Of a stretch of DNA of 64,000 bases, positions 1 to 64,000 are shown piece after piece (position 1 is the first letter of the stretch; every line of letters begins with the position of its first letter). The stretch comes from Corallococcus coralloides DSM 2259 (GTDB lineage: Bacteria; Myxococcota; Myxococcia; Myxococcales; Myxococcaceae). Below the pieces are notes generated by a model. It saw only the letters and a program-made list of their open reading frames with translations. It did not search any database and had not been told where the DNA came from. The position numbers and the translations under genes were made by a program. Location of the stretch: contig NC_017030.1 of NCBI RefSeq assembly GCF_000255295.1, forward strand, positions 6,294,328-6,358,327, written 5' to 3'.

Positions 1-458
1 TCAACTTCTGCCTGGGGGGTGCGTGCTATCCGGAGGGGCACGTGGAGACGGCGTCGCGCGAGGACGACCTCAAGCACCTGAAGGCCAAGGTGGATGCGGG
101 GATGGACTTCGTGGTGACGCAGCTCTTCTTCGACAACGCCTTCTATTTCGACTTCGTGGAGCGGGCGCGGCGGGCGGGCATCAACGTCCCCATCGTCCCC
201 GGCATCATGCCCATCACCAACTACGAGCAGGTCCAGCGCTTCACGCGCATGTGTGGCGCGACGGTGCCCATGCGTCTGGCGTTGCAGATGGAGCGCGTGA
301 AGGATCAGCCGGACGCCGTCGTGCAGTTGGGCGTGGCGCACGCCACGGTGCAGTGCATGGAGCTGCTCGCGCGCGGCGTGCCGGGCATCCACTTCTACAC
401 GCTGAACAAGTCTCCCGCGACGCGGATGATCGTGGGCGCGCTGAAGGGGCGGTCATGA
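1..458 (+). CDS. metF: 5,10-methylenetetrahydrofolate reductase, C-terminal part (5' end lies outside the window)
   Basis: The translation (VVTQLFFDNAFYFDFVERARRAGINVPIVPGIMPI..HFYTLN) matches the MetF family. The reading frame is open to the window edge. The stop overlaps the next start as ATGA at 455-458. Confidence 0.85.
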   Translation, partial: NFCLGGACYPEGHVETASREDDLKHLKAKVDAGMDFVVTQLFFDNAFYFDFVERARRAGINVPIVPGIMPITNYEQVQRFTRMCGATVPMRLALQMERVKDQPDAVVQLGVAHATVQCMELLARGVPGIHFYTLNKSPATRMIVGALKGRS

Positions 459-877
459 GCGGTCCTGGTCCTCAGCTGGCGCCGGGTGACCCGCGCCTCA
501 AGATCTTCCAGATCGTGCGCTTCCCGGCGTTCTTCCTGCTCATCGTCGGCGTGCTGCACGTCACCTTCAGCCTGCTGGGCGGGGTGCTGGCGGCGCTGAA
601 GGTGGCGTCGCCCTTCTCCACGCCGGGGCAGGCGCCGGTGGTGCTGGAGTTCACGATGGGCTTCTCGCTGGCCATCCTGGGCGGGATCCTCTGCGGGCTG
701 CTCGCCATCTGGGGTGCGTGGAACGCGATGAACCTCAAGGGGTACGGCCTGGCGACGGTGGGCGCCATCTGCGCGATGTACACGCTGACGCCCGGCTGCT
801 TCATTGGCGTGCCGGTGGCGGTGTGGATGCTCTTCACGCTGCGCCGTGACGGCGTGCGCGAGGCCTTCGCACCATGA
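455..877 (+). CDS. small polytopic membrane protein of unknown function, about 140 aa
   Basis: The ATG at 455 overlaps the metF stop (ATGA), and its own stop overlaps the hom start (ATGA at 874-877). It has 3-4 hydrophobic helices (FFLLIVGVLHVTFSLLGGVLAAL; FSLAILGGILCGLLAIWGAW). GC3 is high. Confidence 0.55.
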   Translation: MSGPGPQLAPGDPRLKIFQIVRFPAFFLLIVGVLHVTFSLLGGVLAALKVASPFSTPGQAPVVLEFTMGFSLAILGGILCGLLAIWGAWNAMNLKGYGLATVGAICAMYTLTPGCFIGVPVAVWMLFTLRRDGVREAFAP

Positions 878-1929
878 ACCCGCGCGCCGTCCGCACGGTG
901 CGCTTCCTGCTCACGGGCCTGGGCAACGTGGGCGTGCCGCTGCTGGAGATCCTCCAGTCGCGCGCGTCACTGTTGATGGAGCGCTACCGGCTGGAGCTGC
1001 TGCCGGTGGGGCTGGCGGACTCGGGCGGCGCGGCGGTGTCGCCGAACGGGTTGGACATCGGCGCGGTGCTGGCGGTGAAGCGGGCGCGGCATTCCGTGGC
1101 GTCGCTGCCGGTGGTGGGGCGTCCGGGGATGAGCGGGCGCGACCTGGTGCGCGAGGTGAAGGCGGACCTCCTGCTGGAGGCCACGCCCACGAGCTTCCAG
1201 GACGGGCAGCCCGGGTTGGACATCACGCGGGACGCGCTGTCGCGGGGCATGGCGGCGGTGCTCGCGAGCAAGGGGCCGCTGGTGCTGGGGTTCCAGGAGC
1301 TGGCGGGCCTGAGCGACCTGGAGTCGCCGGGCCGCCCTCCCCTGCGCTTCAGCGCGGCGGTGGGCGCGTCGATGCCGCTGGTGAACGTGGGCCGGCGGGA
1401 CCTGGCGCTGGGGAAGCTGGGCCGGTTCGAGGGCGTGCTCAACAGCACCAGCCACCTGCTGCTGTGCCGCATGGCGGAGGGCCGGACGTACGAGGCCGCG
1501 CTGGCGGAGGCGCAGGCGCTGGGCATCGCGGAGACGGACCCCACGCTGGACGTGGACGGCTGGGACACCGCGGGCAAGCTGGTCATCCTGGCCAACGCGG
1601 TGATGCGCGTGCCCACGACGCTGAAGGACGTGTCCGTGACGGGCATGCGCGGCGTGACGCGCGCGGAGCTGGACGCGGCGAAGGCGAAGGGCGGCCAGGT
1701 GCTGCTCCTGGCGCGCAGCGAGCCCGTGGGCGCGGAGCAGTGGGAGTGGAGCGTGCGGCCCACCGCCGTGGACGCGTCCCATCCCCTGGCCCGGCTGGGC
1801 GCGATGGAGATGGGCGCGGTGTTCCGCAGTGATTTGCACGGCGTGAACACCGTCATCAACGGTGAGCAGGGCGCCCGGGGCACGGGCGCGGCGATGCTGA
1901 AGGACGTGCTGGAGATCTTCCCGGACTGA
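874..1929 (+). CDS. hom: homoserine dehydrogenase
   Basis: N-terminal NAD-binding motif LTGLGNVG and the catalytic region GIAETDPTLDVDGWDTAGKL are typical of Hom. It is translationally coupled to the upstream gene. Confidence 0.9.
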   Translation: MNPRAVRTVRFLLTGLGNVGVPLLEILQSRASLLMERYRLELLPVGLADSGGAAVSPNGLDIGAVLAVKRARHSVASLPVVGRPGMSGRDLVREVKADLLLEATPTSFQDGQPGLDITRDALSRGMAAVLASKGPLVLGFQELAGLSDLESPGRPPLRFSAAVGASMPLVNVGRRDLALGKLGRFEGVLNSTSHLLLCRMAEGRTYEAALAEAQALGIAETDPTLDVDGWDTAGKLVILANAVMRVPTTLKDVSVTGMRGVTRAELDAAKAKGGQVLLLARSEPVGAEQWEWSVRPTAVDASHPLARLGAMEMGAVFRSDLHGVNTVINGEQGARGTGAAMLKDVLEIFPD

Positions 1930-1932
1930 AGC

Positions 1933-2868
1933 TCAGCCCAGGGACTTCATGAGCCGCTCCAGCAGCGGCTCCACGAGTTCCTGCCCGCGCAGCTGTGAAC
2001 GCCAGCGGTGGGGAATGCCCTCCAGGCCGTGGATGAGTCCCGCGATGCCGCCCGCCACGCAGGCCGTGGTGTCCGTGTCGTGGCCCAGCCGGATGGCGGA
2101 TTTGACGACCTCTTCGTAGGACTTCCCGTTCGCCACGCAGGCCCGGGCGGAGCGCAGGCAGTCCACGACGTAGCCGCCGCCCATTCCCGGTGCCGGGTCG
2201 TCCGGGCGGATGTGGGCTTCCAGTTCCTCCCGCTGCGGGAAGCCTTCGACATACAGGTCGCGGAACGTGGCCACGGCTTCGGCCCACGGGTCCGCCGCGC
2301 CTTCCAGGATGCGCCGGGCCCAGAGGCAATACAGCGCGCAGCACACCTGGGCTCGCACGTGGCCATGTGTCACCCGCGACTGAGCCATGGCATCCGAGAC
2401 GAGCGCCGCGTCCTGGCCCTGGTGCCACAGGGCCAGGGGGAGCACGCGCATCAGCGAGCCATTGCCGTTGTCCATGGTGCCGTTGGGCCCCGCGAGCATC
2501 GCCGGGGTGCCGTCGCGCAACCGGCGCAGGGCCGTGCTGGTCTGGATGCCCACGTCGAACACGTCGCCGTCCACGGCGAGGTAGCCCCAGTCCTGCCAGT
2601 TCACCAGCCGCCGGCCCAGGTCCTCGCAGTCGAGCCGCTTCTGATACGTCAGTGAATCCAGCAGACACAGCGCATGGGCGCCGTCGTCCGACCAGGTGCC
2701 CGGGGGGACGCGGTCATGCGCGCGGTCGAAGCCCGGCGGCGGGTCGTATTCGATGGCCTCGGGAGACGGAATCCGCTCGGGCCGGTGGAACTCGTAGGGC
2801 ACACCGAGCGCATCACCGATGAGCAACCCATACAGTCCTCCCGCGATGCGTTCCGCGCGTTGCATCAT
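1933..2868 (-). CDS. ADP-ribosylglycohydrolase family protein (DraG-like)
   Basis: Family motifs GDALGVPYEF, DDGAHALCL, GNGSLMRVLP and GHDTDTTACVAGGIAGL are present. The start ATGATG at 2868/2865 is preceded by GGAGGTGGGG on the coding strand. The longer in-frame upstream ORF, up to 3009, is rejected. Confidence 0.8.
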   Translation of the reverse strand: MMQRAERIAGGLYGLLIGDALGVPYEFHRPERIPSPEAIEYDPPPGFDRAHDRVPPGTWSDDGAHALCLLDSLTYQKRLDCEDLGRRLVNWQDWGYLAVDGDVFDVGIQTSTALRRLRDGTPAMLAGPNGTMDNGNGSLMRVLPLALWHQGQDAALVSDAMAQSRVTHGHVRAQVCCALYCLWARRILEGAADPWAEAVATFRDLYVEGFPQREELEAHIRPDDPAPGMGGGYVVDCLRSARACVANGKSYEEVVKSAIRLGHDTDTTACVAGGIAGLIHGLEGIPHRWRSQLRGQELVEPLLERLMKSLG

Positions 2869-3023
2869 GTCCCCACCTCCCAGGTCCGCGACCCGCGCAT
2901 AGTGTACCCAGGACACCATCCTTGTAAAGGCTGACGGCTCGCGCGGTGTCCACGGTTCATGCCAAGCTTTCGCGCCCTTCCCGTCTTGAACGGAAAGCCC
3001 CATCCTCACGAGGCGCGCTCCGA

Positions 3024-6000
3024 ATGCGTCGACGCCCCCTGCTGCTTGCCCTTGGTCTGTCTGTCCTGGCCGCCTGTTCCCCGGTGGAGCCGGAGGCGCC
3101 GGCTTCGCCCGAGACGTTTGGCGAAGCCTCGCGGGCGCAATCCGTGCCGGTGGAAAAGGCTTACGACATCCAGTTGACCTGGGACGGCGCGACGAAGTGC
3201 CCCACCTGCATGTACCCGTCCTATGCCTGCTCGGACAACACCGGAAACTGGAACGGTGGGGCCCGGAGCTTCAGGGATCCCGTCACGCCCGGTTGGGTGG
3301 TGATGTTCTTCTCGGCGGAAGTCTTCGGCCGTGGCTACGACGGCGGGTTCACGACCGTCCTGCTGAACGGCCACGAACTGGGGACCCGCAACATGACCCC
3401 GGATCTCGCCCGGCTGTGCCGTGGCTGCGAGTCGCCGGAGGTCTCGGCCAAGGCGAATGACGCCATGGGGGTGCCCGGCTATCGATACGGCGACACCAAT
3501 ACCCTCACGCTGCGGACGGAACGGACCAACTGCTTCGCCGCCGTCAAGATTCACATGAAGACGGGGCGGCCCCTGCTCAAGGTCAATCCAGAGCGCCTGT
3601 CCTTCGGATCGATCGCCGTGGGCTCATCCGCCTCCCAGAAGGTGAAGCTGACCAACGAGGGCGTCGTCCCGCTCCTCATCGACTCCCTGTCGGTTCCCCT
3701 CCCCTTCAAGCTGACGCCGGTGTCACTGCCCTTCACCCTCATGGATGGCGCGAGCCTGGACGTGACCGTGACGTACGCGCCCACGGCCGACCGCGTGGAC
3801 TCCGGGATCCTGAACGTGCTGAGCCGCGACCCCGACAGGGGCTCCCTGCCGATTCAGCTCGAGGGTTCGGGCGGAGCCCCGAAGCTCCAGCTCACGCCGA
3901 GCGCGCTCGACTTCGGCCCCGTACGTGTGGGCACGAGCGGCAGCCTGCTCCTCCAGGTGAAGAACGTGGGGAGCCTGCCGCTCACGATCCCCGCCGTGCT
4001 GACACAAGCCCCCTTCTCCGTGAGCGGCCTGCCTCCGGGGGGCAGCGTGGTGCAGCCACAGGCGGTCCTCCCGCTGACGGTGACCTTCACGGCGACGGCG
4101 GGTGTGTCGTCCCTTCCGCTGTACATCCAGGCCGAGGGCTCCGCCACGCCGCTCGCGGAGGTCGCGCTGCATGGCGTTGGCATCGAACCCGCCATCGCCG
4201 TGGGGGCGACCTCGCTGGACTTCGGTGTGCACACCGCGGGCGTCGACCCTGTTCGCAAGACGCTGGCGGTCAGCAACACGGGCCTGGACGACCTCATCCT
4301 CACCGCCTTCGACGTCGAGGCGCCCTTCACGGTGGAGTCCGGCCTTCCGCTGACCCTCAAGGCCCGGGACCAGGCGAACCTGACGGTGGCCTACGCCCCA
4401 GGGGCAGGCCGCGCCGCGAAGGACCTCACCCTGCGAAGCAATGATCCGCGCACCCCGGCCGTGAAGGTGGCGCTCACCGGCACGGGCGTGGAGATCCCCG
4501 CGCTCAAGGTCACCACGCCCGATGGCGGCACGACGCTGGAGTTCGGCTCGCGCGAGGTCAACTCCGTGAGCGCGCCCCAGGCATTGACGCTCAAGAACGA
4601 GGGGGCCGGAACGCTGGTGGTGGAGCCCATCCAGGCGCCCACGGGCTTCGCCGTGACGCCCGCGGGACGGTTCAGCCTGGCTCCCGGTGCCACGACCCAG
4701 GTCCAGGTCACCTTCGAGCCTCCGCATATCGCCCAGTTCGCGCAGGAGCTGGTGCTGAGCGCGGACGGCCCGGGTGGCTCCATCCGGACCGTGCCGCTCA
4801 GCGGACAAGGCGTCGAGGGAAAGCTGACCGCCACCCCCTCGGCCCTGTCCTTCGCGCGGACGGAGGCGGGGAAGAGCAGCAAGGCGGTGCAGGTGACGAT
4901 CGTCAATTCGGGGACGGACAAGCTCACCCTCAGCACCATCGCGGTGGCGGGGCCGTTCTCGGTGGTGCTTCCGAAGCTTCCGCTGGAGCTCCCGCCGCGC
5001 GACGCCTTCACGATGGACGTCACCTTCAGCCCGCTCGAGGACGGCGCCGCGACCGGAGTGCTCCGCGTGTTCTCGAACGCGCCGTCGTCTCCCACGGTGG
5101 TGAAGCTGGACGGTGAGGGGCTCCAGGCTGTCGCCCGGATGGCGAACGACGTGATGGAGTTCGGCGGTCAGCGGTTGGGGGGCCTGAGCCCGCCCCGGGA
5201 GCTCACGCTGTTCAACATGGGGAGCGAGTCGCTGAACGTGACGGCGGTGAACGTGAGCGGCCCGTTCCAGGTCTCGGGGCTCAACGTGGGCACCAGCGTG
5301 CCGCCGCTCGCGAACCGCACGTTCCAGGTCAGCTACAAGCCGACCGAGGCCACCTCGGAGCAAGGCGTGCTGGAGGTCCAGAGCAACGCGCCGCGCGCTG
5401 CCCAGGTGACGCTGCGGGGCACGGGGACCACGGCCTCGATGGAAACCTCCGTGACGGCGCTGACCTTCGGCGCCCAGTTCCTCGGGGAGGCCTCGCAGCG
5501 CGTCGTGGAGCTGCGCAACACCGGCACGAGCCCCGTCACCCTCACGGGACTGGATCCGGTGGACGGGTTCTCCGTGTCGGGGCTGCCGCTGCCCCATGTC
5601 GTGGCGCCCGGCACCAGCTACCCCTTCTACGTCGTTTTCGAGCCAGCGCGGCCGGGCGATTACGCAGGGTCGCTCGCGGTGCGGCACGATGCGTCCTCCA
5701 CGCCGCTGATGATCGCGGTGCAGGGAGCCGGCGCGCAGCAGACGCTGACGGTGACGCCCGGAGCCATCGTCTTCGGCAACCAGCGGGTGGACGCCACCAG
5801 CCAGCCCCTGTCGTTGGAGCTCGTCAACACGGGCAACGTGCCCGTCACCGTGGAGGTGAAGTCCTCCGATGCCGCGTTCCGCGTGGACACGAGCGCGGTG
5901 AGCGGTGCCATCGCGGCCAGTAGCCGCGCCTCCATCCCGGTGACGTTCCATCCGACGCGCACGGGCACGGTGCGCGGAGAGGTCCGCGTGGTGCCGAGCG

Positions 6001-6161
6001 GTGGCGGACTGGGACCCACGGTCGTTCCCGTGGAGGGGATTGGCGAGGCCGTCACCGTGGAGGGCAGCGGCTGCTCCGTGGGTGGGGCCGGCGGGGCCTG
6101 GGTGCTGGCGGCATGGTTGTTGGCGAGGCGAAGGGCCCGTCGCGGTCAGCAGGCCCGCTAG
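3024..6161 (+). CDS. secreted lipoprotein with at least 8 tandem ~95-aa Ig-like/ASH (choice-of-anchor-D-like) beta-sandwich repeats and a C-terminal MYXO-CTERM sorting signal
   Basis: Lipoprotein signal MRRRPLLLALGLSVLAAC. Repeated units of the form L.FG.V.VG.S....V.N.G...L.I. The C-terminus GSGCSVGGAGGAWVLAAWLLARRRARRG has the Cys / Gly-rich / TM / Arg-rich pattern of MYXO-CTERM. The distinct ~160-aa N-terminal Cys-containing domain has unknown function. Confidence 0.8.
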   Translation: MRRRPLLLALGLSVLAACSPVEPEAPASPETFGEASRAQSVPVEKAYDIQLTWDGATKCPTCMYPSYACSDNTGNWNGGARSFRDPVTPGWVVMFFSAEVFGRGYDGGFTTVLLNGHELGTRNMTPDLARLCRGCESPEVSAKANDAMGVPGYRYGDTNTLTLRTERTNCFAAVKIHMKTGRPLLKVNPERLSFGSIAVGSSASQKVKLTNEGVVPLLIDSLSVPLPFKLTPVSLPFTLMDGASLDVTVTYAPTADRVDSGILNVLSRDPDRGSLPIQLEGSGGAPKLQLTPSALDFGPVRVGTSGSLLLQVKNVGSLPLTIPAVLTQAPFSVSGLPPGGSVVQPQAVLPLTVTFTATAGVSSLPLYIQAEGSATPLAEVALHGVGIEPAIAVGATSLDFGVHTAGVDPVRKTLAVSNTGLDDLILTAFDVEAPFTVESGLPLTLKARDQANLTVAYAPGAGRAAKDLTLRSNDPRTPAVKVALTGTGVEIPALKVTTPDGGTTLEFGSREVNSVSAPQALTLKNEGAGTLVVEPIQAPTGFAVTPAGRFSLAPGATTQVQVTFEPPHIAQFAQELVLSADGPGGSIRTVPLSGQGVEGKLTATPSALSFARTEAGKSSKAVQVTIVNSGTDKLTLSTIAVAGPFSVVLPKLPLELPPRDAFTMDVTFSPLEDGAATGVLRVFSNAPSSPTVVKLDGEGLQAVARMANDVMEFGGQRLGGLSPPRELTLFNMGSESLNVTAVNVSGPFQVSGLNVGTSVPPLANRTFQVSYKPTEATSEQGVLEVQSNAPRAAQVTLRGTGTTASMETSVTALTFGAQFLGEASQRVVELRNTGTSPVTLTGLDPVDGFSVSGLPLPHVVAPGTSYPFYVVFEPARPGDYAGSLAVRHDASSTPLMIAVQGAGAQQTLTVTPGAIVFGNQRVDATSQPLSLELVNTGNVPVTVEVKSSDAAFRVDTSAVSGAIAASSRASIPVTFHPTRTGTVRGEVRVVPSGGGLGPTVVPVEGIGEAVTVEGSGCSVGGAGGAWVLAAWLLARRRARRGQQAR

Positions 6162-6186
6162 GCTCCCGGGCCCGGTGCGGCCAGAA

Positions 6187-6246
6187 CCTGTCCGACTGTC
6201 GGACAGGTTTTCGCGGGCCGCAGCTGTCCGACTGTCGGACAGGTTT
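6187..6246 (+). terminator. tandem pair of palindromic hairpins, each followed by a T-run, between two convergent genes
   Basis: CCTGTCCGACTGTCGGACAGG occurs twice, at 6187-6207 and 6223-6243, each followed by TTT(T). The stems are perfect 10-nt inverted repeats. The site lies between the + strand lipoprotein stop (6161) and the - strand OmpA stop (6283). Confidence 0.5.
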
Positions 6247-6282
6247 CCGCAGGGTGCCTCCGCCGGGGAGGCCCTCCTGGAC

Positions 6283-7833
6283 TCAGGGGGGAGGAGGCGC
6301 GGGGACGGTGCGGGCCGAAGTGGGCTCGCCCAGGATCAACAGAAGCTCCGCGCGGCGGTTCTCGCCCCGGCCCGCTGGCGTTCCGTTGGAACCCGCGGGC
6401 CGGCGTGCACCGAGGCCCCGGGCTTCCAACCGGTGGGCCGGGACGCCCTTTCGCACCAGGTAGTCGCGCACTGCTTCCGCGCGAGCGAGGGACAGGCGCT
6501 GGTTGGAGGCGGAGGAGCCTTCCGCGTCCGTGTGGCCTTCGATGACGACGCGCTCCACTTCCGGATGCTCCAGCAGCACCCGCGCCACCTGATCCAGGAC
6601 GCGTGAGCGGCCCGGCAGCGTCGTCGCGCCGACCTCGAAGAAGACCTGGCCATGGAGGACGAGGCGCTCGCGGGTCAGGGTGACAAGCGGGTCTCCGGTC
6701 TCCGGGCAGCCACCGTGTTCGCGGGTCCCCTGTTCGTGGATGCAGGCGTCCAGCACGTCCACGACACCGTCGCCGTCCGTGTCGGTCTCGGAGAGCGACA
6801 CATCCTTGGAGGGCTCGGGAGGTGGAGGTTCGGAAGGCGTGGGTTCAGGTTCAAGCTGCGGCTCGGCGGGAGCACGCGGCAGGCTCTGGACGAGCTCGTA
6901 GACGATGTCCTCCGGAGGCGGAGGTGGCGGCTTGTCGAAGAGAAGCGCGAAGCCCGCGAGCACCCGGTAACGGGGCGCGCCCGGCTCCGCGCCCAGGCCC
7001 GCCCCCCCCAGCGCGAAGAACTCCCAGGGCCGGGCCGGTGCGTAGCGCAGGCCGCCCAGCAGCTCGCCGCTGGTGCGCTGCTGCCGCCACGAGTACGCGC
7101 CGAGCGCCGACACCTCCGCGCGCAGGGCGTACCCCACCGTCAGCCCCACTCCGGCGCGCAGCTCATTGCCCACGCCGTTGAGGCTGTCCACTCCGGAGTC
7201 CGTCGAGACCGCGCGACGCAGGAGCACGCCCACTTCCAGCGCCGGAGCCACGGGCCCCCAGCGCTTGCCCATCATGATCCGTCCCTGACCACGGACCCCC
7301 TGATCACGAGCAAGCGCCCCCGAGCCACCCACGGGCAACCGCACGTCCAGGTCGAGCGCCAGGTGGAAGGCCTCGGGAGCGGAGGTCCCCAGCAATCCCA
7401 ACCGGGCCGCGAGCCTCGGCGCCCCCAGCCCGCTGCGTGACGGCGGGGAAATGGACAGCACGGTGCTCACATCCGCACCGCTCTGGTGGATGACGCCAGG
7501 AAGCTGGGCCTGAAGCTCCAGCCAGGGCAGTACGCCCACAGCCAGCGACACCAGACCCGTGGTTCGGGACAGGACGAGCGGGTATTCGTCCGGCCCGTTC
7601 CGGACCGTCAGCGATCTCCGCTGGTAGTGCGCCATCAACGAGATGCGCAGCGCGCCGGGCGCCAGCAGCTCCCCGCTCCCCATTGTCAGGAGCCCCAGCC
7701 CCGGGTTCGGGTCCAGGCGCTCCAGGGAGAACATGGGCAGGGGCGTGGCGTCCTGGGCGCGCGCGGGGGCTGCGAGCAGCAGCAGTCCCAGCACGGCTCC
7801 GCCACGCGCACATCGGTGCAAGACCGGACCCAT
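6283..7833 (-). CDS. OmpA-family outer-membrane protein with thrombospondin type-3-like Asp-rich repeats
   Basis: C-terminal OmpA domain (FEVGATTL..GHTDAEGSSASNQRLSLARAEAV..NRRAELLI). Calcium-binding-like DTDGDGVVDVLD repeats. Signal peptide MGPVLHRCARGGAVLGLLLLAAPARA. The start at 7833 has GGAAGA 9 nt upstream. An alternative start is at 7851. Confidence 0.85.
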   Translation of the reverse strand: MGPVLHRCARGGAVLGLLLLAAPARAQDATPLPMFSLERLDPNPGLGLLTMGSGELLAPGALRISLMAHYQRRSLTVRNGPDEYPLVLSRTTGLVSLAVGVLPWLELQAQLPGVIHQSGADVSTVLSISPPSRSGLGAPRLAARLGLLGTSAPEAFHLALDLDVRLPVGGSGALARDQGVRGQGRIMMGKRWGPVAPALEVGVLLRRAVSTDSGVDSLNGVGNELRAGVGLTVGYALRAEVSALGAYSWRQQRTSGELLGGLRYAPARPWEFFALGGAGLGAEPGAPRYRVLAGFALLFDKPPPPPPEDIVYELVQSLPRAPAEPQLEPEPTPSEPPPPEPSKDVSLSETDTDGDGVVDVLDACIHEQGTREHGGCPETGDPLVTLTRERLVLHGQVFFEVGATTLPGRSRVLDQVARVLLEHPEVERVVIEGHTDAEGSSASNQRLSLARAEAVRDYLVRKGVPAHRLEARGLGARRPAGSNGTPAGRGENRRAELLLILGEPTSARTVPAPPPP

Positions 7834-8071
7834 GCGCGCATCTTCCGTCATGTCCCGCCCGGGACGAAGGGGAATGGCGGTTGGACTCGCACCTGCTGCG
7901 CACCTCCCCCTCACGGAAACATGCGCATGCAAAGGCAGTCATTCATGGGCGAGCATTCTCATGCGCTCGAAAACCTTCACGCCTGCGCTTCTTGATGCGG
8001 CCGGGTGCCCCCAAGACGCCGAGCCCGATATCCTATCAATGCAAGCGCGGACCCAGGACCCAGGAGGACAC

Positions 8072-8506
8072 ATGCGAGTCGCGATCATCGCCGGGCTGAT
8101 GGCTGTCGGGGTGTTGGCGGGATGTGGAAGAGAGGACTTGAACCAAGACGCGCAAGACATTCCGGCGACGCATGAGGCTGCCCTGCCATCCACATCGGAA
8201 TGCGAAGACACGTGCGATCAGCTGCGTGTCGCATGCCTCGACACCGCGGAGAACAGCGCACAGCGCATGGTGTGTCAGCGCGACTGGCTGGCATGCAACG
8301 AGGGCTGTGCTTCTTCCAATGCCGCGATGGCTCCGCCCGACAGCTGTGATCCGTTTGAGGACGACGGTTGGTGTCCCGTGTCCAGCAACAAGATCACCTG
8401 CTTCAACGGCGTCCAGATGGATGCGCACTGGACTCCGGACGGCTGGTGCATCAACGCGGACGTCTGCAAGAACTACGGCGGCCCCTGGGGCTGCCCGGAA
8501 TGGTGA
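8072..8506 (+). CDS. Cys-rich small lipoprotein, paralog 1 (about 14 Cys)
   Basis: RBS CAGGAGGA lies 4 nt before the ATG. Lipobox LAGC. C-terminal module APPDSCDP..DGWC...C.NG....TPDGWCI...CKN.GGP.GC. Codon usage is A/T-enriched and atypical for this genome. Confidence 0.65.
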   Translation: MRVAIIAGLMAVGVLAGCGREDLNQDAQDIPATHEAALPSTSECEDTCDQLRVACLDTAENSAQRMVCQRDWLACNEGCASSNAAMAPPDSCDPFEDDGWCPVSSNKITCFNGVQMDAHWTPDGWCINADVCKNYGGPWGCPEW

Positions 8507-8511
8507 GCGCC

Positions 8512-8802
8512 ATGAAGCGACAGACGCTCGCACTGGCCTTCAGCGTGGGGATGATGCTCGCCGGCTGTGGACCGGAAGCGGCCCCCACGCCGGAAACGGA
8601 AACAACCGGGGACCGGGTGCACGCCATGGCACCGCCGGACAGCTGTGATCCGGACATCGATGTCGGCTGGTGCCGGATCACCACGGACCGGGTCCGCTGC
8701 GCGAATGGCTTCTATATGTATGCCTATTCGACGCCAGACGGCTGGTGCATCCGCTACGACGCCTGCAAGAACCAGGGCGGGCCGTACGTATGCGGTCTGT
8801 GA
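8512..8802 (+). CDS. Cys-rich small lipoprotein, paralog 2 (about 8 Cys)
   Basis: It starts 6 nt after the paralog-1 stop. Lipobox LAGC. It shares the APPDSCDP-DxGWC-xC-NG-TPDGWCI-CKN-GGP-C module with the upstream gene. Confidence 0.65.
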   Translation: MKRQTLALAFSVGMMLAGCGPEAAPTPETETTGDRVHAMAPPDSCDPDIDVGWCRITTDRVRCANGFYMYAYSTPDGWCIRYDACKNQGGPYVCGL

Positions 8803-8809
8803 TGAAGTC

Positions 8810-8935
8810 CCCCTCGCGGGCCAGCAGTGCCCCCGTTCCTCTGGGGCCATCGTAGCGTTCTGGGCGCGCGGGGGGTGCGAGCAGCAGCCCCAGCGCGGCC
8901 CCGCCCACTGCGCATCAGGGAGGCCCGGTGCCATT
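8810..8935 (-). pseudogene. degenerate partial duplicate of the 5' end (signal-peptide region) of the OmpA-family gene
   Basis: About 60 nt at 8858-8935 are roughly 85% identical to 7751-7840 (CTGGGCGCGCG.GGGG.TGCGAGCAGCAGC..CCCAGC.CGGC.CCGCC). The - strand translation MGGAALGLLLAPPARPER..GTGALLAREGDF mirrors the OmpA N-terminus ARGGAVLGLLLLAAPARAQD..GSGELLAPGAL, with deletions. Confidence 0.5.
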
Positions 8936-10662
8936 CATCCGCCAGGCACAGCCTGCTCCACGGTCCTCGCGCCACCGGAAAGCCTTTTCTCGCGTAAGCG
9001 GCAGCGCGAGGCAATCTCGCCCGGAGCGCTGGCCGCCGGCAGCAGCCTCGACGCCGCGGACAGGTGAGGCTCAGCACGGTCGCACTGCCTCGCTACGCTC
9101 CAGCGAACCCCCAAGGTCATGCGTGTCGGGTAATCGTCAGCGGCAAACCGGAGTGCCTGCGCTTCGATGGCGTCGAGGTTCGAAGCGGTTCCGGCCGCAT
9201 GGCGGATGACAAGGAGCGCCACCTCACGTGAGGTGCCCAGCACCCCAAACGCGAGCAGGAGCGCCACGCCACACCACCGGACGGCTCCAGAAAGGTGACG
9301 CCCCAGCGCGGGAGGGCACCAGGTATCCCCAGGCCTCCGGGGCAGCAGCGTGCCAAGGAGGACCGCGGTAACGCAGGCTGCCGCAGGGGTGATGAGCACC
9401 GCGTCGATGGCGCCCAGCCACGTCGTGACCATGAGCAGGGCCGCGGCAGCGCCCCCAGCCAGTGCGTCGTCCGCGCGCGGCGCGCGCAAGAGCGTGCGGC
9501 CAGCGCGCACGAACAATCGGAGCGCGACAAGAACAAGCAGCGCGAAGGCGAACAGGCCTCGTTCGGACAGCACCGCGACCCAGTCGCTACTGGGATAGCG
9601 ATTCGTGGGCTCGTAGCTCTTCAGGTGCACGGATGGGTCATTCGCCTCCGCGAAGCGTGGATACTGTACCGGCCAGTTCCCGGGACCGACGCCAAGAGGC
9701 CAGTAGGCCTTTGCCATGAGCAGCGACGTCTCGTACTGGATCAGCCGCCCGCGGCCGCTCCCCGAGTCCGCCTCCACGAGCCCCCAAAGCGTGTCCCGAT
9801 AGGGGTGTGGCGAGTTCCAGCGCAAGCTGTTGGGCAAAATGAGCGCCGCCGTGCCGCCAAGCACCCAAGCAAGCAGGACGGCGGCCCCTCGCCGACGAAT
9901 GCTCCCATTGCCTGTGCGCGGCACGACGTGCAACACCAGTGCGGCGGTGAGGGCGATCACCAATGCGGCCCCCAGCCACGCGCCTCTCGACCTGGCAATC
10001 ACAACCACATAGCCCGAAGTGAGAGCGCTCGCGAGGGCGAGCACCCTCCACCGCCTGGGGTCACCGAGCGCCAGACACGCCGTCGCCGGAAGTCCCAGCA
10101 CCAGCAGGTGCGAAAGGGAGTTTCGATTCCCCAAAGGCCCACCGGGCACCCGGTGAAGGGCGGACAGCCGAGGCGTAAGGCCATTCGCCTCGAGTGCCGC
10201 GATGAGCGCGGCCAGCAGGAGCGTGGAAATGACCGTGGTCAGCAGCACCCGGCGTGTGCCTGAGGGCAGCCCACGCGCGATGACGAAGAAGAGCCCTCCG
10301 CTTGCCGACGTCCCCAGAGACGACCAGGCCAGTGACCGGTTCGTGGCGACCGTCAGTACCGAGGTGCCCCCCAGCACGAGGAAGAGAAGCAGGGCCCCGG
10401 TTTCGGCGTCCAGCCAGCTGTCGCGCTCATGGGCGACGTAAACAGCTGCCGCGACAAAGGACGCGATGATGACCATCGCGGTCTTGGGCTGGAAGAAATC
10501 AAGTGGGTCGGTAGGAGGTAATGGCCAGGCCGACAACACGCTGCCGACCACCCCTGCCGCCAGCAGAACGGTGACAATCCATGCCGCGCCACTCTCCGCG
10601 AACGGCCTGGGAGGGGGCTTCGTCGCCGCAGGCGGCAAGGGGTCGCGGGCCGCACTCGACAT
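8935..10662 (-). CDS. O-antigen ligase (Wzy_C)-family polytopic membrane protein, PglL/WaaL-like, with a ~150-aa C-terminal soluble extension
   Basis: At least 10 TM helices. The SRGAWLGAALVI motif and the downstream loop NDPSVHLKSYEPTNRYPSSDWVAVLSERGLFAF resemble the Wzy_C signature region. It is the last gene of the tight operon with the SdpB-like gene, with a 15-nt gap. Confidence 0.6.
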   Translation of the reverse strand: MSSAARDPLPPAATKPPPRPFAESGAAWIVTVLLAAGVVGSVLSAWPLPPTDPLDFFQPKTAMVIIASFVAAAVYVAHERDSWLDAETGALLLFLVLGGTSVLTVATNRSLAWSSLGTSASGGLFFVIARGLPSGTRRVLLTTVISTLLLAALIAALEANGLTPRLSALHRVPGGPLGNRNSLSHLLVLGLPATACLALGDPRRWRVLALASALTSGYVVVIARSRGAWLGAALVIALTAALVLHVVPRTGNGSIRRRGAAVLLAWVLGGTAALILPNSLRWNSPHPYRDTLWGLVEADSGSGRGRLIQYETSLLMAKAYWPLGVGPGNWPVQYPRFAEANDPSVHLKSYEPTNRYPSSDWVAVLSERGLFAFALLVLVALRLFVRAGRTLLRAPRADDALAGGAAAALLMVTTWLGAIDAVLITPAAACVTAVLLGTLLPRRPGDTWCPPALGRHLSGAVRWCGVALLLAFGVLGTSREVALLVIRHAAGTASNLDAIEAQALRFAADDYPTRMTLGVRWSVARQCDRAEPHLSAASRLLPAASAPGEIASRCRLREKRLSGGARTVEQAVPGG

Positions 10663-10677
10663 TCCAGTCCACTCCCA

Positions 10678-11643
10678 TCATTGCAGGGACGACCTGCGCG
10701 TGAACCCGGGGACGGAGGGCCACTTCAGCGCCAACCGTGGCAGCGCGAACGGCACATCGACGGGACGCAGGAAGAGGATGAGCGCGCCAAACATCACCAG
10801 GGCAAAACCCAGCAGTCCATGAACCAGCGCGATGGCCGCATGAAAGGAGATGCCAAGTACGAGCAGCACCGAACGGGCACGGCGTGTTGCGAGGATACCG
10901 GCGAAGAGCATCATCTCCAGCAACAGCGACCCCCACGTCATGAGGGTGATGACCATGCCGTCGGTCAGCAGGGGCATGACGAGTGTCCGGACAGGCTCAG
11001 CGAAGCCAAACCACGGATCCGTGAACCAGTAATACACGGCCGTCCCGTCGCGCCACTCCGCCACCTTCATCTTCGAGACACCCGCATGGAAATAGATTCC
11101 AGCGACCTGAAGCCGAATGGCCCAGAGGCAGGTGAGTGCGACAAATCGCGCGCTCAGACTTGCGAGCGTCCCACCTGGTGTCGACAGGCCTTGTTCATTC
11201 AGCGGAGGAGGATCCCAGTGCCAGCGCCGGGAATCGGTGAGCGTCACGGGAATGAGCAGGAACGAGAGGACCGTGGCCGCCTGGTCCCCCCCGTCAACCA
11301 CCTTCGACGCCGTGAAGAAGCTCATCGCCACGTACCAGTGCAGCACCCCGGTCACCCGGGGGCGCCAGCCGCTTGCGACAAGCGCGAGTACGATGATGGC
11401 AATCCAGCGAGCCACCTCCAGGTAGGCGACTCCGGCGAAGCAGAAGAGGCCCATGCGCGCAGGGCCTCCACAGTGGGACGCATTGGGCACGTCCGCCGCC
11501 ACCAGGAAGAGGTCGGCGGGAGAGGTGAACAGGAGCGTGCCCAGCATGCCCAGTGCGATACACGAGCGGGCGAGCCCCACGACGTTGGAGTGCAGAGGCT
11601 GCTCAAGCGAGGACCGCACCCAGATGCCGAGCCGGGTCAGCAC
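10678..11643 (-). CDS. SdpB-family / HTTM-domain (vitamin K-dependent gamma-carboxylase-like) integral membrane protein
   Basis: Multi-TM protein with the HTTM-like core LQVAGIYFHAGVSKMKVAEWRDGTAVYYWFTDPWFG. A GTG start at 11643 overlaps the SdpA-like stop (GTGCTGA), which suggests translational coupling. A longer alternative reaches 11808. Confidence 0.6.
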   Translation of the reverse strand: MLTRLGIWVRSSLEQPLHSNVVGLARSCIALGMLGTLLFTSPADLFLVAADVPNASHCGGPARMGLFCFAGVAYLEVARWIAIIVLALVASGWRPRVTGVLHWYVAMSFFTASKVVDGGDQAATVLSFLLIPVTLTDSRRWHWDPPPLNEQGLSTPGGTLASLSARFVALTCLWAIRLQVAGIYFHAGVSKMKVAEWRDGTAVYYWFTDPWFGFAEPVRTLVMPLLTDGMVITLMTWGSLLLEMMLFAGILATRRARSVLLVLGISFHAAIALVHGLLGFALVMFGALILFLRPVDVPFALPRLALKWPSVPGFTRRSSLQ

Positions 11644-12302
11644 GAGACCTCCAAGGGCACGACACGCAAGGGCATCGTCACGGGCGTGGGGGACTGCGCC
11701 CAGGCCCACGGCACGAGCCGTTGCAGGACGATGGCGGTTGGCCCGCACATGGTCGGCTCTGGGAAGGTGTTCTTCACGGCGCGCCCGGGTGGAAGCTTCG
11801 CCAGACATTTCTCGACGGATTCCTCACAGGGCAGCCAGGCGTCCTCGGGAAGGCCGTTCACCAGCCGTCCAATCTCCAGCAGCTGCGCGCGGGACTTGCG
11901 GCGGAGCCCTCCGAGATTGGAGAGGCGGCCATGGGGGGCCAGGAGCACCGACTCCCAGGTGGAACCGCGGAGCACGTATGCGGTTCTCTTCTCCTCTCGC
12001 GGATTGCGCGTGAAGAATGACCACCCCTGCGGTGCCCACAAGAACGTGTGCAACTGCTTCGCGTAGGGCAGGCGCACGGGACTGTAGGGCACCGCAGGGT
12101 AGATCGAGTACCCGATGGCGACAATCCATGCGAGCCCCACCACGACGGCAACCGCCCCCAGTCTTGCGTGACTGACTCCAGGGACAGGTGCTGATTCGCT
12201 GGCAGCGGTGATGCGACTGGAAGAGTCCATGATGACACGTTGGGGCAGGCAGTGGACCGTCGGCGCCAGTGCGCAGGCCTGAGCCGTGCGCACCAGCGCC
12301 AT
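11637..12302 (-). CDS. SdpA-family-like protein with N-terminal membrane helix
   Basis: Single N-terminal TM (LGAVAVVVGLAWIVAIGY) followed by the APQGWSFFTRNPREE motif recalled from SdpA-family proteins. It sits immediately upstream of the HTTM/SdpB-like gene and overlaps it by 7 nt. The start is 8 nt after the stop of the upstream lipoprotein gene. An alternative ATG is at 12230. Confidence 0.45.
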   Translation of the reverse strand: MALVRTAQACALAPTVHCLPQRVIMDSSSRITAASESAPVPGVSHARLGAVAVVVGLAWIVAIGYSIYPAVPYSPVRLPYAKQLHTFLWAPQGWSFFTRNPREEKRTAYVLRGSTWESVLLAPHGRLSNLGGLRRKSRAQLLEIGRLVNGLPEDAWLPCEESVEKCLAKLPPGRAVKNTFPEPTMCGPTAIVLQRLVPWAWAQSPTPVTMPLRVVPLEVSC

Positions 12303-12309
12303 CACATCA

Positions 12310-13071
12310 CTACTGAACCGCGATTCGCGTGGCGATCTTGTTGATCAACTGGTCACGCGCGAGCTGTGCTCCCCGCCACGAGTTCTCGCCACCGGACTCG
12401 GTGTGATCGTAGGTGGTATTGCCCGTGGCGATGTTGTCGGAGTCGATGTTTCCGGAATCGGTATTGGTCAGGTAGGTATTGCCGGAGTCGGTGTTCTCAA
12501 GCTCATTGTTGCCTGAGATGGTGTTCGCCTCCATGGTGTTGCCTGACTCCATGTTGCCGGCGATCGAGTTGCCATAGGCCGTGTTGCCGATCTCGCTATT
12601 GCCGGAGACCGTGTTCTCGTAGACGGTATTATCGGATTCGGTATTGTCGGTGGACCCCATGGCGGTGAGCTGTCGCTTGGGGCTCACCTTCCGGACAAGC
12701 GCCGCGCTTTCGCGCAGGGCCCGCTCGATGCGCAGGTGGTTTCCGCTCTGGACCTCGACACCGAAACGATCGAAGAACGTCGGATCGGCCTGGCGCATGT
12801 TCGCCACCAGCGTTGCCTTGGAGCGCTCCCGTGCGGCCTGATTCTGGGGCGTCAGTCGGGTGGGCTGCTGGCGGACTCCCATCTCGGCGTATAGCTCCGC
12901 GAAGACTCCCTCACGGAACGCAAGGTCACCGAAGAGCTTCTCGCCGCTCTGCGCCTGCCAGCTCCGCGCTTGCGAGCCCCCGCTGCCGCACGCGACCATC
13001 AACGACGCAAGCCCTACAACCGTCACAGCCTCTGCCAACTTCTTCAGAAGTGGAAGCCTATGCCGCTGCAT
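12310..13071 (-). CDS. lipoprotein with 17 tandem non-canonical pentapeptide repeats N-[TS]-x-x-G
   Basis: Signal and lipobox MQRHRLPLLKKLAEAVTVVGLASLMVAC. The C-terminal 85 aa are 17 consecutive 5-residue units (NTVSG NSEIG NTAYG NSIAG NMESG NTMEA NTISG ... NTDSG ...). Codon usage is atypical, for example AAT for Asn. It is the first gene of the four-gene operon. Confidence 0.65.
   Translation of the reverse strand: MQRHRLPLLKKLAEAVTVVGLASLMVACGSGGSQARSWQAQSGEKLFGDLAFREGVFAELYAEMGVRQQPTRLTPQNQAARERSKATLVANMRQADPTFFDRFGVEVQSGNHLRIERALRESAALVRKVSPKRQLTAMGSTDNTESDNTVYENTVSGNSEIGNTAYGNSIAGNMESGNTMEANTISGNNELENTDSGNTYLTNTDSGNIDSDNIATGNTTYDHTESGGENSWRGAQLARDQLINKIATRIAVQ
12390..12650. repeat. 15-bp-period tandem DNA repeat (17 units) that encodes the pentapeptide array
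   Basis: Periodic GGCAAYAC/GTTGCC-type units. The opposite-strand frame gives the periodic Cys/Arg pattern ..CRSRC..CC..CC.., as expected for 15-nt periodicity. Confidence 0.8.
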
Positions 13072-13271
13072 ATGAATGAACCTCATGTCTTGATGATTGG
13101 GGACCGACTGGGCTGAAGGACTGCAAACCTAAAATCGTGCACTCTTGATATCCGCGAAGTCAAGGAGTTTCCAGGGAGCACGGATTTTCTGATTCATGTG
13201 ACCCGCGGAGTCCAGGGCCCAATGGACGGCGATCCTCGTCCTGCTACATTGCAATGGAAGAGCTCTTGAAA

Positions 13272-14240
13272 ATGCGCAAGCGGCCAGTCATTGCCATGCT
13301 GTTGCTTCTCTTCTTCCTTCTGCCCACCCTGGGCATGTCGGGCTTGTGGCTGGCAACCCCCGATGCATCCGCACTGCTGCGGAATCACCCTCAACACACC
13401 CAATACATGCTTCTGCGGGCGCGGGAGCAGGGACTGCCCGACCACGCATTCTCCTTGCAGTGGATTGCACTCGGTGATGTTTCACCCCTGTTGATCTGCT
13501 CGGTTGTCAAGGCAGAGGACACGGGCTTCTTCCGGCATCAGGGAGTCGAGTGGGGCGAAACGCGCCGCATTGCCTGGAAATGGCTCACGGGGAACGCCAC
13601 ACATGGCGGCAGCACCATCAGCCAGCAACTCGCCCGGAACCTCTATTTTTCTCCAGACCGCAACGCGGTTCGAAAACTGCGCGAGCTGTTTGCCGCCAAT
13701 GAACTCGAGAGGACATTGGACAAGCGCCGGATCCTGGAGCTCTATCTCAATACTGTCGAATGGGCAGATGGGGTCTGGGGCATACGAAACGCCAGCTTGC
13801 ACTTCTTCAGCAAGGAGCCCGGTGCGCTGGATGCCTTTGAGGCCGCGTTTCTCGTGAGCCTGCTGCCGGCACCGCGTCAGCCATTGCTCGGCCCGAACGG
13901 CTATCGAGCTTACGTCGTCCAGTCGCGCGTACTGAGCCAGCTTCGGGCCTCGGGCCTGCTGGACACGGACGCGTACCAGCGTGGGCAGACACAGGTGAGG
14001 ACGCTCTACAGACAGCTTCTCCGAGGACAGAGGGTGGAAGAGGTTCTCGCTGGAGAACGCTCCACAGGTCCTGAGGTGCGTGGAACAGTCCCTCACCCCG
14101 AGGAAGTGGATGAAGTACTCCGTCAGGAATGTGGGCTCGAGCAGGAACGTGCCGCGGCGAAGAACGCTGTGGCTCCGCCGAACTCCGGGACGAAGTCCCC
14201 CTCCCTGCCCCAGCATGGGCAGGGAGGTCCAGTCGACTGA
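13272..14240 (+). CDS. mtgA: monofunctional biosynthetic peptidoglycan glycosyltransferase (GT51 transglycosylase)
   Basis: N-terminal TM anchor and GT51 motifs EDTGFFRHQGVEW and GGSTISQQLARNLY. GGAAGAG lies 9 nt before the ATG at 13272. An alternative start is at 13254. Confidence 0.8.
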   Translation: MRKRPVIAMLLLLFFLLPTLGMSGLWLATPDASALLRNHPQHTQYMLLRAREQGLPDHAFSLQWIALGDVSPLLICSVVKAEDTGFFRHQGVEWGETRRIAWKWLTGNATHGGSTISQQLARNLYFSPDRNAVRKLRELFAANELERTLDKRRILELYLNTVEWADGVWGIRNASLHFFSKEPGALDAFEAAFLVSLLPAPRQPLLGPNGYRAYVVQSRVLSQLRASGLLDTDAYQRGQTQVRTLYRQLLRGQRVEEVLAGERSTGPEVRGTVPHPEEVDEVLRQECGLEQERAAAKNAVAPPNSGTKSPSLPQHGQGGPVD

Positions 14241-15091
14241 CTACTTCACGCCGCGCTGAGCTGCCTCCAGCGTGTTCTTCATCAGCATCGCGATCGTCAT
14301 CGGGCCCACGCCACCCGGGACCGGCGTGATGTACGACGCACGCTCCGCCGCGGCGGCGAACTCCACGTCGCCCACCAGCTTGCCGTCCGCCTTGCGGTTC
14401 ATGCCCACGTCAATCACCACCGCGCCGGGCTTGATCCACGCGCCCTTCACCAGCTCCGGCACGCCCACCGCCACCACCAGGATGTCCGCCTGCGCCACCT
14501 CCGACGGCAGGTCGCTCTTGCGGTGGCACACCGTCACCGTCGCGTCCTTCTGGAGCAGCATCAGCGCCTGCGGCTTGCCCACGATGTTGCTGCGGCCCAC
14601 CACCACCGCGCGCTTGCCGGCCGGATTGCACCCCACTTCTTCCAACAGCCTCATCACCCCGTAGGGCGTGCACGCGCGCGTCGCCGGGCGCCCCAGGAGC
14701 AGGTTGCCCGCGTTCATCGGGTGGAAGCCGTCCGCGTCCTTCTCCGGCTTCACCGCCGCGATGATGGCGTCCGCGTCGATGTGCTTGGGCAGCGGCAGCT
14801 GCACCAGGATGCCGTGCACGGCCGGATCCTCATTGAGCCGGTGCACCAGCGCCAGGAGCTCGTCCTGGGTGATGTTCTCGTCCGGGTGGTGCTCCCAGGA
14901 GTTGAAGCCCACCTCCTCGGCGGCCTTCTTCTTCCCCGTCACGTAGATCTTCGACGCCGGGTCCTCACCCACGCGCACCACGGCGAGCCCCGGGGTGATG
15001 CCGCGCTCGGCCTTCAGGCGCGTCACCTCCTCCTTGATCTCCGCCCGCACGCGCGCCGCCACTGCCTTGCCGTCAATCAACTGAGCCGTCA
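14241..15091 (-). CDS. folD: bifunctional methylenetetrahydrofolate dehydrogenase / methenyl-THF cyclohydrolase
   Basis: [55 protein letters not shown] is canonical FolD. The ATG is at 15091. Confidence 0.9.
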
Positions 15092-15143
15092 TGCGACCCA
15101 CCTTATGCAAGACTGGCCCGGCACAAGGGAGCGAAGCGAAGGC

Positions 15144-15980
15144 ATGGGCGCGGGAAAAGTTCTCGGGGCGATGTTGGGTCTCATGGCCGGCCTCCTCATG
15201 GGCGGGCCCTGGGCCATCGTGCTCTCCCTCATCCTGGGCACGGCCCTGGGCCACTACTTCGACGAACAGCACGCCGCGCCCCCGGACTTCCCTGAAATCT
15301 TCAGCGACTTCCCCACCACCTTCGAACCGCCTCCCAAGCCGGCCCCCCTCTCCCAGGGCCCGGGCGAGTTCCCCATCATCCAGGCCCCGGACGAGGACCC
15401 GCTCGACCGCGACATCACCGCCCTCTTCGTGGACGTGGCCCGCGCCGACGGGGACATGCGCCGCGAGGAGGTCCGCGAGGTCCGCCGCTACTTCGAGGAG
15501 GTCCTCCGCGCCGACGCCCACACCGTCCAGGCCGTGCGCCGCTACCTCAAGGACTTCCTCGCCCACCCCGCCTCCCTGGACTCCCCCGCCGCCCTCGCCT
15601 CCTGCCTGGACTCCCTGCCTTCGGGCGAACGGCTCCGCCTGCTGGACGCGCTCTATGAGATGGCGCTCGCGGACGGCCCCCTCCAGCGCTCCGAACGCGA
15701 GGCCCTGAAGCGCATGGCCGAAGGGCTGGACGTCCCCGACGCCAAGGTCCAGGCCCTGGCCGAACAGCACCTGGGCGACGCCACCGCCCACTACCAGACG
15801 CTGGGCCTCCCCCCGGACGCCACCGACGCGGAGGTGAAGAGCGCCTACCGCAAGCTCGCCGCCCGCTTCCACCCGGACAAGGCCAGCCACCTCGCGCCCA
15901 AGGCCGCCGAGCAGGCCGCCCGCCGGTTCCAGGCCGCCCGCGACGCCTACGAGGAAATCCGCAGGCTGCGCGGCCTGTAG
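15144..15980 (+). CDS. DjlA-like co-chaperone (N-terminal TM, TerB-like domain, C-terminal J domain)
   Basis: TM helix [27 protein letters not shown]. Central TerB-like region. C-terminal J domain [30 protein letters not shown]. Transcribed divergently from folD. Confidence 0.7.
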
Positions 15981-16004
15981 CCCGGGTTAGAAGACAGGAA
16001 TCCC

Positions 16005-16709
16005 ATGAGCCAGCGTCCCCCCAAGAAGAAGGAAGCGGAGTTCCAGAACAACCCGTTCAAGTCCGCCATCAAGACGCTTCAGGATCAGCAGAAGCAGGAG
16101 AAGGAGGCCGCCGCCGCGGAGGCCGCCGCGAAGAAGAAGGCCGTCGTGCAGAGGTCCACGAAGGCCCCCAAGGCCCGTCCGGAAGACGACGACGTGGGCC
16201 TCTTCTTCTCCGCCATGGACGGCGTGCAGCAGATCACCAACCGCGGTGAAGCCCCCAAGACGAACCCGCGCCTGCCGGAGCTCATCGACGACAACGCGGA
16301 GGCGCTCGCGCAGCTCTCCGACCTGGTCGCCGTGGACGGGCCGTTGTCCTTCAGTGGCTCGGACGAGTCCTTCGAGGGCGCCTCCCCCGGCACCGACCCC
16401 AACCTGCTGCGTTCGCTGCGCCGGGGCGACTTCTCCGTGCAGGACCGGCTGGACCTTCACGGCAAGACGCAGCGCGAGGCCCAGGCCGCCGTGGAGCGCT
16501 TCCTGTCCGACAGCCGCCGCGCCAAGCGCCGCTGCGTGCTCATCGTCCACGGGCGCGGTTTGAATTCCAAGGATCAGATCCCGGTGCTCAAGGACGCGGT
16601 GCGGGACCTTCTGTCGCAGAAGCGACTGGAGCGGATGGTGCTGGCGTTCTCCACTGCCCGTCCGCAGGACGGCGGGGCCGGCGCCGTCTACGTGCTGCTG
16701 CGCCGATAG
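16005..16709 (+). CDS. Smr-domain protein
   Basis: C-terminal Smr domain DLHGKTQREAQAAVERFL..CVLIVHGRGLNS. The N-terminus is Lys/Glu/Ala-rich and low in complexity. Confidence 0.7.
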   Translation: MSQRPPKKKEAEFQNNPFKSAIKTLQDQQKQEKEAAAAEAAAKKKAVVQRSTKAPKARPEDDDVGLFFSAMDGVQQITNRGEAPKTNPRLPELIDDNAEALAQLSDLVAVDGPLSFSGSDESFEGASPGTDPNLLRSLRRGDFSVQDRLDLHGKTQREAQAAVERFLSDSRRAKRRCVLIVHGRGLNSKDQIPVLKDAVRDLLSQKRLERMVLAFSTARPQDGGAGAVYVLLRR

Positions 16710-16745
16710 CTTTACGCGTGGCCGTGGCTGTGCATACATGCCGCC

Positions 16746-17738
16746 ATGGTTCGCGACCTCATTGACCTTCATATCCACGTGGGTGGCGCGGTGGCTCCGC
16801 ACATCCTGTGGTCCATTGCCCACCAGCAGGGCTTCAAGCTCCCCGTCAAGAACTACTTCGACTTCGTCGAGCTGATCACCTCCCGTCCGGGCAAGGTGGG
16901 CAGCCTCGACGACTACCTGAAGATCCTCCACACCTGGACGGAGAAGATCCAATCCTCTCCCAGCGCCATCGAGCGCTCCGTCTACGAGGTGATTGGCAAG
17001 GAGTACCGGGGCAGCCGCGTCACCCAGATCGAGCTGCGCTTCAACCCGATGAAGCGCAACCTCTCCAGCGAGCTGGACCTGGACCACATCATCCACGCGG
17101 CGCTGCGGGGCATGGACCGCGCGACGCTGGAGTACGGCGTGAAGGTGGGCCTCATCTTCTGCCTGGCCCGCGAGTTCGACCACAAGCTCAACAGCATCAT
17201 CGTGGAGAAGGCCATCAAGTACCGCTCGCGCGGCGTGTACGGCATCGACCTGGCCGGCACGGAGCGCGACGCGATGGAGCACAAGGCCTCTCTCTCTGAG
17301 TACGAGGACCTCTACGCCCGGGCTCGCAAGGCGGGCCTCAAGTGCACCGTGCACACCGGCGAGACGGCCGGCACGGGCGCCAACGGCCTGATGGCGGCGG
17401 TGGAGAAGCTCAAGCCCCACCGCATCGGCCACGGCATCCGCGCCGCGTACGACGAGTCCGCGATGAAGATCCTGCGCGAGAACAACATCACGCTGGAGCT
17501 GTGCCCGACCTCCAACATCCACACCAAGGCGGTGGCGGACCTGCAGGAGCTCAAGCACATCATGCAGACGTTCTGGGACCGCAAGGTGAAGTTCACCATC
17601 AACACGGACGGCCCCTACCTGCTGGAGACGGACATGCGGCGGGAGATTGAGATCGTCGAGTCCAACGGCCTGCTTTCCACGGAGCAGGTGGACCAGGCAC
17701 TCGCGTGGGCGCGCGAGGCGTCCTTCATCCCGGCCTGA
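16746..17738 (+). CDS. add: adenosine deaminase family metallohydrolase
   Basis: HIHVGG (the HxH motif), TVHTGE, RIGHG and TINTDGP are the metal-binding and catalytic signatures of the adenosine/AMP deaminase family. Confidence 0.8.
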   Translation: MVRDLIDLHIHVGGAVAPHILWSIAHQQGFKLPVKNYFDFVELITSRPGKVGSLDDYLKILHTWTEKIQSSPSAIERSVYEVIGKEYRGSRVTQIELRFNPMKRNLSSELDLDHIIHAALRGMDRATLEYGVKVGLIFCLAREFDHKLNSIIVEKAIKYRSRGVYGIDLAGTERDAMEHKASLSEYEDLYARARKAGLKCTVHTGETAGTGANGLMAAVEKLKPHRIGHGIRAAYDESAMKILRENNITLELCPTSNIHTKAVADLQELKHIMQTFWDRKVKFTINTDGPYLLETDMRREIEIVESNGLLSTEQVDQALAWAREASFIPA

Positions 17739-17741
17739 CAC

Positions 17742-18830
17742 ATGTACGGCCTGACTCGCGCATTGCTCTTCAGCCTGCCCCCGGAGCCCGCGCACCGGCT
17801 GGGCATGTCGGGGCTCGCGGCCCTGGGGAAGTGGAACGCCCGCTGCCGCGCGATGCGCGAGCACACGCTTCGCCGCGCGCCCATGGACCTGTCCGTGGAG
17901 CTGGCGGGGCTGAAGTTCGCCCACCCGGTGGCGCTCGCCGCCGGGCTGGACAAGGACGCGGAGGCCGTGGACGGGCTGTTCGCCTGCGGCTTCTCCGCCG
18001 TGGAGATTGGCACCGTCACGCCGAAGCCCCAGCCCGGCAACCCGAAGCCGCGCCTCTTCCGCCTGCCGGAGCACCGCGCGGTCATCAACCGCATGGGCTT
18101 CAACAACCACGGCACGGCCACCGCGGCGGAGCGCCTCAAGGCCCGCGAGTGGAAGCCCGGCCCGCTGGGCGTGAACATCGGCAAGAACAAGGACACGCCG
18201 CTGGAGCGCGCGGTGGACGACTACGTGGCGTGCGTGGACGCGCTCGCGCCGCTGGGGGACTACGTCGTCGTCAACGCGTCGTCGCCCAACACGCCGGGCC
18301 TGCGCAAGCTGCAGGAGCCGGAGGCGCTGTCCGCGCTGCTGCTCGCCGTGCGCGAGCGCATGGACCAGGTGGCCCCGGGCACGCCGCTGTTCCTCAAGAT
18401 CGCCCCGGACCTCACGCCCGAGGCCGTGGATGAGGTGGTGGACGTGGCGATGGCGCGTGGGCTGTCCGGGCTCATCGCCACCAACACCACCCTCACCCGC
18501 CCCTTCGAGCACAAGCACTCGAAGGAGGCCGGCGGCCTGTCCGGCGCCCCGGTGCGCGAGCTGTCCAACGCCGTCATCCGCCGTGCCTACCAGCGCAGCC
18601 AGGGCGCCCTGCCCCTCATCGGCGTGGGCGGCGTGTTCACCGCGCAGGACGTCTACGAGAAGCTGCGCGCGGGCGCGACCGTGGTGCAGGTCTACACGGG
18701 CTTCATCTACGAGGGCCCGGGCATGGTGGACCGCATCCTCCCGGAGCTGGGCGCCCTGCTGGCCCGGGACGGCTTCGCCTCCGTGCGCGACGTGATTGGC
18801 TTGGACGCCCGCGAAGTCACGCCCGCGTAG
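17742..18830 (+). CDS. pyrD: dihydroorotate dehydrogenase (quinone), class 2
   Basis: GFNNHG, VNIGKNK, NASSPNTPGLR and IGVGG motifs. The N-terminal membrane-association helix is typical of class 2 PyrD. Confidence 0.9.
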   Translation: MYGLTRALLFSLPPEPAHRLGMSGLAALGKWNARCRAMREHTLRRAPMDLSVELAGLKFAHPVALAAGLDKDAEAVDGLFACGFSAVEIGTVTPKPQPGNPKPRLFRLPEHRAVINRMGFNNHGTATAAERLKAREWKPGPLGVNIGKNKDTPLERAVDDYVACVDALAPLGDYVVVNASSPNTPGLRKLQEPEALSALLLAVRERMDQVAPGTPLFLKIAPDLTPEAVDEVVDVAMARGLSGLIATNTTLTRPFEHKHSKEAGGLSGAPVRELSNAVIRRAYQRSQGALPLIGVGGVFTAQDVYEKLRAGATVVQVYTGFIYEGPGMVDRILPELGALLARDGFASVRDVIGLDAREVTPA

Positions 18831-18938
18831 GCCTCCTGCCTCCGTCGTCTTTCGAGCAGCCGCCTTGACCCAGGGGGCAGGTTCTCGTGTGTCCTCCCCG
18901 CACCACCTTCCTCGCACCTGGGGGCTGGGGAGGCGGAC

Positions 18939-20579
18939 ATGCGGATGAGGTCGTGGTGGTGGGTGGTGGCGGCGGCGGGAAGCGTGATGGGGTGCGGCGC
19001 GGGGCTGGAGGCCTGGGACTCCGGGAAGGGTCCAGAGGTCGCGGAGGTCCAGGCTCGGATGGAAGCGGCCTGGGGCACGCGGGAGGTGAAGCAGGTGCTT
19101 CCCCCTGGCCGGACTCCGGGGACGCGGCTGGACAAGGAGCCCCGTCCCGAGCTGCTGACGGACGTGGCGGGCACGCTCTACTTCGTGGTGCAGGAGGAGG
19201 ACCAGCGCATCGCGCTGTGGAAGAGCGACGGGACGACGGCGGGGACTGTCGTCGTGAAGGCGTTCCCGCCGACGAATGCGATCCTGGGCGGCCTGCGGAT
19301 CGGCCAGATGACGCCGCTGGGCTCGCGGCTGTTCTTCCACCTGTTCGAGCCGGCGCTGGGCTGGGAGCTCTGGGTAAGCGACGGGACGACGGAGGGCACC
19401 CGGCCTGTCGTGGACATGAACCCGGGCCCGGCGGGTTCGAACCAGTTCAACATCACGGTGCTCAACGGCGCGCTCTCGTTCTTCCGGCATGCGCCCTACG
19501 ACCAGGGCGGCACGACGCAGCTGTGGCGCTCGGATGGCACCGCGGCGGGCACGGTCCAGTTGCTGGATTTTGGCCGCCTCACTGGCGGCCCGGGGGTGGT
19601 GCTCCCGGCTTCCGGCATCCGCGTGTTCTTCACCGATGACTTCGAGGAGACCGTGCGCTTGTGGCGCACGGACGGCACGGCCGCCGGGACGGTCCAGTTG
19701 AAGGACTTCGGCATTCCAGGGCGGTACCAGGGCACGATCCCGTGGACCCTGCGGCTGGGCGAGTCGATGTTGTTCACCCTCCAGGACACGGTGAACGGCA
19801 CGCGCCTGTGGCGGACGGACGGCACCACCGAGGGCACCCGGCTGCTGAAGCGGCTGGATGCGTCCGCGGACGTGGCCCTGTTCCCGCCCCAGGTCGTGGA
19901 CGGCACCGTGGTGTTCACCGTCACCGATGAGGGGCCCAGCCTGGAGGTCTGGAAGACGGACGGCACGGAGGCCGGCACGCTGCGGCTGGATGCCTTCGGC
20001 CGGGACGGCCAGCTGCTGGGCGTCGCCGGAGGCTTCGCCACGGTGCTCACGCGCACCGAGGACCGCCACACGAAGCTCTGGCGGCTGCCCCTGTCCGGAG
20101 GCCCCAAGGAGGGCGTCACCATCCTCTCCAATCCCTACGCGGACGACCCGAAGGCCGTGCCGGGCCTGCGCAACGCGGTGAGGGTGGAGGGCCGCATCTA
20201 CTTCGCCCGGACGCTGGGCGCGACGGTCCAGACACCTCGCGACGTGGACCTGTGGGTGACGGATGGCACCGCGGAGGGCACTCGGCGGCTGTCCTCCGGC
20301 CTCACCCGGCCGGATGTGTTCCATTCGCCGCTCATGGCCCTGGACTCCGGCAGGCTGCTGTTCTCCGCGAAGGGCAATGTCTGGATTACAGACGGGACGG
20401 TCCAGGGCACCCACGCGGTGGACTCCCTGACCGCGAACAAGACTCCCGCGGAAGCGGCTGCCTTTACGCGCGTGGGCGAACACATCTTCTTCCGCGCCCT
20501 GCCTGGCGCTCCGGGCTTCTCGCTGTGGGCCATTCCCGCCGATGACACCGGCGAGCCTTCGAGCCCGCTGATCCGGTAG
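18939..20579 (+). CDS. ELWxxDGT-repeat lipoprotein
   Basis: Lipoprotein signal ..AAAGSVMGC. At least 7 repeats of the form [EQR]LW.[ST]DGT..GT (ELWVSDGTTEGT, QLWRSDGTAAGT, RLWRTDGTAAGT, EVWKTDGTEAGT ...). Confidence 0.8.
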   Translation: MRMRSWWWVVAAAGSVMGCGAGLEAWDSGKGPEVAEVQARMEAAWGTREVKQVLPPGRTPGTRLDKEPRPELLTDVAGTLYFVVQEEDQRIALWKSDGTTAGTVVVKAFPPTNAILGGLRIGQMTPLGSRLFFHLFEPALGWELWVSDGTTEGTRPVVDMNPGPAGSNQFNITVLNGALSFFRHAPYDQGGTTQLWRSDGTAAGTVQLLDFGRLTGGPGVVLPASGIRVFFTDDFEETVRLWRTDGTAAGTVQLKDFGIPGRYQGTIPWTLRLGESMLFTLQDTVNGTRLWRTDGTTEGTRLLKRLDASADVALFPPQVVDGTVVFTVTDEGPSLEVWKTDGTEAGTLRLDAFGRDGQLLGVAGGFATVLTRTEDRHTKLWRLPLSGGPKEGVTILSNPYADDPKAVPGLRNAVRVEGRIYFARTLGATVQTPRDVDLWVTDGTAEGTRRLSSGLTRPDVFHSPLMALDSGRLLFSAKGNVWITDGTVQGTHAVDSLTANKTPAEAAAFTRVGEHIFFRALPGAPGFSLWAIPADDTGEPSSPLIR

Positions 20580-20632
20580 CTCCGCCCTTCGAGGTGCGCC
20601 GTTCCTCCTCCGCACAGCCTGGGACCGCGCGC

Positions 20633-21715
20633 TCAGTATTCCTTCAGGAGGGCGGTGGCCACCTTGAGGTCCAGCCGCTTGAACAACGCCGAAACCTTCG
20701 CCTTCGGGATCAGCTTCTTCGCGGCCGCCTCGATCCTGAGGAGCGAGAAGGCGAGCTGATCGAGGGAGGCGAAGGCCGGCGAGACAGAGCCCTCCTCGTG
20801 CGCGTAGCGGAAGACCGCTCCCGTCGTGACGTCGAGGAGGAACATCTCGCCGGAGCCGTCGCTCGCGATGCCGACGTACTTTTCGTCGCTCGCACCGGCC
20901 AGGTCCTCCTTCTTGCAGTCGAAGCCGTAGCTGTCGAAGTCGAAGGCGATGGTCATCGACGGCACGCCACCGCCCGTCACCACTTCGTCCAGCGCACGGC
21001 CCGCGGGAACGGAACGAACCTTCTTGCTCCCGGGCTTCGACACGCGGGGCGCCTTCGGGAAGAAGCGCGCCGCGTCGGCCGCGAAGTCGCCGCGCTCGAT
21101 GTAGCCGGCCAGGGTGCCCGCCTCGACGGTCTCACCCCACTCGGTGAGCGTGGGCTTGCTCACGTCGAGGGGCGTGCCGTCCTTGGCGAAGAACGTCGTG
21201 TTCTTCAGCTTGCCCTTGGCGAACACCGCCGTCAGGCGATGCGGCCAGGGCTTCGGGACCTTGAAGATCTTGTGCAGGAGCGTGGTGCCGGCGTGCTCGA
21301 ACAGGGCCCCATCGACCGGGCCGACGACCCACTCGACGGCGCCGTCGATGACGCCATCACGCAGTTCAATCCGCAGCTCGTCCGGGAAGTCGAAGCCGGG
21401 GCGGAAGCGCACCTCGACCAGCGCGCCGTCCGCGAACGTCGCGATCATCGTGTTGGTCGGCCCGTTCGGCAGCCCGAGCGCCGCCTGCATGGCCACGCGC
21501 GGTGCGTGCTCCGACATCTCGTGGATGCCGAGCGACCATTTGATCTCTCCATCCAGCTTGCCGTCCTTGCGCGTGGCGTCGAGCAGCAGGAGTCCCGACG
21601 GATGGATCCACAGGCGCTCGCGCGGTTCGTTGGGACCTCCGCATCGCCAGAGGTTGGCGGAGGCATCGAAGGTGGCTTCAGGAGGCACGCTCTTGGGGCG
21701 CGGGGCGGTCGTCAT
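20633..21715 (-). CDS. hypothetical protein, 360 aa, with a C-terminal region reminiscent of the SMI1/KNR4 (SUKH) fold
   Basis: The ATG is at 21715 and GC3 is high. C-terminal KYVGIASDGSGEMFLLDVTTGAVFRYAHEEG resembles the IA.DG.GN...LD...G.V motif of SUKH proteins. This is a weak, by-eye call. Confidence 0.5.
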   Translation of the reverse strand: MTTAPRPKSVPPEATFDASANLWRCGGPNEPRERLWIHPSGLLLLDATRKDGKLDGEIKWSLGIHEMSEHAPRVAMQAALGLPNGPTNTMIATFADGALVEVRFRPGFDFPDELRIELRDGVIDGAVEWVVGPVDGALFEHAGTTLLHKIFKVPKPWPHRLTAVFAKGKLKNTTFFAKDGTPLDVSKPTLTEWGETVEAGTLAGYIERGDFAADAARFFPKAPRVSKPGSKKVRSVPAGRALDEVVTGGGVPSMTIAFDFDSYGFDCKKEDLAGASDEKYVGIASDGSGEMFLLDVTTGAVFRYAHEEGSVSPAFASLDQLAFSLLRIEAAAKKLIPKAKVSALFKRLDLKVATALLKEY

Positions 21716-21922
21716 CGTGCCGCACCATACCTGTCGCACTCCTTCCCTCCACATTTCCCTGGGAACGGAAATCTTCTGGTGGGTGCGGATTCGCTTGTCT
21801 GCCTTTGAACGCTGACGCGCCGCATCCCAGACGCCTCTTGGGCTTTCCTGGACTCCGAGGAAACTCCGAACGTGCCAGGTCCGATGATGGTTCCAGGAAC
21901 TCCGTCCTGAGGTGCCAGCCAC

Positions 21923-22495
21923 ATGAAGATCTCCCGCCCGCTGTCGACCCTCCCGCAGATCGAACAGCAGCCCCTCACGCCTCCGGTCAAGTGCGCGTCC
22001 GGACAGAGCATCCTCGCGGGTGGCCGGGGGGGTTCTCGCGGGGCCCAGGGCTACAAGGATCTTCCGGACGGTTTCCAGGGTGGCGCCTCGCAGGCCCGGC
22101 TGGACGGCTCCATCGAGGACCGCCTCCATCGCGGGCCGGTGGGTGACGGCGGCGAGGCGCGGCCCTGCGCCTCCGGCTCCAGCGCGAGGGGCAGCGGACA
22201 CTCGGGTTCCGTCTCGTGCAGCTTCGTGCCCCCGGACAGCGGGGCGGCGGGCGCGCCCGAGTCGAAGCCGTCTTCCCCCCTGGAGAAGTTCGCCGAGAAG
22301 ATCCGCGACCTGTTCGCGAAGCTGCTGGACGGGGACATCCCGGAGGCCTCCCGCCGTGGCCGGGTGGCGACGGGCGACAGCTCCCGGTCCTCGGGCTCCA
22401 AGCACTCCGGCAGTGGCCAGGGCCGCATCGGGGCCGAAGAGGATCCCCCGCCGGCCGACTTCTCGTCCCGGTCCAGCCGCGAACCCAGGGCGTGA
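21923..22495 (+). CDS. hypothetical low-complexity Ser/Gly/Arg-rich protein
   Basis: GC3 is strongly biased to G/C across the 573 nt, which is consistent with coding. The gene lies 41 nt upstream of the Ser/Thr kinase gene on the same strand. It has no recognisable domain. Confidence 0.35.
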   Translation: MKISRPLSTLPQIEQQPLTPPVKCASGQSILAGGRGGSRGAQGYKDLPDGFQGGASQARLDGSIEDRLHRGPVGDGGEARPCASGSSARGSGHSGSVSCSFVPPDSGAAGAPESKPSSPLEKFAEKIRDLFAKLLDGDIPEASRRGRVATGDSSRSSGSKHSGSGQGRIGAEEDPPPADFSSRSSREPRA

Positions 22496-22536
22496 TCCTG
22501 CGTTCCCGGCGTAAGTGACGGTAGGCTTGCGCCGGA

Positions 22537-23748
22537 ATGAACGACGTCCAGCGATTCGGGCCGTACCGCGTCCTGCGGGACATTGGCGAAGGCGGCATGG
22601 GGCGCGTCTCGCTCGCGGAACGTGAGGGCTGGGAAGAGCCGGTCGTCCTCAAACGCATCCACTCCGAGCACGCCGCCGACATCCGCTTCCGCCGCCGCCT
22701 GCTGAGGGAGGCGGAGGTCGCCGCCGGATTGCACCACCTCAACGTGGTGCGGGTGCTGGAGACGGGCGTCATCGACGACCAGGTCTACCTGTCCATGGAG
22801 TACGTCGCGGGCTCCAGCCTCGCGCACGTCCACGCGGCCAGCCGGCCGGAGCTGCTGCCGCTGGGCCCCATCCTGGATGCCATCGCGCAGGCCTGTGACG
22901 GGCTCGCGTACGTGCACCGCTTCGTCAATCCGGAGTCGGGCAAGTGGATGGAGCTCATCCACCGCGACGTGTCCCTGGACAACCTGCTGCTCTCCTACAC
23001 CGGCACGGTGAAGATCGCGGACTTCGGCATCGTGAAGACGTCGGAAGGCACGCAGACGACGTCTGGCGTGGTGATGGGGAAGTTGGCGTACATGTCCCCG
23101 GAGCAGATCCGCGACGAGGTCCTGGACGCGCGCGCGGACCTGTACTCGCTGGGCGTCTGTCTTTACGAGCTGCTCGCCGGACGCCGGCCGTTTCCCATCC
23201 AGCGCGGCCGCTCGGTGATGGAGTCGGTGCTGTATGACGCTCCGCCGCCGCTCACGCCGCAGCGTCCGGGGATTCCCGCGTCGCTGGTGTCGCTGGTGGA
23301 AGCCCTGCTCGCCAAGGACCGCAAGGGCAGGCCCACGGAGGCCACCGCCGTAGCGAAGGAGCTCCGCGCGGAGCTGGCCCGGCTGGGCGAGTCCCCCCTC
23401 TTCCCGTCCCGGCTGATGGAGCCACCCGCCGGCGTCCCGGCGAAGCCCCGGCGGCTCCGTCCGGCCCTGCCCGAGCCGCCCTCCCCCGCGCCCACGGAGG
23501 TGATGAAGCCGGAGGTTCTGCCCACCGTGCCCCTGGCGCCGGCGCCTCCCCTGCACTCGGAGGCGCCGACCCAGGAGCTGAGGAGACCCCAGCGCCCTGG
23601 CTCCCAGCCACCAGAGCCCGTTCCGCCCGCGAAGCGGTTCCGGTCCGGTGGACCACGGCCACAGTCTGGACAAGCACCGTGGCTCAAGTGGATGGCCGTC
23701 TCCGTGGCGGGGAGTCTCATCGCCGCGGCGGCGTGGTGGTGGAGCTGA
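22537..23748 (+). CDS. eukaryotic-like Ser/Thr protein kinase with Pro-rich tail and C-terminal TM
   Basis: GEGGMGRV glycine loop, VVLKR Lys, HRDVSLDNLLL catalytic loop, DFGIV, SPEQ. Confidence 0.85.
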   Translation: MNDVQRFGPYRVLRDIGEGGMGRVSLAEREGWEEPVVLKRIHSEHAADIRFRRRLLREAEVAAGLHHLNVVRVLETGVIDDQVYLSMEYVAGSSLAHVHAASRPELLPLGPILDAIAQACDGLAYVHRFVNPESGKWMELIHRDVSLDNLLLSYTGTVKIADFGIVKTSEGTQTTSGVVMGKLAYMSPEQIRDEVLDARADLYSLGVCLYELLAGRRPFPIQRGRSVMESVLYDAPPPLTPQRPGIPASLVSLVEALLAKDRKGRPTEATAVAKELRAELARLGESPLFPSRLMEPPAGVPAKPRRLRPALPEPPSPAPTEVMKPEVLPTVPLAPAPPLHSEAPTQELRRPQRPGSQPPEPVPPAKRFRSGGPRPQSGQAPWLKWMAVSVAGSLIAAAAWWWS

Positions 23749-24174
23749 TCAGCAGCCGCTGCAGCCACCGGAGACATTCTGGTACTGCCATTCCGTGTGC
23801 GTGTAGTTGCCGGCGGCGTCAAAGCACACACGATACTGGGACTGCTGATTGTACTTGCCCAGCTCGTAGTACATGACGGCCACCTGGCCCGACGGGCACA
23901 CCGGCGGCCGCTGCTGGGGCCCATCGTCGAGGGTCGGAGCCGCTTCCGGCGCCAGGCGCGGCTCACAACGCCAGTAGTTCCCGCAGGCGGAATTGGGCTG
24001 ACAGCTCGACACGCCGGTGTTGGCCCATCCGGACCAGGTGCCACACGAGGCCAGCGCGGCCTCCGACGTGGCCAGCGTCGCCTCCTCCACGGCGGCCTCC
24101 TCGGGCGTCATCGCTCCACCGCACGCCGTCAATGCCAGACCCGTGCACAGCAGCAACGCGATTCCAGGCTTCAT
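23749..24174 (-). CDS. Cys-rich lipoprotein (141 aa)
   Basis: AAGGAG RBS lies 7 nt before the ATG at 24174. Lipobox LTAC. About 10 Cys. Confidence 0.6.
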   Translation of the reverse strand: MKPGIALLLCTGLALTACGGAMTPEEAAVEEATLATSEAALASCGTWSGWANTGVSSCQPNSACGNYWRCEPRLAPEAAPTLDDGPQQRPPVCPSGQVAVMYYELGKYNQQSQYRVCFDAAGNYTHTEWQYQNVSGGCSGC

Positions 24175-24317
24175 GGATGACTCCTTGTCCGAGGGGACGC
24201 CGGCATGGCGCCCGGCCTTCCGACAAGGCGGCATGTTAGGCAATCCGGCTTGGACAGACCACTCCATGCCTTCGCTGCAATTCCATCAAGAACGGCCAAA
24301 TCCAATGACTGTGAGGT

Positions 24318-27233
24318 TCAACGGCTGGCAATCCATTGCTTCACCTGCGCCAGCTCGCGCCGCGTCATGGAGCCGCCCTGGGTGAAGCCTTCCTCGGCCT
24401 GCTTCGCGAGCGTCATCGCCCGTGCGTGCTCCGCGGGCTGCCCCCAGAGCGCCTGCGCGAGCGCGAAGTGCGTCATCGCCGCGTCCACCGGGTTCCAGCC
24501 CAGCGGCGCCAGCACCCGCTCGGACGTCTCCAGCAGTTCACGCGCGCTGTCGACCTGCCCCAGCAGGAAGTACGCGAGCCCCAGCGCCGTGCGGCTGTGG
24601 ATGGTCCGCGCATGCTCCGCGCCCAGCGAGCGCGACTTGGACTCCAGCGCCGCGCGCAACAGCGGCACCGCTTCCTTTGGACGGCCCTGCGCCACCATCA
24701 GCCGCCCCACGTCCTCCTCCAGCGTGTCCACCGCGAACTCCTCCGGAGGCAGCACCTTGCGCTGGAGCGCCAGCCCTTCCTGGAAGTGCGCGAGCGCGTC
24801 CGCGTCCCGCTCCAGCCGCTCCTCCGCGCCCGCCAGCGCCTTCAGCGAGTCGATGGCCTCGCGGCTCTCCGCGCCGAAGCCCTGACGCATGCCCTCCAGC
24901 GCCTGCCGGTGCAGCGCGAGCGCCCGGTCCGGCGCGCCCAGCGATTCCTGCACCAGCGCGATGTCGTGGAGCAGCAGCAACGTCTGGGAATTGAGCGGCC
25001 CCAGCGTCTGCTGCCGCAGCGTGTACGCGCGCTGCAACCACTCCAGCGCCTTCGGCAGGTTTCCCGCCTCCTGCTCCGCGAAGCCCAGGTTGGTGAGCGT
25101 GCCCGCGAGCAGCGGATGCACCGGCCCCAGCCGCTCCTCGTAGATGGCGAGCGCCTTCTGGTACAGCGCGGTGGCCTCCGCCTGCTTGCCCTGGCGCAGC
25201 ATCACCATGCCCAGGTTGTTGTAGACCTTCGCGGTGTCCACGTGCGTGGGCCCCAGGGTGCGCTCGCGCAGCGCCAGGGCCCGCGCGTAGTGCCCCGCCG
25301 CCGCGTCGAGCGCTTCTTCGTTCAGCGCGAGGATGCCTTCGTGGTTGGCCAGCCGTCCCTCCAGGTCCGGCGCGGAGCCCAGCCGTTCGATGAGCGCGTG
25401 CGCCTGGGCGCTCCACAGGTGGGCCTCGGGGAACCACTCAGGGTCCCCACTCAGGCCGAGCACCAGCTCCGTGGCCACCTGGAGCGCCACCTCGTCATGC
25501 CGTCCCGCCGTGGCCGCGGCCATGGCCTCGTGCCACGTGGCCCGCGCGTCGCGCGACTGGCTCATGCGGTGGTGGGCCCAGCCCAGGACATGGAGCGCTT
25601 CCGCCTCCACCGGCCGGTAGCGTGTCGCGTGCGCCGCCTCCACCGCTGCCCGGGCCACGGGCACCGCCTGCGCGTAGCGGCCCGTGTCGAGTAGCGCCTG
25701 TGCATGCGCCACGTCCTGGCGTACCGCCTCCACGCGGGTGCGCGACGCCTCGTCCTCCGGCGGCGGTACCGCGGCGGAGAGTGCCTCCACGTTCGCGCAG
25801 CCGGACACGCCGCGCAGCGAATCCACCGCCTCCGCGCTGCGCTGCACCAGCGCCACGTCCGCGTGTGCCAGCTCCGCGCTCAGCGCGTCCACCGCGCGCA
25901 GGCGCCGGTCCAGGCACGACATGCGCAGCGCCAGGTGCGCTTCCGGCTGCTCTCCTGTCACGCGCGTGGCCTCACAGGCCTGGCGGTGCATGCGGCTCCA
26001 CTCCGACGCGTAGGCATCCAGCGCGCGCTCCACCCGGTCGAACGCACCGTCCGCGTCCGCCGCGCCGCTCTTCTCGAAGGCCTCCGCCACCGCCGCCTTC
26101 TGCGCGGGGCCCCACACGCGGGCGAACAGCTTCGGCGCGCCGCTGCACGGCGTGGGACGCACCCACGCCACGCCCACGCCCAGGAGGAGTCCGGCCACCA
26201 CCGCGATGGAGCGGCCCGCGAGCTTCTTCCGTCCCGCCTCCGGGTCGTGCTCCAGCGCCGCCAGCAGCGCCTCCATGGACGCGAAGCGCTGCTCCGGCGC
26301 CACCGCCAGGCCCTGCGCCAGCACGCGGTGCACCCAGCCCGGGACGGACGGATGCGCGGGCGGCTCCAGCTCCACCCGAGGCACCACCGCGCCCTGGGGG
26401 GCCCGCTGCGAATCCAGCAGCGTGACGGCCATGCGCCGCAGCGTTCCCTCCTCGAAGGGACGCTGGCCGGTGAGGGCCTCATAGACGGACACGCAATAGC
26501 TGAACTGATCCGCTCTCGCGTCCGGGCCCCGCCCCGCGTACTGCTCCGGCGCCATGTACGCGGGCGTCCCCACCAGCGCGCCCGTCGCCGTGAGCCTCGT
26601 GTCGAGCGGCCCCTCCAACAGCGCCGCCAGTGGCACCGCGGGCCCTGCCTCCGTGCCCACGCCCGCGTCGGACGCGATGCCGAAGTCCGTCACCCAGACG
26701 CCGCCGTCCCGGCCCAAGAGCACGTTGTCCGGCTTGAAGTCGCGGTGCACCAGCCCCGCCGCGTGCGCCGCCGCGAGCCCCTGCCCCATCGCCCGGCACA
26801 CCGCCAGCACCTCGCGTTGGGAGTGCGGCCCCTCGCGCAGCCACTGCCGCAGCGTGCCGCCCTCCACGCGCGCCATGGCGATGAACACCCGGCCCTCGTG
26901 CGTGCCCACGTCGTGCACCGTGAGCACGTTCGGATGGGACAGGCGCGCCATGGCCTGGGCCTCGCGCACCAGCCGCAGCGCGCGGGCGTCCTCCTCCTCG
27001 TCCGGCAGGCGCCGCTCGTGCAGGAGCTTGATGGCGACGGTGCGGCGCAGCTCCGGGTCGAAGGCCTCGAAGACCTCGCCCATGCCGCCCTTGCCCAGCC
27101 GCGCCAGCAACACGTACCGGCCCACGCGCGTCGCGTGGAGCGGACGCTCCGGCCCACTGGAGTCACCCGTCGGGTGGCCCGTGTTCGGCGCCTGGGAACC
27201 GGTGTCTTCAGTGGGCCGGGAGGTCTTCATCAC
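24318..27233 (-). CDS. Ser/Thr protein kinase with TM segment and C-terminal TPR repeat domain
   Basis: Kinase motifs GKGGMGEV, AIKLL, HRDFKPDNVLL, DFGIA and APEQ. A TM helix follows at about residue 340. TPR-like repeats run to the C-terminus (YNNLGMVMLRQGKQAEATALYQKALAI ...). Confidence 0.85.
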   Translation of the reverse strand: MMKTSRPTEDTGSQAPNTGHPTGDSSGPERPLHATRVGRYVLLARLGKGGMGEVFEAFDPELRRTVAIKLLHERRLPDEEEDARALRLVREAQAMARLSHPNVLTVHDVGTHEGRVFIAMARVEGGTLRQWLREGPHSQREVLAVCRAMGQGLAAAHAAGLVHRDFKPDNVLLGRDGGVWVTDFGIASDAGVGTEAGPAVPLAALLEGPLDTRLTATGALVGTPAYMAPEQYAGRGPDARADQFSYCVSVYEALTGQRPFEEGTLRRMAVTLLDSQRAPQGAVVPRVELEPPAHPSVPGWVHRVLAQGLAVAPEQRFASMEALLAALEHDPEAGRKKLAGRSIAVVAGLLLGVGVAWVRPTPCSGAPKLFARVWGPAQKAAVAEAFEKSGAADADGAFDRVERALDAYASEWSRMHRQACEATRVTGEQPEAHLALRMSCLDRRLRAVDALSAELAHADVALVQRSAEAVDSLRGVSGCANVEALSAAVPPPEDEASRTRVEAVRQDVAHAQALLDTGRYAQAVPVARAAVEAAHATRYRPVEAEALHVLGWAHHRMSQSRDARATWHEAMAAATAGRHDEVALQVATELVLGLSGDPEWFPEAHLWSAQAHALIERLGSAPDLEGRLANHEGILALNEEALDAAAGHYARALALRERTLGPTHVDTAKVYNNLGMVMLRQGKQAEATALYQKALAIYEERLGPVHPLLAGTLTNLGFAEQEAGNLPKALEWLQRAYTLRQQTLGPLNSQTLLLLHDIALVQESLGAPDRALALHRQALEGMRQGFGAESREAIDSLKALAGAEERLERDADALAHFQEGLALQRKVLPPEEFAVDTLEEDVGRLMVAQGRPKEAVPLLRAALESKSRSLGAEHARTIHSRTALGLAYFLLGQVDSARELLETSERVLAPLGWNPVDAAMTHFALAQALWGQPAEHARAMTLAKQAEEGFTQGGSMTRRELAQVKQWIASR

Positions 27234-27407
27234 TCCCAGCCTACCCTGAACCCGCCTTTCCCCATTATCCGCGCCTGCCTACCTGCTCCGGGTAGTGATT
27301 GTGACAATGGCCAATGGCAAACATTGTACATCGGGCACGACGCAGGCGGTCAGGGCCGCTCGATTCGGCGCGTGCGCGGGCAGGGGTGGTTGGTTATAGC
27401 GGCGCCC

Positions 27408-28370
27408 ATGCCCACCCTCCTCCTCAGCGCCAAGGACCTGCGCGGCCTCTACACCGTCGAGCTCGGTCTGGAAGCCGTCGAGCGTGCGTTCCTGGCCCAT
27501 GGCCGCGGCGACGCGCTCATGCCCCCCAAGGTGTACCTGTCCCTGCCGAAGTACGACGGTGACTTCCGCGCCATGCCCGCGTTCCTCGACGGCGCGGCCG
27601 GCGTGAAGTGGGTCAACGCCCATCCCCAGAACCCGCGCAAGCACGGCCTGCCCACGGTGCGCGCCGTGTACGTGCTCAGCGACCCGGACACCGCGTCCCC
27701 GCTGGCCATCCTGGACGGCACGCTGCTCACCGCGTGGCGGACCGGCGCCGCTGGCGGCATCGCGTCCAAGTACCTGGCGAAGAAGCAGCCCCGCACGCTG
27801 GGGCTCGTGGGCTGCGGCGTGCAGGCGCGCGTCCTCATCGACTCGCACCGAGCCCTGTTCGGGGACCTGGAGCTGCTCATGGCGGACGTGAATGCCCAGG
27901 CCGCCGAGGCACTCCAGAAGGAGAAGGGCGGCCGCGTGGTGAGCCTCCAGGCGGCCTCTGGCGCGGACATCGTCTGCTCCGCCACGCCCGCGCGCGCCCC
28001 GGTGGTCCGCCGGGAGTGGGTCCAGGCCGGCGCCCACATCAACGCCATGGGCGCGGATGCCCCCGGCAAGCAGGAGCTGGATCCGCGCCTGCTCGTCGAA
28101 GGGCGCGTCTTCATCGACGACGCGGAGCAGGCGCACCACTCCGGCGAGGTCAACGTGCCGCTGCACGACGGGCTCATCCAGGCCGAGCAGCTCGCCGGCA
28201 CCCTGGGAGAGATCGTCGCCGGCCGCAAGCCCGGCCGCACCGGCTCCGAGATCACCGTCTTCGACTCCACCGGCCTCGCCGTGCAGGACGTGGCCCTGGC
28301 CCGCGCGCTCTACGACGTCGCGCTGGCGAAGGGCGTGGGCCAGCGCTTCGACCTGGTCGACGAAGCCTGA
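27408..28370 (+). CDS. ornithine cyclodeaminase / mu-crystallin family protein
   Basis: Rossmann motif LGLVGCGVQA and family-typical TAWRTGAAGGIASKYLA and INAMGADAPGKQELD segments. Confidence 0.8.
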   Translation: MPTLLLSAKDLRGLYTVELGLEAVERAFLAHGRGDALMPPKVYLSLPKYDGDFRAMPAFLDGAAGVKWVNAHPQNPRKHGLPTVRAVYVLSDPDTASPLAILDGTLLTAWRTGAAGGIASKYLAKKQPRTLGLVGCGVQARVLIDSHRALFGDLELLMADVNAQAAEALQKEKGGRVVSLQAASGADIVCSATPARAPVVRREWVQAGAHINAMGADAPGKQELDPRLLVEGRVFIDDAEQAHHSGEVNVPLHDGLIQAEQLAGTLGEIVAGRKPGRTGSEITVFDSTGLAVQDVALARALYDVALAKGVGQRFDLVDEA

Positions 28371-28442
28371 TGCCCGTATCCCACCCGGTGCGTCCTCCGC
28401 GAGGGGACGACCCCCGAGGACACACGGGTGCGGTGTTGTGAG

Positions 28443-28491
28443 TCAAAAAAGAGAGCGCTCGCCGGCACCTTGGAGTTTTACCGGCGAGCGC
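28443..28491 (-). terminator. orphan intrinsic-terminator-like hairpin on the minus strand
   Basis: On the - strand, an 11-bp GC stem (GCGCTCGCCGG/CCGGCGAGCGC) with a 16-nt loop is followed by TCTCTTTTTTGA. It lies about 430 nt beyond the nearest - strand stop, at 28921. Confidence 0.35.
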
Positions 28492-28920
28492 CCCGGGCCG
28501 CGTGCCGACTGGCAGGGCCTCGTAAAGTCGCGGCGGATGTGAAGCGGCCTGACGGCCCACCCCACGCCACCTTCATGTTTCCTGCCGTCCGCCCCGCGTC
28601 CCGTATTTCGGGCCCCGCGCTCGGCGTCCGTTTCCTTCAAAACCCCTGCGTACCGGCGGTGATTCCTCCACCCGCCTGATCCGCCACACCCAGGGTGAGC
28701 ACGCTCGCCGCTCCCGGCAACGCCCGAGGCGCCATTACCACGCCTCTCCCCACAAACTCCACGAAAATCGAGCTATTCCCATCTATAATCTGCGCACACA
28801 CGCAGGGCCCCGCGGAAAAACCGTCTCCCCATTTCTACGAACGCGCCCGCCCCCAATTGCTGAGGACGGGCGTGGATTATCCGGATCGGTCTGACATTTC
28901 CCGGCCCTGGGGGGCGGGTT

Positions 28921-30075
28921 TCAGCCTGGGGGCAGTCCTGCCACCTGGCGGTACAGCGCGTCATGCCGGCGCACCATCTTCTCCAGGGACAGCTCGCGGG
29001 CGACGAAGCCCCGGGCGGCCCTGCCCATCTTCCGGGCCTCCTGGGGGTTGGCCAGCAGCCGGCGGAAGGCCTGGGCCAGCTGGGCGGGCCGCTCCGGCTC
29101 CACCACCAGGCCCCGCTCGCCGTCCGTGACGAGGTCCGGATTGCCGCCCACCCGGGTCACCACCATGGGCAGCCCCGCCGCCATGCCCTCCATCACCGCG
29201 TTGGACATGCCCTCCGCCGTGGAGCACAGGACGCCAAACGTGGCCTGGCCGTAGACGGCCGGCACGTCCGTGCGGTGCTTGAGGAAGTGCACCCCGTCCG
29301 CCACCCCCAGCTCGTGCGCCATCTTCTCCAGCGCCGGCCGGCGAGGCCCGTCTCCCACGAACCACGCGTTCAGCTTCGTCCCCTCATGACGCAACATGGC
29401 AAGGGCGAGCAGCACGTCCTCCTGCCGCTTCACGGGGTGGTTCATGTTGGCCACGTGGATGACCGTGGGCACGCCGCCGGTGTCGGGCAGTGTGTCCTTG
29501 AGTCCTTCCGCCGCTCTCGCGTCGAAGCGCTGGAGGTCCAGTCCGTTGTGGATGACGGAGATGCGCGATTCGGGCAGCCCCTCCTCGTGGATGAGCAGTT
29601 GGCGGATGGCCTCCGCGTTGGCGATGACGTGATCCGCCATGCGCGTCATCTGCGCGTGCAGCAGGCGGCGGGCCTTGCCCTGCCAGTGGGACAGGTCCAA
29701 CCGGCCGACGATGACCTTCGCGCCCGCGAGCTTCGCGGCCGGCACCGCGAGGATGCTGGAGTAGAAGTCATGCACGTGCACCAGCTGCACGCGGTTGGAC
29801 TTGAGCCACCGGGACATCCGGTGGATCTGCATCAGCGTGTTGGGCTGCAGCAGCGACCCCTTGAGGGAGAACACCTCCGGCGCGTGCCCCAGCTTCCACA
29901 CCGAGCTCATCAACGGCCCGGCGTCCTCCAACACCGACACCTGCAATTGGTAGCTGGAGGGCAGGCCTCGCAGCAGCTCCAGCACCTGCACTTCGGTGCC
30001 GCCAATGTGGAACGACCGGGTGAACTGCACCAGGCGGAGGGGCTCCTGCCCCAACCGCGCATCCTCACGCCGCAT
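28921..30075 (-). CDS. glycosyltransferase family 4 (GT-B, RfaG/WcaL-like)
   Basis: GT4 C-terminal domain with E..G......EAMA.G.PVV pattern (TAEGMSNAVMEGMAAGLPMVVTRVGG). Its start overlaps the upstream ligase gene by 11 nt. Confidence 0.85.
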   Translation of the reverse strand: MRREDARLGQEPLRLVQFTRSFHIGGTEVQVLELLRGLPSSYQLQVSVLEDAGPLMSSVWKLGHAPEVFSLKGSLLQPNTLMQIHRMSRWLKSNRVQLVHVHDFYSSILAVPAAKLAGAKVIVGRLDLSHWQGKARRLLHAQMTRMADHVIANAEAIRQLLIHEEGLPESRISVIHNGLDLQRFDARAAEGLKDTLPDTGGVPTVIHVANMNHPVKRQEDVLLALAMLRHEGTKLNAWFVGDGPRRPALEKMAHELGVADGVHFLKHRTDVPAVYGQATFGVLCSTAEGMSNAVMEGMAAGLPMVVTRVGGNPDLVTDGERGLVVEPERPAQLAQAFRRLLANPQEARKMGRAARGFVARELSLEKMVRRHDALYRQVAGLPPG

Positions 30076-31387
30076 GCCCAGACCCCTCCCACGTGGCCAC
30101 CGGCGCGCGATTCATCGCCGGCTGCCTCCCCACCGCCAGGGCGCGCTCCCGTGCCTGCGCGATGCGGTGCGCGCTCGCGGCCAGGCCGAAGAGCACGTAG
30201 CAGTGCGCGGACAGGATGTAGCCCGAGAACAAGTCACAAACGAGGTAGCCCGCCACCGCCGCCAGTAAGGCGCGTGCCAGCCATCCCATCTCCGAGTCCG
30301 CCGACGCGGCCGCCGCCCCGCCCACGGCTCCACCCGAGAACACCAGGAAGCACAGGAGGCCAATCCACCCGAGCTCCCCGATGACGTCGAGGAAGATGTT
30401 GTGCGCCACGTAGGCGCGGTGCGCCTCCGGCGGCGCGTACTCGAACCAGGCGTAGCGGAAGCCGCCCGCGCCCACGCCGAGCAGCGGCTTGTCCAGGCTC
30501 ATGCGGCTGGCCACCTGCCACGCGTAGACGCGGCCCATGGCGGACGCATCCTCGTGGAACGACGTCACCGTCTCATTGCGCTGCCAGAAGCTCTTGGGCG
30601 CGAACACCGCCAGGCCCGCGACGAACACCGTGCCCAGCACGATGGCCTGCATGCGGCGCTTCTCGCGGATGGCCCACATGGCCATCGCCACCGACAGGCC
30701 AATGAAGCCGCCGCGCGAGTGCGACAGCACGATGGCCACCACCGCCAGCACCGCGGACACCGCGCACAGCAGGCGGAACACCCACGGCGTGCTCTTGCGC
30801 GCCAGGAACGCCACCGCGAGCGGCACCACCAGCACCATGTTCATGGCCATGTGGTTGGGGTCCGCGTACACGCCGACCCAGCGCGAACGGAAGCCCTCCA
30901 CCATGTTCTCGCCGACGATGTACCAGTTGATGACGCCAATGGACGTCACGATGGCGCCCAGCACCATGGCGCCGCACACCACCGCCAGCCGCTTGGGCGT
31001 GGTGATGACGTTGACGAGCGTCAGGTAGATGGCCGTGAGCTTGAGCAGCTCCACGCCCTGGAAGCGCGTCACCTCCGGGTTCACGCTCCACGCCACCGAG
31101 CAGAACGCCAGCGACGAGAACGCCAGCAGCGCGATGCCCCGCGAGCCGTCGAAGAAGATGGGCTCCGCCTTGCCAATGCGGCGCATCACCATCAGGCCCG
31201 CGCCCAACCCTGAAGTCAGCAGCGCGAGCCGCAGCGGCTCCAGTGCGGGGATCCACTCACCCGGCACCGCGTACATCACCGCCGCGAACCCCGCGAGCAT
31301 GTAGAAAGCCAGTACGTCGCGACGCTGCCCCTCCGCGCCCGGTCCCATGTACGCCACCCCTTCGCTGTCGGTCGCTCGTCCCGTCAC
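30065..31387 (-). CDS. O-antigen ligase / polymerase (Wzy_C) family membrane protein
   Basis: Polytopic protein with SHSRGGFIGL and AHNIFLDVIGELGWIGL, the classic Wzy_C signature. It forms an operon with the GT4 gene. Confidence 0.8.
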   Translation of the reverse strand: MTGRATDSEGVAYMGPGAEGQRRDVLAFYMLAGFAAVMYAVPGEWIPALEPLRLALLTSGLGAGLMVMRRIGKAEPIFFDGSRGIALLAFSSLAFCSVAWSVNPEVTRFQGVELLKLTAIYLTLVNVITTPKRLAVVCGAMVLGAIVTSIGVINWYIVGENMVEGFRSRWVGVYADPNHMAMNMVLVVPLAVAFLARKSTPWVFRLLCAVSAVLAVVAIVLSHSRGGFIGLSVAMAMWAIREKRRMQAIVLGTVFVAGLAVFAPKSFWQRNETVTSFHEDASAMGRVYAWQVASRMSLDKPLLGVGAGGFRYAWFEYAPPEAHRAYVAHNIFLDVIGELGWIGLLCFLVFSGGAVGGAAAASADSEMGWLARALLAAVAGYLVCDLFSGYILSAHCYVLFGLAASAHRIAQARERALAVGRQPAMNRAPVATWEGSGHAA

Positions 31388-31563
31388 ACGCGTGCCCCTG
31401 GCCCTCGTGGAGTTCCCATCCGTTCGCGGTCTGCCAACGGCAAACAGCTAGCGGGCGAGGGGCAAAGCAGCGCGCGTGCCAGGGGATGACCGCGAAAGAG
31501 GCCTGTATCTTCAGGCGGTTGCGGGACCGCCCGCGACCGCCGGGCCGGGCAAGGCTGAAAAAG

Positions 31564-33156
31564 CTACGGGACCGGAGCGCTCTCCATCGGTAGCACCGCG
31601 GAGGCGATCAGGTCCAAGCGCCCCTCGCGCAGCCACGCCGGGCCCAGCTCCGACAGCAGGCGCGCCAGCGTGACGTTCACCACCCGACGCAGCTCCTCAC
31701 GCGCCGCTTCCGGCACCGCGGGCGAAAGCGCCGCCACCGCGCGCTCCGCCGCGCTCGCGCGCAGGCGAGGCGCATCCGGGGTGCCTTCGAAGAGGCGCTG
31801 GCCCAGCTCCACCGTGCGCCCCAGCGGCACGGGCCGCACGTCCACGCCCTCCTCCAGCACGGCCATGGACACGACCGCCGCCCACAGCCGCTCCACGCCC
31901 AGCACGTCCAGCGACACGCCGAAGCGCGCCAGCACGGTGTGCGCCGTTTCCTCGGAGCCGCCCAGGAGCGCGCCCAGCGCCGCCACCTGGCCCTCCGCCC
32001 GCGCGAGCAGTCCTTCCGAGCCGGCCACCTCCCGCAGCGAACGGAACGGAACGGGCTCCGCGCCCGGGACGCGCAGCGCCCGCCGGGGACGCTTGCGCCG
32101 CAGGGCCTCCAGCGCGGCGGCCTCCTCCGGGAGCACCAGCGGCACGTCGTCCAGCTTCACGAAGGGCACCTTGAAGAGGCGGTCCGCGCGGTACTTGAGC
32201 TGGAGCGTCAGCGTGAAGCCCACCTGGAAGACGCGGCGCAGGGGCGTGTCCCGCAGCACCTCCGGCGCCTTCGAGGGGTCGCCGCCCGTCAGGTGCTCCA
32301 GGCCCAGCGACAGGTAGTCGCGCACCCATTCGCCCACGCGGCGCACGGCGTCCAGGTCGCCCGGGTCGCCCAGCTCCGCGACGAGCACCGCGTTGGCCAC
32401 CTCCCGCAGTTCGTCCTCGGCGTTCATCCGCTCCACGTCGGACAGGTCCCGGAAGGCCGCCTCCAGGTAGTCCACGTGGCCGCCCGTGGCGGTGAGCGCG
32501 GGTGTCCCGGGCCCGGTGGGCCGCGGCGGCACGTCCACGCGGCTGAAGAGCGCGAGCGCGTCCTCCAGCGTCGGGAAGCCCAGGTCGGACAGGCGCGCGC
32601 GGCGGAACTGGAACGCGGTCTCCTCCAGCTCGGAGGGAATCTCCCAGCGCACGGCCTCGAAGAGGCGCACCGCTTCGAAGGGGTTCTCCGCGATGAGATC
32701 ATTGAGGAGCGCGCGCATGGCGGACATCTCCACGCCCTCCACCTTCAGCTCCACCAGGTAGCGGCCTTCCGGGGTCTCCAGCGTCACGCCCTGCGGGTTG
32801 ACGTCCGGGTTCTCCTCCAGGTCGTGGACGACGGTGAACTCCTTGAGGAGCGTCTCCACCACCTCCAGGTCCACCGCGTGCACCTTGCGCAGGAAGTCCT
32901 CCTGCTCGTCGCCGCGCGCGGCGCGCAGCCAGGTGAGGACGGCGTGCGGGTCCAGCTTGTCCTTCGACCAGCCGCCCAGGTCCACGAAGGTGCGGAACTG
33001 CGCGGGCGACGCCAGCTGCACGAGCTCCGTCGTGTCCGCCAGCCCCACCTCCTGGATGGTGACGTAGAGGTCCTCCGCGGGCAGCGAGCGCACCAGCGCG
33101 GGCGTGTCCTCCGCGTCATAGAGCGCCGCCACCCGCTGGCGCGGGGACAGGCGCAT
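31564..33156 (-). CDS. hypothetical soluble protein (530 aa), acidic, no recognised domain
   Basis: The ATG at 33156 has GAGGAG 11 nt upstream. GC3 is high throughout. It lies downstream of engB on the same strand. The longer ORF, up to 33588, is rejected because it would run through the engB 3' region. Confidence 0.6.
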   Translation of the reverse strand: MRLSPRQRVAALYDAEDTPALVRSLPAEDLYVTIQEVGLADTTELVQLASPAQFRTFVDLGGWSKDKLDPHAVLTWLRAARGDEQEDFLRKVHAVDLEVVETLLKEFTVVHDLEENPDVNPQGVTLETPEGRYLVELKVEGVEMSAMRALLNDLIAENPFEAVRLFEAVRWEIPSELEETAFQFRRARLSDLGFPTLEDALALFSRVDVPPRPTGPGTPALTATGGHVDYLEAAFRDLSDVERMNAEDELREVANAVLVAELGDPGDLDAVRRVGEWVRDYLSLGLEHLTGGDPSKAPEVLRDTPLRRVFQVGFTLTLQLKYRADRLFKVPFVKLDDVPLVLPEEAAALEALRRKRPRRALRVPGAEPVPFRSLREVAGSEGLLARAEGQVAALGALLGGSEETAHTVLARFGVSLDVLGVERLWAAVVSMAVLEEGVDVRPVPLGRTVELGQRLFEGTPDAPRLRASAAERAVAALSPAVPEAAREELRRVVNVTLARLLSELGPAWLREGRLDLIASAVLPMESAPVP

Positions 33157-33263
33157 CAACCGCTGACGCTCCTCGCGAGGCGCGAGGGGCGAAACACCAC
33201 CATTCGTCTTGCCGTTCTGGGACACGCCGGGGGTGCTACCACAGCGCGCCCGGGCCGGCAGCC

Positions 33264-33884
33264 TCAGACGCGGGTGGCCTTGCCGAAGGTGTCCAGCAGC
33301 GTGCCCCACACCTCCTCCACGCCCAGCTTCTCCGTGGAGGAGAACGGGATGACCGCCTCGCGGGGCAGCTCCAGTTGCTCCGCCAGCTTGTGCAGCCGGG
33401 GCTTGCGCTGCGCCTTCGTCAGCCGGTCCACCTTGGTGGCCACGACGAGGATGCGGCGGTTGTGCTCCTGGAGGTAGTCCAACGTCTGCATGTCCTCCGG
33501 CGAGGGCCCCACCTCCGCGTCGATGATGCTCACCACCACCTCCAACCGGTGCCGGTTCTTGAGGTAGGTGGTGATCATCTCCTGCCACTGGGCCTTGTCC
33601 GCCTTGCTCGCCTTGGCGAAGCCGTAGCCGGGCAGGTCCGCCAGGCGCACCGTGTGGCGCACGCCGTCGCGGTCCAGGTCCACGTCGAAGAAGTTGAGCG
33701 TGCGGGTGCGCCCCGGCGTGTTGGACACGCGCACCAGCTTCCGCCGGTTCGTCAGGGCGTTGATCATGGACGACTTGCCGACGTTGGAGCGGCCCACGAA
33801 GGCCACCTCCGCGCCGTGGTCCGTGGGCAGCCCCTTGAGCTCCACGGCGGTGGTGACGAAGCGGGAATCGAGGATCTTGATCAA
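33264..33884 (-). CDS. engB: ribosome biogenesis GTP-binding protein YihA/YsxC
   Basis: G1 GRSNVGKSS, DLPGYG and TKVDRL motifs. The size, 206 aa, is typical of EngB. Confidence 0.9.
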   Translation of the reverse strand: MIKILDSRFVTTAVELKGLPTDHGAEVAFVGRSNVGKSSMINALTNRRKLVRVSNTPGRTRTLNFFDVDLDRDGVRHTVRLADLPGYGFAKASKADKAQWQEMITTYLKNRHRLEVVVSIIDAEVGPSPEDMQTLDYLQEHNRRILVVATKVDRLTKAQRKPRLHKLAEQLELPREAVIPFSSTEKLGVEEVWGTLLDTFGKATRV

Positions 33885-33895
33885 GCGGAGTTCAC

Positions 33896-34405
33896 TTACT
33901 TCTTCGCCGTGGCCGGAGCCGGCGTGGAGGGGGGCGCGTCCGCGCGGGTCTGCTTGCGGGCGCGTTCGGCGGACCAGTGGTCAATGGCCTTCAGCGCTTC
34001 CTTGAAGTCGAACGGGCGCAGGGACGGCGAGGACGCGTCATGGCAGGTGCGGCACTGCTTCTCCGACGGGTCCACCAGACCCACCAGCCGCGCCAACTCC
34101 GGGTCCTTCATCACGTAGGACGGCGAGTAGTACTGCCCGCCGCCGTGGCACGTCTCACAGGTGACGGCCGCCAGCTGCTGCTCCGCCTGGTCCGGCGCGT
34201 GGCAGGACAGGCAGCGCGCGTCCTTCTTCTGGCTGTCCGCCAGCGTCTCCGTCGCCCGGGCGTGCTTGGACTTCATCCACGCGTCGTACGCCTCCGGGTG
34301 GCAGCCCTTGCAGCTGTCGGGGCCCGTGAAGTCCGCGGCGCCGGCGAGGCCGCCGGAGACGGCGAGCAAGAGGGCGGAAAAGACCCGGAAGGCACGAGAA
34401 GACAT
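33896..34405 (-). CDS. tetraheme c-type cytochrome (periplasmic)
   Basis: Signal peptide MSSRAFRVFSALLLAVSGGLAGA and four CxxCH motifs (CKGCH, CLSCH, CETCH, CRTCH). The ATG is at 34405. Confidence 0.75.
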   Translation of the reverse strand: MSSRAFRVFSALLLAVSGGLAGAADFTGPDSCKGCHPEAYDAWMKSKHARATETLADSQKKDARCLSCHAPDQAEQQLAAVTCETCHGGGQYYSPSYVMKDPELARLVGLVDPSEKQCRTCHDASSPSLRPFDFKEALKAIDHWSAERARKQTRADAPPSTPAPATAKK

Positions 34406-34540
34406 GCCTTGAGCACGTAGCAGAGGCCCCTGGAGGGGGCAAGGCGTCTCGTTCGTGATTGAATAGCGGGTGGACAGGTGCGTGGCTTGAGGTAACGGAC
34501 CTTGAGGCGTGCCTGCCTGATCCGCTAGGGAGGAGTCGAG

Positions 34541-35023
34541 ATGCGGACCCCCGTGATTGCCGTCCTGTTCGCCGTTGCCGTCCTTGCCGTCTCCCTGCCT
34601 GCTTCCGCCAAGCCGTGGCAGGGCATCGAGCCCGGGGCCTCCAAGAAGGAGGACGTGGTGAAGAAGTTCGGGGAGCCGTCCCGGACCATGAGCCAGGAGG
34701 GCAAGGAGATCCTGGCCTACTTCGCCAAGGAGGCCATCAAGGGCACCACCCAGGCCCAGTTCAAGGTGGACCCGACCACGCAGCTGGTGGAGCGCATCGA
34801 CGTGTTCCCCGGGCCCGTCATCGAGAAGGACACCATCGAGAACAGCTACGGCCCCGCGTGCCCGGCCGGCGCCATGCCCGCCACGCCCTGCTACCTGCGC
34901 AAGCTGACGGACGACTTCCGCACCTACTTCCTCTACGTGAAGCTGGGCGTGGCCATCTTCTTCAACGAGGACGGCAAGACGGTGCAGTCCTTCGTCTTCA
35001 CCACGCCCAAGGCCGCGAAGTAG
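34541..35023 (+). CDS. secreted hypothetical protein (160 aa)
   Basis: Signal peptide MRTPVIAVLFAVAVLAVSLPASA. GGAGTCGAG lies upstream of the ATG. No recognised domain. Confidence 0.6.
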   Translation: MRTPVIAVLFAVAVLAVSLPASAKPWQGIEPGASKKEDVVKKFGEPSRTMSQEGKEILAYFAKEAIKGTTQAQFKVDPTTQLVERIDVFPGPVIEKDTIENSYGPACPAGAMPATPCYLRKLTDDFRTYFLYVKLGVAIFFNEDGKTVQSFVFTTPKAAK

Positions 35024-35026
35024 CCC

Positions 35027-35623
35027 GTGCACGTCTTCGGCCTGACGGGCGGCATCGCCTCCGGCAAGAGCACCGTGAGCCGGATGCTGCGGGAGCTGGG
35101 CGCGCGCGTGCTGGACGCGGACGTGCTCGCCCGCGAGGTGGTGGAGCCCGGCACGCCCGGCCTGAAGCGCATCGACGAGCGCTTCCCCGGCGTGGTGGGC
35201 CCCGACGGCCGCCTGGACCGGGTGAAGCTGGGCGCGCACATCTTCGCGAACGCCGAGGAGCGGGCCGCCCTCAACGCCATCGTGCACCCGGAGGTGCGCG
35301 CCCTCTTCCTCCAGAAGCTCCAGGCGCTGGAGGCGGAAGGGGTCACCCACGCCGTCTACGACGTGCCCCTGCTCATCGAAACGGGGCTGCACACGGCGAT
35401 GGAGGGCGTGGCCGTGGTGTGGGTGCCCCGGGAGGTGCAGAAGGCGCGGCTGATGACCCGCGACGGGCTCCTGGCGGACCAGGCGGAGGCGCGGCTCCAG
35501 GCGCAGATGCCGCTGGACGACAAGCGCGCGCACGCGACGTGGGTCATCGACAACAGCGGGGCGCCGGAGGCCACCCGTCCCCAGGTGGAGGCGGTGTGGC
35601 GGGCGATGCTCGCGCACGGCTGA
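35027..35623 (+). CDS. coaE: dephospho-CoA kinase
   Basis: GLTGGIASGKST P-loop at the N-terminus. GTG start at 35027. Size and fold are typical of CoaE. Confidence 0.85.
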   Translation: MHVFGLTGGIASGKSTVSRMLRELGARVLDADVLAREVVEPGTPGLKRIDERFPGVVGPDGRLDRVKLGAHIFANAEERAALNAIVHPEVRALFLQKLQALEAEGVTHAVYDVPLLIETGLHTAMEGVAVVWVPREVQKARLMTRDGLLADQAEARLQAQMPLDDKRAHATWVIDNSGAPEATRPQVEAVWRAMLAHG

Positions 35624-35646
35624 CGGGCGGTTATGCTGCGCCGCGC

Positions 35647-36816
35647 ATGAGCGAGACGTCCAAGACGCGGCAGGCCCCTGGCACCTATTTCATCACCGGC
35701 TACCCGGGCTTCATCGGCAAGCGGCTGGTGGAGCACATCGCGCGGGAGGACCCGAAGGGGCACATCTACGCGCTCGTGCAGCCCAAGGCCTTCAAGGAAG
35801 CGCAGGCGCTCGCGGCGAAGGTGAAGGGCGCGCGCGTGGAGCTGCTCACCGGTGACGCGGTGGACATGCACCTGGGCCTGTCCGGCGAGGAGTACCAGCG
35901 CCTGTGCGAACGGGTGACGGACATCTTCCACCTGGCGGCCGTCTCGCAGCTGGGCGTGCCCAAGGAGACCGCGTGGCGGGTGAACGTGGACGGCACGCGC
36001 AACCTGCTGGAGCTGGCGCGCGACTGCGAGAACCTCGCCCGCTTCAACTACTTCTCCACCTGCTACGTGTCCGGCGACCGCGTGGGCGTCATCGCCGAGG
36101 ACGAGCTGGACCGGGGCCAGTCCTTCCGCAACGCCTACGAGGAGACGAAGTTCCAGGCGGAGCGGCTGGTGCAGCGCGCCTCCGCCACCCTCCCCGTCAC
36201 CATCTTCCGCCCGTCCAGCGTGGTGGGCGACTCGCGCACGGGCGAGATTGACCGCTTCGAGGGCCCCTACTACCTGGGCATCCTGCTGGTCACGTCTCCG
36301 CTGGTGGTGCCGCTGCCCCTGCCGGGCAACGGCGTGGCGCCGCTCAACGTCGTCCCGGTGGACTTCGTGGTGGAGGCGGTGTGGCGGCTGTCACATGACG
36401 CGCGCGCGAAGGGGCGCACCTTCCACCTGGTGGACCCCAACCCCATGAGCGCGCGGCGCGTGTACGAGCTCATCGCGGAGAAGTCCCACAAGCGGCTGCC
36501 GCGCTTCAACCTGTCCGCGCGCGCCGCGGACGTGATGCTGCGGCTGCCCGTGCTGGAGAAGCTGGCCCGGCCCCAGCGCGCCGCCATCAGCTACGTGAAC
36601 CACCTGGCCATCTACAACTGCCACAACACGCTGGAGCTGCTCGACGGCACCGGCGTGCGCTGCCCGCCGCTGTCGTCGTACCTGGATCAGCTCGTCGCCT
36701 ACGTGCGGGAACAGTACAAGCAGCGCAAGGAGGGCGCGGAGATCGACGACCCGCTGGACCACGGTCCGCTGCCCTCTTCGGATGAAGGCGCGCCGGCACC
36801 GCGTTCGCGCCGCTGA
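35647..36816 (+). CDS. SDR-family NAD(P)-binding protein (thioester-reductase / NAD_binding_4-like)
   Basis: N-terminal FITGYPGFIGKRL Rossmann motif and a Y..AY..TK region typical of extended SDR / thioester reductase domains. Confidence 0.75.
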   Translation: MSETSKTRQAPGTYFITGYPGFIGKRLVEHIAREDPKGHIYALVQPKAFKEAQALAAKVKGARVELLTGDAVDMHLGLSGEEYQRLCERVTDIFHLAAVSQLGVPKETAWRVNVDGTRNLLELARDCENLARFNYFSTCYVSGDRVGVIAEDELDRGQSFRNAYEETKFQAERLVQRASATLPVTIFRPSSVVGDSRTGEIDRFEGPYYLGILLVTSPLVVPLPLPGNGVAPLNVVPVDFVVEAVWRLSHDARAKGRTFHLVDPNPMSARRVYELIAEKSHKRLPRFNLSARAADVMLRLPVLEKLARPQRAAISYVNHLAIYNCHNTLELLDGTGVRCPPLSSYLDQLVAYVREQYKQRKEGAEIDDPLDHGPLPSSDEGAPAPRSRR

Positions 36817-37361
36817 GCAGGGTTTGGGCCCGCAGGCAAGGTGCGGCGCGGCACCTGTGACACGCTCGCGCCCGCCCGGCTGCTACGGCTTATTCCAGAC
36901 TGCCAATTGTTACTGGGTTGCTAACGCAAAGTTACGCAGGCCCCCCTCTTTTCAACGAAACAGTGTCCTGGTTAGCATGCGCTCCCACTGAATCTGGCGC
37001 GGTGAACACAGCCGCGGCCGGAAGAGTGGGTTGGAGAGCAGCGCTTGCCGGTGACCGTTGACAGTCGATTCGGATGGGCCGCCCCGGGTTCGGGTGTGGC
37101 GCCCCGGCTGTCCGGCCTTCCGCAGCGCTTCGCATCCGCCCCATCCGCCTCGCGCGTCCCGCCTTTCCACGCTGAGTTCCCCGCTCACGTCGCCAATGCG
37201 ACCTGGGGCGTTGGGCTGCGTTTCCTATCGGGCTGTTGTCCACCCACGGTCCGCCACCCCTAGGGAGCGGCCCGCCTCCCTCGGCGGACCTCTCCTCATG
37301 CAGTCGTCGTCTCTCGCAGTCCCCTCGTCCGGCAGTACATCACCCCCAAGAAGGAAGGCGC

Positions 37362-40300
37362 ATGCGTCTCAGGGAAAAGCTGTTGACCAGCCTGCTGCTG
37401 GTGCCCATCGCGGGTACCAGTGCGTGGGCCAAGGAGCGGTCGAACTACGACGCGTTCCTGGAGCAGCGGGACTCCCGCTCTCTCGCCGTGGATGCGAACA
37501 CGGCGGTGTCCCGCGGGCTTCGCATCGAGCAGACCGAGCACCGGCTCGGCGTGCCTACGTTCGCCTGGGCGACGCAGGATGGTGCGCAGTCCAAGTCCGT
37601 CATCCGCAACGGCATGACCGCGGAGAGCGCGGCGCGCGCGCACCTGCAGGCCGTGGCGGACAGCTACCGCCTGACGCGTGACGACGTCTCGGGCGCCAAC
37701 CTGCGCTCGATGCACAACACCGGAAAGGGCGCGATCATCGCGACCTTCAACCAGTCGGTGGGTGGCATCCCCGTCTTCCGCAACGAGATCAAGGTCGTCA
37801 TGGGCCAGGACCTGCGCCTGGTGGCCGTGAGCGGCTACCTGGCCCCGTCCGAGCTGGCGTTCACCGCGCGCAACAAGGCGCGCGCCGGCTTCAACCTGGG
37901 CGCCGCGGACGCGGTGTCCGGCGCGTTCAAGGACCTGACGGGCTCCGGCACGCAGGCCACCTCGTTCGTCAACACGGGCACGAAGGGTGACTTCACCTTC
38001 TTCGAGCTGGCCCCCGCCACGAAGTCCGCGCTGCAGCAGGACCTGGCCACCCCGGCCCGCGCCCGGCAGGTGTACTTCATGCTGGCCGGCAACCTGGAGC
38101 CGGCCTGGTACGTGGAAGTGAACGCCGGCCCCAAGGCCGCGCGCTCCAGCCAGTACTTCGGCTACGTGGTCTCCGCGGCCACCGGCAAGGTGCTCTTCCG
38201 CAATGACCTGACCGCGGACGCCGGCACGGCGTTCACGTACAAGGTCTGGGCGGACACGGCGTCCCCGTTCATCCCGGAGGACGGTCCCCAGGGCAACGAC
38301 GCGACCCCGCACCCCACGGGCACCCAGGACGGCTACCAGGCCCCGCTGAACCGCCCGGCGCATGACATCACCCTGGCCAACACCCCCTTCAGCAAGAACG
38401 ACCCCTGGCTGCCGGCCAACGCCACGCAGACCACGGGTAACAACGTGGACGCGTACGCGGACCTGGTCGCGCCGGACGGCTTCCAGCCCGGCACCCGGGA
38501 CACCCGCGCGGAGACGACGAGCGACAACACCTTCTCGTACGTCTACGACACGACCAAGGCCCCGGGCTTCAGCACCGAGCAGACCAAGGCCTCGGTGGTG
38601 AACCTGTTCTACGTGAACAACTTCCTGCACGACTGGTTCTACGACGCCGGCTTCGACGAGGCCGCGGGCAACGCCCAGTCGTTCAACTTCGGCCGTGGCG
38701 GCGTGGAGGGCGACCCCCTCCAGGCCCAGGCGCAGGACTACGGCGGTCGCGACAACGCGAACATGAGCACGCCGGCCGACGGTGCGTCGCCGCGCATGCA
38801 GATGTACGTGTTCAACGGCACGCCGGTGCTGTCCGTCACGGCGCCCGCGACGCTGGCTGGCGTCTACGAGGCCACCTCCGCTGCCTTCGGCCAGCAGGCC
38901 TATGACACGACGGGCGACATCAAGGACGCCCCCGCCGCCAACCTGCAGGGCTGCACGGCGTTCGAGGCGGACTACTTCACCAACAAGATCGCCCTCATCG
39001 ACCGCGGCGCGTGCGACTTCAACGTCAAGGCGCACAACGCCCAGAAGGCGGGCGCCATCGCCACGGTCATCGTGAACAACGCGGACGGCAGCCCCATCCC
39101 CATGGGCGGCACGAACGCGGCGGTCACGACCCCGGCGCTGAGCATCACCAAGGCCGCAGGCGCGGCCTGGCGGGCGGCACTCGCCACCGAGCCGGTGACC
39201 GTGAAGTTCCTGCGCGAGCCGAACCAGGACCGCGACGGCACGCTCGACAACGGCATCGTCGCGCACGAGTGGGGTCACTACATCAGCAACCGCCTCATCG
39301 GTAACGCCGCGGGCCTGAGCAACAACCAGGGCCGCTCGATGGGCGAGGGCTGGGGCGACTTCCACGCCATGCTGATGCAGGTGCGCGAGACCGACCGCAA
39401 CAAGCCGGGCAACAGCAACTGGCAGGGCGTCTACAGCACCGCCGGCTACGTCACCAGCGGTGGCAAGAACCAGGGCTACTACTTCGGCATCCGTCGCCTG
39501 CCCTACTCGACGGACATGAGCAAGAACGGCTACACGTTCAAGCACATCCAGAACTTCGTCACCCTGCCCACGGACGCGGGCACGCGCACGGACATCAACA
39601 GCGAGGTCCACAACAGCGGTGAGGTGTGGGCCACGGCGCTGTGGGAGTGCTACGCGCAGCTGCTCAACGCGCACCCGTTCAACGAGGCGCAGAACCGGAT
39701 GAAGCAGTACCTGGTCGCCGCCTACAAGGCGACGCCGAACGCGCCGACCTTCACGGAAGCGCGTGACGCGGTGCTGGCCGTCGCGCTCGCGAACGATCCG
39801 GCGGACTACCAGCGCTTCGTGGCGGCCTTCGCCAAGCGCGGCCTGGGCTTCGGCGCCAAGTCGCCGGACCGCGACGCGTTCGACCACATCGGCGTGACGG
39901 AGAGCTTCGCCTCGGGTGGCAACCTGGAGGTCACCAGCATCACGCTGTCCGACAGCGCGGGCGGCTGCGACCAGGACGGCATCCTGGACATCGGCGAGCA
40001 GGGTGAGCTGAAGATCACCGTGCGCAACGTGGGCGGCAACGGGCTGAGCTCCTTCACCGGCACCGTCAGCAGCACCAGCACCACGGCGACGCTGGAGTTC
40101 CCGAACGGCGCCGCGATCAACGTCCCTGCCCTGTCGCGCGGTGCCTCGGCCACGGTCACCGTGCCCGTCACCGTCACCGCGGTCTCCGGCTCGCCCGCGC
40201 GCGCCGGCATCAAGGTCTCCTTCGACTCCAACGAGATCCCGGCGGCGGCGAAGACGGCGACGTTCGACCCGCGCGTCAACTACGACAACGTCTCCACGGT

Positions 40301-43064
40301 CAGCAACACGGAGACGTTCGAGTCCGGCCTGACCGGGTGGACGGTGTCGCAGAACCTGTCGTCCTCTGGCGACTGGACGCTGTCCGGCTCGCCGGTCAAC
40401 CGCTACGCGCACGGCGCGGACCCGGGCACGATCGCCGAGACCACCATCACCAGCCCCTGGCTGTCGGTGGATGACGCGGCCGACTTCGTGATGAGCTACA
40501 ACTACCGTCACTCCTTCGAGTTCGACTCCAACGCCTCCTACGACGGCGCGGTGCTCGAGTTCACGGTGGACGGCATCGACTGGATCGACCCCTGGGATCT
40601 GTACCCGGTGGTGGACGCGGATCCGGGCTACGTGGACTACATCGCCGCGGGCGGTGGCAACCCCATCGAGGACCGCGCCGCGATGGCGCAGGTGAGCCTG
40701 GGCTTCCCGGCGTTCACGGCCGCGAGCATCAACTTCGGGACCTTCTTCCCCGACCTGGGCCTCAAGAACGTCCGCTTCCGCTTCCGCATCGGCGGTGACG
40801 TGGCGGTCGGCGGGTACGGCCTGGACCTGGACAACGTGAAGTTCGAGGGCGCCACGGCGGTGTTCGCGGGCCAGCCGGATCAGCCGGCGTCCACGGGCGT
40901 GTGCAACGTGCCCCCGGTGGCCAACGCCGGTCCGTCGCGCGTGGGCACGGCGGCGGTCGCGGAGGGCACGCTCGTCAACGGCGTCCTCAACCGCGCCACC
41001 ATCACCCTGAACGGCACGGGCAGCTTCGACCCGGATGCCGCCGCGGGTGACGCGCTCACCTACAACTGGATCCAGGTCGGTGGCGCCACGCCGGTCACGC
41101 TGACCGGTGCGGACACCGCGACGCCGAGCTTCGTGGCGGACGTGGACTACTCCGACATCCTCTCCTTCCAGCTCGTCGTCACCGACGCGTCTGGCAAGGC
41201 GAGCGCCCCGAAGACGGTGGACATCCAGGTCCTCAACGTGAACCAGCCCCCGGTGGCCGCGGCCACCGCGCCGGCGACGGTGAACGAGCGTGACACCACG
41301 CCCGTGACCCTGGACGCCTCCGGCTCCACGGACGCGGACGTGATTCACGCGAACACGCTGACCTACTCCTGGGTCCAGACGAGCCCCGCTTCGCCCAAGC
41401 CGACGCTGACCAACGCCACCCGCGCGAAGGCCACGTTCCTGGCTCCGGAAGTGACGGCGGACACGCAGCTGAACTTCACGGTCACCGTGACGGACAGCAG
41501 CGGCGCGAAGTCCACCAAGGCCGTCGCCGTGACGGTGAAGAACGTGGACCGCGCTCCGGTGGCGAACGCCGGCGCGGACTTCGCGGTCGACACCCGCACG
41601 CAGGCGGCCCTCAGCGGCAGCGGCACGGACGCGGATGGCGACGCCGTGACGCTGAGCTGGGCGCAGACCTCCGGCCCGACGGTGGTGCTGACGGGCGCGA
41701 ACACGGCCACGCCGACGTTCGTGTCCCCGGACGTGCCCTTCAACACCGACCTGGTCTTCACGCTGACCGCGACGGCCAACGGCCAGTCCGCCACCGACAC
41801 CGTCACCGTGACGGTGAAGGGCGTGGACCGCGCTCCTACGGCCAACGCCGGCGCGGACATCGCGGTGGATGAGCGCACGGCGGTGACGCTGGAAGGCACG
41901 GGCGCTGACGAGGATGGCGACACCCTCAGCTACCAGTGGGAGCAGATCGGTGGCACCGAGGTGCAGCTGACGGGTGCCACGACGGCCACGCTGGCCTTCA
42001 CGACCCCGGAAGTCACGGCCACCACGACGCTCGTCTTCAAGTTCACGGTGACGGCGAACGGCAAGTCCGCCACGGACACGGTCAACGTCACGGTGAACAA
42101 CGTGGACCGCGCTCCGGTGGCCAACGCCGGCGCGGACTTCGAGGCGAGCGCGCGCGCCACGGCGACGCTCCAGGGCTCCGGCTCGGATCCGGACGGCGAC
42201 GCGGTGTCGTACGAGTGGGAGCAGACGGGTGGCGAGGCGGTGACGCTGACCAACGCCAACTCGGCCTCCGCGACCTTCACGGCGCCGGATGTGTCGTCCC
42301 CCACCGAGCTGACCTTCAAGCTCACGGTGACGGCGAACGGCAAGTCCGCCTCCGACCTGGTCAACGTGACGGTGCGCAAGTCCAACCGCCACCCGGTGGG
42401 CCAGGCTCCGGCCACCATCGACGTGGACGAGGGCAGCAACGTGGAGCTGGACGCTTCCGGCATCACGGATCCGGACGGTGACGCGCTCACCTACGTCTGG
42501 GCCCAGGTCGGTGGTCCGTCGGTGACGCTCGACAACAAGGACACGGCGAAGGTGAAGTTCACCGCGCCGCAGGTCCAGGCCGACACGGCGCTGGCCTTCA
42601 GCCTCACCGTGACGGACGCGGACGGCGCCACCTCTGGCCCGTTCGTCTACACGGTCAACGTGAAGCAGGTGAACCAGGCGCCGGTCGCCAAGGTCCGGGT
42701 CATCTCGGGCGTGCGCGGCGGTGAGCTGGTGAAGATCGACGCCGCGACGTCCACGGATCCGGACAACGAGGCGCTGACCTACACCTGGGCGCAGACGGGC
42801 GGCCCCTCCGTGACGCTGACCGGCGCCAACTCCGCCGAGGCCAGCTTCACCCCGCCGGCGAAGAAGACGCTGGAGACCTACACCTTCACCGTGACGGTGA
42901 AGGACGCGGCCGGTGCCACCAGCACCGCCGAGATCAAGGTCTCCGTGCCGAAGTCCGACGACGACGGCGGCGGCTGCTCCTCCACGGGCGGCTCCGCTGG
43001 CAGCATGGCGCCGCTGATGGCGCTGTTCGCGGCGATGGCGCTCGCGCGCCGTCGCAAGGCGTAA
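37362..43064 (+). CDS. giant secreted M36 (fungalysin)-like metalloprotease with PA domain, about 8 PKD-like repeats and MYXO-CTERM anchor
   Basis: RBS GAAGGAAGG before the ATG and a signal peptide. NFGRGGVEGDPLQAQAQDYGG..SPRMQMYVF, HEWGHY (HExxH) and EGWGDF match the fungalysin core. PA insert (IALIDRGACDF..KAG). Repeats of PVANAG.D..v....a.L.GSGSDPDGD..tY.W.Q..G. The C-terminus DDGGGCSSTGGSAGSMAPLMALFAAMALARRRKA is a MYXO-CTERM. Confidence 0.85.
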   Translation: MRLREKLLTSLLLVPIAGTSAWAKERSNYDAFLEQRDSRSLAVDANTAVSRGLRIEQTEHRLGVPTFAWATQDGAQSKSVIRNGMTAESAARAHLQAVADSYRLTRDDVSGANLRSMHNTGKGAIIATFNQSVGGIPVFRNEIKVVMGQDLRLVAVSGYLAPSELAFTARNKARAGFNLGAADAVSGAFKDLTGSGTQATSFVNTGTKGDFTFFELAPATKSALQQDLATPARARQVYFMLAGNLEPAWYVEVNAGPKAARSSQYFGYVVSAATGKVLFRNDLTADAGTAFTYKVWADTASPFIPEDGPQGNDATPHPTGTQDGYQAPLNRPAHDITLANTPFSKNDPWLPANATQTTGNNVDAYADLVAPDGFQPGTRDTRAETTSDNTFSYVYDTTKAPGFSTEQTKASVVNLFYVNNFLHDWFYDAGFDEAAGNAQSFNFGRGGVEGDPLQAQAQDYGGRDNANMSTPADGASPRMQMYVFNGTPVLSVTAPATLAGVYEATSAAFGQQAYDTTGDIKDAPAANLQGCTAFEADYFTNKIALIDRGACDFNVKAHNAQKAGAIATVIVNNADGSPIPMGGTNAAVTTPALSITKAAGAAWRAALATEPVTVKFLREPNQDRDGTLDNGIVAHEWGHYISNRLIGNAAGLSNNQGRSMGEGWGDFHAMLMQVRETDRNKPGNSNWQGVYSTAGYVTSGGKNQGYYFGIRRLPYSTDMSKNGYTFKHIQNFVTLPTDAGTRTDINSEVHNSGEVWATALWECYAQLLNAHPFNEAQNRMKQYLVAAYKATPNAPTFTEARDAVLAVALANDPADYQRFVAAFAKRGLGFGAKSPDRDAFDHIGVTESFASGGNLEVTSITLSDSAGGCDQDGILDIGEQGELKITVRNVGGNGLSSFTGTVSSTSTTATLEFPNGAAINVPALSRGASATVTVPVTVTAVSGSPARAGIKVSFDSNEIPAAAKTATFDPRVNYDNVSTVSNTETFESGLTGWTVSQNLSSSGDWTLSGSPVNRYAHGADPGTIAETTITSPWLSVDDAADFVMSYNYRHSFEFDSNASYDGAVLEFTVDGIDWIDPWDLYPVVDADPGYVDYIAAGGGNPIEDRAAMAQVSLGFPAFTAASINFGTFFPDLGLKNVRFRFRIGGDVAVGGYGLDLDNVKFEGATAVFAGQPDQPASTGVCNVPPVANAGPSRVGTAAVAEGTLVNGVLNRATITLNGTGSFDPDAAAGDALTYNWIQVGGATPVTLTGADTATPSFVADVDYSDILSFQLVVTDASGKASAPKTVDIQVLNVNQPPVAAATAPATVNERDTTPVTLDASGSTDADVIHANTLTYSWVQTSPASPKPTLTNATRAKATFLAPEVTADTQLNFTVTVTDSSGAKSTKAVAVTVKNVDRAPVANAGADFAVDTRTQAALSGSGTDADGDAVTLSWAQTSGPTVVLTGANTATPTFVSPDVPFNTDLVFTLTATANGQSATDTVTVTVKGVDRAPTANAGADIAVDERTAVTLEGTGADEDGDTLSYQWEQIGGTEVQLTGATTATLAFTTPEVTATTTLVFKFTVTANGKSATDTVNVTVNNVDRAPVANAGADFEASARATATLQGSGSDPDGDAVSYEWEQTGGEAVTLTNANSASATFTAPDVSSPTELTFKLTVTANGKSASDLVNVTVRKSNRHPVGQAPATIDVDEGSNVELDASGITDPDGDALTYVWAQVGGPSVTLDNKDTAKVKFTAPQVQADTALAFSLTVTDADGATSGPFVYTVNVKQVNQAPVAKVRVISGVRGGELVKIDAATSTDPDNEALTYTWAQTGGPSVTLTGANSAEASFTPPAKKTLETYTFTVTVKDAAGATSTAEIKVSVPKSDDDGGGCSSTGGSAGSMAPLMALFAAMALARRRKA

Positions 43065-43087
43065 GCCGGCGCTTCATCCTGAAGTCC

Positions 43088-43131
43088 TGAAGTAACGAGG
43101 GGCGGTCCTCACGCGAGTGGGGGCCGCCCCT
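43088..43131 (+). terminator. intrinsic terminator downstream of the protease gene
   Basis: Hairpin AGGGGCGG...CCGCCCCT followed by TCTTCATTTCC, about 25 nt after the TAA stop. Confidence 0.55.
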
Positions 43132-43190
43132 TCTTCATTTCCGCCAGGCGTCCGCGGGGCGGCGGGGGATGCGGTAGGCTCGCGCGCCTC

Positions 43191-43586
43191 ATGGCACGCA
43201 CGTTCCAGGTGGGAGACACCTTCACGCACGTCCGCCAGTGCGACCGGCTGCGGCCGGTGTATTACGCGGGCGCTTCCGGGGACTACAACCCCATCCACAT
43301 CGACCCGGAGGTGGGCCGGCAGGCCGGCTTCAACGGCGTCATCCTCCAGGGGCTCTGCACGCTGGGCTGGGCGGTGGAGGCGGTGGCCGTCTTCGTGGGA
43401 GACCCGGGCCGGGTGCGCCGGGTGAAGGTGCGCTTCTCCCGGCCGGTGCTGCCGGAGGACACCGTCACCTTCCAGGGCCGCGTCACCGCCATCGCGGACG
43501 GCCGGCTCACCACCGAAGTCACCGCCACCAACCAGCGCGGCGAGCCCGTCCTCCGGGGCGCCGTCGTCGAAACCTCGCTCGGATAG
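43191..43586 (+). CDS. MaoC-like (R)-specific enoyl-CoA hydratase, hot-dog fold
   Basis: YAGASGDYNPIHID..GFNGVILQG is the MaoC dehydratase signature. Confidence 0.8.
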   Translation: MARTFQVGDTFTHVRQCDRLRPVYYAGASGDYNPIHIDPEVGRQAGFNGVILQGLCTLGWAVEAVAVFVGDPGRVRRVKVRFSRPVLPEDTVTFQGRVTAIADGRLTTEVTATNQRGEPVLRGAVVETSLG

Positions 43587-43588
43587 CC

Positions 43589-44071
43589 ATGGCCCTGGAC
43601 CCCAAGTTCGTCGGCCGTGCGTACGGCCCCTTCACCTATGAGATTGGCCGGGAGAAGCTGCGCGAGTTCTCCCTCATCCTCGGCGGCTCCGTGCCCTCCG
43701 CGGGCACCTTCGGCGAGCCCCCGGAGCACGTCAGCCCCCTGCTCTACTCGCAGGAGGCGGCCCAGGCGGGCCCGTACGGCGACGTCATCGCCTTCCCCAG
43801 CTTCGCGGTGGTGTTCGCCATCCGCCCCTTCAGCGCCGCCATCGCGGATCCGGAGCTGGGCGTGGACCGCGTGCGGCTGGTGCACGGGGAGCAGGAGCTG
43901 GAGTTCCTGGGCGTGATGCGCCCCGGGGACGTGCTCACCACCACGGGCTCCATCACGGAGCTGTACCGCAAGGCCGGGATGGACTTCCTCGTCGTCACCA
44001 CGGAGACGCGCAACGCGAAGGGCGAGCCCGTGGTGCGCGGCGTCTGGACGGCCGTCATCCGCCCCGCGTGA
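43589..44071 (+). CDS. MaoC N-terminal-like / FAS1-like hot-dog dehydratase partner subunit
   Basis: It starts 3 nt after the upstream stop. Hot-dog-fold pattern with no catalytic H motif. It is typically paired with a MaoC subunit. Confidence 0.7.
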   Translation: MALDPKFVGRAYGPFTYEIGREKLREFSLILGGSVPSAGTFGEPPEHVSPLLYSQEAAQAGPYGDVIAFPSFAVVFAIRPFSAAIADPELGVDRVRLVHGEQELEFLGVMRPGDVLTTTGSITELYRKAGMDFLVVTTETRNAKGEPVVRGVWTAVIRPA

Positions 44072-44088
44072 CTTGAAGCCGCGCGCGC

Positions 44089-44865
44089 CTACTCGCCGGG
44101 GGCGATGATGCCCTCGTCGAGCAGCTGCGCGAGGATGCGCGCGGTGTCCAGGCGAGACATGCCGGACAGCGCGAAGAGGTCGTCGAAGCTCACCGCGCCG
44201 TCAATCTGCGCCAGCACGAAGCCCGCGCGGTGGTCCAGGTTGAGCCAGATGATGTCATCCGGCTGCAACCGCACGCGCGGCATGCGGTGCAAATCTCCCA
44301 GCCGCGCCTCCAGCATGGACACCAGGATGCGCTCGCTGCGGTCGCGCAGCGCCTCCACGCGCGGGTTCTCCGGCGCCAGGGACTGGGCCCGGCGCAGGAG
44401 CTCCACCGCGCCGGAGTGGTCATCCAGCGCCAGCAAATCTTCCGCGCCGCGCAGCAGGCTCTCCACCTCCGAGCCCTCCGGCAGCCCGCCCACGGGCGTG
44501 AAGGTGTCCGGCAGCCCGAACTCCTGCGTGCGGTGCGCCTCCGCGATGAGGTCCAACGCGTCGCCGCGCACGCCCGTGCCCTCGGGCAGGCTCACGGATT
44601 CACGCAAGGGGACTTCCACCGGGCCGGGCTCGGAGGGGCCGGCCCAGGCGCCCCAGTCCGCGTCCTGCTCCGGGCCCGCCAGGTTCCAGCCGGTGTCCCC
44701 GCCGTGCTCCGCCGGGCCGTCCCGCCCCAGCAGCCGGCGCGCGCGCGCGTTGGCCGGGTCCAGCTCCAGGGCCCGGGCAAACAGCTTCTCCGCGCCGGCC
44801 ATGTCGCCACTCAGCCGCAGCAGCAACCCGGCTTCGACCAGCGCCTTGGCCCGGATGGCGTTCAT
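44089..44865 (-). CDS. TPR-containing protein with an uncharacterised ~50-aa C-terminal domain
   Basis: N-terminal TPR-like helices. The C-terminal segment DIIWLNLDHRAGFVLAQIDGAVSFDDLFALSGMSRLDTARILAQLLDEGII resembles the N-terminus of the J-domain protein two genes upstream. Confidence 0.6.
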   Translation of the reverse strand: MNAIRAKALVEAGLLLRLSGDMAGAEKLFARALELDPANARARRLLGRDGPAEHGGDTGWNLAGPEQDADWGAWAGPSEPGPVEVPLRESVSLPEGTGVRGDALDLIAEAHRTQEFGLPDTFTPVGGLPEGSEVESLLRGAEDLLALDDHSGAVELLRRAQSLAPENPRVEALRDRSERILVSMLEARLGDLHRMPRVRLQPDDIIWLNLDHRAGFVLAQIDGAVSFDDLFALSGMSRLDTARILAQLLDEGIIAPGE

Positions 44866-44868
44866 GGG

Positions 44869-46716
44869 CTACCTCCCCGGCGTTCCGCGCGAGCCCGCCG
44901 AGCGCAGGAGCGGCAGGCTCTGGGCCAGGGCCTCGCAGGCCCGGGTGAGCGTGCCCACGTCGTCCGTGCCGCGCGCCTGACGCGCGGAATCCAGGGCGGC
45001 CTCCGCGCGGGCGACGACGTCCGGCGGCAGGCCTCCGGCCCCGGGCATGAGCCGCACGCGGGAGAGCGCGTCCACCAGGTCGCGGGCCAGGATGTCCAGC
45101 TCCACGCGCTTGGCCTTCAGCTCCTCCGTGTTGCGCGCCGCCACCAGCCAGTCGCGCTGCTCGTCCATGATGCGGCGCAGCTCGTCCTCCGTCAGGCCGC
45201 TGGAAGCGGTGACGGTGATGGACTGGCGCAGGCCCGTGTCGCGGTCGCGCGCGGACACGGACACGATGCCCTCCGCGTTGATGTCGAACGTCACTTCGAT
45301 TTCCACCTGTCCGCGCGGCGCCTCGCGCAGGCCGGTGAGGAGGAACTCGCCCAGCAGCTCGTTGTGGTGCGCGAGCTCGTGCTCGCCCTGGAGCACCATG
45401 ATCTTCACCGTGCGCTGGAAGTCCTTGGAGGTGGCGAACACCTCCGTGGCGGACGTGGGCACGGTGGTGTTGCGCGGAATCAGCCGCCGCACGTAGCCGC
45501 CGGCGATGGCCACGCCCATGCTCTGCGGCGTGACGTCCAGGAGCAGCAATTCGCTCTGCTGGCCCACCAGCGCGTGCGCCTGGATGGCGGCGCCCAGGGC
45601 CACGACCTCCTCCGCGTGCACGCCCTTGCAGGGCTCGCGGCGGAAGTACTGGCGCACCTGCTCCACGATGCGGGGCATGCGCGACATGCCCCCCACGAGG
45701 ATGACCTCCTTCAGGTCCGAGGGGCGCACCTTCGCCTCGCCCAGCACCTCCGACGTGATGCCCACCAGGCGCTCGCCCAGGTCCGCCGTGAGTTCCTCCA
45801 GCTTCTCGCGGGTGAGCGTGGACTGCAGGTGCAGCGCGGCGCCTCCGCCCGGCGGCGTGCAGATGAAGGGCAGGTGCACCTGCGTCTCCTTCACCGACGA
45901 CAGCTCCACCTTCGCCTTCTCCGCGGCGTCCTTCAGCCGCTGCAGCGCCATGCGGTCCTTGCGCAGGTCGATGCCGTGCTCCTTGGCGAAGCCGAACACC
46001 ATCCACTCGATGATGCGGTGGTCCCAGTCCTCGCCGCCGAGGAAGGTGTCACCGCCGGTGGCCACCACGTCGAAGATGCCGTTGTTGATCTCCAGCACCG
46101 ACACGTCGAAGGTGCCGCCGCCCAGGTCCAGCACGGCGATCTTCCCGTTCACCGTGCGGCCGAAGCCGTAGGCCAGCGCCGCCGCGGTGGGCTCGTTGAT
46201 GATGCGCAGGACGTCCAGCCCCGCGATGCGGCCCGCGTCCTTGGTGGCCTGGCGCTGCCCGTCGTTGAAGTAGGCCGGCACGGTGATGACGGCCTGGGTG
46301 ACGGGCCGGCCGAAGTGCGCCTCCGCGTCCGCCTTCAGCTCCGCCAGAATCATGGCGCTGACCTCCGGCACGGCGAGGTCGCGGCCCGACAGTCGGATGC
46401 GCACGTCGTCGTGCGCGCCGCACACCACCTGGTACGTGAGCGCGCGCAGCGCGTCCTGCACCGGGTGCGAGGAGAACTTGCGGCCGATGAGGCGCTTGGC
46501 CGCGGACACCGTCTCCTGCGGGTTGGTGATGGCCTGGCGCTTGGCGATGCCGCCCACCAGCCGCTTGCCGTTCTTCGACACCGCCACCACGGACGGCGTG
46601 AGGGGCTGGCCGGTGCGGTTCTTGATGATGACGGGCTGACCGTCCTGCACCGTGGCGACGAGGCTGTTCGTCGTCCCCAGGTCGATGCCAATCAGCGGTT
46701 CGGGCTCAGCAGCCAT
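44869..46716 (-). CDS. Hsp70-family chaperone (non-canonical DnaK paralog)
   Basis: [31 protein letters not shown] motifs. The divergent C-terminus lacks the EEVD-type tail. Confidence 0.85.
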
Positions 46717-46734
46717 GGGGAAGCCTGCACCTCA

Positions 46735-48063
46735 TCACGTGAACGTCCAGCGCAGCTTCTTGAGGCCGGCGCGAGCGTCGGCGTTGTCGGGATCCAGACG
46801 CGCGACCTCCTCGAAGTGGTGCTTGGCCTGCTTCTTCTGCCCCGCCACCAGGAGCACCTGGGCCAGGAGCAGCTGGTAGTCCGCGCGCCCCGGCTTCAGC
46901 TCCACCGCGCGCTGCGCGAGCTTCAGCACCTCCTGCGCGTCCTGCGCCAGCTCCCGCCCCACGCGCGCCGCCTGGAAGGCCGCCTCCGGGTTGTCCCCGT
47001 TGAGCGACACGGCCAGCTTGTACGCGGCCTGCGCGCCGGTGAAGTCGCCGCGCATCTCCAGCTCCTGGCCGCGCTCCACCTCCGCCTGCGCGCGCGCCAG
47101 GTCGTGCTTGCGGCGCGCCTCCACCAGCAGCTGCGCGACCTCGCGGTTCTTCGGGTCCAGGCCCAGCACGTGGTTGAACTCCTGGTACGCCCGCTCGAAG
47201 TCCCCGCGCGCGGTGGCCGCCCTGCCCCGGGCGATGAGCTCCGTGAGCTTGTGGCTGCGCGCCATGTACGGGTGGCGCGCCAGGCGGGCCTGGCGCTCGG
47301 CGCGGCGGGCCTCGGACTCCGTGTCCTCCGGGGGCGGCGCGGCGGGAGGCGGCACGGTGGCGAACGACCCCGACGGCGGGCGAGCGCCCGAAGCGGCCGG
47401 GGGCGACACCGCCGCGAAGCCGCCGCCAGACACCGTCCGAGGGAGCACGGCGGCCGGAGGAGGTGTCGTCGGAACGCGAGCGGGCGGGGCCGGGGGCGGC
47501 GTCGCGGAGGCGCGCGGCGGCTCCTGGCGGCTGAGGGCGTTGTGGGCGTCCGTGAGGCGCTTGAAGATGCGCTCCAGCCGGGCGCGGAAGCTGCCCAGGT
47601 TCTTGCCGAAGTAGCGGTCCGGGTGGAAGCGGCGGGACGCGTTGTAATACGCCTGCTTCACCTCCTGGGGACTGGCGCCCGGGGCCACGCCCAGCACCGC
47701 GTGGTGATCCATCTTCTCCAGCGAGCGCTCCATCTCGATGATGTCGCGCTTCTGGTCGGGCTCCAGGTCCACCTCCTCCGACAGGGCGGCGTCCACCACC
47801 GGGGCGACGGGCGGGGCGCGCTGCACGACGCGGGCGGGCACGATGGCCCCCTTGGCGCGCAGCGCCAGCAGCACGGCGATGGTGCGCGCCTCGCCCAGCG
47901 AGGAGCGGGACAGCACGGCGTCGATGCGCTCGACGCGGCCCACCAGCGCCAGCACGGAGCCCTCCTCCGGGCTGAGCTGGAGACGGGCCGGGTCCAGGTG
48001 GGGAACCGTGGCGATGTGGTCGGTCCTGCCCCCCAGGCCGACGATGGGGTTGGGCGCGCTCAA
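46735..48063 (-). CDS. J-domain protein with Pro-rich linker and C-terminal TPR repeats
   Basis: J-domain HHAVLGVAPGASPQEVKQAYYNASRRFHPDR. The Pro/Ala-rich linker is followed by TPR-like repeats. The N-terminal segment LSPEEGSVLALVGRVERIDAVLSRSSLGEARTIAVLLAL is shared with the C-terminus of the gene at 44089-44865. Confidence 0.75.
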   Translation of the reverse strand: MSAPNPIVGLGGRTDHIATVPHLDPARLQLSPEEGSVLALVGRVERIDAVLSRSSLGEARTIAVLLALRAKGAIVPARVVQRAPPVAPVVDAALSEEVDLEPDQKRDIIEMERSLEKMDHHAVLGVAPGASPQEVKQAYYNASRRFHPDRYFGKNLGSFRARLERIFKRLTDAHNALSRQEPPRASATPPPAPPARVPTTPPPAAVLPRTVSGGGFAAVSPPAASGARPPSGSFATVPPPAAPPPEDTESEARRAERQARLARHPYMARSHKLTELIARGRAATARGDFERAYQEFNHVLGLDPKNREVAQLLVEARRKHDLARAQAEVERGQELEMRGDFTGAQAAYKLAVSLNGDNPEAAFQAARVGRELAQDAQEVLKLAQRAVELKPGRADYQLLLAQVLLVAGQKKQAKHHFEEVARLDPDNADARAGLKKLRWTFT

Positions 48064-48156
48064 GGTGTCAGTTCCGCGGGCTGGCGAATCCCCAAGTGTA
48101 GGTGTCCGGGAAGCAGGGCGTCAAACCTCCCGGCACCGTCAAACCGCTCCCCCCTT

Positions 48157-49380
48157 CTACAGCGTGGCGAGGACACGCTGGAGGATGCCCAGCGCTTCGT
48201 CCAGCTCGCTCCGGGTGATGATGAGGGGCGGGGCGAACCGGAGCGTCACCTCCCCGGCGGAGTTCACCAGCAGGCCGGCCTCGCGCAGCTTCGCGATGAC
48301 GGGGGCGACCTCGCGGTCCAGCTCCACGCCCAACAGCAGCCCCTGCCCGCGCACGGCCTTGATGCGGCCTTCCGGCAGCGCCGCCTGGAGCGCGCGCGCG
48401 CCGGCGAGGAAGTGCTCCCCCTTGGCCTGGACCTCGGCCAGGAAGCCGGGCTCGCGCATCAGCCGCAGCACCACGTTGCCCGCGGCGGCGGACACCAGGT
48501 TGCCGCCGAAGGTGGAGCCGTGGGTGCCCGCGGAGAGGCTGACCGCCAGCTCCTCGCGGCAGAGCATGGCGCCCATGGGAAGCCCGTTGCCCAGCGCCTT
48601 GGCGATGCTGATGGCGTCCGGCCGGATGCCGTGGTGCATGAAGCCGAAGGGCTGGCCGGTGCGGCCCATGCCCGTCTGGACCTCGTCCACGAGCAAGAGC
48701 AGGCCCTGCTCGTCACAGAGGGCGCGCAGCCCCTGGAAGTAGCCCGGGGGCGCCATGCGCACGCCGCCCTCGCCCTGGATGGGCTCCACCAGGATGGCGG
48801 CGGTGGACGGCCCCACGGCGCGGCGCACCGCCTCCAGGTCGCCGAAGGGCAGGTGCCGGAAGCCCTGGGGCAGCGGCTCGAAGCCGGCGTGGTACTTCGG
48901 CTGGCCGGTGGCGGTGACGGTGGCCAGCGTGCGGCCGTGGAAGCTCTTCTCGAAGGTGAGGATCTCGAAGCGCTCGGGCTGGCCCCGGTCCTTCATCACC
49001 TTGCGGGTCAGCTTGATGAGGGCCTCGTTGGCCTCCGCGCCGGAGTTGCAGAAGAACGCGCGCGGCAGGCCCGCCCAGTCGGTGAGCTGCGCGGCCAGGT
49101 CGATCTGCGGCTGCGAGTAGAAGACGTTGGAGACGTGCCACAGCGTGTCCAGCTGCGCCTTGGCCGCCGCGACCACCTCCGGGTGGCAGTGGCCCAGCGC
49201 GCAGACGGCGATGCCGCCGATGCAGTCCAGGTACGCCTTGCCGTCCGCGTCCCACACCCGCGTCCCCTGCCCGCGCACCAGGGCAATGGGTTGCTGCTTG
49301 TAGTTCTGCAGCAGGTGCTGCTTCGCCTTCTGGATGAGGCTCTCGTTACCAGGGGCGGATGCGGGGGACGGCGTTTGCAA
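48157..49380 (-). CDS. argD: acetylornithine / class-III aminotransferase
   Basis: Class-III PLP aminotransferase motifs (LLVDEVQTGMGRTG, SIAKALGNGLPMGA). A TTG start at 49380 with GAGAGAGG upstream is proposed. The alternative at 49500 would overlap hslU. Confidence 0.8.
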   Translation of the reverse strand: MQTPSPASAPGNESLIQKAKQHLLQNYKQQPIALVRGQGTRVWDADGKAYLDCIGGIAVCALGHCHPEVVAAAKAQLDTLWHVSNVFYSQPQIDLAAQLTDWAGLPRAFFCNSGAEANEALIKLTRKVMKDRGQPERFEILTFEKSFHGRTLATVTATGQPKYHAGFEPLPQGFRHLPFGDLEAVRRAVGPSTAAILVEPIQGEGGVRMAPPGYFQGLRALCDEQGLLLLVDEVQTGMGRTGQPFGFMHHGIRPDAISIAKALGNGLPMGAMLCREELAVSLSAGTHGSTFGGNLVSAAAGNVVLRLMREPGFLAEVQAKGEHFLAGARALQAALPEGRIKAVRGQGLLLGVELDREVAPVIAKLREAGLLVNSAGEVTLRFAPPLIITRSELDEALGILQRVLATL

Positions 49381-49438
49381 GGTGGTGTACCTCTCTCTGC
49401 CTGATGACGCGGTGGGACGACGCGCGGACCCTAGCGCG

Positions 49439-50836
<1,398 letters not shown>

Positions 50837-50848
50837 GGGGCGGTCCTC

Positions 50849-51376
50849 TCAGAGCTCTTCGTAGGAGACGTTGGCGTTGGTGTAGACGCAGATGTCCGCG
50901 GCGATGGCCATGGCCTGCGTGCAGATGTCGCGGGCGGACAGGTTCGAGTGCGCCTGGAGGGCGCGCGCGGCGGCGAGGGCGTAGTGGCCCCCGCTGCCCA
51001 CGGCGGCGATGCCGTGGTCCGGTTCGATGACGTCACCCGCGCCGGACAGGATGAAGGTCTTCTCCTTGTCCGCGACGATGAGCAGCGCCTCCAGGCGGCG
51101 GAGGAAGCGGTCGGTGCGCCAGTCCTTGCCCAGCTCCACGCAGGCGCGGGCCAGGTTCTTCTGGTGCTCCTTGAGCTTGGCCTCGAAGCGCTCGAAGAGG
51201 GTGAAGGCGTCCGCGGTGCTGCCGGCGAAGCCGGCGAGCACCTGCCCCTCGCCGAGCTTGCGCACCTTGCGCGCCGTGTTCTTCATGATGGTCTTGTCGA
51301 GGCTGACCTGGCCGTCGCCCGCGATGACGACCTTCCCGTCGCGGCGGACGCAGAGGATGGTGGTTCCGTGGAACAT
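50849..51376 (-). CDS. hslV: ATP-dependent protease proteolytic subunit HslV
   Basis: [25 protein letters not shown]-terminal Thr protease signature. Confidence 0.92.
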
Positions 51377-51456
51377 GACCGGGGGTTTAACAAGACCACC
51401 CGGCCGCGACCCACAAAAACCGCGCGGCTGTCCGCTCCCTCACCCTGCGAAGGCGC

Positions 51457-51879
51457 TCAGGCCGCGGTCGCTTTCATCCAGCGCCCCACAAGCTTAACCA
51501 GGAGGCCCTTCTTCGCCTTCACCGTCTTCGCGTCCGGCAGCGTCACCACGCCCCGGTCCGGGGCCAGCCACTCCACCAGGCCCGAGTCGTCCTCGAAGGC
51601 AAAGCCCTTCGTGTCCTTCACCTTGGCGCCCCGGTGGAGGATGACCTGGAAGATGCCCTTGGGGGCCAGGCGGAACGTCACGCGGTCATCCCCCGAGTGC
51701 ACGAAGCTGGGGGCCTTCCATTTGATCCGCTCGGTGATGCTGTCGTCGGAGGCCAGGATGGCCGCGCGCACGGCTTGAATCTCCGGCTTCAGCGGGTGCT
51801 CGAGCTCCGCCATGAACTGCTCGACTTCATCGCTACGGTTGGCCACGGCCTCACCTTTCCGATGATTCACTGTCGTCAC
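51457..51879 (-). CDS. DUF1801 (YdhG-like) domain protein
   Basis: FMAELEHPLKPEIQAVRAAILASDDSITERIKWKAPSF matches the YdhG/DUF1801 pattern. Confidence 0.65.
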   Translation of the reverse strand: MTTVNHRKGEAVANRSDEVEQFMAELEHPLKPEIQAVRAAILASDDSITERIKWKAPSFVHSGDDRVTFRLAPKGIFQVILHRGAKVKDTKGFAFEDDSGLVEWLAPDRGVVTLPDAKTVKAKKGLLVKLVGRWMKATAA

Positions 51880-52050
51880 CAGGGGCAGCCAGCAACAAGG
51901 CTCTCATTCCTCTCATGTGCTTGAAAAAAATGCAAAGACATTACAAATTCAGCAACACCCAGGAAAACCCTTTCAATTGCTGGCACGGAGACATAGCCTG
52001 CCGGTTCTTGAGGTCCGGGACCTCGTTCATCTCAACCAGGGAGATCAAGA

Positions 52051-52458
52051 ATGAATTCACAGTTCATGGGGACGGCAATTGCTTCACTCCTGTTCGTCGC
52101 GTGTGGGGCCCCCGAGGGTGACGTCGCAGGCCAGGAGATTGGCGCGATCGAGCAGAAGTCAATTGCTGGTGAGCCGCTCGTCTCGGGTTGGCAGAACGGC
52201 GATTGGATTCAGACCATCTACGCGGACGGGAATGGCTATATCACCCAGCGAGGCCCTGGCTTCGACTGCTGGAGTGTAGGAGACAAGAGTTTCCGCAACC
52301 TGGTGAAGACGGGAACCAATTCCTATTCGGGTGAGTGTGGCCTCTGCAGTGGACTCAGCGTGACCTGGCACTCCGTCGCAATCGTTGTCTCCTCGGATGG
52401 GCTTTGGATGACGGAGACCTGCGGGGGCTCAACCTCGTCCTGGTACAAGGTTCCCTAA
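52051..52458 (+). CDS. small lipoprotein of unknown function inside a low-GC islet
   Basis: RBS AGGGAG. Lipobox LFVAC. Codons are A/T-enriched (AAT, ATT, TCA, GGT). The upstream 170 bp are conspicuously AT-rich, with TTGAAA-15nt-TACAAA promoter-like elements. Confidence 0.55.
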   Translation: MNSQFMGTAIASLLFVACGAPEGDVAGQEIGAIEQKSIAGEPLVSGWQNGDWIQTIYADGNGYITQRGPGFDCWSVGDKSFRNLVKTGTNSYSGECGLCSGLSVTWHSVAIVVSSDGLWMTETCGGSTSSWYKVP

Positions 52459-52480
52459 ACCAACGGTCATGAATCTCAAA

Positions 52481-52507
52481 CGACCTCAGGCACTGCGCCT
52501 GAGGTCG
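52481..52507 (+). other. perfect 11-bp-stem hairpin (CGACCTCAGGC actgc GCCTGAGGTCG)
   Basis: It lies directly after the lipoprotein TAA stop and next to the integrase fragment. No clear T-tract follows on either strand. Confidence 0.4.
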
Positions 52508-52669
52508 ACTCGGCTGATTGAGTCGGGCTCCAGAGATACAGCGTGCGCGTAGGCATCGGAAGGTCGGCCGTCTTCCGCCATTCCCAGACAGATTGCGTAT
52601 CCTGCGTGCGCTGGTTTGATTTCGCTCTGCTTTGTCCGTCACGCGAAACGGACGCGCATGGGTTTCTGC

Positions 52670-52898
52670 TCCGGGGCGTGAGGCGCCCGCCGCGGAAGTT
52701 GAGGAACAGCGCGTCCGGGTCCTGCCCGTCATGCACCGTCGCCAGCAGCTCGCCGCGCCGCTCCTTGCTGCCCTTGCCCATCACCCGGACGATGCGGCTG
52801 CTGCGCTCCACGCCCAGGAGGTCCAGGCCGCACAGCTCGCTGATGCGCAGGCCTCCGCCGTACAGCATCTCCAGGATGGCCTTGTCGCGCAGCCCCAG
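52670..52898 (-). pseudogene. internal fragment of a tyrosine recombinase / phage-type integrase (box I region only)
   Basis: LGLRDKAILEMLYGGGLRISELCGLDLLGVERSSRIVRVMGKGSKER..ALFLNFRGGRLTPRS closely parallels XerD residues around the catalytic Arg of box I. The N-terminal core-binding domain is absent, and so are the C-terminal HxxR and Tyr motifs. Confidence 0.7.
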
Positions 52899-52986
52899 CA
52901 CCGGCAGCGGGGACAGGGTCGACATGGTCGGGGAAGCCTGGGGGCTCCCCGAGCCTCGCAAGATTCGCGTCGCTCCGCGAGCCCGC

Positions 52987-55254
52987 CTACTTCGCGGGCG
53001 CCGGAGCGGGCGTGACTGGCACCACGGGAACGGCCCCCGCCGGCAGCTCGGTGGGCACCAGCTTGGGCAGGAGCACGCGGCAGGCGTCCTCGGACAGCCA
53101 GTGGTACGTGCACAGCCACTCCGTGACGGGCACGCGCACCTGCCAGCCCAGCACGAAGAGGATGAGCAGCGTGAGCCCCAGGCGGGCGCCCAGCGACATG
53201 CGCTCCGCCTCGTCGTCGTCCTGCGTGTGGCGCAGCGCCCCGCGCACCAGGTCCACGTGGTCCACGCGCGCGTTGCTCGGCAGCTTCGGCTTGCGGGTGA
53301 TGAGCGTCGCCACGCCGCGCGTGAGCATCAACCGGTCATTGAGCGCCCAGCCGGAGCCTTCCAGCAGCAGCGCCAGGTTGCGCCTACGCAGCTTCAGCCA
53401 GCCCAGCAGACCCGCGGGCGCCATCACCACGATGGCCAGGATGGTCGCCGCGGTGATGACGTCCACCAGCGTGAGCGACTTCACCTGCGTGAGGATGAAC
53501 GCCAACGAAGAGCCCAGCGCCGCGAACGCGATGCCGCCCGCCGCGAGCACGCCCGCGATGCCGCCTCCCGCCGGAGCCGCCGCGGGCGCCGCAGCGGCCG
53601 CCGGGGCCGCCGGGGGCGGAGGCGCCGTCACCGTCTGCTTGTAGCCGGACTCCAGCGACGCATCGAAGTCCTTCTCCCCGGACGCGGCCAGGCCCTCCAC
53701 CTTGCTGGTGATGAACGCGCCGATGCGCATGAACGGCATGGTCATCGACTCCCAGAGCGACACGGGCTGCCGGATGACCTGCGTGACGATGGCGTCACTC
53801 TCCTTGCCGTCCACGTCGTAGAACACGCCGCGCTTGCCCACGACGAGCTCCGTGCTGCGGCCGGAGGTGACGGGCACCGCCACCTCGTAGCCGTCCGTCG
53901 CGTCGCGCGGCAGCACCTTCACGTAGAGGATGCAGGTGGTCCCCTGCCCCGTCAGCGCCGCGTGCGCCGCGCGGTCCGTCACCAGCACGGACAGCGTGTA
54001 CTTGCGCCCCGCGAGGATCAGCGTGCCCCGCTCCATCAGCGCCCGCCGCTTGGGCAGGTACAGGTTGGGCATGCTGATGAAGTTGTTGGCGAACTGCAGC
54101 AGCCAGCGCTGGTACAGCACCAGCCGCTCCAGCTCCGCGATGACGTCCAGCGTGGGCTTGAGCGACAGGTCCTCGCGGCTCACCGCCTCCAGCGCGTCCA
54201 GCTCCTCGTCCGACACGGTGCCCAGCGTGTCCGCCACCGCGTGCAGCGGGCTCGCGTCGCGCTTCGCCTGCCAGGCGAGGATGGCCTCCGCCTTCGCGGA
54301 CAGCTCGCGCCAGGCCGTGTCCGTCAGCTTCACGCCGTCGCCCAGCAGCGGCGTCGCCACCTCCTGGTGGAAGGCTTCCAGCTTCTCGTAGCCCGCGCCG
54401 CGGTACAGCCGCGCCCACACCAGCACGCCAGACGGATCCGGCGGCGCGATGGGCAGCTCGTTCGCGGCCTTCCCCATGGCGCCCAAATCACCCAGCGCGC
54501 CCTCCACGCGGTCCGCGCGCAGGCGCAGGCTGGCGGCGGCCTCCGGCTGCGCGGCCACCAGCCGGCACTGCACGAAATAGCCTTCCAGCAGCGGCGCCAC
54601 GTCGTGCACGCGCTTCGCCTGCTCCAGGCTCGCCGTGCCCCAGGTGAACACGGAGTCCTTGCCACCCAGGTGCGCGAGCAGGGCCGCGCGCTCCTCGCGG
54701 AAGCGCTTCACCAGGCCCACGTCCACGCCCGCCAGGCCCGCGCGGTTCGTCACCTGCGGGAAGGCCGCGATGATGGACTGGGCCAGGGGTCGCAGCCGCT
54801 CCGGCAGCGACACAGGCGCGATGAGGCCGTCGCCGTTCTTGCCCGCGTCGCGCAGCGCCTTGTCGCTGGTGCGCAGCTGCTCCAGCGACAGCTTCGTGGT
54901 GTCCGGGGCGTTGAGCGTGCGCAGCACCAGCTCCGCCGCGGCCTTCAAGTTGTCCGCGGTGTCGGAGAGCGCCGAAAGCTCCAGCACGTCGCTGCCCGCG
55001 TCCGCGCCCTTGCGGTCCTTCAGCCGCGCCGCCGTCCAGTCCACCGCCGCGCGCAGCTCCTCCACGCGGATGCGCCGGTTGCCGTCCGCGTCCATCAGCG
55101 TGAGGAAGCGCGGATCACACGCGATGCCCTCCAGGGGGCACGCAAGCGCCATCCACTGAGTGGCGGGGATCCTCACCGCCTCGGTGAGGGTGTTGAAGTC
55201 AGGGATATCGACCTGGAGCGAGCCGCCGTAGCGGCGATAGACGAGCTGTGCCAT
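52987..55254 (-). CDS. large hypothetical protein (about 755 aa) with Pro/Ala-rich linker and C-terminal membrane helices
   Basis: GC3-biased frame. The opposite-strand ORF is Arg-rich junk. The PPPPAAPAAAAAPAAAPAGGG linker is followed by 2-3 TM helices. There is no recognisable domain. It is the last gene of the trmFO / TolB-like operon. A GTG alternative start is at 55293. Confidence 0.6.
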   Translation of the reverse strand: MAQLVYRRYGGSLQVDIPDFNTLTEAVRIPATQWMALACPLEGIACDPRFLTLMDADGNRRIRVEELRAAVDWTAARLKDRKGADAGSDVLELSALSDTADNLKAAAELVLRTLNAPDTTKLSLEQLRTSDKALRDAGKNGDGLIAPVSLPERLRPLAQSIIAAFPQVTNRAGLAGVDVGLVKRFREERAALLAHLGGKDSVFTWGTASLEQAKRVHDVAPLLEGYFVQCRLVAAQPEAAASLRLRADRVEGALGDLGAMGKAANELPIAPPDPSGVLVWARLYRGAGYEKLEAFHQEVATPLLGDGVKLTDTAWRELSAKAEAILAWQAKRDASPLHAVADTLGTVSDEELDALEAVSREDLSLKPTLDVIAELERLVLYQRWLLQFANNFISMPNLYLPKRRALMERGTLILAGRKYTLSVLVTDRAAHAALTGQGTTCILYVKVLPRDATDGYEVAVPVTSGRSTELVVGKRGVFYDVDGKESDAIVTQVIRQPVSLWESMTMPFMRIGAFITSKVEGLAASGEKDFDASLESGYKQTVTAPPPPAAPAAAAAPAAAPAGGGIAGVLAAGGIAFAALGSSLAFILTQVKSLTLVDVITAATILAIVVMAPAGLLGWLKLRRRNLALLLEGSGWALNDRLMLTRGVATLITRKPKLPSNARVDHVDLVRGALRHTQDDDEAERMSLGARLGLTLLILFVLGWQVRVPVTEWLCTYHWLSEDACRVLLPKLVPTELPAGAVPVVPVTPAPAPAK

Positions 55255-55357
55255 TCGGCGCGCGAAGACAGCACACCCCGTCCGGGTGTGCACGCCTCAA
55301 CATCACGCCGCGCCCGGGAAGGAAGGCCCGGGCGGCCTCCCTTCCCTGGGTCACCCG

Positions 55358-56977
55358 CTACTGCGCGGTGGCGACGGCGCTGTACACGCCGGGGTTCTGC
55401 CCCTGGCCGATGATGTAGACGGCCCGCGCGTCATCCTTGCCCGCGAAGTACACGGGCACCTGCACGCCCTGGTCGAGCGTCTTCCGCGCCCCCGACTTCA
55501 CGTCGTAGACGGCCACGTCGTAGGTGTCCGAGTCCATGCGCGCGTACGTCGCGAGCACGCGAGCTCCGTCCTCGGAGATCTTGTAGCTGAAGATGCCCTG
55601 CATCCACGTCTTCGCCTCGGCCTGCTTCTCCTTCAGGTCCACGGCCTTGAAGTCGCACGCGCGGCCATTGCGGATGCAGTTGGTGCGGAACACCACCGCG
55701 CTGTTGTTCGGCGCGAAGCCGTAGCCGAACACGCCCGCCTGCACCTTCTCCGCCTTCTCCTGGCCCAGCGCGTACAGCATCAGGTCCACGGAGAACACCG
55801 GCTTCAGGAAGCGCGACAGGAACGCCACGTAGCGGCTGTCCGAGCCCCACACGAAGTTGGGCACGCGGTCCCCCACGCGCCTGGGCGCGCCGTCCGGCAG
55901 CGACGCCACGGCGAGGCCCCCCGCGCGCGACGGCTGGTCATACTTCTCCAGGAAGGCCACCGCCTTGGAGTCCGGCGCGAACGCCAGCTCCTCCACGGCC
56001 TCGCCCACCTTGCGCCCCGCGCCTCCGGACGCCGGGCCCACGTGCAGGTCGCCCAACTGCTCCGGCTTGCCGTTCTCCGTGCGCGCCAGCCACTGGCCAT
56101 CCGGCGAGAAGCTGAAGTTCTTCGTGCCCGTGGCCAGCTTCGTGCCCTTCAGCGCGGGCAGGTCCGCCAGGTACAGGTCATACATCCCGCGCACGGCCTC
56201 GCTGCGCACCTGGTAGGCCACGTGCTTGCCGTCGGAGGACACCTGGTAGTCGCCCACCTGATCCGCCAGCTTGCGCGGCGCTTCCGTGGAGCCCACCGTC
56301 ACCGCCGCCAGCCCACCCGCGGCCGACAGCCGGCGCTTGAAGAGCAGCGTCTTGCCGTCCGGAGTGAACTGCGCGGTGCTCACCTCGCCCGCCACGTCCT
56401 GGAACGGCCCCTGCGGCAGCTTGCCCAGCTTCAGCGTGCCCGCATCCACGAAGGCCACGTGCACACCGTCCGGGGACGGCAGCAGGTAGCTCACCGCCGT
56501 GCCCAGTTTCACCGGTGCCGCGGCCATGTCCGCGAGCGCCAGCACGTTCAACTCACCGGACTGCGAAGCCGGGTTGTAGCCCGTCACGTACAACAGGTGC
56601 TTCGAGTCCTGGGTGAACAGCAGGCTGCCCGGCACGTTCGTCACGCCGTCGCCCAGCGCGCGCACGTTGCCGCCCGTCACCGGCACGACGTACAGCGAGC
56701 CCACCAGCATCTGCGGCGGGATGCCGTCCAGCCGGGGCTTCTGCCCGTTGAGAAGGAACGAGGCGTACTGCCCGTCCGGCGACAGGCGCAGGTCCGCCGC
56801 GCGCCCCGGCACGAGCAACTGCCCCTGCCCGCCCACCACCGCAGTGCCCTTCGCCGCGCTACGGACCGTGTCTCCCTGCGCGGCGCTGCGCTGGGAGGGC
56901 GCGGCGTTGTCCTCGCCCTTCTTGCACCCCGACACCGCCAGCAGGGCCACCAGGCCCACCATCCCGGTTCGCTTCAT
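55358..56977 (-). CDS. TolB-like beta-propeller (PD40 repeat) lipoprotein
   Basis: Lipoprotein signal [18 protein letters not shown]. Repeated SPDGQ / TPDGK / SSDGK / SPDGQW / APDSK PD40-type units. The ATG overlaps the trmFO stop as ATGA. Confidence 0.75.
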
Positions 56978-58338
56978 GCGCTCGTCTGTCCTTCCGTCTG
57001 GGCGACAACGCCCGCGAGTGGCAGCCAGGCCGCCAGGTCCTGCTTCGCCCGCGCCGAGTAGGCCGCGCGCTTGTCCGCCTTCTTCATCCGCCCGGACAGC
57101 GGCGGGAACAGGCCGTAGATGACGTTGGTGGGCTGGTGCGGGTGATCCGGCGGGTGCGCTTCCCCGGTGAGGTGCCGGTACAGCGACCCCAGCGCCGTCG
57201 TGGCCGGGGGCGGCACGAACGCACCGCCCGTCAGCCGCGCGTGCACCGCCAGCGCCACCATGTAGCCGCACGCCGCGCTCTCCACGTAGCCCTCCACGCC
57301 CGTCACCTGTCCCGCGAAGAACACCCGCCGCTCCGTCTTCAACGACAGGTCCTCCGCCAGGAGGCGGGGCGAGTCGATGAACGTGTTGCGGTGGATCTGC
57401 CCCATCCGCAGGAAGTCCGCATTCTGGAGGCCCGGGATGCACGTGCTGAAGATGCGCTTCTGTTCACCCCAGGTCAGACGCGTCTGGAAGCCCACCATGT
57501 TCCACGCCGTGCCCGCCCGGTCCTCCATGCGCAGCTGCACCACCGCGTACGGATCCTGCCCCGTGCGCGGGTCCTTCAGCCCCACGGGCTTCATGGGCCC
57601 GTAGGCCAGCGTGTCGTCGCCGCGCTCGGCCATCACTTCGATGGGCAGACACCCTTCGAAGTATTTCGGTTCCTCGAAGCTGTGCGGCACCACCTTCTGC
57701 CCTGCCTTCACCTCCTGGACGAAGCGGTAGTACTCGTCCTTCGTCATGGGCAGGTTGAGGTAGTCATCCCCCCCGCCCTTGCCGTAGCGGCTCTGGCGGA
57801 ACGCGATGTCCATGTCGATGGAGTCACCGGACAGGATGGGCGCGATGGAGTCGTAGAAGTAGAGCTTCGTGCCCACGTGGCGCTCCAGGTCCGCCGTGAG
57901 CGCCTCCGACGTCAGCGGCCCCGTGGCCACCACCACCACGCCGTCCTCCGGCAGCCGCTCCACCTCACCGCCGACAATCTCCACGCCCGCGCCGGACACC
58001 AGCCGGGTGGTGATTTCCCGCGAGAAGCCCTCGCGCTCCACCGCCAGCGCGTCGCCCGCGGGCACGCGGTGCAGATCCGCGCTGGAGAGCACCAGCGAAC
58101 CCAGCGCGCGCAGCTCCGCGTGCAAGAGGCCAATGGCGCTCTCCGGGTTGTCCGAGCGCAACGAGTTGCTGCACACCAGCTCCGCGAGCGTGTCCGACTT
58201 GTGCGCCGGGGAGCGCTTGTGCGGCTTCATCTCCCGCAGCACCACCGGCACGCCGCGCCGCGCCAGCTGATACGCGCACTCCGTCCCCGCCAGGCCGCCA
58301 CCAATCACCGTCACCCGCTGCTGCTTCACGTCCGACAT
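56974..58338 (-). CDS. trmFO: methylenetetrahydrofolate--tRNA-(uracil54-C5)-methyltransferase TrmFO
   Basis: N-terminal FAD motif [14 protein letters not shown] and the TrmFO/Gid family core. GGAGG RBS before the ATG at 58338. Confidence 0.9.
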
Positions 58339-58568
58339 GCATGCCTCCGGGCCCCCTCGTACCGGGCGCCCAAAGGGCCCTGTTAGCAGAGACACCACGC
58401 CCTTTCACGTCCGCCCGCCTGCCCTGCGTCCCACCATGCGTGCGGAATGGGAGGTGAGGTTTCCCCACCTGGGATCCAACCCTAGGTTTCTCGCGGTCTT
58501 CGCTCGGGACGGGAAGCGTCCGGGCGAGCGCCCTACAACCGCGAATTGGGGATGGGAGTGACGCAGCC

Positions 58569-58961
58569 ATGAGCCGAGCCGACGACTTGTTGAAGATCCG
58601 GGGCCTGTTGCAGGAGCGTCGCAGGACGACCGAGACCGCCCAGGCGGGCGCCCGCCGTGAGCTGGCCGCCCTGAAGGATCAGGAGCGCGATCCCGAGTAC
58701 GAGGAGCAGGCGCAAGCGGAGCTGGCGGACTACACGCTCTCCACGCTGATTGAAGCGCAGCGCCGGGAGATCATGCTCATCGACGCCGCGCTGAGCCGCA
58801 TGGAGAACGACGTGTTCGGCGAGTGCGTGGACTGCGGCAACGAAATCTCGCTGGACCGGCTGGAGGCCATGCCCTTCGCCATCCGCTGTGAAGAAGACGC
58901 CGCCATCCACGAGCAGGAGACGCGGGAGGCCGCGCGCCACGTGGGCAGCCTGTCCCTCTAG
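58569..58961 (+). CDS. DksA/TraR-family C4 zinc-finger protein
   Basis: CVDCGNEISLDRLEAMPFAIRC four-Cys finger and an N-terminal coiled coil. Confidence 0.8.
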   Translation: MSRADDLLKIRGLLQERRRTTETAQAGARRELAALKDQERDPEYEEQAQAELADYTLSTLIEAQRREIMLIDAALSRMENDVFGECVDCGNEISLDRLEAMPFAIRCEEDAAIHEQETREAARHVGSLSL

Positions 58962-59023
58962 CGAAGCCGTTCAAGCGCTCCCCCGTGCGTCCATCCCGCG
59001 CGGGGGAGTCGTGCATCCGGCGG

Positions 59024-59599
59024 CTACTCCGCGTCGCGCTGGAGCACGATGAAGCGGTAGTTCTGCAGCTCGTTCTCGCCCGCCGTGTAGAGCACCGTGA
59101 GCAGCAGATCGTACGGGACCATCTTGTCCGCGATGACCGACAGCTCGTGCGTGAAGGGCGCCGCCGGGTTGCGCTCTTCGATGTACTTGAGCTTCGAAAC
59201 TTCCTTCTTCAGCTGCGCGTCCAGCCCCGCCACCAGGCGCCCCTGAAGCTGGGACTCCGGGATGCGGCCGTCCTTCAGCCGCACCACCTCTTTGTCCCCC
59301 ACCAGGATGTTCTTGGGGGTGATGGTGATGGCCACCGTGTCCTTGGGCGAGGCGCGCGTGGACGACACCGGGGGCCGGACATCTTCCGACGCGGTGATGG
59401 CCGCGGAAGACGACGCGAAGGACTTCAGGAGGAACACCAGGATGATGGTCATCATGTCCATCATCGCGGTGATGTTGAGCTCCTTCACCTCGCTGGCGGC
59501 CTCGCGCTCCTTGCGCTTCTTGCGCGCGAGGGCCCGGCGGTAGCGCATGCGCGCGAGCTGGTCGGCTTCCTCGGCGGACAGGGTCGCGGGTTCGGACAT
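59024..59599 (-). CDS. ExbD/TolR-family protein (paralog 2)
   Basis: Single TM helix with the conserved Asp (ITAMMDMMTIILVFLL) and an ExbD periplasmic domain. Confidence 0.8.
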   Translation of the reverse strand: MSEPATLSAEEADQLARMRYRRALARKKRKEREAASEVKELNITAMMDMMTIILVFLLKSFASSSAAITASEDVRPPVSSTRASPKDTVAITITPKNILVGDKEVVRLKDGRIPESQLQGRLVAGLDAQLKKEVSKLKYIEERNPAAPFTHELSVIADKMVPYDLLLTVLYTAGENELQNYRFIVLQRDAE

Positions 59600-59601
59600 G
59601 G

Positions 59602-60126
59602 CTAGAGGACGCCCAGGGTGACGTCGGGGAAGAGCAGCTTGCGCTCGGCGACGGTGCCCGTCGTCTCACGCAGGGCGTCCATCGTCTGGATCAGCGCCTC
59701 GTAGGGGATGTCCGGATCCGCCGCGACGATGACCTTCGTCTCCTGCGGGAAGGCGGCCTTGAGCTTCACCATCTGCGCGTTCAGCGCGGCGAAGTCCTGC
59801 GTGCCGTCCGCGCGCAGCGGCAGCGTGGGCGCCCCGCCCTCCGTGACGGGGATCTCCGCGCTGTCGCCCCGGACGATGAGCCCCTTCTGGGAGATGAGCA
59901 CGGACAGGTTCAGCTTGCGCGCGTCCGCGTCGCCACCCGCCCCCGCGGCGGCGCCGTAGCTGGGCGCGTTCACGTTGAGCGCGCCAAAGGCGGTGAGGCC
60001 CGTGATCGACAGCAGCATGAAGATGATGAGGTTCATGAGGATGTCGAGGTACGGGACGATGTTCAGCTCGCCCGCCTCCTCCTCTTCCCTCGGCTTCAGC
60101 TTTCGGCGCGAATAGTGGAACGCCAT
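59602..60126 (-). CDS. ExbD/TolR-family protein (paralog 1)
   Basis: NIVPYLDILMNLIIFML TM helix with the conserved Asp. There is a 2-nt gap to the next ExbD gene. Confidence 0.8.
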   Translation of the reverse strand: MAFHYSRRKLKPREEEEAGELNIVPYLDILMNLIIFMLLSITGLTAFGALNVNAPSYGAAAGAGGDADARKLNLSVLISQKGLIVRGDSAEIPVTEGGAPTLPLRADGTQDFAALNAQMVKLKAAFPQETKVIVAADPDIPYEALIQTMDALRETTGTVAERKLLFPDVTLGVL

Positions 60127-60157
60127 GGCGTGTCCGTGGCCCGTGCTTCCGGGCGGC

Positions 60158-60913
60158 TCAGGAAGCGGCGCGGACGTCGGAGTCCGAAGGGACGACTTCC
60201 AGCGAGCCCCGGCGCGACAGGAGGTTCTCCAGCTTCAGCGCGTTGAGCTCCACCAGCTCCACCATGTTCTTGGCGTAGTTGCTGAAGAACAGGTGCGCCA
60301 CGATGCAGAGCACCGCGATGGAGAGCCCGAAGCCCGTGTTGTACATGGCCTCCGAGATGCCGTTGGAGAGCAGCGCCTGCTTCTGCTCCGCCGGCACGTT
60401 GCCCAGCGCGCGGAAGGTGCCGATGAGGCCCACGATGGTGCCGACCAGGCCCACCAGCGTCGCGATGTTCGCGAGCGACCACAGCCACTGCACCCGGCGT
60501 GAGACGTGCGGCGTGTACTCCGCCATCGCCTCCTCCACCGCCTTGGCCACTTCCAGCTCACCCCGGTTCGCGTTGATGAGCCCCGCGCGGATGACGCGGG
60601 CCAGGGGCGAGCGCGGCGCCATGCCGCAGAACTTCACCGCGCGGTCCAGGTTGCCGCTGCGGACCATCTTGTGGACCTGCTCGATGAACGCCGTCGCGTT
60701 GAGGCGGTAGCGGAAGAGCAGCGTCACCGCGCGCTCACCAATCACCGCCAGCGAGGCGGCCAGCCAGAACAGGTTCACGAACATGAACGGGCCGCCGGCC
60801 TTGAACGCGCCGACGATGAAGTCCCCCAGGCCTCCCGAAGAAGCATGGCCCGCTGCTGCGGGAGCGGCCTCGGCCACCACCACACGCAGCAACTCACTGA
60901 CAGAGGGAATCAT
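60158..60913 (-). CDS. MotA/TolQ/ExbB-family proton-channel protein
   Basis: Three TM helices and the C-terminal ExbB/TolQ signature LLSNGISEAMYNTGFGLSIAV. The ATG at 60913 has AAGGA upstream. Confidence 0.8.
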   Translation of the reverse strand: MIPSVSELLRVVVAEAAPAAAGHASSGGLGDFIVGAFKAGGPFMFVNLFWLAASLAVIGERAVTLLFRYRLNATAFIEQVHKMVRSGNLDRAVKFCGMAPRSPLARVIRAGLINANRGELEVAKAVEEAMAEYTPHVSRRVQWLWSLANIATLVGLVGTIVGLIGTFRALGNVPAEQKQALLSNGISEAMYNTGFGLSIAVLCIVAHLFFSNYAKNMVELVELNALKLENLLSRRGSLEVVPSDSDVRAAS

Positions 60914-61076
60914 CGCGACCGCGTCCTTTCGCTGCCCCCCGCGCGCACCCCTGCCGCGAAACGGGCAGGAGGCATGCTGGCGGGCCGGGAGCAATCCGGA
61001 CTTCTAGGACTTCGCCCGCGAGGGTGTCAAGCCAGGGGGCAGAGCCTACCCCCCTGGAATGACTGGGCTTTTGCGC

Positions 61077-63671
61077 TCAGGCTTCCACGGTCGGCGTGGG
61101 AGCAGGCGCTCCTTCCGCGGAAGCCCCCGGAATGGCGGGCTCCACCACCTCGCGGCGGTAGTCGCATTCCTTATTGGGGCAGGCGATGTAGGCGCCGTCC
61201 CGCTTGGAGAACTTCTGCAGCAGGTAGGGCGACGCGCACTGCGGGCACTGCTCCGCGAGCGGCCGGTCCCACGCGGCGAACTTGCACTCCGGATACCGGT
61301 TGCAGCCGAAGAAGATCTTCCCGCGGCCGCTGCGGCGCTCGGTGAGGTACCCCACCTTGCACTCCGGGCAGTTGACGCCAATGGAGATGGGCTTGGACGT
61401 CTTGCAGTCCGGGTAGCCCGAGCACGCCATGAAGCGCCCGAACCGGCCGCGCTTGATCACCATGGGCTTGCCGCACTTCTCGCACTTCTCGTCCGTGGTC
61501 TCCTCCTCCACGATGACGATCTTGCCCTCGGCGTCCCGCTTGAAGTCCTTGGTGTTCTTGCAGTCGGGGTAGTTCGAGCAGGCGAGGAAGTGGCCCATCT
61601 TCCCGAACTTGATGACGAACGGGTTGCCGCACTTCTCGCAGGCGATGTCGGTCTTGATCTCCTCGCGCTTGACGTCGCGCATCTCCGCTTCGGCCTTCTC
61701 CAGGGTCTCCTTGAAGGGGCCGTAGAAGTCGTGCAGCACCGTCTTCCAGGACGCGCCGCCGTCGGAGATCTGGTCCAGCTTCTCCTCCATGCTGGCCGTG
61801 AACGACACGTCCAGCTCATGGGGGAAGTGCTTCACCAGGAGCTCGTTGGTCATCTGGCCCAGGTCGGTGGGACGGAAGCGGCTCTCCAGCTTCTCCACGT
61901 ACTTCTTGTCCTGGATGTTGGAGAGGATGGCCGCGTACGTGGACGGACGCCCGATGCCGCGCTCCTCCAGCTCCTTCACCAGCGTCGCCTCGCTGAAGCG
62001 CGGGGGCGGCTGGGTGAAGTGCTGCTCGTTGAGCAGCTTGTCCAGCGTGAGGACCTCGCCCTCGTTGAGCGGGGGCAGCTCGCCCACCACGTCCTCGGCG
62101 CCCTCTTCACCGGCGGCCTTGGCCTTCTCCGCCGCGGCCTCTTCCTCCGGCGTGAGGCCGGCGCCGTAGACGCCCAGGTAGCCGGGGAACTTCAGCGTGC
62201 TGCCGGACGCGCGGAAGGTGGCGCGGCCCGCGGTGATGTCCGCGGCCGTCTGATCATAGACGGCGGGCTTCATCTGGCACGCGACGAAGCGGTTCCAGAT
62301 GAGCTCGTAGAGCCGGAACATGTCCAGTTCGTCCATGGCGTCGAAGAAGGGACGCACGCGCTCGGGCGGGTACTCCAGGGACGTGGGCCGGATGGCCTCG
62401 TGCGCGTCCTGGGCGCTCTTGCGGCTCTTGTAGACCATGGGCTCCGCGGGCAGGTAGTCCGCGCCGTACTTCTGCCCGATGAACTCGCGCACCTGCGTCA
62501 CGGCGTCGTCCGACAGACGCGTGGAGTCCGTACGCATGTACGTGATGAGCGCCGTCTGGCCCTCCTCACCCAGCGGCACGCCTTCGTACAGCTTCTGCGC
62601 CAGCGTCATCGTCTTCTTGGCGGTGAAGTGCAGCCGGTTCGCCGCCTCCTGCTGGAGCTTGGAGGTGATGAAGGGCGCGGGCGCGTTGCGGCGGCGCTCC
62701 TTGCGGTCCACCTTCGTCACGGTGAAGGGGGCATCCTTCAGCTCCGCGACGAGCCCGTCCGTGGTGGCGCGGTCCTTGAGTTCCACCTTCTTGCCGTCCA
62801 CGCGGGACAGCTTCGCCTTGAAGGGCGGCGGCCCCTGCGGGCCCTGCACCAGCGCGTCCAGCGTCCAGTACTCTTCCGGCTGGAAGGCCTTGATCTCCGC
62901 CTCGCGCTCGACAATCAGGCGCACCGCGACGGACTGCACGCGGCCAGCGGACAGGCCGCGGCGGATCTTCTTCCAGAGCAGCGGCGAGATTTGATAGCCG
63001 ACGAGCCGGTCGAGGATGCGGCGGGTCTGCTGCGAGTCGTAGTTGTCCTGGTTGAGCTCACGCGGCTGCGCGATGGCGTCCTGCACGGCGCGCTTGGTGA
63101 TCTCGTTGAAGGTCACGCGGAGCGAGTCCGGGTGGCCCAGCTCCTCCTTGATGTGCCAGGCGATGGCCTCGCCCTCGCGGTCGGGGTCCGTCGCCAGGAA
63201 GACGCGGTCCACCGTCTTGGCCATCTTCTTCAGCTCGTTGAGGACCTTCTCCTTGCCCTTGATGACCGTGTACTCGGGCTTGAAGTCGTCCTCCACGTCG
63301 ACGCCGATCTTGCTCTTGGGCAGGTCCTTCACGTGCCCCACGGACGCCTTCACCGTGTAGCCGGAGCCCAGGTACTTCTTGATGGTCTTGGCCTTGGCAG
63401 GCGACTCCACCACCACCAGGTAGTGCGGCCCCTTGCCACGGCGCTCAGGCACTTCTTCTTCAGCGTCCGCGTCCGCGTCCACGGTGGGGAGCTCGTCGGC
63501 GTCCGCGCCACGGCGGCGGGCCGCCGTCTTCTTCTTGGCGGTGACCTTCTTGGCAGCCGTCTTCTTCTTGGCGGCCTTCTTGGCCGCCGGCTTCTTCGCA
63601 GCCGCCTTCTTGGGCGTCTCCTCCGCCGCCGCCTCCGTCTGCGCCGCCTGTGTCTTCTTCCGCGTGGCCAT
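61077..63671 (-). CDS. topA: DNA topoisomerase I with Lys/Ala-rich N-terminal tail and C-terminal zinc ribbons
   Basis: TOPRIM YLVVVESPAKAKTIKKYLG, the active-site region and repeated C..C...C..C zinc-finger motifs. N-terminal AAKKPAAKKAAKKK histone-like repeats. Confidence 0.92.
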   Translation of the reverse strand: MATRKKTQAAQTEAAAEETPKKAAAKKPAAKKAAKKKTAAKKVTAKKKTAARRRGADADELPTVDADADAEEEVPERRGKGPHYLVVVESPAKAKTIKKYLGSGYTVKASVGHVKDLPKSKIGVDVEDDFKPEYTVIKGKEKVLNELKKMAKTVDRVFLATDPDREGEAIAWHIKEELGHPDSLRVTFNEITKRAVQDAIAQPRELNQDNYDSQQTRRILDRLVGYQISPLLWKKIRRGLSAGRVQSVAVRLIVEREAEIKAFQPEEYWTLDALVQGPQGPPPFKAKLSRVDGKKVELKDRATTDGLVAELKDAPFTVTKVDRKERRRNAPAPFITSKLQQEAANRLHFTAKKTMTLAQKLYEGVPLGEEGQTALITYMRTDSTRLSDDAVTQVREFIGQKYGADYLPAEPMVYKSRKSAQDAHEAIRPTSLEYPPERVRPFFDAMDELDMFRLYELIWNRFVACQMKPAVYDQTAADITAGRATFRASGSTLKFPGYLGVYGAGLTPEEEAAAEKAKAAGEEGAEDVVGELPPLNEGEVLTLDKLLNEQHFTQPPPRFSEATLVKELEERGIGRPSTYAAILSNIQDKKYVEKLESRFRPTDLGQMTNELLVKHFPHELDVSFTASMEEKLDQISDGGASWKTVLHDFYGPFKETLEKAEAEMRDVKREEIKTDIACEKCGNPFVIKFGKMGHFLACSNYPDCKNTKDFKRDAEGKIVIVEEETTDEKCEKCGKPMVIKRGRFGRFMACSGYPDCKTSKPISIGVNCPECKVGYLTERRSGRGKIFFGCNRYPECKFAAWDRPLAEQCPQCASPYLLQKFSKRDGAYIACPNKECDYRREVVEPAIPGASAEGAPAPTPTVEA

Positions 63672-63694
63672 GGCTCTCCTACCTCGAACTGCCT

Positions 63695-64000
63695 CTAGAC
63701 CTTCTCGTACCGTTTACCCGGGTGCTGGACCACCAGCCCCGACAATTCCAACTCCACCAGGGCGCTCGTGAGCGCCGCGGGCGACAGCGGGCTTGCGGCC
63801 AGCACCTCGTCGAACGAACGGGGAGCCCGGTCCAACAGCCCATAGGCCCCGCGCGCTTCCGCCGACAGCGCCTCCCACCACCCAGCATCCCGCCCCGCGG
63901 GCACCGCGCGGACCGGATGAACGCCTACAACGGCGCAAATCGATTCCGCGGACGTGCAGGCCCGGGCCCGCCCGTCCGCCAGCAGGGCGTTGCAGCCTGC
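63695..64000 (-). CDS. dprA: DNA-processing protein DprA, C-terminal part (5' end beyond the window)
   Basis: C-terminal winged-helix-like tail LTSALVELELSGLVVQHPGKRYEKV. The position immediately upstream of topA is the common dprA-topA arrangement. The frame is open to the window edge. Confidence 0.5.
   Translation of the reverse strand, partial: AGCNALLADGRARACTSAESICAVVGVHPVRAVPAGRDAGWWEALSAEARGAYGLLDRAPRSFDEVLAASPLSPAALTSALVELELSGLVVQHPGKRYEKV

Follow-up and report, generated by a model that had tools for sequence, protein, structure and literature searches.

In NCBIfam the SdpC/SdpA/SdpB family bears the label 'antimicrobial peptide system', and the SDP cannibalism toxin of Bacillus subtilis is its type example. 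SDP corresponds to residues C141-S182 of SdpC, an internal fragment whose production requires SdpAB, and the core differs between paralogues among the Bacillus SdpC homologues (PMC6818787). A second group of described systems that bears on the present locus is represented by TfpO, TfpM, and PglS, which are encoded beside their protein substrates (PMC12645811). We propose that a four-gene locus within a 64,000-nt stretch of the Corallococcus coralloides DSM 2259 genome (the window) belongs to the SdpC/SdpA/SdpB secreted-peptide maturation family, with an unusual core and a co-inherited fourth gene, a reading to which we assign a probability of roughly 80%.

The four open reading frames recognized in an earlier note on this DNA are borne out, all on the minus strand, and the positions given below for parts of these genes refer to that strand too. 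Gene 1 (12310 to 13071, with an alternative ATG at 13086) encodes a 253-aa lipoprotein precursor of the SdpC family, gene 2 (11637 to 12302) an SdpA-family protein with a Cys-containing domain and, at its N terminus, a membrane anchor, gene 3 (10678 to 11643) a polytopic SdpB-family membrane protein with an HTTM domain, and gene 4 (8935 to 10662) a 575-aa Wzy_C membrane protein with a predicted WaaL fold and a C-terminal TPR-like domain. The assignments made previously to SdpA (PF17418, 3.3e-63; TIGR04034, 113.6 bits, curated cut-off 53.1), to SdpB (TIGR04033, 296.7 bits, curated cut-off 178.4; PF05090 HTTM, 2.4e-9), and to Wzy_C (PF04932, 3.3e-14) are all supported by profile searches at levels far above chance, and the SdpA alignment shows conserved Cys and Trp columns. 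The SdpA stop overlaps the GTG start of SdpB (11643) by 7 nt, with a GGAGG Shine-Dalgarno sequence before the GTG, and 15 nt separate the SdpB and Wzy_C genes, both as first described. The junction between gene 1 and the SdpA gene, reported as 8 nt, is 7 nt if SdpA begins at the ATG at 12302 and about 79 nt if it begins at the ATG at 12230. The latter is probably the true start, giving a protein of 197 aa; six homologous SdpA proteins begin at the equivalent position, and the corresponding gaps among relatives are 47 to 180 nt. The region 5' of gene 1 (13087 to 13253, minus strand) is shared with a divergent mtgA-like gene (13254 to 14240) that encodes a Transgly-domain protein and is presumed to be the operon promoter region; a search upstream of gene 1 for a sigma-70-type site found none.

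The earlier note saw no SdpC-like precursor at the locus and proposed an undescribed lipoprotein modification or surface-decoration system, in which SdpA-like, SdpB-like, and PglL-like enzymes act on a Ser/Thr-rich lipoprotein. However, gene 1 itself matches the toxin_SdpC model TIGR04032 (E 1.7e-17), and PF26137 (Toxin_SdpC) is present in its orthologues, one of which is annotated as an 'SdpC family antimicrobial peptide'. The score of gene 1 against TIGR04032, 63.8 bits over profile positions 5-103 of 172, falls below the cut-off of 99.2 because an acidic stretch stands in for the usual hydrophobic core. Members with hydrophilic cores reach 64-90 bits and cover the profile only in part, while the Myxococcus xanthus homologue reaches 136 bits with full profile coverage. 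An independent profile, built from 39 SdpC open reading frames of other phyla outside the clade, matches residues 9-155 of gene 1 with 97 bits. Of 68 loci, 56, drawn from at least six phyla, have an SdpC-like open reading frame immediately 5' of SdpA-SdpB, and the C-A-B order seen here is the usual arrangement outside Bacillus. On its HMM match, synteny, and flanking motifs, then, gene 1 is an SdpC-family precursor, and so we read this as an sdpCAB-family locus and not as an undescribed system that has borrowed SdpA and SdpB. What speaks against this assignment is the score below the cut-off and the missing hydrophobic segment by which known SDP-type toxins are defined. The part of the earlier proposal in which the lipoprotein is the likely substrate of the adjoining membrane proteins still holds.

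The gene 1 precursor consists of a hypervariable core between conserved parts. Its predicted signal peptide (12988 to 13071) has the lipobox L-M-V-A-C28, in which A27-C28-G29 is invariant in the clade alignment. The helical N-terminal pro-domain (residues ~40-131; 12679 to 12954), conserved in the SdpC family, contains the motifs SGExLF, DPTFFDRFG, and QSGNHLRI in the alignments, and its helices are modeled by AlphaFold2 with pLDDT 70-86. The protein ends in a conserved tail, GENSW-x-G-x-QLARDQLINKIATRIAVQ, which with the stop codon occupies 12310 to 12393; an L-x-RDQ-x-V/I-x-x-IA-x-RL tail closes SdpC homologues of many phyla, gene 1 included, and AlphaFold2 predicts a helix at 232-250 (pLDDT about 77).

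The 88-residue core itself (residues 139-226; 12394 to 12657) occupies the place of the canonical hydrophobic toxin segment of SdpC. It is acidic and built from some 17 pentapeptides of the form N-[T/S]-x-x-[G/D/E], with Asn at each fifth residue 16 times running, 17 N, 15 T, 11 S, and 10 G in total, no K or R, and a net charge of -15; the 15-nt periodicity of the underlying DNA is weak. The maximum Kyte-Doolittle hydropathy over a 19-residue window is 0.24, compared to a family median of 2.36, and a C-terminal hydrophobic segment with a value of at least 1.6 is present in 107 of the 137 family members. Replacement of the greasy toxin segment by this five-residue Asn/Thr/Ser repeat is why the precursor was overlooked, and an acidic, hydrophilic core of period five, rich in Asn, Thr, Ser, and Gly, makes it unlikely that the product is an SDP-like membrane-depolarizing toxin. 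The description of gene 1 as a pentapeptide-repeat lipoprotein stands as far as the lipobox and a true period of five are concerned, but no Pfam pentapeptide model matches it even at E<=1. Pentapeptide-repeat proteins (PF00805, A[D/N]LXX) also have a period of five with a conserved Asn, and the gene 1 repeat gives a weak phmmer match to a canonical ANLxx protein (E 6.5e-5); in gene 1, however, an acidic residue often stands at the central position in place of Leu or Phe, and AlphaFold2 yields no confident beta-helix. The closest look-alikes of the repeat are xNTxx runs in a GDSL lipase and in Peptidase_S74 (endosialidase chaperone) proteins, the latter resembling phage tail fibers, and none of the look-alikes is in a Pfam repeat family.

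The predicted co-occurrence of the four genes in related genomes is confirmed. Eight loci have an SdpA with at least 55% identity to that of the window (the window itself, L001, L066, L067, L068, L069, L075, and L076), and in every one of them a Wzy_C gene comes after SdpB; it is absent from all 60 loci in which SdpA identity is 41% or less. The eight loci span Myxococcaceae, Kofleriaceae, and metagenomes. That this gene serves as a housekeeping O-antigen ligase or polymerase and neighbors sdpCAB by chance only is very improbable. The orthologues are indeed named 'O-antigen ligase family protein' by NCBI and the WaaL fold would fit such a role, but same-strand adjacency is kept in the eight loci despite differing flanking genes and gaps of -4 to about 96 nt, and the proteins diverge in step (identities of 50-74% for Wzy_C, 57-79% for SdpA, and 61-77% for SdpB). 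The TPR-like domain is also not present in WaaL, and no LPS or EPS genes are found nearby. Placement of the 575-aa protein in a classical WaaL/Wzy clade with an LPS or EPS context, together with no SdpA match for 11637-12302, or a failure of the genes to co-occur, had been named as grounds against the original proposal, and neither is what we find.

The position of the Wzy_C gene directly after SdpB is of interest in that 22 of the 60 loci without this gene have a gene for SdpI or DUF1648, in most cases in that same slot, and no SdpI or DUF1648 gene was found anywhere in the window. The locus might then be an ordinary antimicrobial or cannibalism toxin locus of the SDP type in which the Wzy_C-like protein replaces SdpI as the immunity protein of the producer, and Bacillus sdpABC paralogues do have unrelated membrane-protein antitoxins such as YitQ (PMC6818787). 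We regard this as unlikely, given that an acidic core devoid of any hydrophobic stretch would be unlikely to attack membranes and that the Wzy_C proteins remain similar across loci in which gene 1 has Asn repeats, Tyr/Asp repeats, or a hydrophobic segment as its core, all unrelated to one another, whereas immunity proteins usually track the toxin.

The structure predicted for the Wzy_C protein also bears on its function. The AlphaFold2 model (pLDDT 88, pTM 0.90) suggests a WaaL fold with a TPR-like C-terminal domain, the sequence reads as about 13 transmembrane helices, and WaaL (PDB 7TPG) is the sole PDB match below E 1e-3 in Foldseek (E 1.6e-6). The Pfam boundaries of the Wzy_C domain are residues 212-377 (9532 to 10029), within which R224/R226 and R306 are invariant and a GPGNW motif is located. 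The putative 13th transmembrane helix is followed by the TPR-like helical domain (8974 to 9288; helices 459-563 in the model), which has near-invariant C527 and C554; profile positions 473-529 match designed and consensus TPR proteins, and the positive-inside rule would place the domain in the periplasm. The large loop 277-360 is likewise probably periplasmic, and its invariant residues are common to hundreds of relatives with no sdp linkage, which argues that a catalytic or ligand-binding function has been retained and speaks against a role in immunity. The catalytic His of WaaL and PglL appears to align with a conserved Ser358, tentatively so at 18% identity, and its apparent loss would suit a non-enzymatic, protective role.

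These properties also affect the modification system proposed originally, which we now consider improbable. In its favor, Ser, Thr, and Tyr make up 34% of the core, an AlphaFold2 pLDDT of about 25 is consistent with disorder there, protein-specific O-oligosaccharyltransferases often adjoin their substrate genes (PMC12645811), and the Wzy_C gene, outside any LPS or EPS context, occurs only in the clade to which almost all of the hydroxyl-rich hydrophilic cores belong. However, beyond the SdpC identity of the lipoprotein and the apparent Ser in place of the catalytic His, the marker domains PglL_A and Wzy_C_2 are absent from the Wzy_C protein in Pfam searches, no conserved glycan-synthesis genes were found near the Wzy_C loci, and three of these loci (L001 and L067 among them) pair the gene with ordinary hydrophobic cores, so the gene is not tied to Ser/Thr repeats. 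The same evidence on both sides applies to glycosylation as an activity within an sdpCAB-family locus. In our preferred reading, that of an SdpC-family member, the gene 1 precursor would be exported and, from its lipobox, lipidated at Cys28, with the helical N-domain and C-terminal helix, conserved across phyla, flanking the hypervariable core. By analogy with B. subtilis, membrane-anchored SdpA and polytopic SdpB would then convert the precursor to a mature product. The fourth gene, in the slot after SdpB, may encode an accessory enzyme dedicated to decorating or ligating the SdpC-derived product or its precursor in the periplasm, a possibility that we advance tentatively and put at somewhat under an even chance, and a function in self-protection seems rather unlikely.

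Compared to known systems, the Wzy_C protein shares its domain and overall fold with WaaL, and the Arg residues aligned to R215 and R288 of E. coli WaaL are invariant, but it differs in the additional transmembrane helix and TPR-like domain and in its gene context. With PglL/PglS and TfpO/PilO it shares the Wzy_C core and a gene adjoining a candidate protein substrate, although this candidate is not a pilin. The sdpCAB locus of M. xanthus (L012), from the same phylum, has the same C-A-B order, and its SdpC-family protein (Q1CXZ2, TC 9.B.139.2.1) has the lipobox-type signal, N-domain, and C-tail in common with gene 1 but retains the hydrophobic core and scores above the TIGR04032 cut-off; identity between its SdpA and that of the window is just 36-41%, and no Wzy_C gene follows SdpB. 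In B. subtilis, sdpABC and its paralogue yitPOM represent the same three families (SdpA, SdpB, and an SdpC-family precursor), and in both cases, as in gene 1, a signal peptide and a conserved N-domain precede the variable C-terminal core of the precursor. There, however, the gene order is A-B-C, SdpC is not a lipoprotein, the core is a hydrophobic peptide, and an sdpRI immunity/regulator pair is present that is missing here. The C. coralloides locus would therefore represent a myxobacterial version of SdpABC in which the hydrophobic toxin segment has been replaced and a gene for a conserved O-antigen-ligase-like membrane protein has been added.

The four minus-strand genes make up an sdpCAB-family operon, consisting of an SdpC precursor (gene 1), SdpA (gene 2), SdpB (gene 3) and a Wzy_C protein (gene 4), and do not represent a categorically new system for post-translational modification, as the earlier note had proposed. 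The assignment of genes 2 to 4 in that note was borne out by HMM searches, in which all three proteins scored above the curated cut-offs. Gene 2 (11637-12302) is an SdpA by its matches to PF17418 (212 bits, 3e-63; cut-off 25 bits) and TIGR04034 (113.6 bits; cut-off 53.1), and gene 3, which reads from a GTG at 11643 to 10678 directly adjacent to sdpA, is a polytopic membrane protein of the SdpB family by TIGR04033 (296.7 bits; cut-off 178.4) and also matches the HTTM family (PF05090; 37.6 bits, 2e-9; cut-off 27.7). The arrangement is operon-like, in that the GTG start of gene 3, which is preceded by GGAGG, overlaps the gene 2 stop by 7 nt, and gene 4 (8935-10662) begins 15 nt past gene 3. These two junctions of the tight packing noted previously stand, but the 8-nt junction reported between gene 1 (12310-13071, with an alternative ATG at 13086) and gene 2 is less certain. 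As read from the sequence, the SdpA start is ambiguous between ATG 12302, which is used by gene callers and gives a 221-aa protein, and ATG 12230, which gives 197 aa and is equivalent to the start of six homologous SdpA proteins. The gap between genes 1 and 2 is 7 nt with the former and ~79 nt with the latter, the equivalent gaps in relatives are 47-180 nt, and both candidate starts lack a clear Shine-Dalgarno sequence. A promoter and terminator scan of the locus yielded nothing informative. The G+C content is 0.59-0.63 over positions 12001-14000, which take in gene 1, the upstream intergenic region and an mtgA-like gene, with flanks of ~0.70, and the dip may mark a short acquired segment or have no other cause than the Asn/Thr-rich coding sequence.

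The operon had been thought to lack SdpC, and it is gene 1 itself that encodes the precursor. Residues 44-151 match positions 5-103 of the 172 in TIGR04032 (toxin_SdpC) with an E-value of 1.7e-17, although the score of 63.8 bits lies below the NCBIfam cut-off of 99.2 and profile positions 104-172 have no match, whereas the Myxococcus xanthus homologue covers the whole profile at 136.3 bits. The precursor was overlooked because of this sub-threshold score, the difference from the M. xanthus protein lying in the core, the variable region between the N-terminal domain and the C-terminal tail. Three database homologues of gene 1 are assigned to PF26137 (Toxin_SdpC), one of them under the name "SdpC family antimicrobial peptide". 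A Pfam scan of gene 1 itself gave no match, as the Pfam set used may not include PF26137 or that model was not triggered, and the assignment relies on NCBIfam, the precomputed Pfam tags of the homologues and a purpose-built profile. That profile, made from 39 SdpC-like ORFs outside the clade of the window, matches residues 9-155 of gene 1 with 97 bits and takes in the motifs GExLF, DPTFFDRF and QSGxHLRI. Synteny agrees with this assignment, since in 56 of 68 loci SdpA-SdpB are immediately preceded by a gene 1-like ORF (by blastp clustering), the position that gene 1 has in the window; 65 of the loci were fetched with the SdpA alignment and further ones by exact-protein look-up, and they span Myxococcota, Acidobacteriota, Gemmatimonadota, Chloroflexota, Bacteroidota and Actinomycetota. 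Members of the family begin with a signal peptide, often bearing a lipobox, and continue through a helical N-domain and a variable core to a conserved tail, L-x-RDQ-x-x-x-x-IA-x-RL. Gene 1 has the signal peptide, the conserved N-domain and the tail, with helices in both of the latter in the AlphaFold2 model (pLDDT 70-86). The link to the characterised SdpC of Bacillus subtilis runs solely through the TIGR models, the genome scan having been based on a single SdpA peptide pattern. Relatives of SdpC in M. xanthus were pointed out in earlier work (PMC3924187).

It is in the core that gene 1 differs from its family. The maximum Kyte-Doolittle value (19-residue window) after the N-domain is 0.24 in gene 1, against a family median of 2.36, and reaches at least 1.6 in 107 of 137 members, which therefore have a transmembrane-grade hydrophobic stretch there; gene 1 has none and so lacks the hydrophobic C-terminal core of the SdpC family. 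In its place, residues 139-226 form ~17 units of N-[T/S]-x-x-[G/D/E], with Asn at every fifth residue 16 consecutive times, and this hydrophilic region contains 17 N, 15 T, 11 S and 10 G, no Lys or Arg, and a net charge of -15. The core of this SdpC is unlikely to be a membrane toxin. The label "pentapeptide-repeat" given to it earlier is correct in that the period-5 Asn repeat is real, but the PF00805 family of that name is defined by an A[D/N]LXX HMM and a right-handed quadrilateral beta-helix, and gene 1 falls outside it. The Pfam scan gave no match to PF00805 and its relatives at E<=1, and AlphaFold2 models the repeat with pLDDT ~25 and no beta structure, a model of a kind that neither supports nor excludes a beta-helix. 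The SdpC-family core is hypervariable well beyond Bacillus.

The nearest look-alikes of the repeat are xNTxx runs in Peptidase_S74 (endosialidase chaperone) proteins resembling phage tail fibres and in a GDSL lipase. The xNTxx/SGNTV repeat recurs in six large database proteins (P0151, P0160, P0161, P0166, P0162 and P0277), of which P0161 and P0166 carry the Peptidase_S74 chaperone domain (phage tail fibre-like) and P0162 is the GDSL lipase; no Pfam repeat family covers these runs. Odd low-complexity cores also precede the hydrophobic stretch in SdpC homologues from three of the retrieved loci, namely L038 from Arcicella (8967-10019; Asn-rich N-x-N-x runs), L047 (8059-9877; Gly/Asp/Ser repeats, GGADSGDS) and L018 (6911-8020). 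The homologue in the Pyxidicoccus trucidator locus L066 (7143-7820) has a Tyr/Asp/Thr-rich repeat core (TYAYDLTYAYDFTYDLTYLYDPTYTYDPYTYDP).

The product of gene 4 matches PF04932 (53.3 bits, 3e-14; cut-off 31.7), its only Pfam family at E<=1, and its AlphaFold2 model (pLDDT 88, pTM 0.90) has a single significant Foldseek match in the PDB, the WaaL O-antigen ligase 7TPG (E 1.6e-6), so that both the Wzy_C domain and the fold by which WaaL is recognised are present. A Wzy_C family profile run against the sequences of the PDB returned TPR proteins only and no WaaL. From the sequence, 13 transmembrane helices are predicted, with a TPR-like domain after the last of them, and two near-invariant Cys suggest that this domain is periplasmic. 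Residues of Escherichia coli WaaL were mapped onto gene 4 by MAFFT --add, a mapping that is tentative at ~18% identity, hhalign having given no usable alignment. By this tentative mapping, R215 and R288, which we take from WaaL mutagenesis to be catalytic together with H337/338, correspond to R226 and R306, both invariant, and the essential His (H337/338) corresponds to S358, a conserved Ser.

Gene 4 is co-inherited with the sdp genes in a clade-specific manner. The co-occurrence of all four genes in relatives, on which the earlier reading depended, was found, as all visible loci in which SdpA shares at least 55% identity with that of the window have a gene 4 orthologue (50-91% identical) behind SdpB and on its strand. 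Besides the window these loci are L001 (a Kofleriaceae MAG), L066 (P. trucidator), L067/L068, L069, L075 and L076. Their flanking genes differ from one locus to the next, and the divergence of gene 4 keeps pace with that of SdpA and SdpB. The other 60 of the 68 loci, all with a more distant SdpA, lack gene 4, which rules it out as a generic feature of sdp operons. An SdpI (PF13630) or DUF1648 protein is encoded in 22 other loci (L016, L021-L026, L031, L034, L036, L037, L042-L045, L051-L054, L056, L059 and L061), mostly in the slot right after SdpB, and profiles built from these SdpI and DUF1648 ORFs gave no hit at E<=10 when all frames of the 64-kb window were searched. In the sdpCAB loci of Bacteroidota and Actinomycetota, a gene for a small SdpI/DUF1648 membrane protein usually overlaps the SdpB stop or comes after it, giving a four-gene C-A-B-I operon.

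The view that the Wzy_C protein lies outside an LPS or EPS setting also held, as the flanks in the window encode an mtgA-like protein, FolD, Smr, adenosine deaminase, an OmpA-family protein and Cys-rich lipoproteins, with no LPS core or O-antigen genes among them. The lipoproteins are tandem paralogues (8072-8506 and 8512-8802, both plus strand) convergent to the Wzy_C gene, each with an LAGCG lipobox, and their C-terminal 57 residues are 60% identical with 6 conserved Cys; they have no Pfam or NCBIfam match, and the other Wzy_C-linked sdp loci do not have them as conserved neighbours. The OmpA-family protein (6283-7932, minus strand), with a long Pro-rich linker and a DTDGDGVVD motif, is encoded between them and a 1071-aa protein (2946-6161, plus strand) with about eight "choice-of-anchor D" / HYDIN-ASH Ig-like domains. 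The C-terminus of the latter is Gly/Cys-rich and hydrophobic-basic (GSGCSVGG...ARRRARRG), which we take to resemble a MYXO-CTERM sorting signal. Hundreds of Wzy_C/TPR proteins are 35-40% identical to gene 4, and no sdp, LPS or EPS genes lay near them in the three contexts inspected; as orphans in unrelated contexts they were rejected as a clue to the function of gene 4. Two of these orphans (L070, 5821-8635; L072, 5616-8569) each overlap an upstream gene, one encoding a Peptidase_M48 protease and the other an unannotated 462-aa protein, a hint that this branch often works with a partner protein. The P. trucidator locus has a second Wzy_C paralogue (39% identical) two genes downstream on the opposite strand, and a PAAR-like/DUF2169 pair upstream.

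We propose that gene 1 would be exported and lipidated at Cys28, that SdpA and SdpB would recognise its conserved N-domain and tail, that the internal core would then be released or modified, and that gene 4 would have an accessory role in the periplasm. The fate of the core is suggested by analogy with B. subtilis, since SDP corresponds to residues 141-182 of SdpC, an internal segment, and its production requires SdpAB (PMC6818787). For gene 4 our tentative choice, at a probability of roughly 0.4, is a substrate-directed enzyme that decorates the peptide product or ligates it. Nearly all of the hydrophilic, hydroxyl-rich cores of the family fall in the Wzy_C-linked clade, including the Asn/Thr/Ser repeats of the window, of the homologue P0003 and of loci L074, L069 and L076 and the Tyr/Asp/Thr repeat of L066, and dedicated O-oligosaccharyltransferases are typically encoded beside their substrates (PMC12645811). 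A strict tie to Ser/Thr repeats is, however, contradicted by the SdpC of L001 and both SdpC copies of L067, which have ordinary hydrophobic cores. Self-protection by gene 4 is a less likely role, and its simplest form, a toxin-binding immunity protein, is argued against by the conservation of the protein over unrelated cores and by its invariant loop residues, periplasmic by the topology reading, which are common to relatives that have no sdp linkage. Other roles, or no role, take up the remaining probability. The substrate-directed reading has a more specific form, which we consider rather improbable, in which a myxobacterial sub-clade repurposed SdpAB to make a long acidic, hydroxyl/Asn-rich peptide instead of a hydrophobic toxin, with gene 4 acting as an O-oligosaccharyltransferase-like enzyme that lacks the His and is dedicated to this peptide, which it either glycosylates or attaches to an acceptor in the envelope. 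If true, the product would be a so far undescribed type of ribosomally made glycopeptide or surface decoration.

Annotations of the SdpC/SdpA/SdpB family uniformly read "antimicrobial peptide system". That the same pro-domain and tail frame a non-toxin-like core suggests that SdpAB serves more generally as a leader/follower-guided machinery for peptide maturation, with widely variable cargo. There is also an annotation blind spot, in that SdpC precursors with hydrophilic cores do not reach the TIGR04032 threshold and end up as "hypothetical". In the genetically tractable Myxococcota, the strictly co-inherited WaaL-like/TPR gene offers a concrete way to study by genetics the function that this branch of the large uncharacterised "O-antigen ligase family" has outside LPS synthesis. 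We did not find the arrangement described in the literature on SdpC in myxobacteria, on SdpC/HTTM with O-antigen ligase or on HTTM with RiPPs.

Enzymes of the PglL/PglS class contain Wzy_C plus PglL_A and/or Wzy_C_2 domains (PMC12645811), and gene 4, in which the Pfam scan at E<=1 detected PF04932 alone and neither PglL_A nor Wzy_C_2, is by domain content not a member. It shares the Wzy_C domain and the fold with WaaL but not the LPS core/O-antigen neighbourhood. The operon as a whole differs from known sdp examples in two linked respects, the non-hydrophobic repetitive core of its SdpC and the co-inherited WaaL-fold/TPR gene.
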